Source: Plasmodiophora brassicae
Taxonomy: Eukaryota
Direction: 5' to 3'
DNA length: 64,000 nucleotides
NCBI GenBank assembly: GCA_036867785.1
Contig: CP145417.1
Coordinates: 868,001 to 932,000 of the forward strand
Shown here: one piece after another, positions 1-64,000 of the stretch
How positions within the stretch are numbered: position 1 is the first letter of the stretch
Layout of the letters: each line of letters begins with the position of its first letter
Translations under genes and position numbers: made by a program
Notes under the pieces: model-generated
Told to the model about the DNA's origin: nothing
Database searches by the model: none
The model's input: only the letters and a program-made list of their open reading frames with translations

Positions 1-6
1 CACGCT

Positions 7-59
7 CGTCGGAAGAATCGCAAAATCCCAATTATTGGGACTTTGCGATTCTTCCGACG
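7..59. repeat. Near-perfect 53-bp palindrome centred on CAATTATTG
   Basis: cgtcggaagaatcgcaaaatcccaat-t-attgggactttgcgattcttccgacg; the arms are reverse complements with one mismatch. Confidence 0.95.
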
Positions 60-73
60 CACCTGAGATCCCT

Positions 74-160
74 AAAGTGAATTTCTTGGAGTCTGGATTC
101 TGGGCCGCAATTGGCCACAATTATTGTGGCCCAGAATCCAGACTCCAAGAAATTCACTTT
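74..160. repeat. Inverted repeat with perfect 33-bp arms; the loop holds a second CAATTATTG palindrome
   Basis: 74-106 aaagtgaatttcttggagtctggattctgggcc is the exact reverse complement of 128-160; ggccacaattattgtggcc lies inside. Confidence 0.95.
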
Positions 161-427
161 CATCTCGAACCTTTGGGACGAGCTGGGCGATGATGATGAG
201 GAGGAGGATTACACCTGGGTGCACCCCGACCTCGTTAAGACGACGGCTCGTCATATAGGGCGCGCCAAGCAAGAACTGAGGAATCGGTAATACAATTTCA
301 CGCTTTCCCGCCGGAGCGTGAAATTGTATTACCGATTCCTCAGTTCTTGCTTGGCGCGCCTTATATGACGAGACGTCGTCTTGCGATGCGTCGCATTGGA
401 TACGGGTTTCCATAGCAAATAGCAGAA

Positions 428-720
428 GGGCTGCATCCGGGCTACATTTAATGCAATCTGTACCCGAACGGCTACATGTACGCTACATTAGTGTAGCGCT
501 TATGTGCCCGAAAGGCTACATCCAGGCTACAAGTAATGTAGCATAAAAATGTATCCAACGGGCTACAACTCGGACACATTGGATGTAGCGTGTACGTGCC
601 CGGAAGGCTACATTCAAGCTACATTAATGTAGCATGAATGTATCAAACGCGCTACAAACGTGACACAGGCATGTAGCACCTCTGTGTCCGATCCGGGCGG
701 CTACATGTTTGTAGCACTCA
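428..720. repeat. Degenerate ~45-bp tandem array (about 7 units), each with a GCTACA...TGTAGC dyad
   Basis: Units start near 430, 470, 514, 561, 607, 650 and 699, e.g. ggctacatccaggctacaagtaatgtagca and ggctacattcaagctacattaatgtagca. Confidence 0.85.
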
Positions 721-877
721 CGATACAACGGTGACACACCGTGAATTATTTATTAAAAAATATGTTGCGCGCGTGTAGCGGATCTGCTGCCTGCGCGAGT
801 TATCGTTTGATGAGTCGATGATCATCGCTCTGAAAACCATGGCAACTCTTATGACTGCTGCTGACCTTCAGCAGTTT

Positions 878-1749
878 CTATGTGCGCTCAACTGGATGCC
901 TAACGAGGAGTCGGATCAGGGTGTAGGCATGGCTCGGAAATGGGCGGCCACCGAGTAGGACAGGTTTGGCGTGCTGAAGAAGCCGGTCGATTGCCAACAC
1001 GGTGCCGCACAGGGTCGCAGCCACGATCTCGATGGCCAGGGACGGCATGCGGCAATCCAACTGGACGTCCCACAAAGGCGGCCAACCTCGCCGCCGATCG
1101 TCGTCCCGGCGCGACCGACCTCTTGTAATCGTCGATGGTAGTAGGCGGCGGTAGGCACGCCCGACACGATCAAGACGGTAGATGACAGGGCCCGAACGAA
1201 CAGCTGGTAGCACCATGAAGCGAAGGTCGACCGCCAGATGTCGACATCTGGAAACACGGTGGCGTTCTGCCCAGGCGCACGCGCTGTCAGGACGCCATTG
1301 AGCTCGTCACTGGAGCCGACGAGCAGGAACGGCATTGGAACGCGACGCGTCCGGGCGCCTCGGGACCCGTCGTTGGTGTAGAGGTGCGACGATGGAGGAT
1401 TGCCCACGGTTGGCCCTGACGACGAGTCAGTCAGCGAGCTGGTGGACGGCAGTTGATATCGGTGTGTCCGCCTCTTCTTACACATGGCCGCCACCGCACC
1501 AGTGTCGTAAATGTTGAAGTACTGCGTCTCGAAGGGGCATGCGATGTCCGACTTCGGACGCATTGTTGACGATAAACGTGGCTGGCCGACGTGAACGACG
1601 ATAGTTCCGTATTGAGCCGGTGTGGGCGTGTGCCAGGACCGTGCCTGGGGTTGCTCGTATGGCACACGCTCATACGACATACCGCTATGGTACATGGCAA
1701 GCGGTTTCGCCTTCTCGTCCATGCCGTCGGTACAGTCGACTCGTGTCAT
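878..1749 (-). CDS. Hypothetical membrane protein, possibly fragmentary
   Basis: 277-aa ORF 916-1749 plus overlapping ORF 878-1216 with hydrophobic helices (WCYQLFVRALSSTVLIVSGV; SLAIEIVAATLCGTVLAI); gene model uncertain. Confidence 0.3.
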
Positions 1750-1820
1750 CCTGCCTGGACAAGTACTGAGTAGTCGATTCTGCAGGGTGCACGACAGGTC
1801 TTCTGCTGATTGTTGCCCCG

Positions 1821-2228
1821 TTGACCGCGTTCTCCAACTTCAGGTACGGCGCGGACGGTCTAGCATTGGTCTTAATCGCGTTACGATCGCTGATCTACGG
1901 GGTCGTATCCGTCTTCACCGAATTGTCGCCCACTGCCTTGTCCGGCTCATGGTTCCTGTCGACTAACGCGCGACGTGCCTGCTTCTACCTATGGGTAGCC
2001 GCCGACATCCAGAGCTCGTTCTGGTTCACGACGTCGACGTTGGCGTACGTCAACGTCCTGCAATGGGTCCTTCTACTGGGCGCGCTCCTTGCCACGCTCC
2101 TCAATGCTTCCAACGGGCTCTTCTCTGCAGTACCGCCCCCAGCCGAATCCTCTCAGTCGCATGCTGCGAAATCAGGCCACGACAAGTCGGGTGCCGCCAG
2201 GTCACACCACCTGCAAGCCGCTGTCTAA
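1821..2228 (+). CDS. Hypothetical multi-pass membrane protein fragment
   Basis: Hydrophobic segments GLALVLIALRSLIYGVVSVF and LAYVNVLQWVLLLGALLATLL; no clear start. Confidence 0.3.
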   Translation: MTAFSNFRYGADGLALVLIALRSLIYGVVSVFTELSPTALSGSWFLSTNARRACFYLWVAADIQSSFWFTTSTLAYVNVLQWVLLLGALLATLLNASNGLFSAVPPPAESSQSHAAKSGHDKSGAARSHHLQAAV

Positions 2229-2371
2229 ATCGATTTGCCATTCTGTCAGTAAAACGAGTACATGGCACTCTTCATGATCGTTTAGTGCTGCACCGACGAT
2301 GCGGTTGCCGGGCGAGAAGGCGGTACAGATTGCACAGTTATCCAGTCACAGGCGCAGGGTTCGTGTGCCCG

Positions 2372-5110
2372 ATGTCTCAGCCGGGCGCCCTGCAGAGCCG
2401 GGCGGCCGCCGTCCCTGGGCCGCCCACGAAACCGGAACCCGGGGAGGGGTCGGCCTCAGCGGCGGCCATCGAGCTCGAGCACGGCATCGGGTATACGAGC
2501 ACGGCGAGGAACGGGATCGTGCTCCACCCGAACGGCAGGGATTACGTTTCGGCCGTCGGCGCGTGCATTGGTACCACCACCCTGTCCTGTACAGGGTTAT
2601 CGAATGCAGTGAACGCTGTGCGACAGTCATCAACGATCTCAACGACCCGCACCGGCAGGCCTTTCTTCGGGGGCACACCCAGACCGTCACCTGCGTCGAC
2701 GTCTCCGGATCGGTAAGACGGAAACGAGCAGGACGGTCCAGCCACGTCTGACGGGTCGGACCGCTCGCCAGGGGCGCCTGATCGCATCCGGCCAGCTGGG
2801 CGCCGAATCCGACGTGATCGTCTGGGACTTCGACACGAAATCCATCCGGTACCGGTTCGAGGAGCACCAGTCTGGCATTGCCGCCGTCTGCTTCTCGTGG
2901 GACGAGGTGCTCGATCCCGATCCACGGCGCCCCTGTTGCCCGGTCGCTAAACGTGTGGTGGTCGTGCTGGTGATCCAGAGGTTCCTCGTCACGGTCGGCG
3001 CCGCCGTCGAAGGAAAGCTGATCGTCTGGGATTGCCGAACGTAATTGGCGAGGATGCCACCTTGAAACCGATCCCCGATCGTAACCTGTCTGTGTACATA
3101 CCAGGGGCCTTATTGTTGGGTCCGCGCTCACCGCCCCCAGTCCGTTCTGTGCCATCGCTTGGGGAGGCAGAATCAAAGGTGTCTTGGTCCGACCCGTACC
3201 ATGGTTGGCGTTGGGTTGACCTGACGTGCAGATGTGAAACGGCGCCCGACGTCGGATTGCCAGTTCGCGACCTGTGCCGAGCAGGAGGGCCCTATCCTCA
3301 TGTGGAAGCTAACGCCCAGCACGGGCCACCTATCGTATGAAAAGGCATGCTACGCGTGTCGCCCTGTTCGGCATTCGCCTAAACAGCATTCCAGGTTCGA
3401 ACCGGCACCGTCAAGCGCGCCTACTCGTACGCGCTCGGTCGCTATCGGTCATCTTGCAGACCGACTAACGCGTCCCCTGGCAGGGCACTGTGTTTCTCGC
3501 CCGACGGCGACTTCCTGTTCGCTGGGTCGACATCGGGCGACGTCCTGTCGTTCCTCGTTCGCAACGGCGGCCTATGCGCGACGATCCCGGCCTGTGCCGG
3601 TGGCGTGCACGCCCTGATCGTCACGCCCGAGTGCGACGCCATCGTCGGCGGCGGCGACGGCTCCATCGTCTGCTTCAGACGCGAGAACCCGGTGCGTATC
3701 GCACGTCGCGTTAAGGAAACAGCCCCGCCCTGAAATTGTCTCAGAGGTCGTACGTGGACACGAAGCGCGTGCGTCTGCCTGGCGGCGTCTCCAGCCTGTC
3801 GAACAGCGCCGACTGGTGCGAGGTCGTCGTCGGCACCCTCGTCGGCGACGCCTACCGCCTGCGCCTATCCGACCTGAACGACAAGGCACAGGCGCGTGTG
3901 CCCTCATCTGTGGGCGTCGCTGACGCTACCCTGCCCACCCACCTAGGTGGTCCTGTCTCAGAACCATTCGGCGCCCGTGAACGCGATCGCGTTCCCACCT
4001 GGCGTGTCGGATCGGTTCGCGTCGTGTGCCAGCGATGGGACCGTGAAGTCAGGATGGGTCGAAGCGGCGCGACCGGCGAGCGTCTAACGAGCCGTGCAGG
4101 ATGTGGGACGTCTCCGACTACACGTTGATATCGAGCGGGCGCTGCGAGTCGCATGCGGCGACGAGCCTGGCGGTCTCGGAGGAGTGCATCATCACCGGGT
4201 GGGACGACGGCAAGATACGGTCGATGGAGGCGGCGACGGGCGACCAGCTGTGGGCCATCGCGAACGCGCACACGATGGGCGTGTCGGCACTGGCGCTGAG
4301 CCCCAACGAAGTACGCCCCGGCAGGCAGGCTGTACCGGTCGTCGGCGTCGCTGATCGGTTGCAGAAATTCATTGTCAGCGGCGGCGTCGATGGCGACGTG
4401 CGCGTCTGGGAGATCCGCAACCGGGACCTGCTGTGCCGCCTGAAGGAGCACACGAGCCGCGTGAACAGCCTCGCGATCTACGCCGACAACCGGTGCGCCC
4501 TGTCGTGCAGCCGGGACCGGTCGATCCTCTGCTGGGACCTGCAGGTCTGCCCCTGCCATTGCGATAGCGAGTCGCCTCTGCTGACTTGCTGCCCTAGGCT
4601 GAGCTGCGGGTGTCCTGCCATCGGCAGAACATGGGTGGGATCAACGACATTGGCGTAACGCGCGACCAGACGCTCGTGGTCAGCGTTGGCCAGGAGAAGC
4701 GGGTGACGTTCTGGGACCTACGGCAGCCTCAGGTACCGACCCCTGCCGTACTGTGGCGCCCATGGGCGTCGCCGATGTAAACCTGGCCGTGCAGGCCGTG
4801 CAAACGCTGGAGCTGGGCGCTGAGGGCACGTACATCGACGTCAGCCCGAACGGCACCATGTTCGCCACCGGCGACGACCACTGCCTGGTCAAACTGTTCG
4901 ACATGCGCACCAGGTCGCCTCTCGGTACGTCGTCGTCGTCGACGATTCGCGATGCCTTCGCAGAAAAACCGATGACATGGGCGTCGTCCAGCGACCGGCG
5001 TGGGGCACTCGAAGAGCCTGTCGTCGGTTCGGTTCAGCCCGGACGGCAAGCAGGTGATCAGCGCCGGCGACGACGGCAGCATCCTGATCTGGAACATTTT
5101 CACCACGTGA
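2372..5110 (+). CDS. CFAP52: Cilia- and flagella-associated WD40 protein, CFAP52/WDR16-like (multi-exon)
   Basis: Exons IELEHGIGY...LHPNGRDYVSAVG, QAFLRGHTQTVTCVDVS, LIASGQLGAESDVIVWDF, IITGWDDGKIR, FIVSGGVDGDVRVWEI, ALSCSRDRSILCWDL, VISAGDDGSILIWN; separated by GT-AG introns. Confidence 0.8.
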
Positions 5111-5438
5111 CCCGCGGTCGGCGGCAACGGAGGCGCGCGAGTAAACCATTGGGACGCTGGGGCACGGTACCGTCTGGAAGTAGATGGGCCGCTGTCGTCA
5201 TCGCTCAGCGTTGCCGGAGCGCATGGGCCCTCACGTAGCCGACCGGGGAGATCGTCACGGTCTGACGTGAAGCAGGACCGAATGCGAGTTGCCTGGCTGT
5301 TCATTGTTGCAACGCGCCCACGTCACCAGTGCGCCGACGACGCGCCGTACTCTGGCAAGGAACTTGAGGCAGGGCCTGCCGGTTACCAGACAGCGGTCGA
5401 CGTCGTTGGCCAAACGCCGTTATTGTATACGCGCGCGC

Positions 5439-7280
5439 CTAGACAGTGATGAACTCGGCGACGAGGCGATCGCGTAGCTCGATGGAGTCGGCATGGTCGG
5501 GGAACGCGTTCAGCGCCCTGGTCACCATGTTCCAGCTCTTCTGCAGGTCGCCAACGGCCTCGGCCACCAACGCTGGGCGATACGAATTTATGGCGGGCGT
5601 TCTTCGCACAGCAGACGCACGACTGACCTGCATTGAACATGGGCTCGAAATGGTGGTCGGCCAGCTCCGACGCCATCTCAAAGTAGGCGCACGCCTGCTG
5701 GTGGCCGCCCTTGCGAAGCTCCAGGACGCCCAGGTTGTTGAACGCCTCGGCGTGGTTGCCGTCGATCGATATGCAGACCTTCAGCGCTTGCATCGCCAGC
5801 GTCAGGTCGCCGATCCCGACCGCAATATGCCCGATGTTGTACCTACGCGTCGCGATTCAGTCAGCGCATGGCAGCGGGGACTGAAATCGACGCACCAGAC
5901 GTCCGCCATGTTGGAGTCGTCGGCCAGCGCCAGCGCGCGCTCGAAGCAGGTCAGCGTCATATCGTACTGGGCCGAGTAGAAGCAGCAGAGGCCGACGTTG
6001 TTCCAGATTTCCGTGTTGCCGACGCCCATCTGCAGCAGGCGCCGGTAGAATCGCAGGGCGATCTCCGGCTGGTCGTTATAGAAGTACTGGCCGGCCAGGC
6101 TGGCGATCGCCTCGATGTTCGACGCATCCAGGTGCAGGACCTGGCGCAGGCGTTCGAAGGTGAACACGCGGGGTAACAGGCCCACGTCGAGCGGGGCACC
6201 TTTCTGAAGATGGCGTCGGCGCTGGCGTAATCGTTCATGGCCTGATGGACACGCGCCATGCCGATGTGCAGGAGCGGCTCGCCCGGGTTGCCCTCCAGCG
6301 CCTGCGCATACACCGACAGGGCGCTGTTCGGCTGGTCGACCCGCAGGTACACCTTGCCCAGCTCCAGGAACGTTGCCACCATCTCCTGCATCTTCAGCGA
6401 CGCCCTGCGACATGGCCCGTCTCAGTGGTCGTCGTCGTGGTCGGCCCGCCCGCCTACTGGAGTTGCGCCTGCGCCTCCCTCAGCATGCCCAGCTGGTAGT
6501 ACGCCTTGCCCGACCGGGCCAGCCACCACCAGTCGGTCTGGCCGGACGACCTGGCACACTCCATGGCGAGCTCCAGCGCCTATCGCCCGAGGTCACGTGA
6601 TGAGCGGCGCACGATGCGACCCGCGAACCTTCTTCGGGTTGTGCTCGATGTACAGCAGGTAGTCGCAGAGCGCTTTGGCCAGCGCCGGCCGCTTGCTCAC
6701 CTTCTGGACGTCGATCTGCGCCACGTCGATGAAGGCGCCGTTCTCGCCGGCCAGCATCATCGACTGCGTCCCGAGGCGAACCTGCCGCCCGGCAACGGTC
6801 AGCGGCCGCGACGTCGTCGGCCGCCCGCTCTGCAGCGTCTTCCTCACGTTGTCGCTGGCCGTCCCCATCCTCGTGCTACCCCGACCAGCCGATCAGCATC
6901 GCTTCCCCGGGCGTCGAACCCCCAAGGCAGTACCTGGCGCCAGGCCGAGCAAAGCCAGTGGTGGGTCGCTGGATACCGGTCATGGGGCGAAGGCCACCGT
7001 TCTGCGTCGTCGTGGTCAACGGGCGCTGCAAGGAGGTGCCCGGGCGGGCGCCGCTGCCGGCCAGCGCGTTGTCGTCGAGGAGGATCTCGGCGACGCCGTC
7101 TTCCTCGAGGTCCAGGTCGTCGATGTACCCCAGTTCGGTCAGCGCCCGCGTCTTCAGGAACCACGCCGCCTGGTCCAGCGCGTTCTCCGCCAGGATCGAC
7201 GTGCACGCCTCGACGCAGGCCTCGTATCGGCGCTGCTCGAACAGGTGCTGCGCCACGTACACACGATCCAGCGTCGCCAT
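5439..7280 (-). CDS. BBS8: Bardet-Biedl syndrome 8 / TTC8 TPR protein (multi-exon)
   Basis: DQAAWFLKTRALTE...LLDDNALAGSGARPGTSLQRP; RQVRLGT; YFYNDQPEIALRFYRRLLQMGV; NNVGLCCFYSAQYDMTLTCFERAL; HAEAFNNLGVLE. Confidence 0.95.
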
Positions 7281-7328
7281 CCTGTGACAGCTGAGCGGCG
7301 CGAGACAGTTGGGCGGAGGGCGGCCCCC

Positions 7329-7348
7329 TGTGTGTGTGTGTGTGTGTG
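7329..7348. repeat. (TG)n microsatellite
   Basis: tgtgtgtgtgtgtgtgtgtg between BBS8 and the first EVE gene. Confidence 0.9.
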
Positions 7349-7369
7349 CGCGTTGGCACCTCTGTATCA

Positions 7370-7891
7370 TCATGGTTCCGGGTTCCCCGGGTACAGTCTG
7401 GTGCTGTTTGGCAGGCCGGCGGACGGGTCGGCGATGTCGCCCTGTCGAAGGTAGGCGCTCTTCGGCAGGCGCATGGCATGGGCGAGAACGAGGAAGTCCT
7501 CGTAGACGACCTCGCGTACGCCGTACCGTTTCGGGACCAGGCTGTGCTGCCACAGGTTCGCATCCGGGATGAACGACAGGCGCCCGACGACGTCGCGCGC
7601 GTCGACGCGGCCGCAGTCTGGGTAGAACCGCGCCCTCGATCGCCACTCCTTGTTGTCGTGCGCGTCCTTGACCGGGTAGGGCATGTCGCCCGTCACGACG
7701 CCGACGGCGGTGAACCGTCGCACCCACTGCGCCTTGTAGTGGAACACGTCGCGCGCCGAATAGTAGACGACCCAGTCGCCGCGCCGCACGCGCGTGTACG
7801 TCTCCCGCTGCGGGAACACGGTGTACCCGCCGCGAACGCACCGGTCGACGTCGCCCTTGGTCAGGAACCCGATGAAGTACCGCCGCGACAT
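7370..7891 (-). CDS. EVE-domain (PUA/ASCH fold) protein, YdcG/UPF0310-like, copy 1; intronless, 173 aa
   Basis: RYFIGFLTKGDVDRCVRGGY...RVRRGDWVVYYSAR...RRFTAVGVV...RLSFIPDANLW...YGVREVVYEDFLVLAHAM fits the YdcG-type pattern YWIGV..HV..GGF..GDWLIYYSP..FTAIG..LEF..WG..G.FEI...DF..I..AM. Confidence 0.8.
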   Translation of the reverse strand: MSRRYFIGFLTKGDVDRCVRGGYTVFPQRETYTRVRRGDWVVYYSARDVFHYKAQWVRRFTAVGVVTGDMPYPVKDAHDNKEWRSRARFYPDCGRVDARDVVGRLSFIPDANLWQHSLVPKRYGVREVVYEDFLVLAHAMRLPKSAYLRQGDIADPSAGLPNSTRLYPGNPEP

Positions 7892-8013
7892 CCGCCGTTT
7901 GCGACAGGCGGGGCTTTATTCGTCACGCGCCGGACGCCGACCTACGAACGCACGGGAACCCCTCCCATGGTATGCGACGACGACGACGATGCGGAACACG
8001 CGTCCTGTATTGA

Positions 8014-8499
8014 TTACCGGCGCGTGTCGAAATTCCAGAGCGGGTCGGCACACAGGAAGCGCGCAATGATGAGGTAGTCGTGCTTGTCGACCTCGATCAG
8101 GCCGCTGGGCGGCACGATACGCCGGCGCTTGACGTCGACGGGCATGCGGCGCAGGAACCGGAGCTGGGTGTCGAGCAGGTCGACGGAGACGGGATTGACG
8201 ACGTTCATGTACCGCATGGCGATGCGGAACTGGGTGTCGTGCCCGTTGCGAACGGGGTACGGCATGCTCTTCAGGACGATGCCGAACGCGGTGAAGCGCC
8301 GCACCTCGGGCGCGTACGTCGACCGGGACGCCCTGCCGGCGTACAGGGCGATCCAGTCGCCGTACCGGACGACGTCGGCGGTCGGGTCGTTCGGGAACGG
8401 GTAGAACTCCTCGTTGACGTAGCGTTTCGCCTGGCCGCGGTTCGTCAACCCGACCCAGAACCGGGCGCCCGACCGCAGCTGCGGCTTCAGGCCGCCCAT
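8014..8499 (-). CDS. EVE-domain protein, YdcG-like, copy 2; intronless, 161 aa
   Basis: RFWVGLTN...VRYGDWIALYAGR...VRRFTAFGIV...QLRFL...GLIEVDKHDYLIIARFL. Confidence 0.75.
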   Translation of the reverse strand: MGGLKPQLRSGARFWVGLTNRGQAKRYVNEEFYPFPNDPTADVVRYGDWIALYAGRASRSTYAPEVRRFTAFGIVLKSMPYPVRNGHDTQFRIAMRYMNVVNPVSVDLLDTQLRFLRRMPVDVKRRRIVPPSGLIEVDKHDYLIIARFLCADPLWNFDTRR

Positions 8500-8606
8500 G
8501 ATGAGCACGAACGCACCGCCCAATTAAGCCGGACAGCGCAACGGCGGCGGCAGGGTGCCCGCCACCTATGTACGTAACAGGTGGCGTCGTCGTAGTACCG
8601 GTTTTA

Positions 8607-9095
8607 CTATTCATGACCCGGCACGCGATGGATGCGCTGGTACTCCTTGTCGAAGGACCAGCGCGGGTCCGCCTTCATCGAGACGGCGATGATGTCGAAC
8701 TCGCGTGGCGTGACCAGGATCAGGCCGTGCTCGGGCAGGTGGAAGTTGTCGCCCCAGTCGATGCCCTGCGCGATGAACGACAGGTGCCGGGCGATGCGCG
8801 CCATCGGGACCGGCTCCGCGTCAATGTACTTCAGGGCGTACCGGTACTCGCATTGCCCGACGACGGGCGTCGGCGCGAAATCGGCGACCTGGCCGACGCC
8901 CGTGAACCGGCGCACCCAGCCCGACGATCGGTCCCGCGTCTCCCTGCCGGCGTAGACGGCCACCCAGTCGTTCCGGTGCAGGAGGTCCCCGTAGTAATTC
9001 GGCGCGTACTGCACGTACCCGCCGGCGCGGCACACCTGCGCCTCCTCGTGGGTGACAAGCGCGACGAAGTACCGCCAGGACAGCGCCGAGAACAT
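8607..9095 (-). CDS. EVE-domain protein, YdcG-like, copy 3; intronless, 162 aa
   Basis: RYFVALVTHEEAQVCRAGGYVQ...RNDWVAVYAGR...WVRRFTGVGQV...HLSFIAQGIDWG...GLILVTPREFDIIAVSM. Confidence 0.8.
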   Translation of the reverse strand: MFSALSWRYFVALVTHEEAQVCRAGGYVQYAPNYYGDLLHRNDWVAVYAGRETRDRSSGWVRRFTGVGQVADFAPTPVVGQCEYRYALKYIDAEPVPMARIARHLSFIAQGIDWGDNFHLPEHGLILVTPREFDIIAVSMKADPRWSFDKEYQRIHRVPGHE

Positions 9096-9300
9096 GCTGC
9101 TGGATGCGCCGGCGCCGCCGAATTTATGGCGGCTGCCTGGCCACCCGGCGGCGTCACCCTGCTCGGTGCTCATTGGTCGACGCTGATGAATTCGTGGCAA
9201 GGGAGTGCGTCGCACCAGTTGCCGCTCCGCAGGGGGGACATTCAGGTCGCCGCTGATCGAACCTGTACCGTCCCGTTCGTATCTTGTTCGTCGCAGGGAA

Positions 9301-9706
9301 ATGCCGGTGCTGGCGCTGGTCATCGAGCGGAACGAGGGCGGGCGCCGGCGACGGGAACTGCTGGTCCCGTCGCACGACCTGGCCATCGCCATGTGCTGCG
9401 GCGAGGGGCAGACCAGCCTGAGCGTCCGCCGCGTCGACCCGGAACGGGGCGCGCTAGCCGGTCGCATCATTGGCGACGTGCAGTGCTCGGAGCTGTTCAT
9501 CGGCAGCGCCGCCGAGTTCGCCTGCGCGATCGACGCTGTACGAGCGCCCCACCCGACACGTTCGTGCGTCGTCGCTGACCGGTGGCGTTCAGGTGCAAAC
9601 GCGGCCCAAGACGATGAAATCGCACCAGCGCCTGGTGAACGCCCAGCGCACGCTGCTGAAGTTCAGGGACATGTTCTTTGAGGCGATGCAGATCGATCAG
9701 CAATAA
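9301..9706 (+). CDS. Hypothetical small protein, two exons
   Basis: MPVLALVIERNEGG...FACAIDA, intron ~9538-9592 (gtacga...ctgac...ttcag), then VQTRPKTMKSHQRLVNAQRTLLKFRDMFFEAMQIDQQ*. Confidence 0.5.
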
Positions 9707-9796
9707 AGGGTGCAGGTATCGATCGGGACATGGTCGCTGGGGGGCGGTTTATATTGAAAGTCGGCGACCCTGGCCTCCCCCTGACGATGCGTTGCC

Positions 9797-11537
9797 CTAC
9801 ATCATCTCTTCGATAAAGTGCTCGTCCTGGTTCAGGGACGAGAACAAGTCGAGGTTGAACGTGCCGTCGTCCGACACGAGGCGCTTGCACATCTTGTCAA
9901 TGGCGATCGTCGCCATGACGGTCTGGACGTATCCCTCGATCAGGTCGTCGATGCTGATGCCGAGCTTGTTGAAGTCCTTGCGGTCCATCAGGACGAGCCT
10001 GTTCGTGTCCGACCCCCAGTGGCCGTTGTCGAGCTTGATCGACAGGTTCGTACCCAGCATCGGCCAGGAATCGTCGACACAGTCCAGCTCCTCTGTGAGC
10101 GGCTGCTCAGCACGGCGCCCATAGACGGCGATGGGGCGGAACCCGTCGGGCGATGCACCGATCATCATGCGGACGTCGGCGACGTACGTGCAATTCTTGC
10201 GGTTGGGGATCATCCCGACATGGTAGTACGAGCCGTGCTTGCCGATCGACGACCACTTCACGTTGCCGACCAGCTGCTGAACGATGAACTTGTCGTAGTG
10301 GTGGTCTAGGGCCATGAACCGGTCCAGTTCGGCTTTCGACGTGATGGTGAACACGCCCTGCCCCGCATTCGAGTATGGGATCTTGACGACCGCGTGCCAT
10401 CCCATCGACCGGACGTACAGCGGGATCTCAGCCAGGGCGACATCGGTGACCGTGTCAGGCGCATGGATCTGCAGGCCGGAATTGACCATCTCGGCGTTGA
10501 AGAAGTCGTACGCCTTTGCGGCGACCAGCTTGTTCCGCCCGCCGGCCAGACACGCCAGCACCGGATTGAACACGAGCGTCTTCGTGATCACCGGGAACCG
10601 GGTCCAGGGCTTCTGCGTCACGTAGCGGAACGCGGCACGAATCGGGAACCATTCGTCGCTCTGGTCGCGAACGTGCATGACGCCGTCGACCCACTTGACA
10701 GGAGGATCGGGCTGCACCCACCCACACGGTTACGCTATTGATCAACGGTCGCCTGACGACGACCAGCGTACATCGTAGCTGTAGAATTCGACGAGATAGA
10801 CGGGCTCATGGCACAGTTCAGATATGACGGCGGCGTACCCAGACGCCTCCATAGGGTTCTTGTCGTACACAACGGCGAGGCCTTGGACGGAAATCAGATA
10901 CTCGTCAGGTTTCCACAGCTGGACACGCCAGTTGCTTACCTCCAGCGGGCAGGGTCGCCTTTTGGCGTTCGAGCAGCGTCACAAACGATTTGCGAAGAAG
11001 GCGATGGTAACCGGTTTCGGCATTGTCATCGACGCCGTCCAGGGCGGGCATCGATTTTTGACCCGATGGGCACGAGTTAATCTCCACGATAATAATCAAC
11101 GTTGGTATAGGCGACGGGGGCAACAGGCAGGCGTGGTACCTCGATAACGATCATGCGACGTTGCGCGTGCTCATTCGTGACATGGAACAGGTCGGCGCCG
11201 GCCCAGTTGAAGAACGCCGGCTGGTAGTTGAACAATTCCATGATGCGATCCCGCGCGATCCCCGGGTGCAGATGCGAATACCTCATGGCGATGCGCTCAT
11301 TGCCCAGGTTGAGGAACGCCGTCACCATCGGCTACGCACGTACGGTCAATCAGCGGGCGACACGTCCGCATCGCAACGCACATGCAGTGACGCGTTCAGG
11401 ACGCGCGGGTAAAAGTGCTTCTCGGGTTCAAAGTCGTTGCCGGTGACGTGACGCCCGGCATGGCGCACCGTCTTTGACGTCCTCTGCTTTTCGCCCTCAT
11501 CGACGCGGTTCTGGGCCTTCTCGGCGGTGCTGACCAT
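9797..11537 (-). CDS. Conserved uncharacterised protein with an ATP-grasp-like signature (multi-exon)
   Basis: [19 protein letters not shown]...[87 protein letters not shown]. Confidence 0.7.
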
Positions 11538-11765
11538 CGAAACAACGCCCGCCCCGCGCAGCAGCTGTGGACGCGCCGCACACTCCGAAACAGCGTAAAG
11601 CCGCACCGTCCGCGCTGGACGCAGCCCTGCCGCCGCGGCACGTGACTGCCAGCGCGCGCACACGTTATCCCCCGGCCCAGTCAGCGTGGGCTGCATGACG
11701 ATGTAACCCGTCACGAACGTGCCATTCATGTTTTTTGGAGGGGGGTTGGCAGTTAGGGTGAGGTG

Positions 11766-12151
11766 ATGGCGGCTGGTGATCAGGCGTCGGAGAAGGCGAA
11801 ACAGGTGGCGGGCGCCCATGATCGCTAGGCGAGAACTGATGCGGGGGCGCCGCTGACATCGGTGTACTACGTGTGTGTGTGTAGGTCGAGTCGATTGTGG
11901 CATCGCTGGTGGCCATCCTGGGGGAGGACATGCCGAGAGACCCGGCCGTCGTCGCGTCGCGAATCTGCGTCATGGTCGGCCTGCCCGAGGATACGCCCGT
12001 GGACGTGCCGCACCTGCCGACGAAGCCCCTGTCCCGGGCGCTGGTTGACGTCGCCGCCCGCGTCGAGTCAGATGTCACGATGCGACGTGCTATGGAGGAC
12101 GAGCTCGTCGCTGACCTCTGCACGCTGCAAGCTGACCACTCAGGGATATAA
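11766..12151 (+). CDS. Hypothetical small protein, two exons
   Basis: MAAGDQASEKAKQ, putative intron ending at 11884, then VESIVASLVAILGEDMPRDP...QADHSGI*. Confidence 0.35.
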
Positions 12152-12199
12152 GCGTGTTCGTCAACAACTCATTGTTTGGGCAACGAAAAGGCCATCGCT

Positions 12200-13027
12200 T
12201 TAGGCATTGCGTGGGTCTGCCTCGGCGTCGCAGAGCCAGGTCAGGTTGCCGGATGTCGGTCGAACAAGAGCAGCAGGAAGTTGGCAACATTCGCCCTGGA
12301 TAGAACGCATTGCTTCGCGTTTGCTTTTACCGCTCACGATGAACATAACGTGCCTGGACGCGTTCAGCGCTTCCAGCGTCAACGTGATTCGTGCAGGGGG
12401 CGGCTTTGGACTGCTCCAACGAAACAGCCGTCAGCAACAACAGCAACATCCAAGCACAGGCTAACCGTACCTGTCCGAGATAGAGGCCACCCGGCGATCA
12501 CGACAATCCAGCAGGCGGTGCCCGGGGAACAATGACGCTACGTGGCCATCGGGGCCCATACCCAATAGGACGACATCGATCCGGAAATCGTGGCCAAACG
12601 CGGCAACGAGATCGCGTTCGTATGCGACAGCGGCTGCCTCAGGGTTCTCGCCTATTGCGTTCTCGTTGAGGGCGATGACCTGCTCAACAGGGATCGGAAC
12701 GGGCAGGCGCGACAGGAAGTGCTTCTGCAGGAGGCCGAAATTCGATTCCGGATCCGAATGCGGGACGCATCGTTCATCAGCGAACACGACCCACCATTTC
12801 GAGAAATCGATCGTCCCCAGGTGGAGCAGGTGCGGGCAGAGCGTCGCCGGCAGCGACCCTCCCGAGAACGCGACAACGAACCGCCCGCGGCTGGCGATAG
12901 CATCCGCACTCGCTTGACTGACCTGGCGAGCGGCGGCCGCACCGACCTCCTCCAACGTCCGGAAGGCCTGCAACGTCGTCATCGACTGCGCGACACGTTC
13001 GAGAATGCGCTGGGCCCGATTTGACAT
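12200..13027 (-). CDS. PGLS: 6-phosphogluconolactonase
   Basis: FVVAFSGGSLP, FADERCVP..DPESN, DVVLLGMGPDGHVASLFPGH, intron, SPKPPPARITLTL. Confidence 0.95.
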
Positions 13028-13267
13028 CCAGCAGGCCTGTGTTCGCGACCAAAACTCCCGCTCTAGACCAAGCGCTACTCGTAAAAGAATGGTCTCCTAG
13101 AGCAGTGGCGGGTTATCGCAGCACCGATAGACGGCAGGCGTGCATCGCACTGCTGCAGTATTACCGATACGCGACAGGCACCAGCTGCCCACGATGGATC
13201 GGGCGCGCATGTTGCGATGGGAATCGGATGTCGTTTAGTCGTCGACAGCAGCAGCGAAACCGCGCTG

Positions 13268-14225
13268 TCATCCAATGACGAGCTTGTTATCTTCGGTAAA
13301 CGAGTACTCGGGAACCTCCAGGTTCAACGGGGCGGGACCCTTACGGATGCGCCCGGAAATGTCGTAATGGGACCCTGCACACAATTGCATCAGCTGCAAC
13401 GTTATCCTGCCCCATAGGCTCATGCTTAGGAACAACCGTGGCACGGGCAGAACCTATCCAGGACAGCACTCCGTTAAGGAAAACCGAAAACGAAGGTTGA
13501 CGCAGGCAACATCGTACCATGCTTTGTAGTCACCGGCGTCATTGATGGGGACGCAGCCAAGGTGAGTGCAAACACCCAGCACCACGAGCCATTCCGGTTT
13601 CTGCACGCGATCCGCATCCCGCTGCGGGTCTCGCAGCGGCAGGGTATCGTCGGCGCGCGCCTTCTCGACCTCGGCCTGTGTCCGGTGACGAATGAAGACA
13701 GGCTTGCCGCGCCATTTCACTGTCGTCGTCGTTCCCTAGAGCGACCGTTAAACGCGAATATGCTGGGGACAGGCAAATCGCAGAGGGGACCTCTTGAATT
13801 TTCCCCAGATCAACCTCCAACGATGCCAGGGCAAGAACATCGGCACTGGCACTCATAGATGCAATGAACTTGCAAACAGCAACGCGTCCCAGGCTAGCCC
13901 AGGCAAACCTGTTAGGCTATCAGCCTGACGCCTCAGTATCGGAAGGATAGATCGCGACCTGGCGCTGCCAAGCGTCATGTAATTCAGCGTGCGGTTCGTC
14001 TGAGGCGCGCCCGACTCCAATGCCTCTTTCTGCACGATCCGCCCCGTCATTCCAGCATGCATCCACGCCCCCAATTGCGACCCGCCGTACCAGCGACGCG
14101 TCGTAGCCGGAGTCGGACGACCCGTAGTCGGGACGACGCCCGCCAGTCGGCGGCGCCGTCGACGTTGCCATCATGGCGCGCGATGCCGTGCACCGGCGCA
14201 GACCGACCCGAACGGACCGCATCAT
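13268..14225 (-). CDS. UQCRFS1: Cytochrome bc1 Rieske iron-sulfur protein (multi-exon)
   Basis: [78 protein letters not shown]; Arg-rich mitochondrial presequence. Confidence 0.97.
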
Positions 14226-14494
14226 GCCTGCTGCTTGCTGCTGCCTGCCTGCCTGCTGCCGCCCCGTCACCACGCCGACCTTCCAATTCACAACTGACAG
14301 TCAGGGTAAAGCCGTAGCTTCTTCCCCCAACGGCTGCCGGTCCTTTTTCACAACTTTCGCCAAAAAGTCGGCGTCGTGTTTTTCGGCAATGCACTCACGG
14401 CCGGGCCGCTGCCCACTCGACAGCGCGTTCCTCAACCGGGCGCACTGCACCGAGACGGGGCCAGACGACGAAGAGGGGCGCGTGTATGTGCAAA

Positions 14495-15067
14495 TCAATT
14501 TGGGTGGTGCCAGAGGGTGCTGGAGGCGGGCACCCAGCTGCCTGTGTCGGTCTGGAAGCAGTCGTTGTGGAATTTGCCGATCCAGGCCTGGCCGTTCGGG
14601 TCCTTGTAGACGCCGTTGCCGTTCATCTTCCCGTCGAGCCAGTCGCCGTCGTATGACGACCTGTCGGGCCAGACCATCTTGCCGCGGCCCTCGTACCGGT
14701 TGCGCTTGAACTCGCCGGTGTACTTTGCGCCGGTGGCGAACTCGACGGCCCCGGTGCCTTCCATCAGGTCGTGGCACCATCCCCCGTCAAACTGTTCCCC
14801 GTTGTTCACGAACTTGCCCGACCCGTGCCGCTCACGGGTCACAACTTTCGTCGGAGCGGCATCCGGGCCCGGTGGGCCGTCTTTGGTGATCTCGATGAAC
14901 TCGCCAACTGGCAGTCGTGAACGACCCGTCAGGACAGTCGTCGCCCCATGGAGAATCGGTGTCGGCTCACCGTACGAGGCACCGTTCGGGAACGTGAACG
15001 TTCCTTTCTGGATGACGGGTTCAGCAGCGACCTCCGCCTGTAGGTCATCCTTCTTCTTCGGTGGCAT
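14495..15067 (-). CDS. MORN-repeat protein (MORN2-like)
   Basis: GTFTFPNGASYG; RHGSG; FDGGWCHDLMEGTG; YTGEFKRNRYEGRGKMVWPD; YDGDWLDGKMNGNG. Confidence 0.85.
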   Translation of the reverse strand: MPPKKKDDLQAEVAAEPVIQKGTFTFPNGASYGEPTPILHGATTVLTGRSRLPVGEFIEITKDGPPGPDAAPTKVVTRERHGSGKFVNNGEQFDGGWCHDLMEGTGAVEFATGAKYTGEFKRNRYEGRGKMVWPDRSSYDGDWLDGKMNGNGVYKDPNGQAWIGKFHNDCFQTDTGSWVPASSTLWHHPN

Positions 15068-15144
15068 CGTCCTATATACCCACAGGCACTGCTGGGTACC
15101 CTGTGATGATCTTACTGCCTGTATTTGTGATTACATGATCCTGG

Positions 15145-15782
15145 CTAAATCGCCTGTAGCATGGTTGCGCTTGTTGGTGCCTGTCGGGGGAGCGGCATCG
15201 TGGCCTGGCGAAGGGCGTCGGCTTCCAGCGCGATACGCTCTTTAATCAGGACCGCACGCCATCTGGATGCGACTGTGAAGGAGGCGATCACCGCTGCGGA
15301 CGTCACGAACGCGACCAGCGCCATGAACCGGAACTCAGCGTGCACCCTGGTGATCAGAACGTCCGACGACGGATTTCCGTCCGCTTTCGTGATCGCGATG
15401 AACGCGAGAACCTGCAGAACGATCAGGAGAACGAAAGATGTCGCCATCCCAAGATGTCAAACAATCAGTGGCAGCACGACGATGGCCAGCATGATGGTGT
15501 AACGGTATAGTAGCGGGGCCGATTCTCGACGGGCAGCACGAACGCCGTACAACGCGGATAGGACAGCAGCACCCGCCACGAACAAGAGCCCAACCGGCGT
15601 CCCGACGTCGAATGACGAATCCGCAATGCTGTCGCGGAAGGCGACGATGAACAGAAGAAGGCCGGATAACTATTGATGCTGGCCAGGTCAGTCCCCCTGG
15701 CCTGCACGATATGGCAGCCAGCCATACCCACCAGGACGCACGCGTTGGTGGCTTGCAGTATGAGCTTCAAATCAACCGCCAT
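15145..15782 (-). CDS. Hypothetical multi-pass membrane protein (intron-containing)
   Basis: Hydrophobic ORF segments TSFVLLIVLQVLAFIAI and FMALVAFVTSAAVIASFTV. Confidence 0.45.
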
Positions 15783-16362
15783 TTCGCTGTGGGTCGACGT
15801 CAGTCACCCACCGCTGGTCTTTCCACACGGGTGGCTGGCTCCCCACTGCCAGTCACTGGGCCGCTCTCGGGGCTGAGGTCGTCGTCCCGCCCGTTGTGCA
15901 AAATCGGAAGTTCCCACGTCAGCACCAGTGCTCTCCAACGAGTCACTGCAAGGCGCGGATCGAGATCCTTGCTGGCCGGGACGGCCAGAGTACCTTGCCG
16001 ATTCGTAGTCAGGTGAGCGACGAGCTTGGGCGGCTGGCCACAGAGCGTCTTTTTTCGCTTTAGTGAACAGAAATGAACGCTCCAGAAAACTGTTCGGAGA
16101 GCAATCTCCAGCTACGGAGACGCAGGTGATCCATCGAATGATGAATGGGCATGGGCTTAGGGTTGCGTCGACGGGCGCAGCAACGCCCAACTCATCTTGG
16201 CCTGCCCGTGGGAGCCACACTCTTCTGTCAATACCGGATCTAACGTCGCGTCGGGCGCCTATTTATACGTGGCCACCGGGACCCTCGACAAACGCAATGG
16301 GACCGCCATGCGCGTGTCCGACACGAACGATGCTACGAATGGCATCATGTATATTATTGTCG

Positions 16363-18375
16363 TCAGAGGACGTTGACGACTTTCACCTGAGACGTTGTGC
16401 CCGGCTTGCCTTCCATGGTGCCCACGGTCGCGACGACAATGTCGCCTTTCTGGCACATCCCTAGCTTCTTCGCGACGCCGACGACACGGCCAATGAGGGA
16501 GTCGCTGCCAATCATCGACCCCACCAGAAGAGGCAAGAGCCCTCGCGACAGCAACGCTTGTCGGGCGGTCTGCTCGTTCGCCGTGATGCATAGCACGGGA
16601 ACGTGCGGACGGTACTTGGACACCTGACGGGCGGTCGTACCCGATTCAGTGAGGACAACCAGCAGAGACGCTTTGAGGTCGAACGCCGATTTCACTGCCG
16701 ACGACGATATCGACTCGCCGATGGAAATCGTGTCGGGCGCCCACGACCGGATGGCATTGAACGTGGCCAGGTAATCAATGTTGCCTTCGGCTTCCCGAAC
16801 GATCATCGACATCATCTACAAAGAAGGGCGCGATTCAGCCATTACGATAGCGGGACATATCTGCCAGACAAACCTTGACGGCGGCAACCGGGTATTTGCC
16901 TTTGGCAGTCTCGCCAGACAGCATGACACAGTCAGTGCCATCAAAGACGGCATTTGCAACATCACTCGCTTCAGCTCGGGTCGGAGATGGGTTGACAATC
17001 ATGGAGTCGAGCATCTGAGTGGCGGTTACTGTTCAACGACTCGTCAGGATTATATAGTGGCTAACGACGCTGGTTCGTCACGGACCAACGAATTTCCCAG
17101 CAATGTTGCACTTCTTGATCATCATCTTCTGAGCAAGTGCGACCTGCTCAATAGGGATCTCGACCCCCAGATCACCACGGGCAACCATGATCCCATCGCT
17201 CACGGCCAGTATCTCTTCAAAGCTATCCATGCCTACGAGAACCTCAGCCTGCATGTCCCGTATACCTCGATACGCGATCAGTACCCTCCTGGTTTTCAAT
17301 TTTCGAAATGATCTTGATCCCCTTCCCACCTGCATCGTCAAGAATCTTGCGGATCGTGGTGACACAGTCAGCATTTCGGACGAAAGATGCCGCTATAAAG
17401 TCGACTCCTTGGGCAACCCCAAATCTGATATCGTCAATGTCTTTCGCAGTCACAGCTGGAAGGTCTACAACCGCTCCTGGCAGATTAACGCCCTATGACA
17501 GAGTAGCGCCCACGTTAGAGAGCTGGCAACATCAACGTCGACGCCGGGACCTTTGTCGAGCCGAGCGATCCAGGATTAAGGACTTCGCAAACGACAACGG
17601 AGTCTTCCAGTGCAGTCACCCGCATCTCAATAAGGCCATCGTCAATCAAGACACGGCTGCCGACTTTGAGCACTTTCGGGAGATTCGCATACTGCACCCA
17701 CACGCGATCCGAACCGCCTTCGATTTCTTGACCACATTCCAGCCGAAACGTTTGACCTTTGGTCAAGGACACCTCCTTCCCACCGGCGATCTTCCCGGTA
17801 CGTATCTCAGGGCCTGGGGCAACGACCATCAGGAACGTGATCGCAAATCATTTGGGGGGCACGACCGCACACCTTTCGTGTCAAGCATGATGGCACACAA
17901 GCGTTTGCTTTGCGATACGGATTGCCGGACAGTCGTTATCACGGAAGCGTGGTACTCGTGCGTGCCATGGGAAAAGTTGAGCCTGCCAAGGAAGCGATTA
18001 CTGCGACGCTCGATCGAACATACAACATATAGACACTCACCTTGCGCAATTCATGCCTTCCTCAATGAGAGCGGAAATCATATTAACATTGTTCGTCGCC
18101 GGCCCAATCGTGCAAATGATTTTCGTCAACGCGGGAAATGGCTTGTTCGTAAGCAGCTGCGATCTCGATTCGCGCCGCAGATGGAACGGGTCCGAATCGG
18201 CGGTCCCCAGTGGCGACAGCTTCGGCGAGGCCAGCGGCGAGTACGTCGACGCCAGGCTCGGCACCGGCGACATGCGCCCGGACTCCTGCTCGGCCGCATG
18301 GATGTTCAGCGCGGTCGGCTTCCCAACCAAGTCCATCTGTACTGTCGTCCCCAACCGGTTGGAAAATGACACCAA
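16363..18375 (-). CDS. PK: Pyruvate kinase (multi-exon)
   Basis: [10 protein letters not shown]...[67 protein letters not shown]. Confidence 0.97.
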
Positions 18376-18566
18376 CTATAGCTGATAGAGGCCATGCCAC
18401 AGCTGCCCCAAAACCAACACAAAAACGTTGCGTACCTGCCGGGAAACTTTCGTGGGCGCCCCCCGGACCCGCCACGGACCCCGCCACGGAGTCCGACGCA
18501 GCAGCGCGGTTCGGGGACGGGTTCGGCTGGAGAGGAGGGTATCCATCCGGCCTGTGCCGACGACCA

Positions 18567-20494
18567 ATGAAGGTGGTCGCGCTGGTCTCAGGCGGCAAGG
18601 ATTCCGTCTATGCCATGATGGAGTCGGTTAAGCTGGGGCATGACATCGTCTGCCTGGCGAACTTGTATCCGGCCGATGTCGAGGTCCAGGAGCTGGATAG
18701 TCATTGCTTCCAGACCGTCGGGCATGGTGTTGTCAGCGCATTCTCGGAATGCATGGGCGTTCCTATCATTCGCCATCCGATCCGGGGCACGGCAGTCTGC
18801 CAGGATCTTACCTATGTACGCAGCGAGTCGTCGCATGATGAAGTCGAGGACCTGTTCGAGCTTCTGTCGAAGGTCAAGGCATTGCATCCAGAGGTCGATG
18901 CCGTCTGCACCGGTGCAATCCTCTCAGACTACCAGCGTCTCCGTGTCGAAAACGTCTGCACCCGGCTCGGACTCACGTCGCTGGCGTTCCTATGGCGTCG
19001 CGACCAGAAGCAACTCTATGATGCCATGATCGTAAGCTGATTGTTCCTTCCATCACGTGCTTCTTCACGCTCTAAACGGGCACTGTGCAGGCCGAAGGGA
19101 TCGTGGCAGTCCTGATCAAGACCGCCAGTCTTGGATTATCACCCGCGTCGCACATTGGTCTCGACCTTCAGTCCATGAGGGCGCACCTGTTCGCTCTTGC
19201 CGATCAGCACGGCTGCAACCCATGCGGGGAGGGCGGCGAGTACGAAACGCTCGTCATCGATTGCCCTCTGTTCCGTCGGCATATCGTCCTGGACGACTGT
19301 ACGATAGCGGGCGACAACCTGGATGATCCCGTCTGCCCTGTCGGGCACCTGTGCGTACGCCGGTGGCACACCGAACCCAAATCCGAGGACGAGCTCGACG
19401 CGATCAAGTTGTTCACAAAGCCCAACGGCTTCTCGCCTGTCAACGAACCGGTTGGCCAGGTTCCTTCGTCGAGACGGCAGCTGGCGGTCTCGCCGGTATC
19501 CGATCCATTCCCGTTCGCCTCGACCGTTGTCCAGAGCGACACTGCTGTCGGCCTGTTTCAGTCCATGAACGAGGCACTGGAACGGGGGAGCATCCCGATC
19601 GGCGACGTGTATTTCATTTCGCTGGCTCTGCGGGACATGAAGTCGTTCGCGGAACTGAACGAAGCGTACGCGAAGGCGTTCGGTGCCGTCAACCCACCGA
19701 CCCGTTGTTGCGTCGAGATGGCGCTCCCCGATAACGTCTTTGGACGCATGGAGCTGTTGCACGCGCCCGTCAAACGGGACGTCCTGCACGTGCAGAGCGT
19801 CTCGCAATGGGCGCCGTCCTGCATCGGGCCGTACAGCCAGGCATCGCGCGTCGGCGACTTGTTGTTCCTAGCGGGGTCGATTGCGCTTGTTCCCGAGCGG
19901 ATGGTCCTGCATGGCGGCGATCATGCGTCGCAGGCCCGCCTGTGCCTGGATCACTGCCTGTCGGTCCTGCGTACGTTCCGTGCGGGTTTCCACAACGTCC
20001 TACGTTGCACAGTGTACGTTGTGCCCGATCGCGCTGACGCAGTCGAGGCGGTCGATGCCGTCCTGCAAGACAAGTCGTTCCCGCAGGTTCTGTACGTGCC
20101 CGTTCGTGCGCTGCCTCGAGACGCCCGCGTCGAGATCGCCTTGGTCGCGCATATGAACCCGCCAATTACGGCGGTTCCTGTTTCCGGCGCTCAAGTGCAT
20201 CTGGCCGGTCACGAGGATACGGGCGCCAGGTCCCTGTCGATGCTGGCACCGGCGTCGGGCGACCCTCTCGATCTGGACGCCGCGTTTGCGTCCGTATCCG
20301 GCGCGCTCGCTCTGCACGGGATGTCCTGGTCCGATTGTGTCTCACTGCAGATTCACCACTGTCTCGAGGATGAAACCGGCTTGAGGAATGCGGCACCCCA
20401 GGTGACCCTGTGGCCGTCCATCGGTGCGCTGACCGTTGGCGAGCCTGCAGTGAGGGCGCCTCTGGCCATTGCGGCACTCTTCGCCCAGCGATAA
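18567..20494 (+). CDS. DPH6: Diphthine--ammonia ligase with C-terminal RidA/YjgF domains
   Basis: MKVVALVSGGKDS, ELDSHCFQTVG, GAILSDYQRLRVENVC.RLGL, intron ~19033-19090, CGEGGEYETLVIDCPLF, LHVQSVSQWAPSCIGPYSQA. Confidence 0.97.
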
Positions 20495-20553
20495 ACTGTT
20501 CGTCGTCCACACCCGCGCGCAGCGCTCCAGCGTTGCCAAATGCGACTTATGTA

Positions 20554-21011
20554 TCATGATTTCGTGGACGGCGACGGGTCTCTCCTCGGGTCGCCCTGTG
20601 CCGGGAAGAGATCCATTTCCAGTATATGCGCTAGCCCTTTGTCCTTGGTCGCCTCCTGCCCAGACAGACGATTCAGCGCGTTACGCACAGGGCCGCCGAT
20701 ACGGGCGCACTCACCACAACACACTGCTTATATGCTTTAAACCTAGCCGGGCCCGCCGTGAGTACACGACCGCACTATCATGCCCAGGACGGTACGCCTT
20801 ACTCTTCGACGCAAGCGAGCTTCACGGCCCGCCCGGTCAGGAACTGTTCCTGGAACCACGCGTCGAAACACCGCTGGTACTCGGCCTTCAGCTTCGGGCA
20901 CGCCGAGCACTGCGCCGCGTCATCCACGGCGGCCTCCTCGACGTCCACCTCGAAGTCGTCCTTCACGGGCGACCCCGGCCGCCTGCGTTCGTCCGCGCCG
21001 TCGTTCGCCAT
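20554..21011 (-). CDS. TRIAP1: TRIAP1/Mdm35 twin-CX9C intermembrane-space protein, three exons
   Basis: Spliced: CSACPKLKAEYQRCFDAWFQEQFLTG...ACVEE|FKAYKQCVV|EATKDKGL. Confidence 0.85.
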
Positions 21012-21153
21012 CGACGGCCGCAGTGCGCCACGCCCCAAATTTTGGTCCGGACCAGTTTGATCGGTCTGTTTCGCTCAGCAGAGCGCCGCCGCCACCGCTA
21101 CGTCTACAGCAGGTTGCTGGTGCCTGACGACGACCGGGTCGCCCTGGACGATC

Positions 21154-21801
21154 ATGTTGCTGGCGCTCGCGCGGTGCCGCCGTGGCGCCATCAGCCTCGG
21201 GGCGCGCCCCCGCTCCCTGTTCTCTTCGACGCTGTTCGACGAGGACGACCTCGACGAGAAGTTCATCCACGGCGGTGGGAACGGCGGCCAGAAGGTCGGC
21301 GCGGCGTCCCGTGCTCCCACCCCCCATGCTGACTGTCTGTCGTCAAGATCAACAAGACGGCCAGCTGCGTACAGCTCGTCCACAAGGTCTGGCATGTCGT
21401 CACCCCCCGATGTCCGTTGTTGCTGATCGCTCCCGCGACAGCCGACCGGCCTCCTGATCAAGTGCCAGGAGACGCGTTCGCTGCAGCAGAACAGGTCGAT
21501 CGCGCGGAAACGCCTGGCCGCCCAGCTCGACCTGCAGCTGAACGGTGTGTGTCCCCCCATCCATGCCCACACGCCGTATCTGTGTGCGCGCTTACCCGTT
21601 GCCTGATTCGCAGGCGACAGCAGCCGGATCGCCCGCCGCCAGGAGCGCCTGCGCCGACGCAAATCCAAGCACCGATCGCGAAGCCGGGCGAAATACGGGC
21701 GCGAGGACGACGAGCCCGGCGACGGTGCTGCGCCCGACCTGGACGCGCGCGAACCCGACGACGACACCGGGTGCCCTGCGTCGCCGCCGCCGCCTCAATG
21801 A
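21154..21801 (+). CDS. MTRFR: Mitochondrial release/rescue factor, C12orf65/MTRFR-like
   Basis: DLDEKFIHGGGNGGQK|INKTASCVQLVHK|PTGLLIKCQETRSLQQNRSIARKRL; GGQ motif and basic tail. Confidence 0.9.
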
Positions 21802-21847
21802 ACGACGTGACGCGTCGGTCGTCGTCCGCAGACTGCGCGAGCGCATC

Positions 21848-22721
21848 ATGCCGATCGCCGGGCGCGTCGTGTTCGTCGGCGCCGGCCAGATGGCCACGGC
21901 CATGATCGGCGGGTTCGTCGGCGCCGGCCTGCTGGCCCCGGGCCAGATCACGGCGGTCGACCCGCGGTTCCGGGCGGGCGCGGCGGCGTCGGACGACGTC
22001 TGCCCGGGCGTCGCGACGTCGTCGTCGCTGGGCGACAGCGTGCCGGGCGCCGCGATCGTGTTCCTGTGCGTCAAGCCGGACGTCGTGGCCGGGGTCCTCG
22101 GCGACATCGCCGCCCTGCCGACGCCGTGCGACGCGCTGGTCATCTCGATCGCCGCCGGCGTGACGCTGGACGCGATGCAGGCCATCGCGCCCGCCTGCCG
22201 CCTCGTCCGGGTCATGCCCAACACGCCCTGCCTGGTGCGATCCGCCGCGTCCGCGTTCGCGTGCGGGCGCCTGGCCACCCGCCACGACGCCGACCTCGCC
22301 CGCACGCTCATGGTTTGGGGTCGCCCCGCCCGCCCGAAATCGTCTGATTTCGTCGTCGCAGGCGTCGGTCGGGACCGTCGTCGAAGTTCCCGAATCGAAG
22401 CTGGACGCGGTGACGGGCCTCAGCGGGTCGGGGCCGGCGTTCGTGTTCATGATGATTGAGGCGCTGGCCGACGGGGGCGTCGCGTCCGGCCTGACGCGCC
22501 AGGACGCGCAGGCGCTGGCGGCACAGACCGTGCTGGGCGCCGCCCGCATGGTCCTGGAGACGTCGAGGCATCCGGGCGAACTGAAGGACGCCGTGGCGAG
22601 CCCGGCCGGCACGACCATCGCCGGGATCGTGGCCCTCGAGAGCGGCGGGTTCCGCTCCAGCGTCATCGGCGCCGTCGTGGCGGCGTCAACGCGCGCGAAA
22701 CAGCTCGCCTCGCAGAAGTAA
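21848..22721 (+). CDS. proC: Pyrroline-5-carboxylate reductase
   Basis: [37 protein letters not shown], intron, [46 protein letters not shown]. Confidence 0.97.
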
Positions 22722-22737
22722 ATCGGGGCACGCGCGT

Positions 22738-25123
22738 TTATGGCGACGACGTGGTGGTCCGCTGGATCTGGATCGGCAGGAGCGCGCACATGTCCCTGCA
22801 GATGGCCAGCTCGTCACGAAACGCGGACACGTCGCGCGCCTTGCCGTCGCAGAACCGGACGATGCTGGCGTACTCGTCCAGGCTGCGTTGCATCCCGGCC
22901 ACGCGTGCGTCGTTGCTGTCCGCGATCGCTTTCGACGTGCTGGCGAGCAGCAGCAGCAGCAGCAGCACACACGGCGGTTAGGGCGCGGTGTATACGGGAT
23001 GACGCGCGCATGGTGCCTACAGGCGGGCGATGTGGAACTTGGCCATCAGGTAGTGCCTGTAGTGTGCCGGGTCGACAGAGGCCTGCTCGCCGTCGCCTTC
23101 CAGCGACTGGACGAATGCGGTGAAGCCGGCGATGGCTTTCGCGATTCTGCAGGTCGGGCCGGGGGCAGTCAGTACCGAGCGGGCCGTGTTTGCGCACGGG
23201 ACGAACAGGTGATTGATCTTCTTCACGCGAGCGGCCTTCGCGGTTGGGGGCAACGCCTCCGCTTGGGTCATCTGAGGACAGTCGAGTGGTCAGGCGCCCA
23301 TCGACAACCCCCGGGGAGGAGGCGAACCTTGATGTCTGCCATGTCGGAACACGCTTCCGCGATTTCGAACGACATTTGGCGCACGAAGTCGGTGTAGACC
23401 TTCGGGTTCAACTTCAGCAGGACGGGCTCCAGCGTGTCGATTCTTCGCTTGTACAGCTTGCTGCACGAGTGCGTCGTTTAGTGGATGGGGCGCGCTCTCC
23501 AACGTCAGCGGCAAACGCGTCACCAAGTCAGAGACGGGTCCCCGGCGAACGCGGCCAGATCCTTCAGTAGGCCGCTGAGTTTCTGCAGCGCGGCAATGGT
23601 GCTCAGCGCTCTCGATAGGTTCGCCCGAACACGGTCACCAACCGACCTGCAGAATGACAACATGATCGCTGACGTAGCCGTCGAGCTTGTAAATGCTCAG
23701 CGCATGCTGCAGGCTGGACATGGCTTTGCGAACGACGGCCTGAGCCTTCTTTGGAATGAATGCGCGCCCTCTGCGAACGTCGCACACAACGTACGTCTTT
23801 CACGTGCTCGATGACATTGAACGGGGGTGGCAGGGGGACGTCCATCTGGTCGAACGTGTCCACCCGCTGATCGAAGGACGACGGTTCTCCCTGCGCTGGA
23901 GGGCGCCGGCGACCACTGGAGAGCTCGAGCGACCTGCGCACGAATCAGCGAGATCGCATGCGGCCGTATAAACGTGAGGCCCATACGCGTGCAGGTATCG
24001 GGCCAGCAGTTCCCCGATTGCACAGCTGATGTCGGCCTCGACATGCAAATGCTGTTCCGACCTGGAACGCCCGGCCCATCAGTTGAGGAGCGCCAGCAGG
24101 CTGTCGACTCGGGCACCACCTGCCGTCGGGCTTGACAGCGATGGCACAATCGATACAGTATTGGGCTTGGCGAAGCCGGTTGCTGCTGATGTAGAACGCC
24201 GATAGCTTGACGCTGTTACTGGCCCATTCCTGGCGCATGACGGCCCCGGTCAGGACCTGTTCGCCTGCTGTCATGGACGCTAGGCACCGACCAGGGCGTT
24301 GATCTGCCGCTGGTCCAGCTGGCGGTTCAGCGTCTGGCGACAGTAGAACGCGGCGTTCTCCGTATCGCCCAGCTGACTGTACACCTGAGCCAGGTAGAAG
24401 AGTGTCTGCGTGTTCAGGGCAAGGGCGCCGTGCGGAACGTCGCCCGACGAGAACGCGGCGTCGTAGACGGCCTTCGCGTCCTCCAGGTGGGTCCTGGCGC
24501 GTGAGGAATCCCCTCGCTGCGACCACTGGATACCGAGAAGGTTGAGACTGGGGCAACCATCAGACAGGGCGGCGCCGGCTGGAGAAGGACGGATTCGTTA
24601 CCCGTGGATCAGCTCGGCATGAAAGACTGTTGGATGCTTCCTTATGGATTCCAACGACGAGACGATCAACAGTTCGCCGGACGAGGATTCCTCCTGCGTG
24701 TCCGCTCAGTCTTCAGCGGACGACCAGGCGCATCCGGCGTGGCAGGTACAGGCCCGACCGTTTCAATCAGGTTGCATCCAAGAAGGCAGTCGAGAAGCGC
24801 GACTGCTAGGGGCGACTCCCCGGATTCCACAAGGTCATTCCTGACCGTTTGCTGGGGGGCGACCCTACAGTTCAGCTACCCGCGTTTGCACCTGTCGAGC
24901 AACAGTACCGACAAGAAGTTTCCTGGCCTCGTATTTCGATTGGAACGGGGCATCGTCCCTGTCGTTTGTGGCGGCAGAAAGGCGCTGGGCTTCCTGCCGC
25001 AGCCATACCCGTTTACAGCGCGTCATCCCGATGTGTTGCAGCGGCCGAATGACGCACCTGGACGCGGCTATCGTCGTCGACCAGGGCGCGCTGCCTCAGG
25101 GCATCCTCGTCGCCGCCTGCCAT
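22738..25123 (-). CDS. KIFBP: KIF-binding protein (KBP) homolog (multi-exon)
   Basis: APFQSKYEARKLL; TLFYLAQVYSQLG...AAFYCRQTLNRQL; EWASNSVKLSAFYI; YLMAKFHIARL; SLDEYASIVRFC...ELAICRDMCALLP match the KBP N- and C-terminal motifs. Confidence 0.85.
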
Positions 25124-25585
25124 CCTCTGTGCCGATCGCTGAAGAATGACGGGCGCCCACCAAGGGGCCCCTGGTGGTTGCGGCTGACGAGTTACACGGG
25201 GCGGCCACAGGCCCCCCGGCCCGAGTCCAAGAGCAGGTGCGCCTCGAGCAGACGAGGCGACACACTGCTGGCCAAGCCATTATACCAGGATACGTCTCGC
25301 AAAGGTCAAGGCGGAACGAAACCAAACGCCCCCACCGACCTGACCATGCGACGGCCGGCACGATCGCGTTACGGGAAGCAGGAACGTTGCTGCACAGCAG
25401 CATGGGTCGGCCACCTGGAACCTATTCAGCGGGTGGTACGCCACCCGAGCTTGACGGCGACACTGGGTCCACCAGTGACGTAGGGTCGTTCTCCTGTGTA
25501 CAGGCAGAGATCGTCAGGTCGTCACAGCCCGCCCAAGTCGAACGGGACGACATTATTGTCTCGGCCGTGTGGCGGACACCGGAAC

Positions 25586-26003
25586 ATGTTGGGGCTCGCG
25601 CTGAGGCGGGCGGGCGGGCCGCGACGCCTGGGGCAGGCGCTCCGGTTCCTGGCGGCGGACGAGGCGAACGGCGGCCCGATGGCGTCGCCGATGCCGGCCG
25701 CCAAGCTGATCGCGGAGGTGCCGCCCATCCAGGTGCACAGCTCGTTCACGGCGGTCTGCGATGGCGGCGGTCAGGCCGCGTGTTGTTCGCGTGCCGCCCG
25801 GGGGTCCCATCGCTCATGAACGGTGTGCTGTGTGGCAGGCGGCCCACTCGGCCATCCAGTTGAGTATATCCAGGTAGGTACGTCGTCGACGACGGCGCCG
25901 ACCCGCCACCTCTGACGGGACACAGTTGGACACGCGCCAGCCCGACAAGATCGAGACCTGCAAGTACTGCGGGCTGAGATTTCAGCACGCCGGCCACCAC
26001 TGA
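25586..26003 (+). CDS. NDUFS6: Complex I NDUFS6 zinc-finger (zf-CHCC) subunit, three exons
   Basis: AAKLIAEVPPIQV...AVCDGG|GGPLGHPVEYIQ|LD...TCKYCGLRF. Confidence 0.93.
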
Positions 26004-26125
26004 CACCAGCACCAGCACCGACAGCAATATACGCCCAGAATTGGATTGTCGCGGCATCGAACCCCTCAACGGCGCGGCCCGGGATACCGACAGTGTGTGG
26101 AATATGCTATTCAGTGTTAGAAGCA

Positions 26126-29100
26126 TCAGTGGATGCGGCTGAGTCGTTCGATCTGCCGGTGCAGGTCGTCTCTCGCCACGCCAACGTCGCCAGCAACCTG
26201 TTTCGAAAGGGCGTCGTCAGACACGTCCGGGAGGCCCCTGTCATGCGCACAGCCACCTTCTGCTGCAGTGCAGGGTCGAGGTCGAGGAACATCTCAATCA
26301 GGTCGCCGTCGACGTAGTTGTGCGACGGGATCACGTCCGAGTAGCCCTCGACGTTCTGGAACGCGCGGCCGAACTCGTGCTTGAACCCTCCAAGCCCACC
26401 GATGAGACCGCGCAGGGACGCCTCGACCCGATTCAGCAACGCATACTGCGACTCGCTTAGGGAAGCGGTCACGCCGATCATGCCCGAAATTGTCCCGAAC
26501 AGGAACTGCGGGCACACGTCCAGGTCCTGGTCAACGATCAGCGACCCTCTCCGGATGGAGTTGACGAACTGGCCCAGGTGGAAACGTCCCACAACGTCCA
26601 GCTGCGCGCGCTGATCGTCCTCGATGGCCTGCACGTTCCGGGCCAGGGTCATGAGGTTGTGCGAGTTGTTGGCGACAATGTACGTCGAGTCGTCCAGCAC
26701 CTGGAGGCAGACGACCCAGTTCTGCGACGCATCGCGTGCGAGCTCGCGCAGCGCAGGCACCGACGAATCGTACGCCATCAACGTCACCGATTTCATCAGG
26801 TCGCCGACAATGAACAGGTCGCCGCACGCCTTCAGATGCGTGGAGAACACCTGCCCGATGTGGCTGCATTCGATGGCGAACGCGCGTATGCCGGCGTCGC
26901 CATCGTCGTCGTCAGCGAGTTCAGCCGCGCGTCTGAACAGGCAGATCTTGTTGTTGATCGTTCCGAGAACGCCGCCACTGAAAGGTTCGACGGCGTAGAC
27001 GCCGCCGTTGACCCGTTTCTGTGTGTCCAGCTGCAATCGTCGACGTTCACTGTCAATTCGGTACGCCATCAACCGCCCTGCGCTCGACTCGTCCTCGTCA
27101 GGCATCTCGAATGCGGTCCCCACTAGGTAGGTTGGCCGAGATTCAGTACCACCCAACTACATGACGCAGCGTTAGGGACCTTACCAATAAAGACGTCGAG
27201 GCCGTCCAGCGTCATCTGCGCCACCGCTGAACCACACTCGAAAGGCAACAGCGGGACGCTTTGAAGCTCCTCGAATGTTTGATCATCGTACAGTTTGATG
27301 TAGCACTGCTCCGGCGGTTCCTCATCACGTTCGATGTTCGCTTCGTCCATAACAGCAAGCGTTAGGACGAGAAGCGTGTGAGACGGCGGGTGGTGCGCGA
27401 TCCGCCGCGGTTGCTGCCGAAGCGGGACCTTGCGAATGTGCCAGCGCTGGACGGCATCGAGCGCGCCAATCGTTACGTCAGAAGGCGACCCGAGGACCAC
27501 GCATGCTTCAGGGAACCCAGGCTCGCCTTCTAGCGGCGCCATGCACGTTACATCTTTCAGATTCACGCTGATGACAGCCAGGTCCCCACCAGCGCCGCTC
27601 GATGGCGCCGAGATCAGGGTGGGCCGGTCGCACGAAACAAACACCTGTTTGGTGCCATGAGATGTGAAAGGCGTGAGCGATACGGGGTGTGTCCCGATAA
27701 TGACGCGCGTTGGGGCGGATAGGCGCGACCCCTTGTCAACTGAGAAGGTAACGACAGACCCATCCCCAAGCCCGCACAGCACGAATATCGGCGCCCGGGC
27801 AGGCCCGAACCGAACAATGGAGATGCTACGGGCGAGATATGGAAGCGAAGCCTGGTCCACAGTTTCCAGATCAGGAAGCGAGAGCAGTGAGACACAACTG
27901 CTAGACCAACTGGCAGTGGCAACAAGTTGAAACTCGTCATCCACGTCGAGGCAAGAGATTTCACGCGACTCGGGCCTGGAGGCATGCTCAACGATGGATC
28001 CATCTTTCCCGACAGAGAGACGCGCCAGGGTGTTGTCGTTCAGCGCAAGAATGATGGTATCCAGCGACGCCTTTGCGTGACAGATGGTGATGTCCGCATC
28101 CATGCCATCACGCATTCGGCCATCATCCCCGCAGGGCTGCCATGTGGACCCACCCACGACACGAACGGATGACGTCGTGCACTGAACAATGCGGTCATCG
28201 CGCATGTTGCCACAATACAGTGTGGGCTCTGTCAGGAAAGGCGACGCCTCACGGTTCTCGATCTCAGCAAACTCAAGGGAAGTCGGCGAGACAAGAGACG
28301 CACGGACAACTCGCGTTTCGGATACGAACGATTGGACAAGGTATGTTGCGTCGGCCGAACGGACAGAAAACAATGCAACGAGGCCACGTACAGGGAGCGA
28401 GGAGTACGCCTCGACCCCAATGCCGTTGCAAATGGTCCGAAGCGACCCGTCAGCGAACGTGCCGGAGCACGTTATAAGCCTGCTCTGTCCGCAGCGGTCT
28501 TGAGGTTTGATGATCGCCATGTCTGTAATCGGACCAATCTGCGGTATGTCCTCAATGACGTCAACGAATTCACCAGACGCGTCGGGCTCGGCCGTAAGGC
28601 GAATCAGCTGTGCGTCACCGAACACCGACCCGACGAACACGAACCCGTTATCCAAGTACGACAGGGACGACTGCGTGAAGAATGTCACAGCCTGATACGG
28701 AGGGCGAATCCCAAACCACACACTTACCGGCTGTGAAACGTGCCCAATCATGTCCAGGTCAATGGTGCCTTCGGTGTCGATGCTAAGAACGAAGAGTCGG
28801 CCGTCGCAGTCACCAACGAGGTAACGCGAGCCGTCCTCGTCAATGCGACCAACGGCCTTGACGGCCGCGCCGCTCGTCGTCGTCGAATAGGAACGCTTCC
28901 CGTCGATGTGACACGTGATCGACGTGTCTGAGAAGATCAGTGCACCGCCCCGCGGTAACGGCAGCGCTTCAATCTTCGATGCGGTGGCCTGCACTGGGAA
29001 GTCCCACGTACTGCGCTTGAGGTCCCTCATCTCCAAGTCGACCGTGTACGAACGAAGGTGCCGGGCATGGCGCGTATCTTCGAAGAGGACGAGAAGCGTG

Positions 29101-29630
29101 ATCGGGTCCTTCGGGTCGACATGCAGGAAGCACATCGCGACGAGCTGGAGCTCGTCCAGACGCATGTTGAACGCGGTCCCGAATCGCGTTCCGCCTTCCG
29201 AAAGGGGGACCACCTTAAGCAAGCCATCGTAGGCATGCATAGCAAGGACCCTGCACGTCGGGTCGACCTCGGCATGGAGGCCATTGTCAGTCAATCGCCC
29301 GATCTTGTCCGCACAGCTGCCCGACGCTTTCGTGACGATCTGTCGGGTCGCCTCGTCATACGCGATGACCGCGAACTGCAGCCGCTCCGTCACGATGACG
29401 ACCCAGTCGCGATCCGACCGTCTCGGACGATACGGGCGCAGGACGGCCAGCCGCCCGAACACGGGCAGGTCGGCCTCCAGCCGCAGCGACGACTTCGTCA
29501 GCGCGTACACCTGGAACCGCGTGCACCGCCCCAGCACGAGGTTCCGCTCGCCGGTGAAATCGCAGACGGCGGCATGCGTCACCGCCGTCGGCGCCAGCGC
29601 CGTCACCACGTACTGATACGGCGTCGCCAT
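26126..29630 (-). CDS. DDB1: DNA damage-binding protein 1
   Basis: YQYVVTALAPTAV; YDGLLKVVP; AFNMRLDEL; DGSRYLVGD..GRL; YLDNGFVFVGSVFGDAQLI; LITCSG...GSLR.ICNGIG; FIVGDLMKSV; FHLGQFVN..RRGSL; YVDGDLIEMFLDL; ends LSRIH*. Confidence 0.97.
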
Positions 29631-29851
29631 TCCACCAACGCACGCGACGCCCAGCTACGGACCACTGAGCAAAAACCAACTGCACTGCTCGGCATTTCTA
29701 CACGCGGCCGGCGACTCGAATGAAGCGCAGGTCGTCACTTCGACGCCTTTTCCGACCGTTTTCTGGTTGGCCGTCGTTCCAGGGGAATGTTCCCGAACGG
29801 GGGGGTGCACACACGATGACGCGAATGGGCATTTTGTTCCCGGCGCTGTGT

Positions 29852-30542
29852 TCAGGCGACGGGTTCGGTGAGCTGCGGGAAGACGCGGAGGGCGGCGGGG
29901 AGTTCGTGCTCCTGCAGGATGCGGTCGTGGAAGTAGACGCGCCGGAGGCGGCAGTTGGCGAAGACGCGGACGCGGATGGCGTGTCGCAGGCGGGTGCCGA
30001 ATAGACGATGGGCGAGCGTGTCCAGGTCGAGCGTCACGCAGTTCCATCCCGAGGCGAGCCGCATGGGCAGGGTCGCGATATCGTTCTTGCACCTGCCCAG
30101 GCAGTCAGTACGGCCCCGGTTCCCGTCCAGCGCAACGGGTGCACCTGGCTAGCGACTGGGCCGACGATGAACGAATCGTTCGTTTGACACCCTGGGAGTC
30201 CTCGATTTCGACCTCGAACGCGACGAACTTGTCCATACTCTTCAGATGCAGAGTCATGAACTTGAACGGTGTCCCAATTATCTTCGATTCGTCGGGGAAC
30301 GACATTGCCACCTTGTAGTACGTATCGCATTTCAGCTCAACCACCTCGCTCCTCAGCTGTAGGTCGTCGGTGATCATGATCTCGGCAAGAGCGCTATCCA
30401 CAACTGTCGGGCCATTGCGTCCCATCAGCAACAGCGTCGTTCCGGCGCTAACGTGCATGCGTGGACCTTCTGATTCCCATCCTGTGAAGTCGAAGCCATC
30501 CTGGAGCCCGAACGGCAGGACAGAGAAGACGTGATCTGCCAT
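29852..30542 (-). CDS. CFAP20/DUF667-family protein (divergent)
   Basis: ITDDLQLRSEVVEL; IGTPFKFMTLHLKSMDKFVAFEVEIED..GVKRTIRSS; LPMRLASGWN; RVRVFANCRLRRVYFHDR...ELP. Confidence 0.85.
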
Positions 30543-30607
30543 GGTATGGAAGGCGTCGTTAACGCTTCTGCAGGTACGGTCAATGATCGGCCGGTAAACT
30601 ACATGGT

Positions 30608-31786
30608 TTATGAATGTTTCCAGTAGGCATCGCAAGCTCCAGGAAGCAGGAACCGGAACCGAGTCGGGTTCCTGGCAACATGGTCGGGTACGTGGTTGTT
30701 CCCCGTTTTCGGGACGACCCGCATTTGGCACGCCATGCTGTGGAACGTGAATGCTTCGGGTAGGAACCCGAACATGTCCTCGCCCATGCATATCTTCCTG
30801 CGGATCTCGTCCTCGTCCAGCAGGTGCTGCGAGTGGATACGATCCGAATGCGAGTACCCCAGCATCTTCTGCCGTACCATGTCGACGGTCGGGAAGCACG
30901 ACGAACAGTGCCACCCGGCGTCGCCCAACATCGCATCCGTCAGGTACCTGAACCGGGCCACGAGATCCTTATCGGGGAACCTCCCGATCACACTGACGGT
31001 GGATCGACGCGTCAATTCAGGGTAGACCGGAAAACCGAAACTATGAACGCATGACCATCAACTTCTAGACGAATGCTTGCATGCGCCTGTGTACCTGTAT
31101 CGGTAGTTGTCCATCTGGAGGTGAATTCGTGACCCAAAGTCACAATCGCGAAGCAGCTTGATGGAGTCGAGCCTTGGCAGTTCGTCGAGGTCGCTGAAGA
31201 TGAACAGGTCGCCGTCAACGGCACCCGCCTTTCGGGTCTCCCTGATCGCGTGCGAACGCATGGCGTCTTCGACAGGGAACCCGGGCTCTAGATCGTCGTT
31301 GCAGATGTCAACAAGGGCATAATGGATCTTGGCGCGAAACGGCCTGAACTCATCCGAGTCAAGGTGGTCGGCCAGCAGGGTCGCTTTCGGCTGACGGTTG
31401 AATGTGCACTTCGCCTCGATGACGACGAACCGATCAACGACGACGTCGAGTTCGTTCAGGCGGATTTCGAGCATGGGCGTCTCCATGTTGAACACAACGA
31501 CGTCGAACACGCGAGGCGCCGGCCCAGACCGAGCTGCCCAGCCGTGCAAAGGACAGTATAGCTCTGGGTCCCCAGGTTTCGTACCAAAGTTCGTCACCGT
31601 CTTCCAACGCGTCGACTCAGTGTCGGAATCCCACAACGGCCGGGTCAAGTGCGTCACATAGTGAAAGATCAAGAATGCGTTCAGAGCAGCGACAACGGCC
31701 AGGATTATAACCGTGGGGATCATGATAGCTCGAAAGTTCGCCTTGAACCATCGATGATTGAGCGAGCAGTTGTAAATCGAAATCAT
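30608..31786 (-). CDS. GT17 beta-1,4-N-acetylglucosaminyltransferase (MGAT3-like), tandem copy 1
   Basis: Type II TM anchor, THLTRPLWD, CPLHGW, RVFDVVVFNME..MLEIRLNEL, DLFIFSDLDELP, intron, DAGWHCSSCF, KMLGYSHSDR, ICMGEDMFGFLPEAFTF, FRFLLPG.C. Confidence 0.92.
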
Positions 31787-32239
31787 GAAATGGTATTCCG
31801 GGGGGTAGCCCCGTGCGACGCGACAACGACCACAACAGTCAACGACGTTATGTGCCGATCGTTTCGGGCGACTACCTAGTTCACGTGCCCTCGTGCCCAC
31901 GTGTGTCGCGTGCCACCTCCTAACTATCTGTACTGCCGGGACGACCCCAACCGAAGACGTTTGACCGGAATGATGCGCAATAGAAGAAAGTGATATCGAG
32001 GCGCAAGGCGCTGGTACTGAGCAGTCACCTGGACAACGTTGCCGGCCACAGGCAATAATCGTACGATGGAGCTGGCTGTCTGACGCCGCCACCTAATGGA
32101 GACGATCGGGTCCAAATTGCATTCTCGCTGACAATCCCTTTTCCTCCATTGTTCATCATCCACCTTCACCCCGGCGTACACTCAAGCGCCCAGTCGTCGC
32201 GAGTGCACCGACAATGACCATCTGCATTCGCCTCGATAT

Positions 32240-32261
32240 GGGGGGGGGGGGGGGGGGGGGG
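32240..32261. repeat. Poly-G tract (~22 nt)
   Basis: Homopolymer between the two GT17 paralogs. Confidence 0.9.
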
Positions 32262-32370
32262 CAACGCAAATCGCTGATCGCATATGCCATCGACTGCAAC
32301 AACGAACGCGCTGCGTCTGGGTGGCATATCCGCATGTCGCCAGACTGACAGCGCCCCTATGGTTGACGGT

Positions 32371-33552
32371 TTATGAATGTTTCCAGTAGGCATCGCAAGC
32401 TCCAGGAAGCAGGAACCGGAACCGCGTCGGGTTCCTGGCAACATGGTCGGGGACGTGGCTGTCCCCCGTTTTCGGGACGATCCGCATTTGGCACGCCAGG
32501 CTGTGGAACGTGTACCCTTCGGGTAGGAACTCGAACATGTCCTCGCCCGTGCACATCTTCCTGCGGATCTCGTCCTCGTCCAGCAGGTGCTGCGAGTGGA
32601 TACGATCCGAATGCGAGTACCCCAGCATCTTCTGCCGTACCATGTCGACGGTCGGGAAGCACCACGAACAGTGCCACCCGGCGTCGCCCAACTGCGCATC
32701 CGTCAGGTACCCGAACCGGGCCACGAGATCCTTATCGGGGAACCTCCCGATCACACTGACGGTGGATCGATGCGTCGATTCAGGGTAGGCCGGCAAACCG
32801 AAACTATGAACGCATGATCATCAACTTCTAGACGAATGCTTGCATGCGCCTGTGTACCTGTATCGGTAGTTGTCCAGCTGAAGGTGAATTCGTGGCCCAA
32901 AGTCACAGCTACGAAGCAGCTTGATGGAGTCGAGCCTTGGCAGTTCGTCGAGGTCACTGAAGATGAAAAGGTCACCGTCAACGGCACCGGCTTGTCGTGT
33001 CTCCCTGATCGCGTGCGAACGTATGGCGCCTTCGACAGGGAACCCGGGCTCTAGATCGTCGTTGCAAATGTCAACAAGGACGTAGTGGATCTTGGCGCGG
33101 AACGCCCTGAACTCGTCCGAGTCGAGATGGTCGGCCAGCAGGCTCGATTTCGGCTGGCGGTTGAACGTGCATTTGGCCTCGATGACGACGAACTTGTCGA
33201 CGACGGCGTCGAGTTCGTTCAGACGGATTTCGAGCATGTGCGTCTCCATGTTGAACACAAAGACGTCGAACACGCGAGGCGCCGGCCCAGACCGAGCTGC
33301 CCAGCCGTGCAAAGGACAGTATAGCTCTGGGTCCCCAGGTTTCGTACCAAAGTTCGTCACCGTCTTCCAACGCGTCTCCTCACTGTTCGAATCCCACAAC
33401 GGCCGCGTCAAGTACGTCACCCGGTGCACGATCATGAATGCGTTGAGCGTCACGACCGTGACGAGGACGGCGACGACGGTGACGATGACGACGACGCGAT
33501 AGTTGCTTCGCAGCCAGCGCCCAGAACGGGAACAGTGTGGATTCGGAAGCAT
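32371..33552 (-). CDS. GT17 beta-1,4-N-acetylglucosaminyltransferase (MGAT3-like), tandem copy 2
   Basis: Nearly the same catalytic domain and intron position as copy 1, with a diverged N-terminal anchor. Confidence 0.92.
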
Positions 33553-33765
33553 GTTTCGATGTTTCCTGCGAACATGTGACCGCGTTGGTCGGGATCCGAC
33601 AGCGGACGTGAGTCACGGGGTATCCGTGAAATCCTCACCGGCGTCGCACACGGCGCCCCGATCTCAACCGGACACGCAGATACAAAGCGGCGCGCGCGCC
33701 GATTCCTCGGCGCAGAACAGCGGAACGCGCAGTTGTATTCAGGATGCGCCAGCGTGGTCATCAAC

Positions 33766-35169
33766 CTACGCTTGGAGCAGCGCAAAGGCACGCGCCCAGG
33801 AATCCCGAGACATCACCGACTCGAAGCGCGACGCACTGAGCAGCCGGGCAAGGTTCAGGGCAGAGTGCATGCCGGATTCGGACGTCTTGTTGTCCACGAA
33901 ATCGCGCTCGGCGACGGTGGCGATCTCGCTGGGGATCTCGACATTCATCTGGCGAGCAGTTGACAGGTACAGCCGCCACCGAGACAACGTGTCCTCGTCG
34001 ACGTCGTCTACGACGGCCGATTCGGGGACGGGTGCGGTCGTACCGACAGCGACCGAGCGAACAGTGTGGACGAGCGTCTTCGATTCGGGCGCCACGACCA
34101 GGACGGGAATGTCGACGCTGAATTCGACATCGTACATGAAATTGTACGCCAGCACCTGCGAATGGGCAATCGAATTGATTGTTCGCAGATTGGCGAGCGC
34201 GTTGGCGGGGAGATTGCCCTCGGTCATGACGGTCTGGTCGACGATCAGAGCGGTGCCGGAAGCCAACTGCAACGGCCCAGGAACGAGCACGTCCGTTTCG
34301 TAGTCCATGCGAGGGCACAGAGTCTCAGGTGATGTCAGCGACGCAATCGACAATGGGAACATTGTCGAATGTGGACGAAGGAGTTGGTATAGCTCGAGAA
34401 TCCGCCGCGGCAGAACCGACGTCGCCTCATCCGTCATCGGGCGGAAATGAAGGGGAAGACTCCCAATGCAGACCTTCCGCGGGCGCGAATGCACGCGCGA
34501 TACCATGTGAAGCAGAAGGTACTCGCCGGCCGTAGTGCACCCGAGGTTTCTGCCGAGGAACGCGATGATCTCGTTGCGAACCTCCTCGACCGATTGCGTC
34601 AGGACGCGCTCCGGGTCGAGGTGGTCCAGTGCCTCGAAAGGTTCGTAGTGGACGCAATGCACAACCGGTTGCTGTCCAAGGCCTTCACCTCGGATGCCGA
34701 CGATGTCAACAGCGTCCCCGACCTTAGGCATGTCTTTCGCACTGGTGAACTTGATGATCGTGTTGACGTCCACTGACGTATCACCAGCCCATGGGGCGCT
34801 GTGGGGAATCGGTGCCAGTATTGCCAGTTCCCGAACGAAAACGCGCGCGTCGTCATCGGCATCCAGCGAAGGCGGCGGCAACCGGTCCCGGTACTTCCCG
34901 GTGCACAGTTTCCCGTTCCCGTCACGATACACGCCCATGTAGAACTCATTGCCAGCCGTCGACGTGATCAACCCGCGAACCCGCACGAGGGCGCCCTCGC
35001 CGTCCGGCAGCGACCGACGCAGCTGGCGCGCTGCCGCCTGCAGCAGCGCCGTCTCGCCCCATTCCTCGGCCTCGGCCTGCTCCGACCGGGACGCCCTCGC
35101 GAACGCCTCGTCGATCACGCCCAGCGGGGCGCGCGCCACTGCATCCAGATCCCGTTCCCCGAATGTCAT
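33766..35169 (-). CDS. MCMBP: Mini-chromosome maintenance complex-binding protein
   Basis: LVRVRGLI...EFYMGVY...KYRD; PIPHSAPW; AGEYLLLHMVSRV; PRMDYETDVLVPGPLQLASGTALIVDQTVMTEGNL...LANL; LARLLSAS. Confidence 0.9.
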   Translation of the reverse strand: MTFGERDLDAVARAPLGVIDEAFARASRSEQAEAEEWGETALLQAAARQLRRSLPDGEGALVRVRGLITSTAGNEFYMGVYRDGNGKLCTGKYRDRLPPPSLDADDDARVFVRELAILAPIPHSAPWAGDTSVDVNTIIKFTSAKDMPKVGDAVDIVGIRGEGLGQQPVVHCVHYEPFEALDHLDPERVLTQSVEEVRNEIIAFLGRNLGCTTAGEYLLLHMVSRVHSRPRKVCIGSLPLHFRPMTDEATSVLPRRILELYQLLRPHSTMFPLSIASLTSPETLCPRMDYETDVLVPGPLQLASGTALIVDQTVMTEGNLPANALANLRTINSIAHSQVLAYNFMYDVEFSVDIPVLVVAPESKTLVHTVRSVAVGTTAPVPESAVVDDVDEDTLSRWRLYLSTARQMNVEIPSEIATVAERDFVDNKTSESGMHSALNLARLLSASRFESVMSRDSWARAFALLQA

Positions 35170-35404
35170 CAGGACCCCCACCCGACGAACGCCCTGGACT
35201 GCACCGCCTCGTTCGGGACTCCGCCGCACCAAAAGACGACGGGTCACTCTGCAGGTGGCCATCGTGGCATGCGCTGTTGCAGACTACGGTCTGCACAATA
35301 CCCTGCTCCCGGTGTGACGAATATGGGACACACGTGCCAGAAGGCGTCACATGACGCGGCGGCCCAATACAAGGTGCCCAACGACACGACGCCCAACGTC
35401 GCCT

Positions 35405-35710
35405 TTGGATGCAGTCGACCATGAGCTGGTCGATCTGCGTCGGATTGCTGTCAACCGTGGTTTCAGGTCGTGGACGCCGGTGGAGGGCGTGCCCTTGGCG
35501 CGCTCGCCGGTCGATATGACGAAGACTTGAACGACCGTATAGCCGGCGCCGGCGATTTCATTGAGCAATGTGCCGCGATCTGGATTCCGGATGCTGTAGG
35601 TAGATGAAGTAGGAGTTCGTCCCCGACCAGTTCGCATCCGTCCATATGGGTGCGACCGCCCCTATCAACGCCAGGAACACCCCGATCGCAGGGCTGGACG
35701 ATATGGCGAA
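35405..35710 (-). pseudogene. 5' fragment of the GH5 glycoside hydrolase
   Basis: Matches 58020-58327 (ANWSGTNSYF...PDRGTLLNEIAGAGY...GVHDL) with frameshifts, truncated at ...MVDCI. Confidence 0.85.
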
Positions 35711-36215
35711 GATATCCTAGTTGTGGACACTGCCGCTCATCAGACCGGATGAACTGACGAACGAGATCCAGAAATATATCATTTACGCTCGTGCTGTGAT
35801 GGATTAGAAACGAATGAACAGTACATACGTTAACGTCGTGGCCAAGAGGCGGACCTGGTCTTCAAATGCAGGGTCGCCATCGGCAATTGCAGTATGACAG
35901 ACGTCCAAAGCGACGGGGCGAACAGGCAGCGTGATGGGGCGATAGAGGCCATCGAAGTTATGGCAACGATGAACTGAAGCCCATTATGATCAGGCCAAGA
36001 AACTCGATCGCCAGGCGCAATGGGTGCCCGGCGATGTGCCTAAGCCAAGCCGCCGACATCGCCCGGCCCGGTTGTGACCGCAGATCTGGGAATCGGTCGA
36101 CAGCGATTGGGGGAATATCTGCCATCGCTCGGCTCAAGTGTGCTATTCGGCTGCCCGAAGCACGACGGCCATCCCCGGAGCAATACTGCAATGTTATATG
36201 GATGGATACACATTG

Positions 36216-37432
36216 CTACTGCCATTCCACGTCGTCATCGTCGTTGACGTCCTCCGCCGCACAGCCTAAACGGATACGTCGCAACTCCAGCGCCGCCTTC
36301 AGTTCGTCGATGGGTGAAGGCTGGGCATCTTGCCGCACCGAACGCAGACGGGAGCGCGCTTGGTGGATCGCCGCCACCAGCTTATCTGGCAGGGCCGGTT
36401 GCCCGAGTACCTTTCGTCGTTGACCCTCGTTTGGATTGGTGGAGGGAGCAGGCGGTGGTGGTGGTGGCGGTGGTGGCGGTGGAGGAACCGGCTGCACCGG
36501 CGCAACCGACTTCCCCTTTGGGCACACGGGTGGTAGTGGCGGCACAGATGAAGCGACTGGAGCAGGTGGTCGTGGTGGTGGTGGTGACGGTGGTGCAGGG
36601 ACCGACTGCACCGACTCCAATCGCCAACCCACCGCGGGTTCCTGCGTTTCCCCATCAGCACCATCCAGCAGGTCGGAGCTGTCATCCAAGAGCACGTTGG
36701 CCTAACGCAGAGAGAACGACGCGTCAGTGACGTCGAGCGAGCAAAGCGCCCCGGTCGCACATACAGGATCGTCGCCGGCACTCGCAGAGCCATTCTGTTT
36801 GGGGCAGGCCGGCTGCTGCGGCAGCATCGACGCCGGTTGCTGGTCAACGACCTGGATGGAGTGGCCACCGATGCGCGAGGAATCGGCGGGGGCGACATCA
36901 TCTGCCAACGTGTCAGTACTGTCGCTCGGGACGGCACTCGGTTCGTTACCGGGTTCGGCGACGGCCGTCGTCGTCACGCTCAGGTCCACTGGCGCCTTGC
37001 CTGCGGTGGCGTCGCCCTCGTCCAGTTTGCCATCGCCAGGGACCGTTAACGGCGGCGCAGGCGGCGACGGCGCTCCAGGGGCCGTCCTGTGTGAATGCCT
37101 GGTCAGTTGCTGGCGACCGGGCCCTGCTCTGTGCAGGCGCGCGTACGGAGGTGGCGACGGCATCGACGCGCGCGTGAGACTGTCGACGGTGCTCTCCAGT
37201 TGACCAATGCGCTGTCGAAGGGCGTCCATCTGCGTTCATCGTCAGAAGGCCACCTGAAGACAGCAGGCGGCCGAGAAGCCTGGACCTCAGAGGCAAAGGT
37301 GGCCCCATCGAGGAGATCCGGCGGAGACAGGCAGGCGCCCACTCGTGCCATGGCGTTCCGGAACCGGGACGCCTTCCGGCGCGGCGTGCTGTCTGGAATT
37401 CCGAAGGCAGGGGCCGCGTGCATGTTGCCCAT
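36216..37432 (-). CDS. Proline-rich WH2-C-A (VCA) protein, putative Arp2/3 nucleation-promoting factor, copy A (four exons)
   Basis: MGNMHAAP...FASE|MDALRQRIGQLES...; polyproline; DKLVAAIHQARSRLRSVRQ (WH2); DELKAALELRRIRLG (C); EDVNDDDDVEWQ* (A). Confidence 0.75.
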
Positions 37433-38231
37433 TGCCGCGCGGCAACGACCTGGTCGGATCACGCGACGACGCCGGGTGGTACCCAAACGTCCAGGTAGCA
37501 CTATGAGCAGTAAGGCACGCGTCACTGGCCGACTGGGTCCACGTTACGCGCCCAACGGGGATCGGACGATGGTTAGACCAGTCGACCGCGTGACGAATAT
37601 CCCAGAACGTTAGGGATACGATATGTAGAGGGTCGGCCCGATTCGGTAGCAGCGCTGTACAGGTCAGCGGAATCGGCGCCTCGCCTGGGGCATTGACGGG
37701 ACCCTGGACGCCAGCGTCAGCGTTGGCCGGTTGTTGCCCATCAAGGCGATGAGCGGTTTGCGGTCGCAGGCCCTGTTCATGGTTGGCTGAAACGCCCAGA
37801 GTACGCCGGATCCCATCCAAGGCAGGCGGTCGTCCTCTCACCTTCGACGATGTCCTGGCAGTGATCGACGCCGCCGTACGCGCCGATGGTTCTGAATGGG
37901 TTGATCTCGATCCCCAAGACGAATCCGACAGGTTCGTGGACAGGATGTTCGACGACCTGGTCTAAACACCGGCCATCTGCCTGTTCCATCTAACGATGAC
38001 AAGGGAGACCTGCATAGGTAGTACTATAAGTGACACTGATGTCGTCACCCGACATCGCCCGGCCCGGTTGCGACCGCAGATCCGAAATCAGTCGACAGCC
38101 ATTGGACGAATATCTGCCGTCGCTAGGCTCAACTGTGCTGTTCAGCCGCCCAAGGCAAGACGGCCATCTGCGGGGCAATACTGCATTGTTTATGGTTGTT
38201 GAACGACGGATACACATTTGCTACTGCCAGT

Positions 38232-38883
38232 TCAGGTCGTCATCGTCGCTGACGTCCTCCGGCGCCCTGGTGCCTAACCGAATTCGTCGGCACTCCAGCG
38301 CCGCCTTCCATTCGTCGAAGGGTGTTGGTTGGGCAACTCGCGGCACCGATCGTAGACGGGAGCGCGCTTCTTCGACCGCCGCCAAACAGCTTATCTGGAC
38401 GGCCCTGTTGCTCTACTACCTGTAGTTGGCCCTCGTGTCGATTAGAGGAGGGAGCAGGTGGTGGTGAAGGGGCAGATTGCACCGGTCCTCCTCGTTTGGT
38501 ACGCTGGTGGCGGTGGCGGCGCAGGAGGGGCGATTGGAGTAGGTGAGGCGGTTCCTCCTTCATCAGCACCACCTGCTCCAATCGCCCCTCCTGCGCCGCC
38601 ACTGTCACCAGCGTACCAAACGAGAAGGACCGGTGCAGTCTGTCCCTTCGCCACCACCTGCTCCCTCCTCTAATCAACACGAGGGCCAAATACAGGTAGT
38701 AGAGCAACAGGGCCGTCCATATAAGCTGTTTGGCGGCGATCCACGAAGCGCGCTCCCGTCTGCGTTCGGTGCAGCAAGAGGCCCAGCCTGCACCATTCGA
38801 CGACCTAAAGGCGGCGCTGGAGTGCCGACGAATCCGTTTAGGCACCAGTGCGACGCTGGACGTCAGCGACGATGACGACTTGA
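38232..38883. repeat. Fold-back inverted repeat (~310-bp arms, ~24-bp spacer) made of two VCA-gene 3' fragments
   Basis: 38232-38545 against 38570-38883; the arms read ...EWKAALECRRIRLGTRAPEDVSDDDDLNWQ* (-) and AAIHEARSRLRSVQQ...DDLKAALECRRIRLG..DVSDDDDL (+). Confidence 0.9.
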
Positions 38884-39551
38884 GTGCGCTCCACGATGTT
38901 CTCGCCTCGGGACGGCTCGACAGGTTCCTGTCCACCTGCCGACTCGTCGAACGGACCAGCTGGATTTTGAAAAGAGGCCGCCCAGCATTAGGCGTTCGCA
39001 GTATGGTCGCCTCTGCAAGTTATGTTAGCGGCCATGATATTTGAACAGGATCCGGCGAACTCACTGGATCGGATGACTCGCGAACCCCGATTTCTGCTGC
39101 TAAATCGTGCTTGACGGTAGTTTGGTGGGAAGACGGACGCTCTCCCCGACGACTGCTGGCTTTCCTATTGGTGCTGCTTCTCGCCGTTCTGCCCCGTTCG
39201 CGCCTACTTGTGTATGCCTGCTTGTCTGTGATGGTGTAGTGCGCTGTTCGGCTGCCTGAGGCAACGTTTGCTGGGGGTTTTCGTAGGTTCGATGTGTGAG
39301 GTCGCAAGAGCGACATTGTGATCGGCAGACGCTGCTTCGTCTTACGATATATAGCGGTCAGTCAATAGCTAATCAATCTACAACGACCATGAGGTAACCT
39401 TGGCGCTAGTCGTCCCTGGCGGCTGTCTTTGTCGAAGGAAAATGCTGGGCGGGACTCGATACTTTGACGAATATGCTCTCCGCGAGGATGCCATTTGGGG
39501 TCGGCTGCCGTTCTTCAACGACTACAACGCTTCTGATGAGCACCCACATTG

Positions 39552-40522
39552 CTAACAAGCGACAGTAACGGGGGCACTCACGTTCCTATTCTGCAACGTT
39601 GTCGTCATCAGCTTGCCTCTCAGGTTGTCTTCCGGCGTCGTCGTCCTGTGCACCTTCCTGGTCGTCCTCTTCTTGGGCCCCGTTGGGAGTTGGACCGGCC
39701 GTCGATTCGGAGGCGCCGTGGATGCATGTCCAGAATACAACTCCGGCCATGTGAACGACGAATGCAGCGTCAGCGACTTGATTGCATTGGTGGACAGCGT
39801 TTGCCAGCCAGGCTCATTCGTCCAGACCTCGTGGTCAGCGGCCCCGGCGCCTGGGTTCAACGATTTCCAGACGATCCAGACGATCCCGGGGGACATTGCC
39901 GCCGACGCTTGCGTGCTTAGGCTGGTCGCCTTGTTCGTACCGGTGGCACCGAATTCCTCCAGGATGATCCTCTTCCCATACTGCCTCGCCAGTGCCAGCG
40001 ATTGGTTCAACCCGGATGCTGTTTGCCGCGTGTAACCGTGGACGGCCACGATGTCAACAGAGGGGCAGTGGAAGTACGACTTGGAGTTCGAGTCAGAGAA
40101 TGCCACCACTCCCCCGGTTGACACGAGAATCGGATTTCGTGGGCCCAGCGCTTGGCGGATGACGGCAAGCACGATCGCAGAGCCAGGACGGGTTCGTGAC
40201 AGAGGGATACCCCTGGGATTCGTTCTCGTGTTCGAACGCGAACACGACCTCGGACAGGGCCGACCAGGATCGGTTACCGAGCAGAGCGTTCTGGTGGTTC
40301 AATATGCAGCAGGCGAGGTCGAAGTCGGACTGGGCTCGCGCGCGAGTCGAAATAGAACGCTGTCGCATTGTTGTTGGGCCCTGACACACAGGGACACCGT
40401 CAGCACGCGTCGCACATGCATAGGTATAATACATGGCGAGGGCCCGTTGGCAGATGATACATGTAGTCGTAGGCGTCGGAGCCGGACCACCCGAGCATAT
40501 ACCTGTCGTGCATCGCGATGAT
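39552..40522 (-). pseudogene. 3' fragment of the GH5 glycoside hydrolase
   Basis: Matches 58347-59560 (IIAMHDRYMLG, EHENESQG, DIVAVHGY, IILEEFG) with frameshifts; the C-terminal 21-bp repeat is present as about one unit. Confidence 0.88.
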
Positions 40523-41469
40523 CAAAGCGCGAACAGCATATTGTGCATGCGTTTAATGATTATGTGGTACTTAGTTCTTACTCCAACCTCGATCCGCATT
40601 GCCATGCATGGTCGTGCGTATCATTCGGGATCGCCAGCAGAAGACAGCTGCGAAATTGAAAAAGACTTTTGGCAGGCGTCGTGAGGCATTCACCATTGAA
40701 ATTCAGATTGCACGATTGCATCGTTCGCACGTTCCAGTATGGAGAGGCAAATCGGTTAATCGCCGTCTCTTGAGCTTCGGAAATAACGCGGTCCGGGACA
40801 GTTCGTGGCAAACCCTGCTCCTGCATCGTTCCCCCAACTGCACCAGCTGATGCAGGAGCGATCCAAGACCGGGGGATGCTGCCGACCTGCATCCAATTTC
40901 CGGCCAGTGATTGTTGACAAGGTAGGCCGTCCTCGCCAATTATTCACATGACGGATCGACGTGACAATCAACGCTAATCGAGTCTGGGTCGTGTTGACCG
41001 ACACCGCGTATACTGATTCCAGCAGGTATACCCAGGTATGTCAGGCCCGGAAGGGGACAATAAGTAGCTCAGCCGATGGGCCAACCCGGGGTACATTCGC
41101 GGCCTCCAGATCATCGAAGTTATGTCGCCACCGTGATAATGACGGGGCGGTTCGCTGCACGCGTTGTCGGCCGCGGTGCATTCTGGGAAGGGGACTGTGA
41201 CAGACCGCCTGGGCCCGACCAAGACCCCCGTTCCCCAGTGGACCGCCTCGGTGCACCTGCATTGCGCGCAGGTCAGGCGCGTCAGGCAACCCGTGTCCTC
41301 CACGTGCGCCTACGTTCTTGAACAGAGTGAGGACTGACGCCGGAATGTTCCATGATCAGGGCTGCGAGGCTGTGGCGCCGCGGACGCGAACACGGGGGGC
41401 CCTCTGGCCTCTCGGCATTCCGCCCGCACTCGCATCAGTCGTCGCCGACGGCAAGGCGCCGCCGCTGCT

Positions 41470-43150
41470 CTATGGACGTCACCAGTCTCACCACCGACAC
41501 GACGACACCCGAGGAGGTCGCCCTCGTTGTCCGCAACCTCTCGCCAAGGACGCGCACGTCTAATTGGCAGCTTTGACGGCAGTGTCCTCTCGGGACCACA
41601 TCATCTGGGACGACGACGCATCCAGCGAGGACCGTAGAGACCTCATCAAGAGGTTCTGGTCGTGTATGCATGCGCCGCGTACCGATGTCTGCGGTTCCTT
41701 TTACGTGCGGCAGCCTTGCCCCAGATCGCGAGACGTGTGTCGTCGGACCACCTAACGGCGAATCCGCGTGGTCGAGGCGCGCCTACGATCGTGTCGGTGT
41801 CGCGAGCCAGAATTGGACAAGGCCGTCTTGCCCGACAGTGACTCCTCTTTCGGTGCCCTGTTCTCGAGCGACGACCACCTGCGAGTTCCGATCGCGTACC
41901 TGCTGGCGGCACTACCTCTTTCAGGACATTCGCCCCGAGCTTGCACTGCCGACCCGTGCTCCAGTACCACGCCGAGCTGTGGGATCGCCGGACGCGGCGT
42001 TGCACATCCCCGAACCATCAAACCTGACGTCGCATGTCGAGCTGGCGCTTGCGTCCGTCTATACGCTGACGAATACGGGAGTCACCTTGAAATTTCGGCA
42101 CGCTTCGGTTAGCTGGCGCGCGTTTCAACGCCGTCGAGCCCTTTGGCAATGTCGAGAATGACCTTGATCCGGTCAGCGCCAGTCAGCTCGTACCAGATCG
42201 GCCAAGGTCGAGAGCTCCACGAGAAGGAGCTGACTGGCGCTGACCGGATCAAGATCATTCGCGACATTGCCAAAGAGCTCGACGGCGTTGAAACGCGCCA
42301 GCTAACTGAAGCGTGTCGAAATTTCAAGGTAGTCTCGCCCCGATCATCGGCTGTCTAAACAACCACTGCAATAGCGACGTCGATCAGTTCCTTGAGAAAT
42401 GGAACCCGTTCCAGCATTCCCGGTTCGGTCGAGCGCCGCATTCGTCAGCGTATCGACGGACGGCGTCGGCGAAGGTAAACAGTGGATGCAGAAGGTCCAG
42501 ATTGACGGCACCGTCCGCCTCGACGACGCCGCGGTTCCCCTACCTGAAGGAGTTCGGGTCGCCCCCGCGATCCAGGTCCTGCTATGCGTATCCCCCGCGT
42601 TCGCCGAAGCGCCGTCGCACCGGAGACGTCGTTGAGGACGAGTTCGACACGTCGTCGGGCGTCTCGATCTGCCTGCTCCGTTCGCAGGACGGGTTGCGCG
42701 TCACCGCCAAGGTCAAGCCGAAGAGCAGGCGGCTGGAGGTCGACCTGCTGCGGGCGGCGCAGGTCCCGGGCATCGTGCGCCTGGTCGACGCCGAGGTCCG
42801 GGGCGACGTCGGCATCGTGCTCGTCGAACAGCGCCTGGATCGGGTCGATCTGGCTGAGCTGTCGCTGGCGGGGATGGCCACCTTGCTCATTCGCCTGTTC
42901 CTGGATGGCCGCCGTTCTCTTTCGCCTGTTCCTGGATGGCCGCCGTTCTCTTTCGCCTGTTCCTGGACGGCCTCGACGCATTGCGGACGATGGAACGCGC
43001 CGGCATCGTGCACCGCGACACCTCGTCAACAACCTCGTGTACTCGATGGAGGATCGTCGATGGCGCCTCAACGATTTCGACGCCGCCTGTCGCGTCTCGG
43101 ATCTGGTGAACGGGCGGGACGGCGTTCGTCTCCTGCACGGTTTGAATAGA
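41470..43150 (+). pseudogene. Degenerate protein-kinase-like gene (FunK1/CRN-type HRD...N...DFD motifs)
   Basis: VTAKVK...LEVDLLRAAQVPGIVRLVD; LDALRTMERAGIVHRD(frameshift)NNLVYS..RWRLNDFDAA; internal ~31-bp triplication at ~42870-42970; the upstream extent is a guess. Confidence 0.55.
42084..42330. repeat. Fold-back inverted repeat (~105-bp arms, ~37-nt loop)
   Basis: accttgaaatttcggcacgcttcggttagctggcgcg...gtcagctc (42084-42189) against gagctgactggcgc...gaaatttcaaggt (42227-42330). Confidence 0.92.
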
Positions 43151-43610
43151 ATGATTGGCACCCGTGGCATAGTAGGGTTTGTGTGGATGGTCGCTTTGCG
43201 TGTTTAGTATAAGAGATTATGTGCGACTTTGACGGTGTGCTAAGGTCCACGAGGCCAGATTTAATGCCTCATCTCTTATAGTAAACATGTAACGCGACCA
43301 TCCCACACAAACCCTACCCTGTCACGGGTGCCAATCATTCTATTCAAACCGTGCAGGAGACGAGCGCCGCCGCCGCCGTCCACCAGATCCGATATGCGAC
43401 AGGCGGCGTCGAAATCGGTGAGGCGCCATCAACGATCCTCCATCGCGTACACGAGGTTGTTGACGAGGTGTCACGGTGCACGATGCCGGCGCGTTCCATC
43501 GTCCGCAATGCGTCGAGGCCGTCCAGGGACAGGCGAAAGAGAACGGCGGCCACCCCGCCAGCGACAGCTCAGCCAGATCGATCCGATCCAGTCGCTGTTC
43601 GACCAGCATC
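42820..43610. repeat. Fold-back inverted repeat of the kinase fragment (~340-400-bp arms, ~53-nt spacer)
   Basis: 42820-43217 against 43271-43610; ORFs 43340-43615(-) and 43344-43553(-) repeat LVEQRLDRIDLAELSLAG and LDGLDALRTMERAGIVHRD. Confidence 0.92.
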
Positions 43611-43940
43611 TCCAACGCGGGGCCTATATCTATGAGTCACGCACAGCTATTGACAACGATCGCCCCCATCGCGGAACCATCGCAATGTACGCCGTACGGG
43701 CCCCGCAACCGGCGTCTTTGCATTGGGGGCTGGTCGTGGAAGGTCTCCCGTCGCTCCACGTTTGCCGCGTGCCATCGCAGTCACGCAGATACTGTCATAC
43801 TGCGCAACTCCGAGGCTCCTGAGTTATGCTGGGGTCTACCCATAACTCAAAAGTGATCGCTTTAGCTCATAGATTGGCTCTTAGACCAGCGGTGGGGCCA
43901 TATAATTTTTGTGTATAGCTCAGCGTTGGAGATGCCCTAA

Positions 43941-45939
43941 TTACCGGCGTGAGATGTTGACGGTGACGGCGCGCGATTTGCCCTTGCCGCGTCGAAGACG
44001 ATCCATCTGCGCCCTGACGCGCTGCATGCGCGACGGCTCCGCCGACCTGCGATGGGCGGACTCGTCGTCCTCGTCCAGGACGCGCGGGACCGGACGGACC
44101 GTGTAGTCGAATATGGCCTTGTCGGGGCGTTCCGCGTGGTGGCTCTGATACCGGATCATTGGGACGTCACGCGACGCTGTCAGTTTCGCGTGACGGTTGC
44201 GCACCATGGCGGCTTCTCGCTCGGAGACAGCACGGATCTTGCGGTAGTCGGTGTCGGCTCGGATGAGCGGCCGCGTCCACTTTTCGATCAGGGCCCGCAA
44301 CGTGTGCTTGTTCTTCGCGGTCTCCTCCTTGTGCTTCCACAGGGCCATTAAGACAATACCGAGGCCTTCGCTCTCCAGCAGGAGGTCTTGGTCGATCGGA
44401 AGTTGATCGAGGAGCGCGTAGAGCCGTGTTCGGAGAGTTAGGTTCGGCAACGATCCATCAGGCAGGATGTTCAGCCAGTCCCGGAACTGGCGCAGCACGC
44501 CGCCGTCTAGCAGCATCTGCTGCACCTGGTTCTTCTTCGTTTCGCGTTCCACTGTGTCCAGCAGCATAATCTTCTGGACGGCCGGCTTCTGCTCGGCGAA
44601 TGCTTGCAGGTCTGCTTCACACGCTGCGCGCATGCGATCCAGCAACTGCTCGGCAACAGGTGCCGCGTCGTCCAGCGTCGTTTCCGATTGCCGTCGGCGC
44701 CGACGGGACTTCATCGAAGCGAGCACGGCGTCGATGTGCGTCATTGGTTTCTTCGCCGGCTTCTCATCTGAACGTGGCGCTAAGTCATCCATAGAGCAGG
44801 GACGAATCGCCACCGTTACCATCACTGGACCGCTGACTTCCAACGTCGTCGTCTTCGATCTCCGACACACGACGCTTGAGCCGTTTGCCGGGTTTCGACG
44901 CCGACGATGGGGGCTTCTCTGGAACTGGGTTCGCTTGTCGCCAGGCTATGACTTCCTCGTCGTAGCGGGCCTTATCGGCAGCCGCTTTCTCGACATATGG
45001 CTAGTCATTGAGTCAGCGTCCGCCGTTAGAACCGATATTCTTTCAGATTGACCTTCTTGTCGTCCTCGGACAAGTCTTTCCACATCTGTCCCAAAATCTT
45101 GCCAAGATCGCCAAAGCTCGTCTCAGGATTGTCGGCTTTAACATCAGAGCGCTTCTCCTGGGAGAAGTACATGAACGCCGACAGTGGCCGCTTCGGATGC
45201 CCTGCAGATAAGGACGTCTTCCGCTTCTTCGGGATCCGATGCCTGCCCGAGGTCGTCAAAGATCCAAAGACCGACAGAAGAACCGTGATGCGTACTCTGA
45301 TGCAGATTGAAGACGTTTCTTCCTCTTCGGCTGGACGATTTCTTCGTCTCCCGAAGCCAGCTCGGCCTCGCTGGAAGACGACCCTGACGAGGCCTCTTGC
45401 GCCGCGTGTCTCAGGACGAACTCTTCTAGGCGTCGCTTGACAATGGCTTTCTGTTCCTTCGACAACGAATCGACGCCGAGCTGTTCCAACTGTCACTCAC
45501 AGCGGCTACAAGGCAAACGGGAACCGGATACCTCTTTCATAACGCGCTGTCGGACGCTGCGTTCTGTCGTATCTGGTGCAGCGATATCGACTTCTTCGAG
45601 GACAGCAGCGACCATATCTTCGACGTCTGCCACAGTTGGACCCGTCCCTTCGATGTCGCCAGATTCCTCTGTTTGCTTCACCGCTGGCGATTCAGCTTCG
45701 GGAGCCGTCGTAGTAGCTGGTTGATTGTCATCATTAGCAGAGTACATACGTTCGATAATGATAGCCTGACCGGATACGTCTTCGACAGTCGTCGCTTCAT
45801 GAACAGAAGCGATCGCATCGCGGTCTTCCCGGTTCGCTTCTTCCGCAACGAGGGGGCTGGCGCCGTCGACGCGCACGTCCGTCTGGTGGTCGTTCGTCGG
45901 TTCGGTGCTAGGCACGATCCCGTCGTCCTCAGACGCCAT
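43941..45939 (-). CDS. IWS1: IWS1/Spn1 elongation factor, predicted to carry N-terminal DEK_C-like and HMG-box domains
   Basis: C-terminus: MRAACEADL...KPAVQKIMLL, LLDGGVL..FRDWLNILPDGSLPNLTLR, EGLGIVLMALWKH.EET.KNK, LIEKWTRPLI; upstream exons RSVRQRVMKE|LGVDSL.KEQKAIVK and PKRPLSAFMYFSQEKRSDVKADNP..SFGDLGKILGQMWKDLS..DKK|PY. Confidence 0.85.
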
Positions 45940-46439
45940 CCTGCACGGTACCGTCAAACCGAGCGGCGCACAAGGCGACAGGCAGGCAGTCCCACCTTGT
46001 GTCGTCCCCGACAGCCGCCACGCGGTTGGTCTCGACGATCCCCGCGCGGTCGTACACGGTGCACGCTCCGCCGCAGCAGTCAGCACCTGAACGCGGACAG
46101 CGCACGCACTTTGACACTTTAGAGTCGGACGAAGATCTTCCTACGCAGTCGGACACTCGTTACAGCCAGGGGGATTCTTCAGTGCATATACCCGCGGAGC
46201 GTTCAACTACTGTTACAGATATTTCGCTCGACTCTGGTAGTAGGCGCAAGTTCGAGTCAGAAAAAGGAGATTACTCGGCGGCGTTGCCATCACATCTCGG
46301 ATGTCCTGTACGTCGACGCCGAGTCGATTGACTCGCTGAAGTCCCAACTGCCCGGATTAAATTGTCCCGCATTACATTCTGTGGAAATAATTGGCCAACA
46401 CAGTCAATATCGTCCACTTACCGCAGCCTTCATTGCGCG

Positions 46440-46509
46440 TCCCTTGTAGTATAGTGGCAGTACCGTTGGCTCTGTCCGACAGACCGAGGTTCAATTCCTC
46501 GCGAGGGAC
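46440..46509 (+). tRNA. tRNA-like Pol III gene with a non-canonical 6-nt anticodon loop (CTCTGT); possible pseudo-tRNA
   Basis: Acceptor TCCCTTG/CGAGGGA; D-arm GTAT-AGTGGCA-GTAC (A box); anticodon stem GTTGG/CCGAC; T-arm CGAGG-TTCAATT-CCTCG (B box); TTTTT at ~46520. Confidence 0.7.
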
Positions 46510-46728
46510 TCAACTTGTGTTTTTGCATTGGCGTCGTCAGCACTGTATGAACATTCGCCCGAGAACATTCGTCTCCGATCCGATATGCCCGATCCGATGA
46601 ACGCATTGGCGATCCGCGTCGGAGTCTCACGCATTCTTTCGTAGGGGACGCTTCGTTTTGTCCCGAAAGCCCCAGCGGACGCTGCGGCATTCCCCCTTTA
46701 ATTCGTGTTTCGGTCTCTCACGCACACC

Positions 46729-48849
46729 ATGTCCTTCACCGGGTACATCCAGGCGCAGCAGTCGCGAGCGGACGCCGCCTCGCGGAACGAATCGCTGCCG
46801 GATTCGGTCCGCCAGGCTGGCGCCGATCGATCCCGGCAATGGCAGGCGCTGCTGGACGGCACCGTCCGTCATGGATCGCGGCAGCCGACGTCCGCCCCGG
46901 TCTGGGTGACCCTGCAGGTCCTGCACGGCGGATTCGCGTCCGGCGCATACTCGGCGGCGCTCGCCGAGGCCGACCCGCTCAACGCCCAGATCGCCATCGC
47001 CGACCTCGACGCCATGCTCACATCGCATCGCTACCGTCTCGCGCATCCCGAGAACGGCGCCTTGCTCGTCGTCGCGTACCTCGCCCGGATCGGCCGCGAT
47101 CACGACGCCCGCGCCATCCTCGACGAGATCGCGCCGTGGATGCCGACGCTCCGGTTCTACCCGTACCCGGCGGATACGCCCGTGGACCGATCCGGCCTGG
47201 TGAGTCTGCGAACCACCCGCGACGTCACCGCTCTTCTTCAATCCCGACGCCCCGAGAAACCCCACAGGGACAGCGCCTATCGCACCGTCTTCGTCCTGCA
47301 GCCGCTGCTCCACGACGTCATGCAGTTGCTGGTCGAGTCGGTCGCCGACCCGACCGACCCGCCCAGCGTTGACCGCGATGCGTCCGGGGTCATGACCCGA
47401 CGTGACAACGGCGGGTTTGTTGTTCGCGGGGCGTACCCGTTCGAAACGTTCCCGGACGGGTGGCGCGCACGCGCCCTCGACCTGATCGAACGCGCCCGCC
47501 CGTATCTGGCCGGTGATCGCGTCCACAACCGCAAGCGCTTGCGCAATGGGATGCCCATCCCGCGAATCGTGTCGATGCTGACGCGGGTCGTTGACGGGCA
47601 GGCAGTGACGCCCCTGGATCGCGGATACGCGCGCCTCGCCCTCGGTCGGCACCTGTCGAAGCACGGCCCCACACGGTACATGGAGGAGGTCCAGCGCCGG
47701 CAGGACGGTTTCGGCGAGTACCCGATCGCGCCGTTCGCCGCCGTTCTTGTTCGCCGCCTGGCGACCCTGCCGCAGGACTCGGGCATTGCGAACCCGGACG
47801 CGGTCGTTGCCGAGCTGTCGGGCGAGGAGGCGGATGCGATCCGGTATCGTGCGGGGGCGCGCCTGCCGGAACGGCTGGTTCGGCTGGTGCGCACCGCCGA
47901 GATCATGACCGTTGCCGACCTGATCCGCAACGGGATCGTGTCGTCCGCCGAGCAGTTGGCGACGATCCTACCGGCCCTGCCTCTTGATCTGTTTGACGAT
48001 CCGGATGCTGCTGTTCTGCACCAGGAGCTGTTGCGGGCGTTCCAGCGCCGCCGGTCGCTGCTGCTGGTGGGCCTGGCACGCCAGGTCCGGTTCCAGGAAT
48101 TGCCCTGGGTGCTGCCGCTGGAATCATGCCAGTCGACGAATGCTTCGCAAGCGTTATCGTCATCGTTCGCCTCGGCCGTGCACTGTGTCCTGACCGCCTT
48201 CCCGTACGAGTTCCTGCCGAACCCGGTCATCGGCGCGCTGGCGGAGATGGCGCGCCCGCTCGACCTCCAGCTGCCGTTCACCGAGCAAGTCGCCGCCGAC
48301 ATCTTCATGGGCACATTCACAGCAAAGTTCGACGCCGCTGCCCAGATCGCCGCCGACGTCCTGGATCCGACCACGCCCTACGTCCGGTACTATGATCTTG
48401 CCGCCGCGTACGAGTCCATCTGTCGGCGACAGGTTCCGTTGATCGAAGTCTGCAGGCAGCGCGTCGGCCAGGCCCGATCTGGGTGGCTGTCCTACAACTG
48501 GAAGTTGATCGAAGCCGAATGTGATCTGACGACGCATAACCTCGCCGTTCTGTTCAGTGTCGGGGCGGTCCGGCATCGGTTCACGTCGGACGACCTGGCG
48601 ACCATGGCCCTGGATTGCGTCCGGTTCGTCTGTCGCCCATCGCATTACGCCCAGGTTGGCCCCTGCTACCGGAACGACATGCATCGACAATGGAAGATCA
48701 AAGCCGGATTCCGCAACCTGCTCTTCTACGCGTCGCTCGTCGCCGATCCGGCCCGCCTCGACATACGCACGCTGCTGGGCCAGCATCTCGACGTGTTTGA
48801 CGATGCGATTCGCCCGCTCGCTGACCGCTGCCTTGCCGTCCTGCCATGA
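46729..48849 (+). CDS. Intronless 706-aa hypothetical protein resembling an uncharacterised bacterial family
   Basis: Long uninterrupted ORF with strong GC3 bias; motifs GSRQPT.APVWVTLQVLHGGFASG, PENGALLVVAYL, LRFYP, AFQRRRSLLL..LARQVRFQELPWV, EQVAADIFMGTFTAKF, LTTHNLAVL. Confidence 0.8.
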   Translation: MSFTGYIQAQQSRADAASRNESLPDSVRQAGADRSRQWQALLDGTVRHGSRQPTSAPVWVTLQVLHGGFASGAYSAALAEADPLNAQIAIADLDAMLTSHRYRLAHPENGALLVVAYLARIGRDHDARAILDEIAPWMPTLRFYPYPADTPVDRSGLVSLRTTRDVTALLQSRRPEKPHRDSAYRTVFVLQPLLHDVMQLLVESVADPTDPPSVDRDASGVMTRRDNGGFVVRGAYPFETFPDGWRARALDLIERARPYLAGDRVHNRKRLRNGMPIPRIVSMLTRVVDGQAVTPLDRGYARLALGRHLSKHGPTRYMEEVQRRQDGFGEYPIAPFAAVLVRRLATLPQDSGIANPDAVVAELSGEEADAIRYRAGARLPERLVRLVRTAEIMTVADLIRNGIVSSAEQLATILPALPLDLFDDPDAAVLHQELLRAFQRRRSLLLVGLARQVRFQELPWVLPLESCQSTNASQALSSSFASAVHCVLTAFPYEFLPNPVIGALAEMARPLDLQLPFTEQVAADIFMGTFTAKFDAAAQIAADVLDPTTPYVRYYDLAAAYESICRRQVPLIEVCRQRVGQARSGWLSYNWKLIEAECDLTTHNLAVLFSVGAVRHRFTSDDLATMALDCVRFVCRPSHYAQVGPCYRNDMHRQWKIKAGFRNLLFYASLVADPARLDIRTLLGQHLDVFDDAIRPLADRCLAVLP

Positions 48850-49079
48850 TCGCCTGTAGATCCAGGACCCGTATGGGAAACCATTCGTCTAGTGTTATAG
48901 CCAGACGTACCGGGCGTCCAACTCCAACGCCCTTGGCGAGGGGCCCAGTTCACGCCCGGCAGAAATGCGATTCGGACACTGTTTTACCCTTCGTAGGCTT
49001 CGTCACTATGAACGTTGTAAGATGTCAGCTAGATAAACCCTTTGTCGTGTACCAAGGCAACACAGAGCTTGTTCTTTTA

Positions 49080-49403
49080 TCAGACTAGCACATGGAGTGG
49101 GGCCCAGATGGTAGCCAATATCGGCAGGCACACAGTCAGGGCCAGACCACGTCCATGGAACCGTGTTCCCGAGCTAGTTTCCGGGTTTGTAACAGTCGGA
49201 GCCGAGGGCGTAACTGGTGGAGCGCTGCTTGAGTTCGTCGAGGTGTTCAAGAACACTGGGGTGGCAATCGTGACGTTCGACGTCGCGTCGCTCGTCGACA
49301 ACGCGGGTGTGATGGCTGCGAAGAATGGGTCGTGTGTCATCTGGCAGACGGCGAACGACAGCAGGAGTACCAGACTAGCAAAGAATGCCACTCCAGACTC
49401 CAT
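49080..49403 (-). CDS. Small secreted Ser/Thr-rich, probably GPI-anchored protein (107 aa)
   Basis: Signal peptide MESGVAFFASLVLLLSFAVC; S/T/P-rich core with N-glycosylation sequons; SSG followed by the hydrophobic tail GLALTVCLPILATIWAPLHVLV. Confidence 0.65.
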   Translation of the reverse strand: MESGVAFFASLVLLLSFAVCQMTHDPFFAAITPALSTSDATSNVTIATPVFLNTSTNSSSAPPVTPSAPTVTNPETSSGTRFHGRGLALTVCLPILATIWAPLHVLV

Positions 49404-49856
49404 GGCGAAATCGCAGACCAATGATGTCCTAATGACCGACTGGTGTCCCGTAAACCAATGGTCTCCTATGCACCGTACGCAGCCAGTGTCGTCAATACAC
49501 AAACTATCATCGTACTTTCCGACAAGGGAAGGACGTAGAATCGAAATGATTCGCCAGCGCCAGATAGACTAACAAGATCCGGAAGTGCATCGGAGTAGTT
49601 CTATGCAGGTGCAGACTGGATGTTCACCTGCGCCTTCCCGCGAATCACTTCCTCATTTATAACGATTGAACGGCGATGACGCTATCGTGGATCGGCGCGT
49701 GCGGTTGAGACGCCCCCTGTTGTACGTCTGGTGATACCCGTGTCCACACTATCCGATGGTGTGCTAGAGAGAAAGTTGTTTCCGACTGCAGCTAATTCGC
49801 ATGTGAAACGAAGAATGGTACTTGAGCGACCAAGAGACGCGCTGCAAACATATGGT

Positions 49857-51676
49857 CTAATATGAAATGGCGCTCGGAATTCTGGGCACTGGCATTACGT
49901 CCCGGATGTTCTTCGTCCCCGTAATTGCTTGAACCAGCCGATCGAACCCAAGCCCGAATCCGCCATGTGGGACTGATCCAAACCTGGAGAAAACCGAACA
50001 AGGATCAGCCACAGAAGACGGAGGAACTGGGATGGACACGCATACCGCCGTAAGTCTAAGTACCACTGAAGCTCAGAGGGGTCAACACCATGGTCACCCA
50101 TTGACTTCATCAGCAGCGCTGGATCATCAATTCGTTCACTGCCGCCCACGAGCTCGCCAATGTTTGGGACCAACAGGTCCACAGAAGCGCACGTCTTCTT
50201 GTCAGGATCGCCCTTTTCCGACGCTTTCATGTAGAACGGCTTGATCTTCGCTGGGAAATCCGTCACGAACACGGGCCTGGAGCAAGTTTCACTCAGAACT
50301 GATGCAGCAGTGCAATCGCAGACGTACGAGTTAAAGTGCTTGCAAAGAAACAGTTCGTGTTCGGTTTGTAGGTCATGTCCCCATTCGGGCGTAAAGGCGA
50401 ATCCCACAGCCGCCTTTTGCAGGATTTCGATCGCCCGCGTGTAGGACACCCGAGCGAAGTCATAGCGCATGATGGTATCCATGATGTCGTCCTCAATGTC
50501 GCTGTCCGGTGTGTGGGCGATCTTTCGGATGACCTCAACGTCGCCACCATTCCTTCCTTGGACCTGGTTGACGCAGTACTTGACCAGACCCTCGGCTGTG
50601 TCCATAATATCATTCAAGGTTGCATAAGGAATCTCAGGCTCGACCTGGCAGACGATTGTGAGGTTGCAAATGCCGAATGGGTAGTGCCACGAACTTACCA
50701 TCCAGAATTCCGATAGGTGCCGCCTTGTATGGGAATTCTCCCGGCGGAACGTGGGCCCAAACGTGTACACAGGCCTACACGAACACGTCTGGGATTGCGG
50801 CGCACACAAGTAACAAGCAATCCAAGTACCCAATTGAGCAGGCAAACATTTCAGCGTGTAATTGCCCAGACACGGTCAGGAACGCAGGCTGCCCGAAGAA
50901 CGGCCTAGTTGGATCCGTCTCTGCCAGTCGAAACTGTTCGCCGGCTCCTTCACAGTCGCACCCTGTGATGATTGGCGTGTGGACTAGCTGGAAGTCCCGG
51001 TTCTGAACGTAGCACGCCGTCAGCACCAAATACACCCAAAGTCAACTGAGGGACATGCCTGGAAGAACTCGTGGATCGCCATGGAGCAGGTATTGCGAAT
51101 CCGAAGAACGGAACTGAAGGCAGCGGTGCGGCCGCGAAAGTGCTGAACCTTCCTCAGGAACTCCTAGTACAAGACGAATCAGATTGCGCCGGCAGGGCAA
51201 TATTGCTTCTGATCCACCATCGTGTGGTGCTTCTTCTGAACCGGGTACTCAGCAGCATCGGAGTGACCGATCAAGGCCAACGATTCCGCTGCAACCTCTA
51301 GCTCCTTTTCGTTTCGCTTTGAAGGACCCAGTAGGATCTGCCCGTCGACCGATATCGACGCTCCATTGCCGATGTCGGGAATCGGGCCCGTCTGGACACA
51401 CGATCGTCACGTGCCTGACAATGGCAACCGGGTGGCACAGACGTTACTTTTTCATGATCGCAAATGATTTGGATCCCATGCGGCGTGGTCCTGCAAGCCC
51501 GCATCAACGACAAACCGCAGTGTCCAACCATAGCCACACGCCAACCCGTCGTTCAGCTGGATGAACGAGCGTCGCGCGTGCTTGCGCACTGAGCGAACCC
51601 ACCCGCGAACGCAGACCTGCGTCCCGGCGGCCGCCTTCAGCGCGTTACAGATCAGCAGCGGCGGCGCCGACGCCAT
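49857..51676 (-). CDS. NARS2: Asparaginyl-tRNA synthetase, organellar/bacterial type (multi-exon)
   Basis: VRGWVRSVR...[99 protein letters not shown]. Confidence 0.96.
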
Positions 51677-51850
51677 CGGCGACCTAACGCGCACGGCAGC
51701 AATCGCAGCGGGCGGGCGGGGCACTCCGCCGCGTCTCTTTCCGGCGCTCTACACTCGTGGTGGTAGGGGTACACTGTGTAGCATACGTTCCCGAAGTCGA
51801 CAGCGCGCTACATAGACAGCACAGAGCCGGTGTGTATACAGAAACATCAT

Positions 51851-53392
51851 TCAGAGGAAGGTGAGCCCGCGGGACACGATAGTGGCGGGCAGCATGGTGA
51901 CGGTCGAGCCGGGCCAGGACGACCAGAGCGACGCGAGGCGCGCGCGTGCCGTACCGTGCTCGCCGAGACAAAGAGCGAACGCAGCATCGTAGCCACCAGC
52001 TGTTGGTCATCATTAAGTGAGCGACGGCGATGGGTACTAACTGACTGGGCGTACCTCCTGGGACTCCTGCACAAAGGACACCTGGCACCGACATGGTCTT
52101 ATCGAGCAGCATGGTTTGACTGTCCGGCTCAATGCCAACGCTGCACTGCTCGCCCATTGCCTTCATGTTCCTGCGAATCGCCTCGAACGTTACGCGAATG
52201 TCTGCCAGAACGCTTCCGACTTCGGTCGCGGCCCACTCTTCGGGACACGGCTCCGCGCAGGCATTAACGTCTCGCCGGTATGCACTGAAGTCCACCTTGG
52301 CCAGATCCGACAACTTCACGAACAGAGCGCGGACCTTGTCGTTCAGCAGCGCGATCGAAGCCCACATCGAATTGGCTTCCTGGGGACAGGCCGCCCGCCA
52401 CTGCAGTACCTGGCGAACCATGCCAGGTGTGGAGCTGCCTCCACGAATATCGGCAAGGACAAGGGTAACCAGAGCAGGTATTTCCACTGGACTCGATTCC
52501 ATATCCCATAGGGTACCGTCCAACAGACTCGATGCAACCAGTGCCGGCGTCATCGAGGGCCCCAGTAGCCGAGACAGGACCTCCGATGATAGTCGACGAT
52601 AGACCTGACTGCCGAAGAACGCGGCGCTGACGTCAAACCCGCTTCCGACCTACCAAGTACCCACCATCAACATTCATAAGCATTGCAGTATTGTCCCGCG
52701 GATGCCTACCTTGCCCTGGGCAGCCGAATGGCACAGTTGAGCCGTGCGATGGCAGATATTCATCCAGTCGCTGTCGGCGAATTCCGGCTTGGCTGTCGTG
52801 GAGCCAGATTCCAGAGCACCGAAATACCGAAACATGCAGCCGACAAGAGCGCTGACGACAGCGGCAGAGCTGCCTAGACCAGTCTTGGACTTGGCGACGC
52901 CATGTTCGTCAATGTCGGAATAGAATTCAGGGTCGCCTTGCGAATGGATGACAAGACCCGCACCCAAACACTGGCGAAACGCATCGGGACGAAGCAGATC
53001 GCGAAGAACCGAGAGACAGATGGCAACCGTATTGATGACGAAGGGATTATCAGGACCGTTGACGGCAAACATGTCGTGTGGGCCACGATCGGACACCTTC
53101 CAGAGAAACGGTTCCGACGCCAGCTGTGGGGCTAGCAGCACAACAACAGTATCGGTATGCGATCCCGGTCTAATGGAGCCCAGTCGACACGTCATCCTAG
53201 ATGACGTCGAGACGACGACGCCGGAATAGTGACGATCCAGAATGAGGTATCCGCCAGTCAGCAGGACCTTGCCGGGCGCCGAACATATCCTGCAACCTCA
53301 CAACAGTCAGCGTCGGTCGTGCTGGCCCTCTGCACCGACTAACACGATACTGCCGTCGTCGGTGTCGCTGGCCCAGCGCGACCATTCAGCAT
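51851..53392 (-). CDS. ERG8: Phosphomevalonate kinase, ERG8 type (multi-exon; start uncertain)
   Basis: SAPGKVLLTGGYLILD; KTGLGSSAA; HSAAQGK|VGSGFDVSAA; GGSSTPGMVRQVLQW; IEPDSQT.LLD; GVPG|AGGYDA. Confidence 0.95.
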
Positions 53393-53919
53393 CGACCCAT
53401 GATGGGGCTGCATTCGTGGCCCGCATCGTCTCTACGAGCAGGCGACTGCCGACCTGTGACGTGTTTGACCGATACCCTCATGACGTGGCGCCGCCGCCGT
53501 ACGGAATGCGCGTTGGGCGGGTCTGGGGCGGCGCGCTCCAACGCCCCCGTTGGTGTCGAGGCGCGCCTCCGCGACTGCCGTTGCCGCGCCGTCACGCTCT
53601 CGCCTAGCGCCCCATCCATCGCCACCCATCATCCATACGAGACAGCACGAACGGAACAGCCAAATGGGTCTGTTTGCATCACGGGGCAGGCGGACCACGG
53701 CTCATCCAGGGTCGCCAGCGCCCGCGGACGCCACATGGGGAGCCATGACGTGTCGAATAGCGCTGTCGCTGACGCCGCATAGCAAGCCGTGACGTTTCGA
53801 TTAGCGCTGTCGCTGACGAAATCAGTATCGTGGATCGACCAGGACCAAACTTGCCACAACGAACTGTTTGGTGGGTAGGTAGGTCCACTTGGTCGTTGAA
53901 GTTGGTATGTGCAGAGCAT

Positions 53920-54085
53920 GCGGCCGAGAAGCCTGGACCTCATATGTGAAGGTGGCCGCATCGACGAGATCTGGCGGCGACAGGCAGGCGCCCAGTCGCG
54001 CCATGACGTTCTTGAAGCGGGACGCCTTCGTGCGCAGTGGGTTGTCTCCATTTCCAATCGCAGGGGCCGCTTGCGTGTTGCCCAT
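53920..54085 (-). pseudogene. Isolated exon 1 of the VCA-protein family, head-to-head with the 54247 copy
   Basis: MGNTQAAPAIGNGDNPLRTKASRFKNVMARLGACLSPPDLVDAATFTYE followed by the family's gtccagg donor site. Confidence 0.8.
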
Positions 54086-54246
54086 TGCCACGCGGGCGAC
54101 TGGTCTAACCATCGTCTGATCCCCGTTGGGCGCGTAAGTTGGACCAGTCGGCCAGTGACGCGTGTCCCAGTGTTCATAGTGCTACCTGGGCGTGTGGTAC
54201 CACCCGGCGTCATCGCGTGATCCGACCAGGTCGTTGCCGCGCGGCA

Positions 54247-55486
54247 ATGGGCAACACGCAAGCGGCCCCTGCGATTGGAATTCGAGACAGCACGCCGCGC
54301 AGGAAGGCGTCCCGGTTCCGGAACCTCATGGCACGAGTGGGCGCCTGCCTGTCTCCGCCAGATCTCGTCGATGCGGCCACCTTCACATCTGAGGTCCAGG
54401 CTTCTCGGCCACCTGATGTCTTCATGTGGCCTTCTGACGATGAACGCAGATGGGCGCCCTTCGACAGCGCCTTGGTCAACTGGAGAGCACCGTCGCCAGC
54501 TTCACGCCGGCATCTAGGCCGTCGCCACCTCCGTTCGCGCGCCTGCGCAGAACAGGGCCCGGTCGCCAGCACCTGACCAGGCATTCACACAGGACGGGCC
54601 CTGGAGCGCCGTCGCCGCCTGCGCCGCCGTTAACGGTCCCTGACGATGGCAAACTGGACGAGGGCGACGCCACCGCCGGCGAGGCGCCAGTGGACCTGAG
54701 CGTGACGACGACGGCCGTCGCCGAACCCGGTAACGAACCGTGTGCCGTTCTGACTGGCAGTTCTGACACGTTGGAAGGTAATGTCCCCCTCCCGCCGATT
54801 CCCCGCGCATCGATGGCCACTCCATCCAGGTTGTTGGCCAGCAACCGGCGTCGATGCCGCCGCAGCAGGCGGCCCGTCCCGAACAGGATGGCTCTGCGAG
54901 CGCTGGCGACGATCCAGTATGTGCGACCGAGACGCTGTGCTCGCTCGACGTCGCTGACGGTGTCGTTCTCTCTGGTTTAGGACAGCGTGCACTTGGACGA
55001 CAGCCCCAACCTGCTGGATTGTGCTGATGGGGAAATGAAGGAACCCGCGGTGGGTTGCAGATTGGAGCAGATGCAGTCGGTCTCTCGTTCATCAACACCG
55101 CCACCACCACCACCACAACTACCACCACCACATGCTCCTCCAATCGCCCGTCCTCGCCGCCACTACCACCCGCGCGCCCAATGGGGAAGTCGGCTGCGCC
55201 GGTGCAGCCGGTTCCTCCACCAGCACCACCGCCGCCGCGATCACCACCACCTGCTCCCTCCTACAATCGACACGTGCACCAACGACTGGTACATGAGCAA
55301 CTACCCCGTCCAGTGAGGCTGTTGGCGGCCATCGGTGAGGCGCGCTGCCGTCTGCGATCGGTGAAGCGAGTTGCGCAGCCAACACCCTTCAACGAACTGA
55401 AGGCGGCCCTGGAATGCCAACGTATCCTGTTAGGAATCAGTGCGCCAGAGGATGTCAGCGACGATGCCGACATGGGCTGGCAGTAG
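54247..55486 (+). pseudogene. Proline-rich WH2-C-A protein, copy B1 (frameshifted)
   Basis: Same exons as the other copies, with frameshifts near 54790 and ~55140; ends RLLAAIGEARCRLRSVKR...NELKAALECQRILLG...EDVSDDADMGWQ*. Confidence 0.75.
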
Positions 55487-56274
55487 CAAATGTGTATCCG
55501 TCGTTCAACAACCATAAACAATGCAGTATTGCCCCGCAGATGGCCGTCTTGCCTTGGGCGGCTGAACAGCACAGTTGAGCCTAGCGACGGCAGATATTCG
55601 TCCAATGGCTGTCGACTGATTTCGGATCTGCGGTCGCAACCGGGCCGGGCGATGTCGGGTGACGACATCAGTGTCACTTATAGTACTACCTATGCAGGTC
55701 TCCCTTGTCATCGTTAGTTGGAACAGGCAGATGGCCGGTGTTTAGACCAGGTCGTCGAACATCCTGTCCGCGAACCTGTCGGATTCGTCTTGGGGATCGA
55801 GATCAATACATTCAGAACCATCGGCGCGTACGGCGGCGTCGATCACTGCCAGGACATCGTCGAAGGTGAGAGGACGACCGCCTGCCTTGGATGGGATCCG
55901 GCGTACTCTGGGCGTTTCAGCCAACCATGAACAGGGCCTGCGACCGCAAACCGCTCATCGCCTTGATGGGCAACAACCGGCCAACGCTGACGCTGGCGTC
56001 CAGGGTCCCGACAATGCCCCGGCCGAGGCGCCGATTCCGCTGACCTGTACAACGCTGCTACCGAATCGGGCCGACCCTCTACATATCGTATCCCTAACGT
56101 TCTGGGATATTCGTCACGCGGTCGACTGGTCTAACCATCGTCCGATCCCCGTTGGGCGCGTAACGTGGACCCAGTCGGCCAGTGACGCGTGCCTTACTGC
56201 TCATAGTGCTACCTGGACGTTTGGGTACCACCCGGCGTCGTCGCGTGATCCGACCAGGTCGTTGCCGCGCGGCA

Positions 56275-57503
56275 ATGGGCAACATGCACGCGTCCCCTGC
56301 GATAGGAAACCGGGAGAGCACGCCGCGCCGGAAGGCGTCCCGGTTCCGGAACGTCATGGCACGAATGGGCGCCTGCCTGTCTCCGCCTGAACTCCTCGAT
56401 GCGGCCACCGTCACAAGCGAGGTCCAGGCTTCTCGGCCGCCTGATGTCTTCATGTGGCCTTCTGACTCTTAACGCAGATGGAGGCCCTTCGACAGCGCAT
56501 TGGTCAACTGGAGAGCACCGTCGACAGTCTCACGCGCGCGTCGATGCCGTCGCCACCTCCGTACGCGCGCCTGCACAGAGCAGGGCCCGGTCGCCAGCAC
56601 CTGACCAGGCATTCACACAGGACGGCCCCTGGAGCGCCGTCGCCGCCTGCGCCGCCGTTAACGGTCCCTGACGATGGCAAACTGGACGAGGGCGACGCCA
56701 CCGCAGGCAAGGCGCCAGTGGACCTGAGCGTGACGACGACGGCCGTCGCCGAACCCGGTAACGAACCGTGTGCCGTCCCGAGCGGCAGTACTGACACGTT
56801 GGCAGATGATGTCGCCCCCGCCGATTCCTCGCGCATCGATGGCCACTCCATCCAGGTCGTTGGCCAGCAACCGGCGTCGATGCTGCCACAGCAGCCGGCC
56901 CGCCCCAAACAGAATGGCTCTGCGAGTGCCGGCGACGATCCTGTATGTGCGACCGGGGCGCTTTGCTCGCTCGACGTCACTGACGCGTCGTTCTCTCTGC
57001 GTTAGGCCAACGTGCTCTTGGATGACAGCTCCGACCTGCTGGATGGTGCTGATGGGGAAACGCAGGAACCCGCGGTGGGTTGGCGATTGGAGTCGGTGCA
57101 GTCGGTCCCTGCACCACCGTCACCACCACCACCACCACCACCACCACCACCATCTGCTCCTGTCGCTTCATCTGTGCCGCCACTACCACCCGTGTGCCCA
57201 ATGGGGAAGTCGGCTGCGCCGGTGCAGCCGGTTCCTCCACCGCCACCACCTCCACCACCACCACCACCTGCTCCCTCGACCAATCCGCACGAGGGCCAAC
57301 GACGTCAGGTACTCGGGCAACCGGCCCGGCCAGATAACCTGGCGGCGGCGATCCACCAAGCGCGCTCTCGTCTGCGTTCGGTGCGGCAAGATGCCAAGCC
57401 TTCACCCAGCGACGAACTGAAGGCGGCGCTGGAGTTGCGACGATTCCGTTTAGGCTGTGCGGCGGAGGACGTCAACGACGATGACGACGTGGAATGGCAA
57501 TAG
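56275..57503 (+). CDS. Proline-rich WH2-C-A (VCA) protein, putative Arp2/3 nucleation-promoting factor, copy B2 (349 aa)
   Basis: Exons 56275-56421, 56478-56560, 56621-56942 and 57006-57503 splice in frame through GT...CTGAC...AG introns; ends DNLAAAIHQARSRLRSVRQ / DELKAALELRRFRLG / EDVNDDDDVEWQ*. Confidence 0.8.
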
Positions 57504-58019
57504 CAATGTGTATCCATCCATATAACATTGCAGTCTTGCTCCGAGGATGGCCGTCTTGCTTCGGGCAGCCGAACAGCACACTTGAGCCGAGCGATGGCAG
57601 ATATTCCCCCAATCGCTGTCGACCGATTCCCAGATCTGCGGTCACAACGGGGCCGGGCGATGTCGGCGGCTTGGCTTAGGCACATCGTCGGGCACCCATT
57701 GCGCCCGGCCACCGATCGAGATCTTGACCTGATCATAATGGGCTTCAGTTCATCGTCGCCATAATTTTGATGGCCCCTACCACCACGTCATGCTCCAGTT
57801 CGCATCGTCGCTTTGGACTGTCATACTGCTATTGCCGGTGGCGACGCTGCATTTGAAGGCCAGGTCCGCCTCTTGGCCACGACGTTAACATATGTACTGT
57901 TCATTTGTTTCTAATCCATCACAGCACGAGCGTAATTGGGATATTTTCTGGATCTGATCGCGGTTCGTCATTTCGTCCAGTCTGATGAGCGGCAGTATCC
58001 AAACGAGGATATCTTCACC

Positions 58020-59560
58020 ATGTCGTCCAGTCCTGTGATCGGCGTGTTCCTGGCGCTGACAGGGGTGGTCGCATCCACATCGGCGGATGCGAACTGGTCG
58101 GGGACGAACTCCTACTTCATCTACAGCATCCCGAATCCAGATCGTGGCACAATGCTCGATGCAATCGCCGGCGCCGGCTATAAGGTCATTCGAGTCTTCA
58201 TCACATCGACCGGAGCGCGCTCCAAGGGCACGAACTCCACCGGCGTCCACGACCTGGAACCAGGGACCGTTGGCGTCTATTACGACAGCATTCTGACGCA
58301 GATCGACCAGCTCATGGTCGACTGCATTCAGCGACGACTGAAGCTCATCATCGCGATGCACGACAGGTACATGCTCGGGTGGTCTGGCTCCGACGCCTAC
58401 GTCTACAAGTATCATCTGCCAACGGGTTCTCGCCCATGTATATATACGTATGCATGCGCGACGCGAGCTGACGGTGTCCCTGTGTGTCAGGATCCCACAA
58501 CAATGCGACAGCGTTCTATTTCGACTCGCGAGCCCAATCCGACTTCGACCGTCGCCTGCTGCATATTCTGAACCACCAGAACGCTCTGCTCGGTAACCGA
58601 TCCTGGTCGGCCCTGTCCGAGGCCGTGTTCGCGTTCGAACCCGAGAACGAATCCCAGGGGTATCTGTCTGTCCCGAACCCGTCCTGGCTTTGCGATCGTG
58701 CCGCTGTCATCCGCCAGGCGCTGGGCCCAGGAAACCCGATTCTCGTGTCAACCGGGGGAGGGGTGGCATTCTCTGACTCGAACTCCAAGTCGTACTTCCA
58801 GTGCCCCTCTATTGACATCGTGGCCGTCCACGATTACACGCGGCAAACAGCATCTGGGTTGAACCAGTCGCTGGCACTGGCGAGGCAGTACGGGAAGAGG
58901 ATCATCCTGGAGGAATTCGGTGCCACCGGTACGAACAAGGCGACCAGCCTAGGCACGCAATCGTCGGCGGCAATGTCCCTCGGGATCCCCTGGATCGTCT
59001 GGGAATCGTTGAACCCAGGCGCCGGGGCCGCTGATTACGAGTTTTGGACGAATGAGCCTGGCTGGCAAACGCTATCCACCAATGCAATCAAGTCGTTGAC
59101 GCTGAATTCGTCGTTCACATGGCCGGAGCTGTATTCCGGCCATGCATCCACGACGCCTGCGAACCGCCGGGTCCAACCCACAACGGCACGACAGAAGAGG
59201 ACGACCACGAAGGTGCACAGGATGACCACGAAGGTGCAAAAGATGACCACGAAGGTGCACAGGATGACCACGAAGGTGCACAGGATGACCACGAAGGTGC
59301 AAATGATGACCACGAAGGTGCACAGGATGACCACGAAGGTGCACAGGATGACCACGAAGGTGCAAAAGATGACCACGAAGGCGCAAAGGATGACGTCGAA
59401 GGTGCACAGGATGACCACGAAAAGGATGACCACGAAGGTGCACAGGATGACCACGAAGGTGCAAAGGATGACCACGCCGGAAGACAACCTGCGAGGCAAG
59501 CTGATGACAACAACGGTGCAGAATAGGAACGTGAGTACCCCTGCTATAGTCGTTTGTTAG
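58020..59560 (+). CDS. Secreted GH5 glycoside hydrolase (mannanase-like) with a C-terminal basic Thr-rich repeat tail
   Basis: Signal peptide MSSSPVIGVFLALTGVVASTSA; WSGTNSYF, KVIRVF, LKLIIAMHDRY, intron 58426-58490, FAFEPENE (acid/base), AVHDY, IILEEFG (nucleophile), PWIVWE. Confidence 0.88.
59198..59474 (+). repeat. 21-bp coding minisatellite (~13 units) encoding (R/K)MTTKV(H/Q)
   Basis: aggatgaccacgaaggtgcac and variants in tandem. Confidence 0.95.
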
Positions 59561-59997
59561 CAATGTGGGTGCTCATCAGAAGCTTTGTAGACGTCGAAGA
59601 ACGGCAGCCGACCCCAAGTGGCATTCTCGCGGATAGCATATTCGTCGACGTATCGAGTCCCGCCCAGCATTTCCCATCGACAAAGACAGCCGCCAGGGAC
59701 GACTAGCGCCAAGGTTACCTCACGGTTGTTGTTGATTGATTAGCTGTTGACTGACCGCTATATATCGTAAGACGATGCAGCGTCTGCCGATCACGATATC
59801 GCTCTTGCGACCTCGCACATCGAACCTACGAAACCCTGCGGCAAACGTTGCCTCAGGCAGCCGAACAGCGCACCATACCATCACAGACAAGCAGGCGTAC
59901 ACAAGTAGGCGCGAACAGGGAAGAACGGCGAGAAGCAGCACCAATCCGAAAGCCAGCAATCGTCGGGGAAAGCGTCCGTCTTCCCACCAAACTACCG

Positions 59998-60510
59998 TCA
60001 AGAACGATTTGGCAGCAGAGATCGGGGTTCGTGTCTCATCTGCTTCAGTGAGTTCGCCGGGTCCTGTTCAAATTTCGTGGCCGCTAACACACCTTGCAGA
60101 GGCGACCAATATTGCGAACGTCTAATGCTGGGCGACCGCTTTTCAAAATCCAGGTCCGTTCGACGAGTCGGAAGGTGGACCAGAACCAGTCGAGTGGTCC
60201 CGAGGCCAGAATATCGTGGAGCGTAATGACCAACAACGCCATCTCCTGGGCGTCTACGAATGTGAAGGTTTTGACCGCCGGCGCCACTGTGTCCACGATC
60301 GCAATCGTTGTCGTGCTCTGGCTCCGCCGCAGCCGACTTCGTCGTCGCGCCAATGAGAACGTGGCGTTCCTGCAAAGTATCTTCACAAATGAGTACGACC
60401 GCGGTGTTGGCCTCTGAAATGTGCAGAGGTGGGCACCAGGACCTGAGAAGTTCGTCAGTGATCGGCACCCTTCTCCGGATGTTGATTTGGTAAATAATCG
60501 TCGTCGCCAT
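59998..60510 (-). CDS. Hypothetical or degenerate ORF
   Basis: Overlapping ORFs MATTIIYQINIRRRVPITDELLRSW... and IAIVDTVAPAVKTFTFVD...; the 3' part is also duplicated at 38887-39044. Confidence 0.3.
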   Translation of the reverse strand: MATTIIYQINIRRRVPITDELLRSWCPPLHISEANTAVVLICEDTLQERHVLIGATTKSAAAEPEHDNDCDRGHSGAGGQNLHIRRRPGDGVVGHYAPRYSGLGTTRLVLVHLPTRRTDLDFEKRSPSIRRSQYWSPLQGVLAATKFEQDPANSLKQMRHEPRSLLPNRS

Positions 60511-61438
60511 TATTCTGGAGCAGGTATATAACATGTCAGATGGTTTGCCCCGATCAAGTGCAGGAGGCCTTTCGGCGGTTGAATTAGGGCGCGTTCCACC
60601 CTGAGCGTCCCTTCCGTGTCGATATGGAGCTCACGTTGCCTTGCCCGCCGCCGTTCTCGTAGGGCAACCGGGTAGAGCGTATGCCATGTCTGCGTCGTGC
60701 TGCGACCATCCGGGTCCTCTGCTTGCAAGCCTAACAGCAATGCGTTCCGGGTGCGATTGACAGCCGCCTCAGGCAGGCCGACCCGGATGGCGTTGTTTGT
60801 ATACCCGTTCCGGTGGTCGGTGTCCGGATAGAAACGGCAGGCGCCACTGCTGTGATTCCTGCGCTCCAGAGCGGATTCGTGTCGATCCGCACTGCCGGCC
60901 ACATTTGCAATGGACGTCGGTGTACATGCGGGATCCATTCCGACGACCCGGTACTGCCATCAACGACGATTACTATACCATTGTATACCAACGTTGGTTG
61001 ATACCCATGCCCTTCCATGGGCGTGTCACTCAGGTCACGGGCGCAACGACAGCGGCCCCATTGTCAGCACGCCGGGTCGCTGCCTGATTTAGCCATGTGC
61101 CGCACGCGTCCATCGACTCCACATGCGGAATTTAGTCAAATGTTCGGCCAGAGTATGCAGTGCTGGACGAGCAGTCGTCATTCCGCACAATGAATGCTTT
61201 GCTGAATCATCACAGTTGATGCCTAACCTGCCCCGTGAGGCACCGACAACAACATCAGCGATGCAACAAACGTTTACTTTGGAACAAGACGATGGCGCGC
61301 CGACTCATGAGGAAAGCCCAGCCCGTTGATGACACTTCGTCATGATTTGGGTGAGAGCAACGGCATCGATTGAGAGAAATAGGAGGTATCGACCCTGTAG
61401 GTAATCCTGCACGACTGTGACATTTCCGATGGCATTTG

Positions 61439-62404
61439 TCATGACGAGGCATGGGCAAGGTCGAACACGCGGTTGACAATGTCGTCAACAACGACGGACC
61501 CATGGCGTTCGTTGAAGAACTTGGACTTGACAATGACGTCGACATGGGCGAACACTGGCCGGCTTGGCAATATCGCATAACGCTCCCAGTCCAGGGCGTC
61601 CAGCCTCCCCATCATCAGCTCCTCTAGGGGCGTATGCACCGTCTGTGAGCCGCCCTCGTCCATCTCCGCGGTCTCGGCGTCGTCACGAATAACACGTGGT
61701 GATTCGCCCAGGAGCAACTTGCTCAACGACACAGGGAACTGCGCCTTGAACGGGTTCGTCCGCCGGATCACCGACGTCTCGTAACCGACCGTCGGATCGT
61801 ATCGTATTGCGCCGTACGCGATCCGATGCCGAAACAAACGCAACGCGTTGATGAACGCGTCGTCCGTCATGCGAACGATCAACGGCACTGTCGAATCATC
61901 GCCGTCCTTCAGCATCAGCTCCTCGCCAGTCTGCTTGATGAAAAACCGGGTGCCGTGCATGAAGACATCGTCCACAATGGCGGTCAGTGGATGCGGTGCG
62001 AAGGATCGTGCCCTTCGTGCATGCTCCAGGGAACCCAGGTGCGGCGTTGCTATCGATAGGTAGATGACCGGTTGCACGCGAACGGGAATCGTGCCGTTGT
62101 CATGCAGCAGTCGAATAACGTACCGCGCGATGAGCCCGCCTAACGAGTGCCCGATGAACGAAATGTGCGTCGCATGGTGTTTCTGGCATTCATCGACAAT
62201 CCAGGGCGCCAGTCGCTCGGCGGCGCCCTGTATGCCGTGCCGCGTCAGGCCATGGTTCACGGTCGGCACCAGAACAACAGCGCTTATCCCGGTGGCATCG
62301 CGAAACCGCTCGCGCAGTCGCGTCGCCATGTAGGCGAAGTCGTCGGCCAGCCCGTGGAGGCCATGGACCATCACGACGGCATGCACGGCGCGCGTCGGCG
62401 GCAT
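61439..62404 (-). CDS. Putative serine esterase/lipase, DUF676 family
   Basis: HAVVMVHGLHG..DF, T.HGIQGAAERL, ISFIGHSLGGLIARY, YLSIATPHLG, QTGEELML.D, FINALRLFRHRIAYG....D.TVGYETS, FAHVDVIV. Confidence 0.92.
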   Translation of the reverse strand: MPPTRAVHAVVMVHGLHGLADDFAYMATRLRERFRDATGISAVVLVPTVNHGLTRHGIQGAAERLAPWIVDECQKHHATHISFIGHSLGGLIARYVIRLLHDNGTIPVRVQPVIYLSIATPHLGSLEHARRARSFAPHPLTAIVDDVFMHGTRFFIKQTGEELMLKDGDDSTVPLIVRMTDDAFINALRLFRHRIAYGAIRYDPTVGYETSVIRRTNPFKAQFPVSLSKLLLGESPRVIRDDAETAEMDEGGSQTVHTPLEELMMGRLDALDWERYAILPSRPVFAHVDVIVKSKFFNERHGSVVVDDIVNRVFDLAHASS

Positions 62405-62582
62405 CCTCGCCGGCCCTGCAGTGACCGGTGGCGGCCCGCTTACATTAATCGTTCGACGCCGGCGCAGTTCCGTAGTTTTGCGCGACTGCAGCTGCTCGCG
62501 CACTTACCTAAAGATAAGTACCCAGCACGTGCACGCTACGAGTACGCGACGCGCGGCGACCAGGATCCCAAGCCGTTTACTT

Positions 62583-63095
62583 CTACCCTGTGTGGTGGGC
62601 GGCCTCAGCGGGTACGCCTGCCAGGTTGCTGTGTTCCATCATCAGTGCAGTCATGTCGATGAACAGCTCGCCGTCTATGGTTTGAGCGCGCTGGGCATCG
62701 AGACGGGCACGCTCGGCGAGGAGATTGGCCACGCTGACGTGTGCCTGGGCAGCTCTGAGAATCAGCTCGGCAACCTCGTCGTTACGTCGAGCAGCGTCGG
62801 CGTGTAGCTGTGCACACATCTCTTCGCCCTGACCAACGTAGTCTGCCATAAGGATGCGTAGGCCTCTCAGGTGGACATTTCCGGCCTTGCGTTGTCGAGC
62901 CTCACGTCGCCGTTGCTTAGCCTCGAGTCTCAGCCGTACAGATTCACGTTTCCGTTCGGCGGCCTCGCGTCGTCGTTCAGCAGCAGCGCATCTCATCTGA
63001 GTAGCGTGCCGTAGTCGTTGAGCAGCCTGACGTCGCAATTCAGCGGCCTGGCGTTTGAGCTGGGCACTATCGCCCGCTGCGAGCGGCTGAACCAT
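62583..63095 (-). CDS. Hypothetical coiled-coil protein
   Basis: Arg/Ala/Glu-rich helical ORF (LKRQAAELRRQAAQRLR...). Confidence 0.4.
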   Translation of the reverse strand: MVQPLAAGDSAQLKRQAAELRRQAAQRLRHATQMRCAAAERRREAAERKRESVRLRLEAKQRRREARQRKAGNVHLRGLRILMADYVGQGEEMCAQLHADAARRNDEVAELILRAAQAHVSVANLLAERARLDAQRAQTIDGELFIDMTALMMEHSNLAGVPAEAAHHTG

Positions 63096-63289
63096 GTCGT
63101 CGTCCACGTCGACCTCCCCGATCGGCGGTCAACGTCGGAGGATAGGAATGCGATTTATCTTGGGCGGCGTCGGCGGGCACAACGACGGAATGGTCACCTG
63201 GACGATATTAGGCGCGAGCGCGTGCCAGTCGGTGTGCCCGTCGATACGAGTACTGCCTGTGGGCGTGCCTGGATTATCTCGTCGACTAC

Positions 63290-63818
63290 GATGAACGGAC
63301 GGCTGTCACCGGACCCCATTGGACCACGATGCTCGTCGATCTCTGACGATCTACAGGCAATGTCGTTCGCCGACAAAGCAGCGCCGGCTGCCGATGACCA
63401 CAAGGGCGCCGACGCCTGTGCCATGGAAATCGATTCGGGGGACGGAGCGTCACCGGGCAACGTCTCCGCCAGGGGACGCGTTAAGCGACACATGACCTCA
63501 ACAGTCCAGGCGCGCCCGACGTCGTCGGCCAGCCCCAGAAAACGCCTCGCCAGGACGCGAAGCAAGAGTGTGGCGGATCTCGCGAGCACGCCGCACGCAG
63601 GCGCTCGGCCCACCACGAAGTACCTCGCCAGAACGCGCAGCAAGAGTGTCCCGTCTCTACCTGACAGCGCCGTGCTAACGGGAACGGTGCCGCTGCGACC
63701 CAGCTCTGCTGGCGCCGACCGACGGCCAGACGCGCTGCGAACCTACCGCCTCATGCGCAAGAAAGCGTTCGTCCAGTCGTTCTTTGACCTCATCGACAGG
63801 CTTCGCGAAGAGATGTGA
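63290..63818 (+). CDS. Hypothetical low-complexity protein with a duplicated LARTRSKSV motif
   Basis: MNGRLSPDP...KRLARTRSKSVADL...KYLARTRSKSVPSL...FFDLIDRLREEM*. Confidence 0.45.
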
Positions 63819-64000
63819 CAGTGGACGATGCGGATTAAGTCGTGCCGACTTTCTGCACCCGCATGCACAGCGCTGTTAACTTGAACGCGTCGTACATTAC
63901 TATGCTGCGGCCTTCTGGCGAGTGTCAACGAGTCTGGTCAATGATCTCGACGCTAACACTGCAACCGCTGCGACACCGACGCCGGCACCAAACAGGGCCA

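What the first reader, a model, noticed from the sequence alone, without database searches (positions are those of the whole stretch)
7370..9095. Tandem trio of intronless, highly diverged bacterial YdcG-type EVE-domain genes in a protist
Seen: three co-oriented single-exon ORFs of 161-173 aa, about 110-120 bp apart, in a region where almost every other gene has several introns. All share R(Y/F)(F/W)V(G/A), (G/N)DW(V/I)xxY(S/A)xR, VRRFT(A/G)xGxV, L(S/R)F and G(L/V)xxVxxx(D/E)(F/Y)xI(I/L)A, yet are diverged at the DNA level. Known: this pattern fits stand-alone prokaryotic EVE proteins (YdcG/UPF0310) rather than eukaryotic THYN1; EVE domains are PUA-fold readers of modified DNA or RNA bases, often tied to modification-dependent restriction. 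Inference: a horizontally acquired and then triplicated set of modified-base readers, whose variable pocket region may give different specificities. It is a candidate undescribed epigenetic or anti-viral sensing system.
Basis: partly seen in the sequence, partly recalled or inferred. Interest (0 to 1): 0.75.

Follow-up and report, generated by a model that had tools for sequence, protein, structure and literature searches.

The report
Tandem bacterial-type EVE genes in clubroot
The clubroot parasite Plasmodiophora brassicae carries three neighbouring, intron-free, transcribed copies of a small bacterial-type EVE (PUA-like) fold; the family is real and already labelled in databases, but its ligand and role are unknown.

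Summary
Three co-oriented minus-strand ORFs lie 122 and 107 bp apart: 7370-7891 (173 aa), 8014-8499 (161 aa) and 8607-9095 (162 aa). They are about 30% identical as proteins and almost unalignable as DNA.

The window is Plasmodiophora brassicae. The genes are PBRA_005900, PBRA_005901 and a third gene whose record name was not shown. UniProt already labels the first two 'EVE domain-containing protein'. A fourth, unlinked paralogue is PBRA_000599.

HMM, profile and AlphaFold/Foldseek evidence place them in the UPF0310 (YdcG/PH1033/MJECL36) branch of the EVE/PUA-like fold, not with THYN1.

RNA-derived contigs from four studies splice 15 neighbouring introns but cross the trio without any splice. 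The genes are therefore transcribed and intronless.

The four P. brassicae proteins form one fast-evolving clade with no orthologue elsewhere. An old transfer from bacteria is plausible: the family is mostly bacterial and patchy in eukaryotes. No donor is resolved, and AU tests reject neither a eukaryotic nor a bacterial sister.

The 'modified-base reader / antiviral system' reading has no support:
- no effector partner is present;
- the bacterial family's invariant motifs are lost;
- no UPF0310 protein has a known ligand.

Verdict: a new member of a known kind, of modest interest.

The parts
7370..7891 (-). Gene A, 173 aa (P0001). It differs by 2 residues from PBRA_005900 / CEO97786.1. UPF0310-type EVE domain at residues ~4-140, with a low-confidence C-terminal tail.
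   Evidence: ORF, translation. Pfam EVE PF01878 26.1 bits (cut-off 23). NF002616 69.4 bits. AF2 pLDDT 86.9. Foldseek top hit PH1033 at 1.6e-8. Name. RNA contigs cross it without a joint.
8014..8499 (-). Gene B, 161 aa (P0002). It differs by 4 residues from PBRA_005901 / CEO97787.1. This is the most diverged copy.
   Evidence: No Pfam hit. NF002616 25.2 bits, E 1.3e-5. AF2 pLDDT 85.8. Foldseek top hits MJECL36 at 3.3e-7 and PH1033 at 3e-6. Name, residue differences. End branch 4.01 against a median of 0.18.
8607..9095 (-). Gene C, 162 aa (P0003). Another public model (P0286, 188 aa) starts at 9173.
   Evidence: No Pfam hit. NF002616 31.8 bits, E 1.1e-7. The 188-aa form appears. A 1-base indel at 9143 in run X8 lies inside the 26-codon extension, which favours the 9095 start (inference).
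7892..8013 (-). 122-bp spacer between B and A. It contains a (GTC)n run on the gene strand.
   Evidence: RNA contigs cover it.
8500..8606 (-). 107-bp spacer between C and B.
   Evidence: RNA contigs cover it. Run X8 carries a 2-base insertion at 8566.

Best explanation
The trio are three expressed, intronless paralogues in Plasmodiophora brassicae of the UPF0310 (YdcG/PH1033/MJECL36) branch of the EVE/PUA-like superfamily. A fourth, unlinked copy is PBRA_000599.

Origin (inference): one old acquisition from a bacterium, followed by duplication (three copies in tandem, one dispersed) and unusually fast divergence.

Function (inference): each protein is a single-domain beta-barrel with no signal peptide and no partner domain. 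A, B and PBRA_000599 are strongly basic. The proteins most likely bind a nucleic acid or a nucleotide/nucleobase-type ligand in the pocket that this fold uses elsewhere. They keep the fold-forming core (GDW, YYS, FTAxG, R, LSF, G, DF..IA) but have replaced the motifs that are invariant in bacterial relatives (W, S, H, Q-x-C-H-G-K, RR, WG..FR). Their ligand is therefore probably not that of the bacterial proteins and may differ between copies.

They are not a restriction-type or defence module.

Shown: identity, fold prediction, transcription, lack of introns, clade structure. Inferred: the transfer, ligand binding and functional divergence.
For: Family:
- Pfam EVE hit for A above its cut-off.
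- All three hit NCBIfam PRK02268.1-2 at E 2.9e-19, 1.3e-5 and 1.1e-7.
- A profile of the trio finds 317 proteins at E<=1e-3 among 1.84 billion; all named ones are EVE/UPF0310.
- The profile hits PDB 'UPF0310 protein PH1033' at 8.2e-17 and MJECL36 at 6.6e-11.
- The AF2 models of A and B (pLDDT 86.9 and 85.8) match PH1033/MJECL36 first, then the VcaM4I EVE domain, Rpa0253 and YTH domains.

Real genes:
- Spliced RNA contigs from 4 studies cover 7360-9537 collinearly.
- In run X8 the coding SNPs are 4 synonymous to 1 non-synonymous, and both listed indels in 7360-9537 lie outside the ORFs.
- GC3 is 0.90-0.95, at the top of the host range of 0.54-0.88.

Lineage-specific clade:
- Only the 4 P. brassicae proteins are found among 3849 candidates.
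- Only the 3 window proteins score E<=1e-30.
- Clade support is 93 and 97*.
- End branches are 1.34-4.01 against a median of 0.18.

Bacterial background:
- The eukaryotic members fall in separate places. Chytrids nest with Paenibacillaceae/Leeia (97*), and dictyostelids are placed apart.

Motif loss: of 56 columns at least 85% conserved in 78 bacterial sequences, A keeps 27, B 20, C 21 and PBRA_000599 27. C-H-G-K, H23, S20 and R103 are lost in all four.

Charge: pI is 9.7, 10.3 and 9.3 for A, B and PBRA_000599, against a bacterial median of 9.14.

No signal peptide: the first strand of the fold starts at residue 5 in A and residue 14 in B.
Against: - No donor or sister group is resolved. AU tests do not reject a single clade with dictyostelid-type sequences (p 0.805), so a shared eukaryotic origin is still possible.
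- Codon usage is fully host-like, so nothing marks the genes as foreign.
- Lack of introns in three roughly 500-bp paralogues counts as a single event, and it could also arise by retroposition.
- B and C fail the Pfam EVE threshold, and all three fall far below NCBIfam's curated cut-off of 139 bits.
- The AF2 models were built on an alignment that contains UPF0310 proteins, so the fold match is not independent of the sequence match.
- No ligand is known for any UPF0310 protein. MJECL36 showed no m6A binding (PMC6112328). YdcG deletion gave no stress phenotype and only a 5-12-fold change in its own promoter's activity (PMC5730154).
- C is not basic (pI 6.65).
- The assignment of the lost motifs to the pocket rests on homology with VcaM4I and MJECL36 descriptions, not on inspected coordinates.
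Confidence: 0.6

Rival explanations
1. One reading: the trio are readers of modified bases (5mC, 5hmC, 6mA or m6A) with different specificities, forming an epigenetic or antiviral sensing system.
For: - The fold is that of EVE/YTH readers.
- The VcaM4I EVE domain flips 5mC/5hmC into a pocket formed by P24, W82 and Y130 (PMC7897488).
- THYN1 is reported as a 5mC/5hmC reader (PMC7641849).
- The putative pocket columns differ between the paralogues.
- Three of four residue differences between isolates in B (K124R, P131A, S132N) lie in the loop that replaces the WG..FR motif.
Against: - No nuclease, NTPase or other effector domain was found in the 8 flanking ORF pieces scanned.
- THYN1 ranks only 29th for B and is not listed among the hits for A.
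- MJECL36 showed no detectable m6A binding (PMC6112328).
- The archaeal aromatic-cage positions are not aromatic in the bacterial or P. brassicae proteins (my mapping).
- A homologue exists in a dictyostelid (Polysphondylium), while Dictyostelium discoideum is reported to lack both 5mC and 6mA (PMC12695648). This point is weak and indirect.
- No paper links P. brassicae with EVE domains (0 papers).
Confidence: 0.15
2. The proteins bind a free small molecule (a nucleotide, nucleobase derivative or xenobiotic) rather than a nucleic acid, as the bacterial operon context suggests.
For: - In the 80 bacterial loci, 46 have a co-directional upstream ORF within 60 nt: Rhodanese 13, Glyoxalase/VOC 12, Polyketide_cyc2 6, DinB_2 5.
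- 32 have a co-directional downstream ORF within 60 nt: MarR 17, WYL 2.
- This matches the 'ligand-activated' EVE class of Bell et al. (PMC7641849, section 8).
- A PUA-family module that binds free m6-dAMP has been reported (abstract seen in the listing).
Against: - The eukaryotic genes have none of these partners.
- The motifs invariant in the bacterial proteins are lost.
- YdcG has at most a marginal role in regulating its own operon (PMC5730154).
- The high pI of A and B fits polyanion binding.
Confidence: 0.2
3. Vertical inheritance: an ancient eukaryotic UPF0310 gene was kept in a few lineages (phytomyxids, dictyostelids, chytrids) and lost elsewhere. No transfer into P. brassicae occurred.
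For: - The AU test does not reject P. brassicae plus the dictyostelid-type rows as one clade (p 0.805).
- Codon usage is host-like.
- Deep divergence of the four paralogues implies old age.
Against: - Eukaryotic members sit in different parts of the tree. Chytrids nest in a starred clade with Paenibacillaceae/Leeia, and the P0014/15/33 group sits inside cyanobacteria.
- No relative of the P. brassicae clade turned up in 1.84 billion representatives or 5.8 billion clusters.
- The genes have no introns in a genome that averages 4 per gene.
- The AU test accepts a Chlamydiota/Dependentiae sister equally well (p 0.807).
Confidence: 0.2
4. Artefact or relic: bacterial contamination of the assembly, or decaying pseudogenes.
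For: The similarity is bacterial-type and the sequences are very diverged.
Against: - The genes lie between spliced eukaryotic genes on the same RNA-derived contigs. X8 record 15 spans 4100-9509 with the introns removed.
- The proteins were seen on 3 contigs each, up to 1.39 Mb long.
- The ORFs are intact, the SNP ratio is 4 synonymous to 1 non-synonymous, and GC3 is 0.90-0.95.
- The fold models are confident.
Confidence: 0.02

Closest known systems
Bacterial UPF0310 / YdcG-type stand-alone EVE proteins (NCBIfam PRK02268; the MarR- or YafY-linked 'ligand-activated' EVE class of Bell, Wolf & Koonin 2020)
   Same: Same size (about 140-170 aa), a single domain, and the best HMM and profile matches. 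The shared core is GDW, YYS, FTAxG, R, LSF, G and DF..IA.
   Different: - Scores of 69, 25 and 32 bits fall far below the curated 139-bit cut-off.
- Only 20-27 of 56 conserved columns are kept; C-H-G-K, H, S and RR are lost.
- There is no MarR, WYL, VOC, SRPBCC or rhodanese neighbour.
- The host is a eukaryote, and the copies are in tandem.
Archaeal UPF0310 structures PH1033 (1wmm, 2hd9) and MJECL36 (2p5d)
   Same: Top sequence-profile hits in the PDB (8.2e-17, 6.6e-11) and top Foldseek hits (TM on target 0.68-0.77).
   Different: Identity is 14-19%. The aromatic cage described for MJECL36 (W25, F79, F90; PMC6112328) is not conserved, by my mapping of the alignments.
UPF0310 homologues in other eukaryotes: Polysphondylium violaceum CYY_003791, Chytriomyces sp. 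MP71 KAI8609044.1, Physocladia obscura KAJ3078806.1
   Same: Stand-alone bacterial-type EVE proteins in microbial eukaryotes.
   Different: These keep the bacterial consensus (short branches, HGK motif) and group elsewhere in the tree. The P. brassicae proteins form a separate, much longer-branched clade.
THYN1/Thy28, the widespread eukaryotic EVE protein
   Same: PUA-like/EVE fold.
   Different: No sequence-level hit. Foldseek ranks 5j3e 29th and 3eop 50th for B, and neither is listed for A.
EVE-HNH modification-dependent endonuclease VcaM4I (6yex)
   Same: Its EVE domain is the 4th-6th Foldseek hit.
   Different: The trio has no nuclease domain, fused or adjacent. The pocket residues P24, W82 and Y130 were not shown to be present.

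Membership tests
EVE domain (Pfam PF01878), PUA-like superfamily | Score above Pfam's gathering threshold | tested here: inconclusive
   A scores 26.1 bits against a cut-off of 23, so it passes. B and C have no EVE hit at E<=1. In the database's precomputed Pfam column PF01878 is listed for A only.
EVE domain (Pfam PF01878), PUA-like superfamily | [quoted passage not shown] | tested here: met
   The AF2 models of A and B show strand-helix-strand followed by further strands. Foldseek probability is 1.00 to UPF0310, EVE and YTH structures. C was not modelled. The models depend on a UPF0310-containing alignment.
EVE domain (Pfam PF01878), PUA-like superfamily | Binds a modified base in the conserved pocket | not testable with these tools
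   This needs binding assays or a structure with ligand.
UPF0310 (NCBIfam PRK02268 / NF002615-7; YdcG, PH1033, MJECL36) | Score above NCBIfam's curated cut-off | tested here: not met
   NF002616 scores are 69.4, 25.2 and 31.8 bits against a cut-off of 139.
UPF0310 (NCBIfam PRK02268 / NF002615-7; YdcG, PH1033, MJECL36) | Closest family by profile and by fold | tested here: met
   The only two PDB sequence hits at E<=1 are UPF0310 proteins, and they are the top Foldseek hits. The nearest Atlas cluster is named 'UPF0310 protein'.
UPF0310 (NCBIfam PRK02268 / NF002615-7; YdcG, PH1033, MJECL36) | Bacterial consensus motifs (W, S, H, Q.CHGK, GDW.YYSP, FTAIG, RR, LSF, WG..FR.G, DF) | tested here: not met
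   20-27 of 56 conserved columns are kept. The CHGK, H, S and RR columns are lost in all four P. brassicae proteins.
MarR/YafY-linked EVE three-component systems (Bell et al. 2020) | Operon with a MarR or WYL regulator and a VOC or SRPBCC ligand-binding protein | tested here: not met
   Bacterial relatives show this context. The flanks in the window hold a TPR gene, a small spliced gene, a 306-aa exon with no Pfam hit, and a 6PGL-like gene.
THYN1-like eukaryotic EVE | Sequence or fold closest to THYN1 | tested here: not met
   THYN1 gives no sequence hit. Foldseek ranks it 29th and 50th for B.
Modification-dependent restriction (EVE-HNH, EVE-McrBC) | EVE fused to or next to a nuclease or GTPase | tested here: not met
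   The proteins are single-domain. The 8 neighbouring ORF pieces scanned hold no such domain. Only proteins of 88-303 aa were searched for relatives, so fused forms elsewhere were not sought.

The most novel reading that the evidence does not exclude
The four fast-diverging P. brassicae UPF0310 proteins are a parasite-specific set of sensors or sequesterers for N6-substituted adenines. These could be 6mA in DNA, m6A in RNA, or free cytokinins, which are N6-substituted adenines whose host levels the clubroot pathogen is thought to manipulate (PMC4815078 abstract). Each paralogue would be tuned to a different ligand. This rests only on three things: the YTH/EVE-type pocket of the fold, the bacterial link to Bet v1-like/SRPBCC ligand binders, and the divergence of the putative pocket columns. 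None of the evidence here tests it.
Probability: 0.05. Interest if true: 0.8.

Novelty: new member of a known kind. Interest (0 to 1): 0.3.

Why it matters
This would be a clean example of a bacterial-type stand-alone EVE/UPF0310 gene settling in a eukaryotic parasite and then expanding and diverging unusually fast. It would also give four natural pocket variants of a fold for which no ligand is known in any organism.

For clubroot biology it adds a small, expressed gene family that was found only in P. brassicae here and that no paper found in these searches discusses. As it stands, the finding is an annotation-level result. It opens no long-standing question and does not reveal a new kind of system.

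Tried and rejected
- Whole-genome search of the window's own assembly: no genome is held. The gene structure of PBRA_000599 and the copy number outside the window could therefore not be checked on DNA.
- The search for related loci with the broad alignment A2 failed for lack of a conserved stretch. The narrower bacterial alignment A5 was used instead.
- Word-based homologue search with A alone found only A itself among 35 candidates.
- RNA holders: no listed run is on record as RNA; all are labelled 'RNA? (a guess)'. That the laid contigs are RNA-derived is inferred from the introns they skip. Contig depth cannot rank the genes' expression. A contig spanning several genes does not show a polycistronic transcript.
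- A 16-letter loose end at 7974 in all four runs lies in a (GAC)n/(GTC)n run. I treated it as an assembly-graph effect and did not follow it.
- Donor search by phylogeny: two quick trees and two AU tests gave no resolved sister. Rows dropped:
  - 5 of 89 ids, for length under 125 or over 330 aa;
  - 2 of 80 loci, for short matches;
  - a subset I chose of 38 of 78 loci plus 14 other rows, with the long-branched P0008 and P0072 left out.
- Literature: 'Plasmodiophora brassicae' with 'EVE domain' gave 0 papers. Six PBRA locus tags gave 0 papers. Supplementary tables of the genome and transcriptome papers, where stage-specific expression of these genes might be listed, could not be seen.
- Earlier notes of this scan: nothing on this genome or on these sequences. 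One note on an unrelated archaeal EVE-array protein did not bear on this case.
- Pocket mapping on coordinates was not possible because model coordinates are not exposed. The mapping is by alignment only.
Full report
WHAT IS THERE

One search lists three minus-strand ORFs:
- A: 7370-7891, 173 aa.
- B: 8014-8523 from a TTG; 161 aa from the first ATG at 8499.
- C: an open frame 8607-9500 whose family-homologous part starts at the ATG at 9095, giving 162 aa.

A second public model of C (P0286, 188 aa) starts 26 codons upstream. In run X8 a 1-base indel at 9143 lies inside that extension, which favours the 162-aa form (inference).

The spacers are 122 and 107 bp, and the next gene's ATG follows A's stop after 87 bp. 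The proteins are about 30% identical, with 25 invariant columns. tblastn between copies gives E 1e-13 to 2e-16, and the window holds exactly three copies. At DNA level only 27-72-nt patches align, at 74-89% identity.

ORGANISM AND PUBLIC RECORDS

An exact-cluster look-up shows that a 2-residue variant of A is CEO97786.1, PBRA_005900 of Plasmodiophora brassicae. A 4-residue variant of B is CEO97787.1, PBRA_005901. UniProt names both 'EVE domain-containing protein'. C is held by the same sources, but its record name was not shown.

The best non-self hit of a trio profile is a fourth P. brassicae protein, PBRA_000599 (P0004, 166 aa), recorded on contigs of a different longest length from those that hold A and B. 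No paper in the searched library combines 'Plasmodiophora brassicae' with 'EVE domain' (0 papers) or cites six neighbouring locus tags (0 papers).

FAMILY AND FOLD

- Pfam's EVE model passes its threshold only for A (26.1 against 23 bits); B and C have no hit.
- All three match NCBIfam PRK02268.1-2 at E 2.9e-19, 1.3e-5 and 1.1e-7, far below the curated 139-bit cut-off.
- A profile of the trio, read against 1.84 billion representative proteins, found 317 at E<=1e-3, 48 at E<=1e-10, and only the three window proteins at E<=1e-30.
- A profile of the trio plus 37 hits (including PBRA_000599) matches just two PDB sequences at E<=1, both named UPF0310: PH1033 (8.2e-17) and MJECL36 (6.6e-11).
- The AlphaFold2 models of A (pLDDT 86.9) and B (85.8) have the strand-helix-strand start and barrel strands of the fold.
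- Foldseek ranks PH1033 and MJECL36 first, then the EVE domain of VcaM4I, Rpa0253 and many YTH domains. THYN1 appears only at ranks 29 and 50 for B.

The models lean on an alignment that contains UPF0310 proteins, and C was not modelled.

TRANSCRIPTION AND INTRONS

No run is on record as RNA. When four runs of four studies were laid on window 4000-12000, their contigs skipped 49-67-nt segments bounded by GT..AG or CT..AC. There are 15 listed joints and 2 more not shown:
- six in the minus-strand TPR gene at 5572-6934;
- four in a plus-strand gene at 4047-4991;
- one at 9537/9593;
- four from 10711 onwards.

Such joints show that the contigs derive from spliced RNA. The same contigs run collinearly through 7360-9537 (X1 record 3; X2 records 5 and 6; X7 record 11; X8 record 15) with no joint. 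The trio is therefore transcribed and has no introns, in a genome that averages 4 introns of 60 bp per gene (PMC4471660, passages).

Contigs cannot show transcript ends, strand or level. Short spacers and overlapping UTRs are normal for this genome (PMC4815078, passages), so bridging contigs do not show a polycistronic mRNA.

Between the window and run X8 the coding differences are 4 synonymous and 1 non-synonymous (S58T in B). Both listed indels within 7360-9537 fall outside the ORFs. GC3 is 0.90-0.95 against 0.54-0.88 in seven other coding stretches. These are maintained genes with host-like composition.

EVOLUTION

A word-based search with the four P. brassicae proteins found only those four among 3849 candidates. 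In trees of 84 and 94 rows they form one clade (SH-aLRT 93 and 97*), with A sister to PBRA_000599 (88 and 84). End branches are 1.34-4.01 against a median of 0.18. These are quick-search trees that warn of long-branch effects.

The family at large is bacterial.

Named eukaryotic members are Polysphondylium violaceum and the chytrids Chytriomyces sp. and Physocladia obscura. In one search the chytrid group nests in a starred clade with Paenibacillaceae and Leeia. The dictyostelid group stands apart. An unnamed group with low-complexity tails (P0014, P0015, P0033) sits among cyanobacteria. This patchiness fits several independent transfers.

For P. brassicae no sister is resolved. AU tests reject neither a union with the dictyostelid-type rows (p 0.805) nor one with Chlamydiota/Dependentiae/Bacteroidota rows (p 0.807). 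Horizontal origin is therefore the more economical reading but is not demonstrated.

WHAT THE RELATIVES DO, AND WHAT WAS LOST

I made a crude ORF call on the 80 bacterial loci.
- 46 have a co-directional ORF ending within 60 nt upstream: Rhodanese 13, Glyoxalase/VOC 12, Polyketide_cyc2 6, DinB_2 5.
- 32 have one starting within 60 nt downstream: MarR 17, WYL 2.

This is the context that Bell, Wolf and Koonin describe for their almost exclusively prokaryotic 'ligand-activated' EVE class (PMC7641849, sections 5 and 8 read). It also fits the B. subtilis ydcF-ydcG-ydcH (PamR) operon. There, deleting ydcG changed no tested stress resistance and raised its own promoter's activity only 5-12-fold (PMC5730154, passages).

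A review reports that MJECL36 has an aromatic cage (W25, F79, F90) but no detectable m6A binding (PMC6112328, passage). No UPF0310 protein has a known ligand.

Of 56 columns at least 85% conserved in 78 bacterial sequences, A keeps 27, B 20, C 21 and PBRA_000599 27.
- Retained: the core positions GDW, Y, FTAxG, R, L.F, G and DF.
- Lost in all four: S20, H23, C-H-G-K (columns 36-39) and R103.
- Q69 is R in all four.
- W15 is F in three of four.

By alignment to VcaM4I's described pocket (Q10, T11, E15, W22, P24, W82, Y130; PMC7897488) and to MJECL36, several of the lost columns lie where this fold holds its ligand. That is an inference from alignments, not from coordinates.

A, B and PBRA_000599 are strongly basic (pI 9.7, 10.3, 9.3); C is not (6.65). 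The fold's first strand begins at residue 5 in A and residue 14 in B, which leaves no room for a signal peptide. The proteins are therefore unlikely to be secreted effectors.

VERDICT

Shown: three real, expressed, intronless, tandem UPF0310-type EVE genes, part of a four-member, fast-evolving family found only in P. brassicae in these searches.

Likely (about 0.6): descent from an old bacterial transfer, and a role as a binder of a nucleic acid or nucleotide-type ligand with altered specificity.

Unsupported: a modified-base-reading, epigenetic or antiviral system. There is no effector partner and no evidence on the ligand.

The finding is a new member of a known kind. Two of the genes already carry the EVE label in public databases. 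Interest is modest at 0.3.

Noticed in passing
window 5572-7282 (-): The gene immediately downstream of A has at least 6 short introns (49-59 nt, CT..AC on the plus strand) and TPR repeats (Pfam TPR_1 in 5805-6479). Its N-terminus looks like BBS8/TTC8, a ciliary protein, but that name is recalled and not tested.
   Followed up: partly
window 9205-9706 (+): A small plus-strand gene diverges from gene C. It has one 55-nt GT..AG intron (9538-9592), seen in all four runs, that joins two reading frames in phase. The first exon piece has no Pfam hit.
   Followed up: partly
window 9797-11382 (-): A gene with at least 4 introns (joints at 10711/10772, 10880/10939, 11081/11140, 11331/11382). Its 306-aa last exon has no Pfam family at E<=0.01.
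   Followed up: no
window 7318-7359: A (CA)n/(GT)n microsatellite sits in the 87-bp spacer between gene A and the TPR gene. RNA contigs break there.
   Followed up: no
window 7974: The same 16-letter loose end appears in contigs of all four runs, at a (GAC)n run in the A-B spacer. It is probably an assembly-graph or repeat-length effect.
   Followed up: no
gene B residues 124-132 (window ~8104-8130): Three of the four residue differences between two P. brassicae records of B (K124R, P131A, S132N) fall in the loop that replaces the family's WG..FR motif. C is identical between records, and A differs at 2 sites.
   Followed up: partly
P0014, P0015, P0033 (metagenome and Logan proteins): UPF0310 proteins with long Q/N/E-rich tails, which look eukaryotic, form a 100* clade nested among cyanobacterial sequences. 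This may be another transfer into an unnamed eukaryote.
   Followed up: no
L014, L048, L052, L075, L079: Chlamydiota (Simkaniaceae, Waddliaceae) and Dependentiae carry typical UPF0310 genes flanked by co-directional small ORFs. From recall, these lineages live inside protists, which would make them conceivable donors, but the tree does not single them out.
   Followed up: partly
window 12464-13096 (-): An exon encodes a Glucosamine_iso / 6-phosphogluconolactonase domain (Pfam E 3.5e-45).
   Followed up: no
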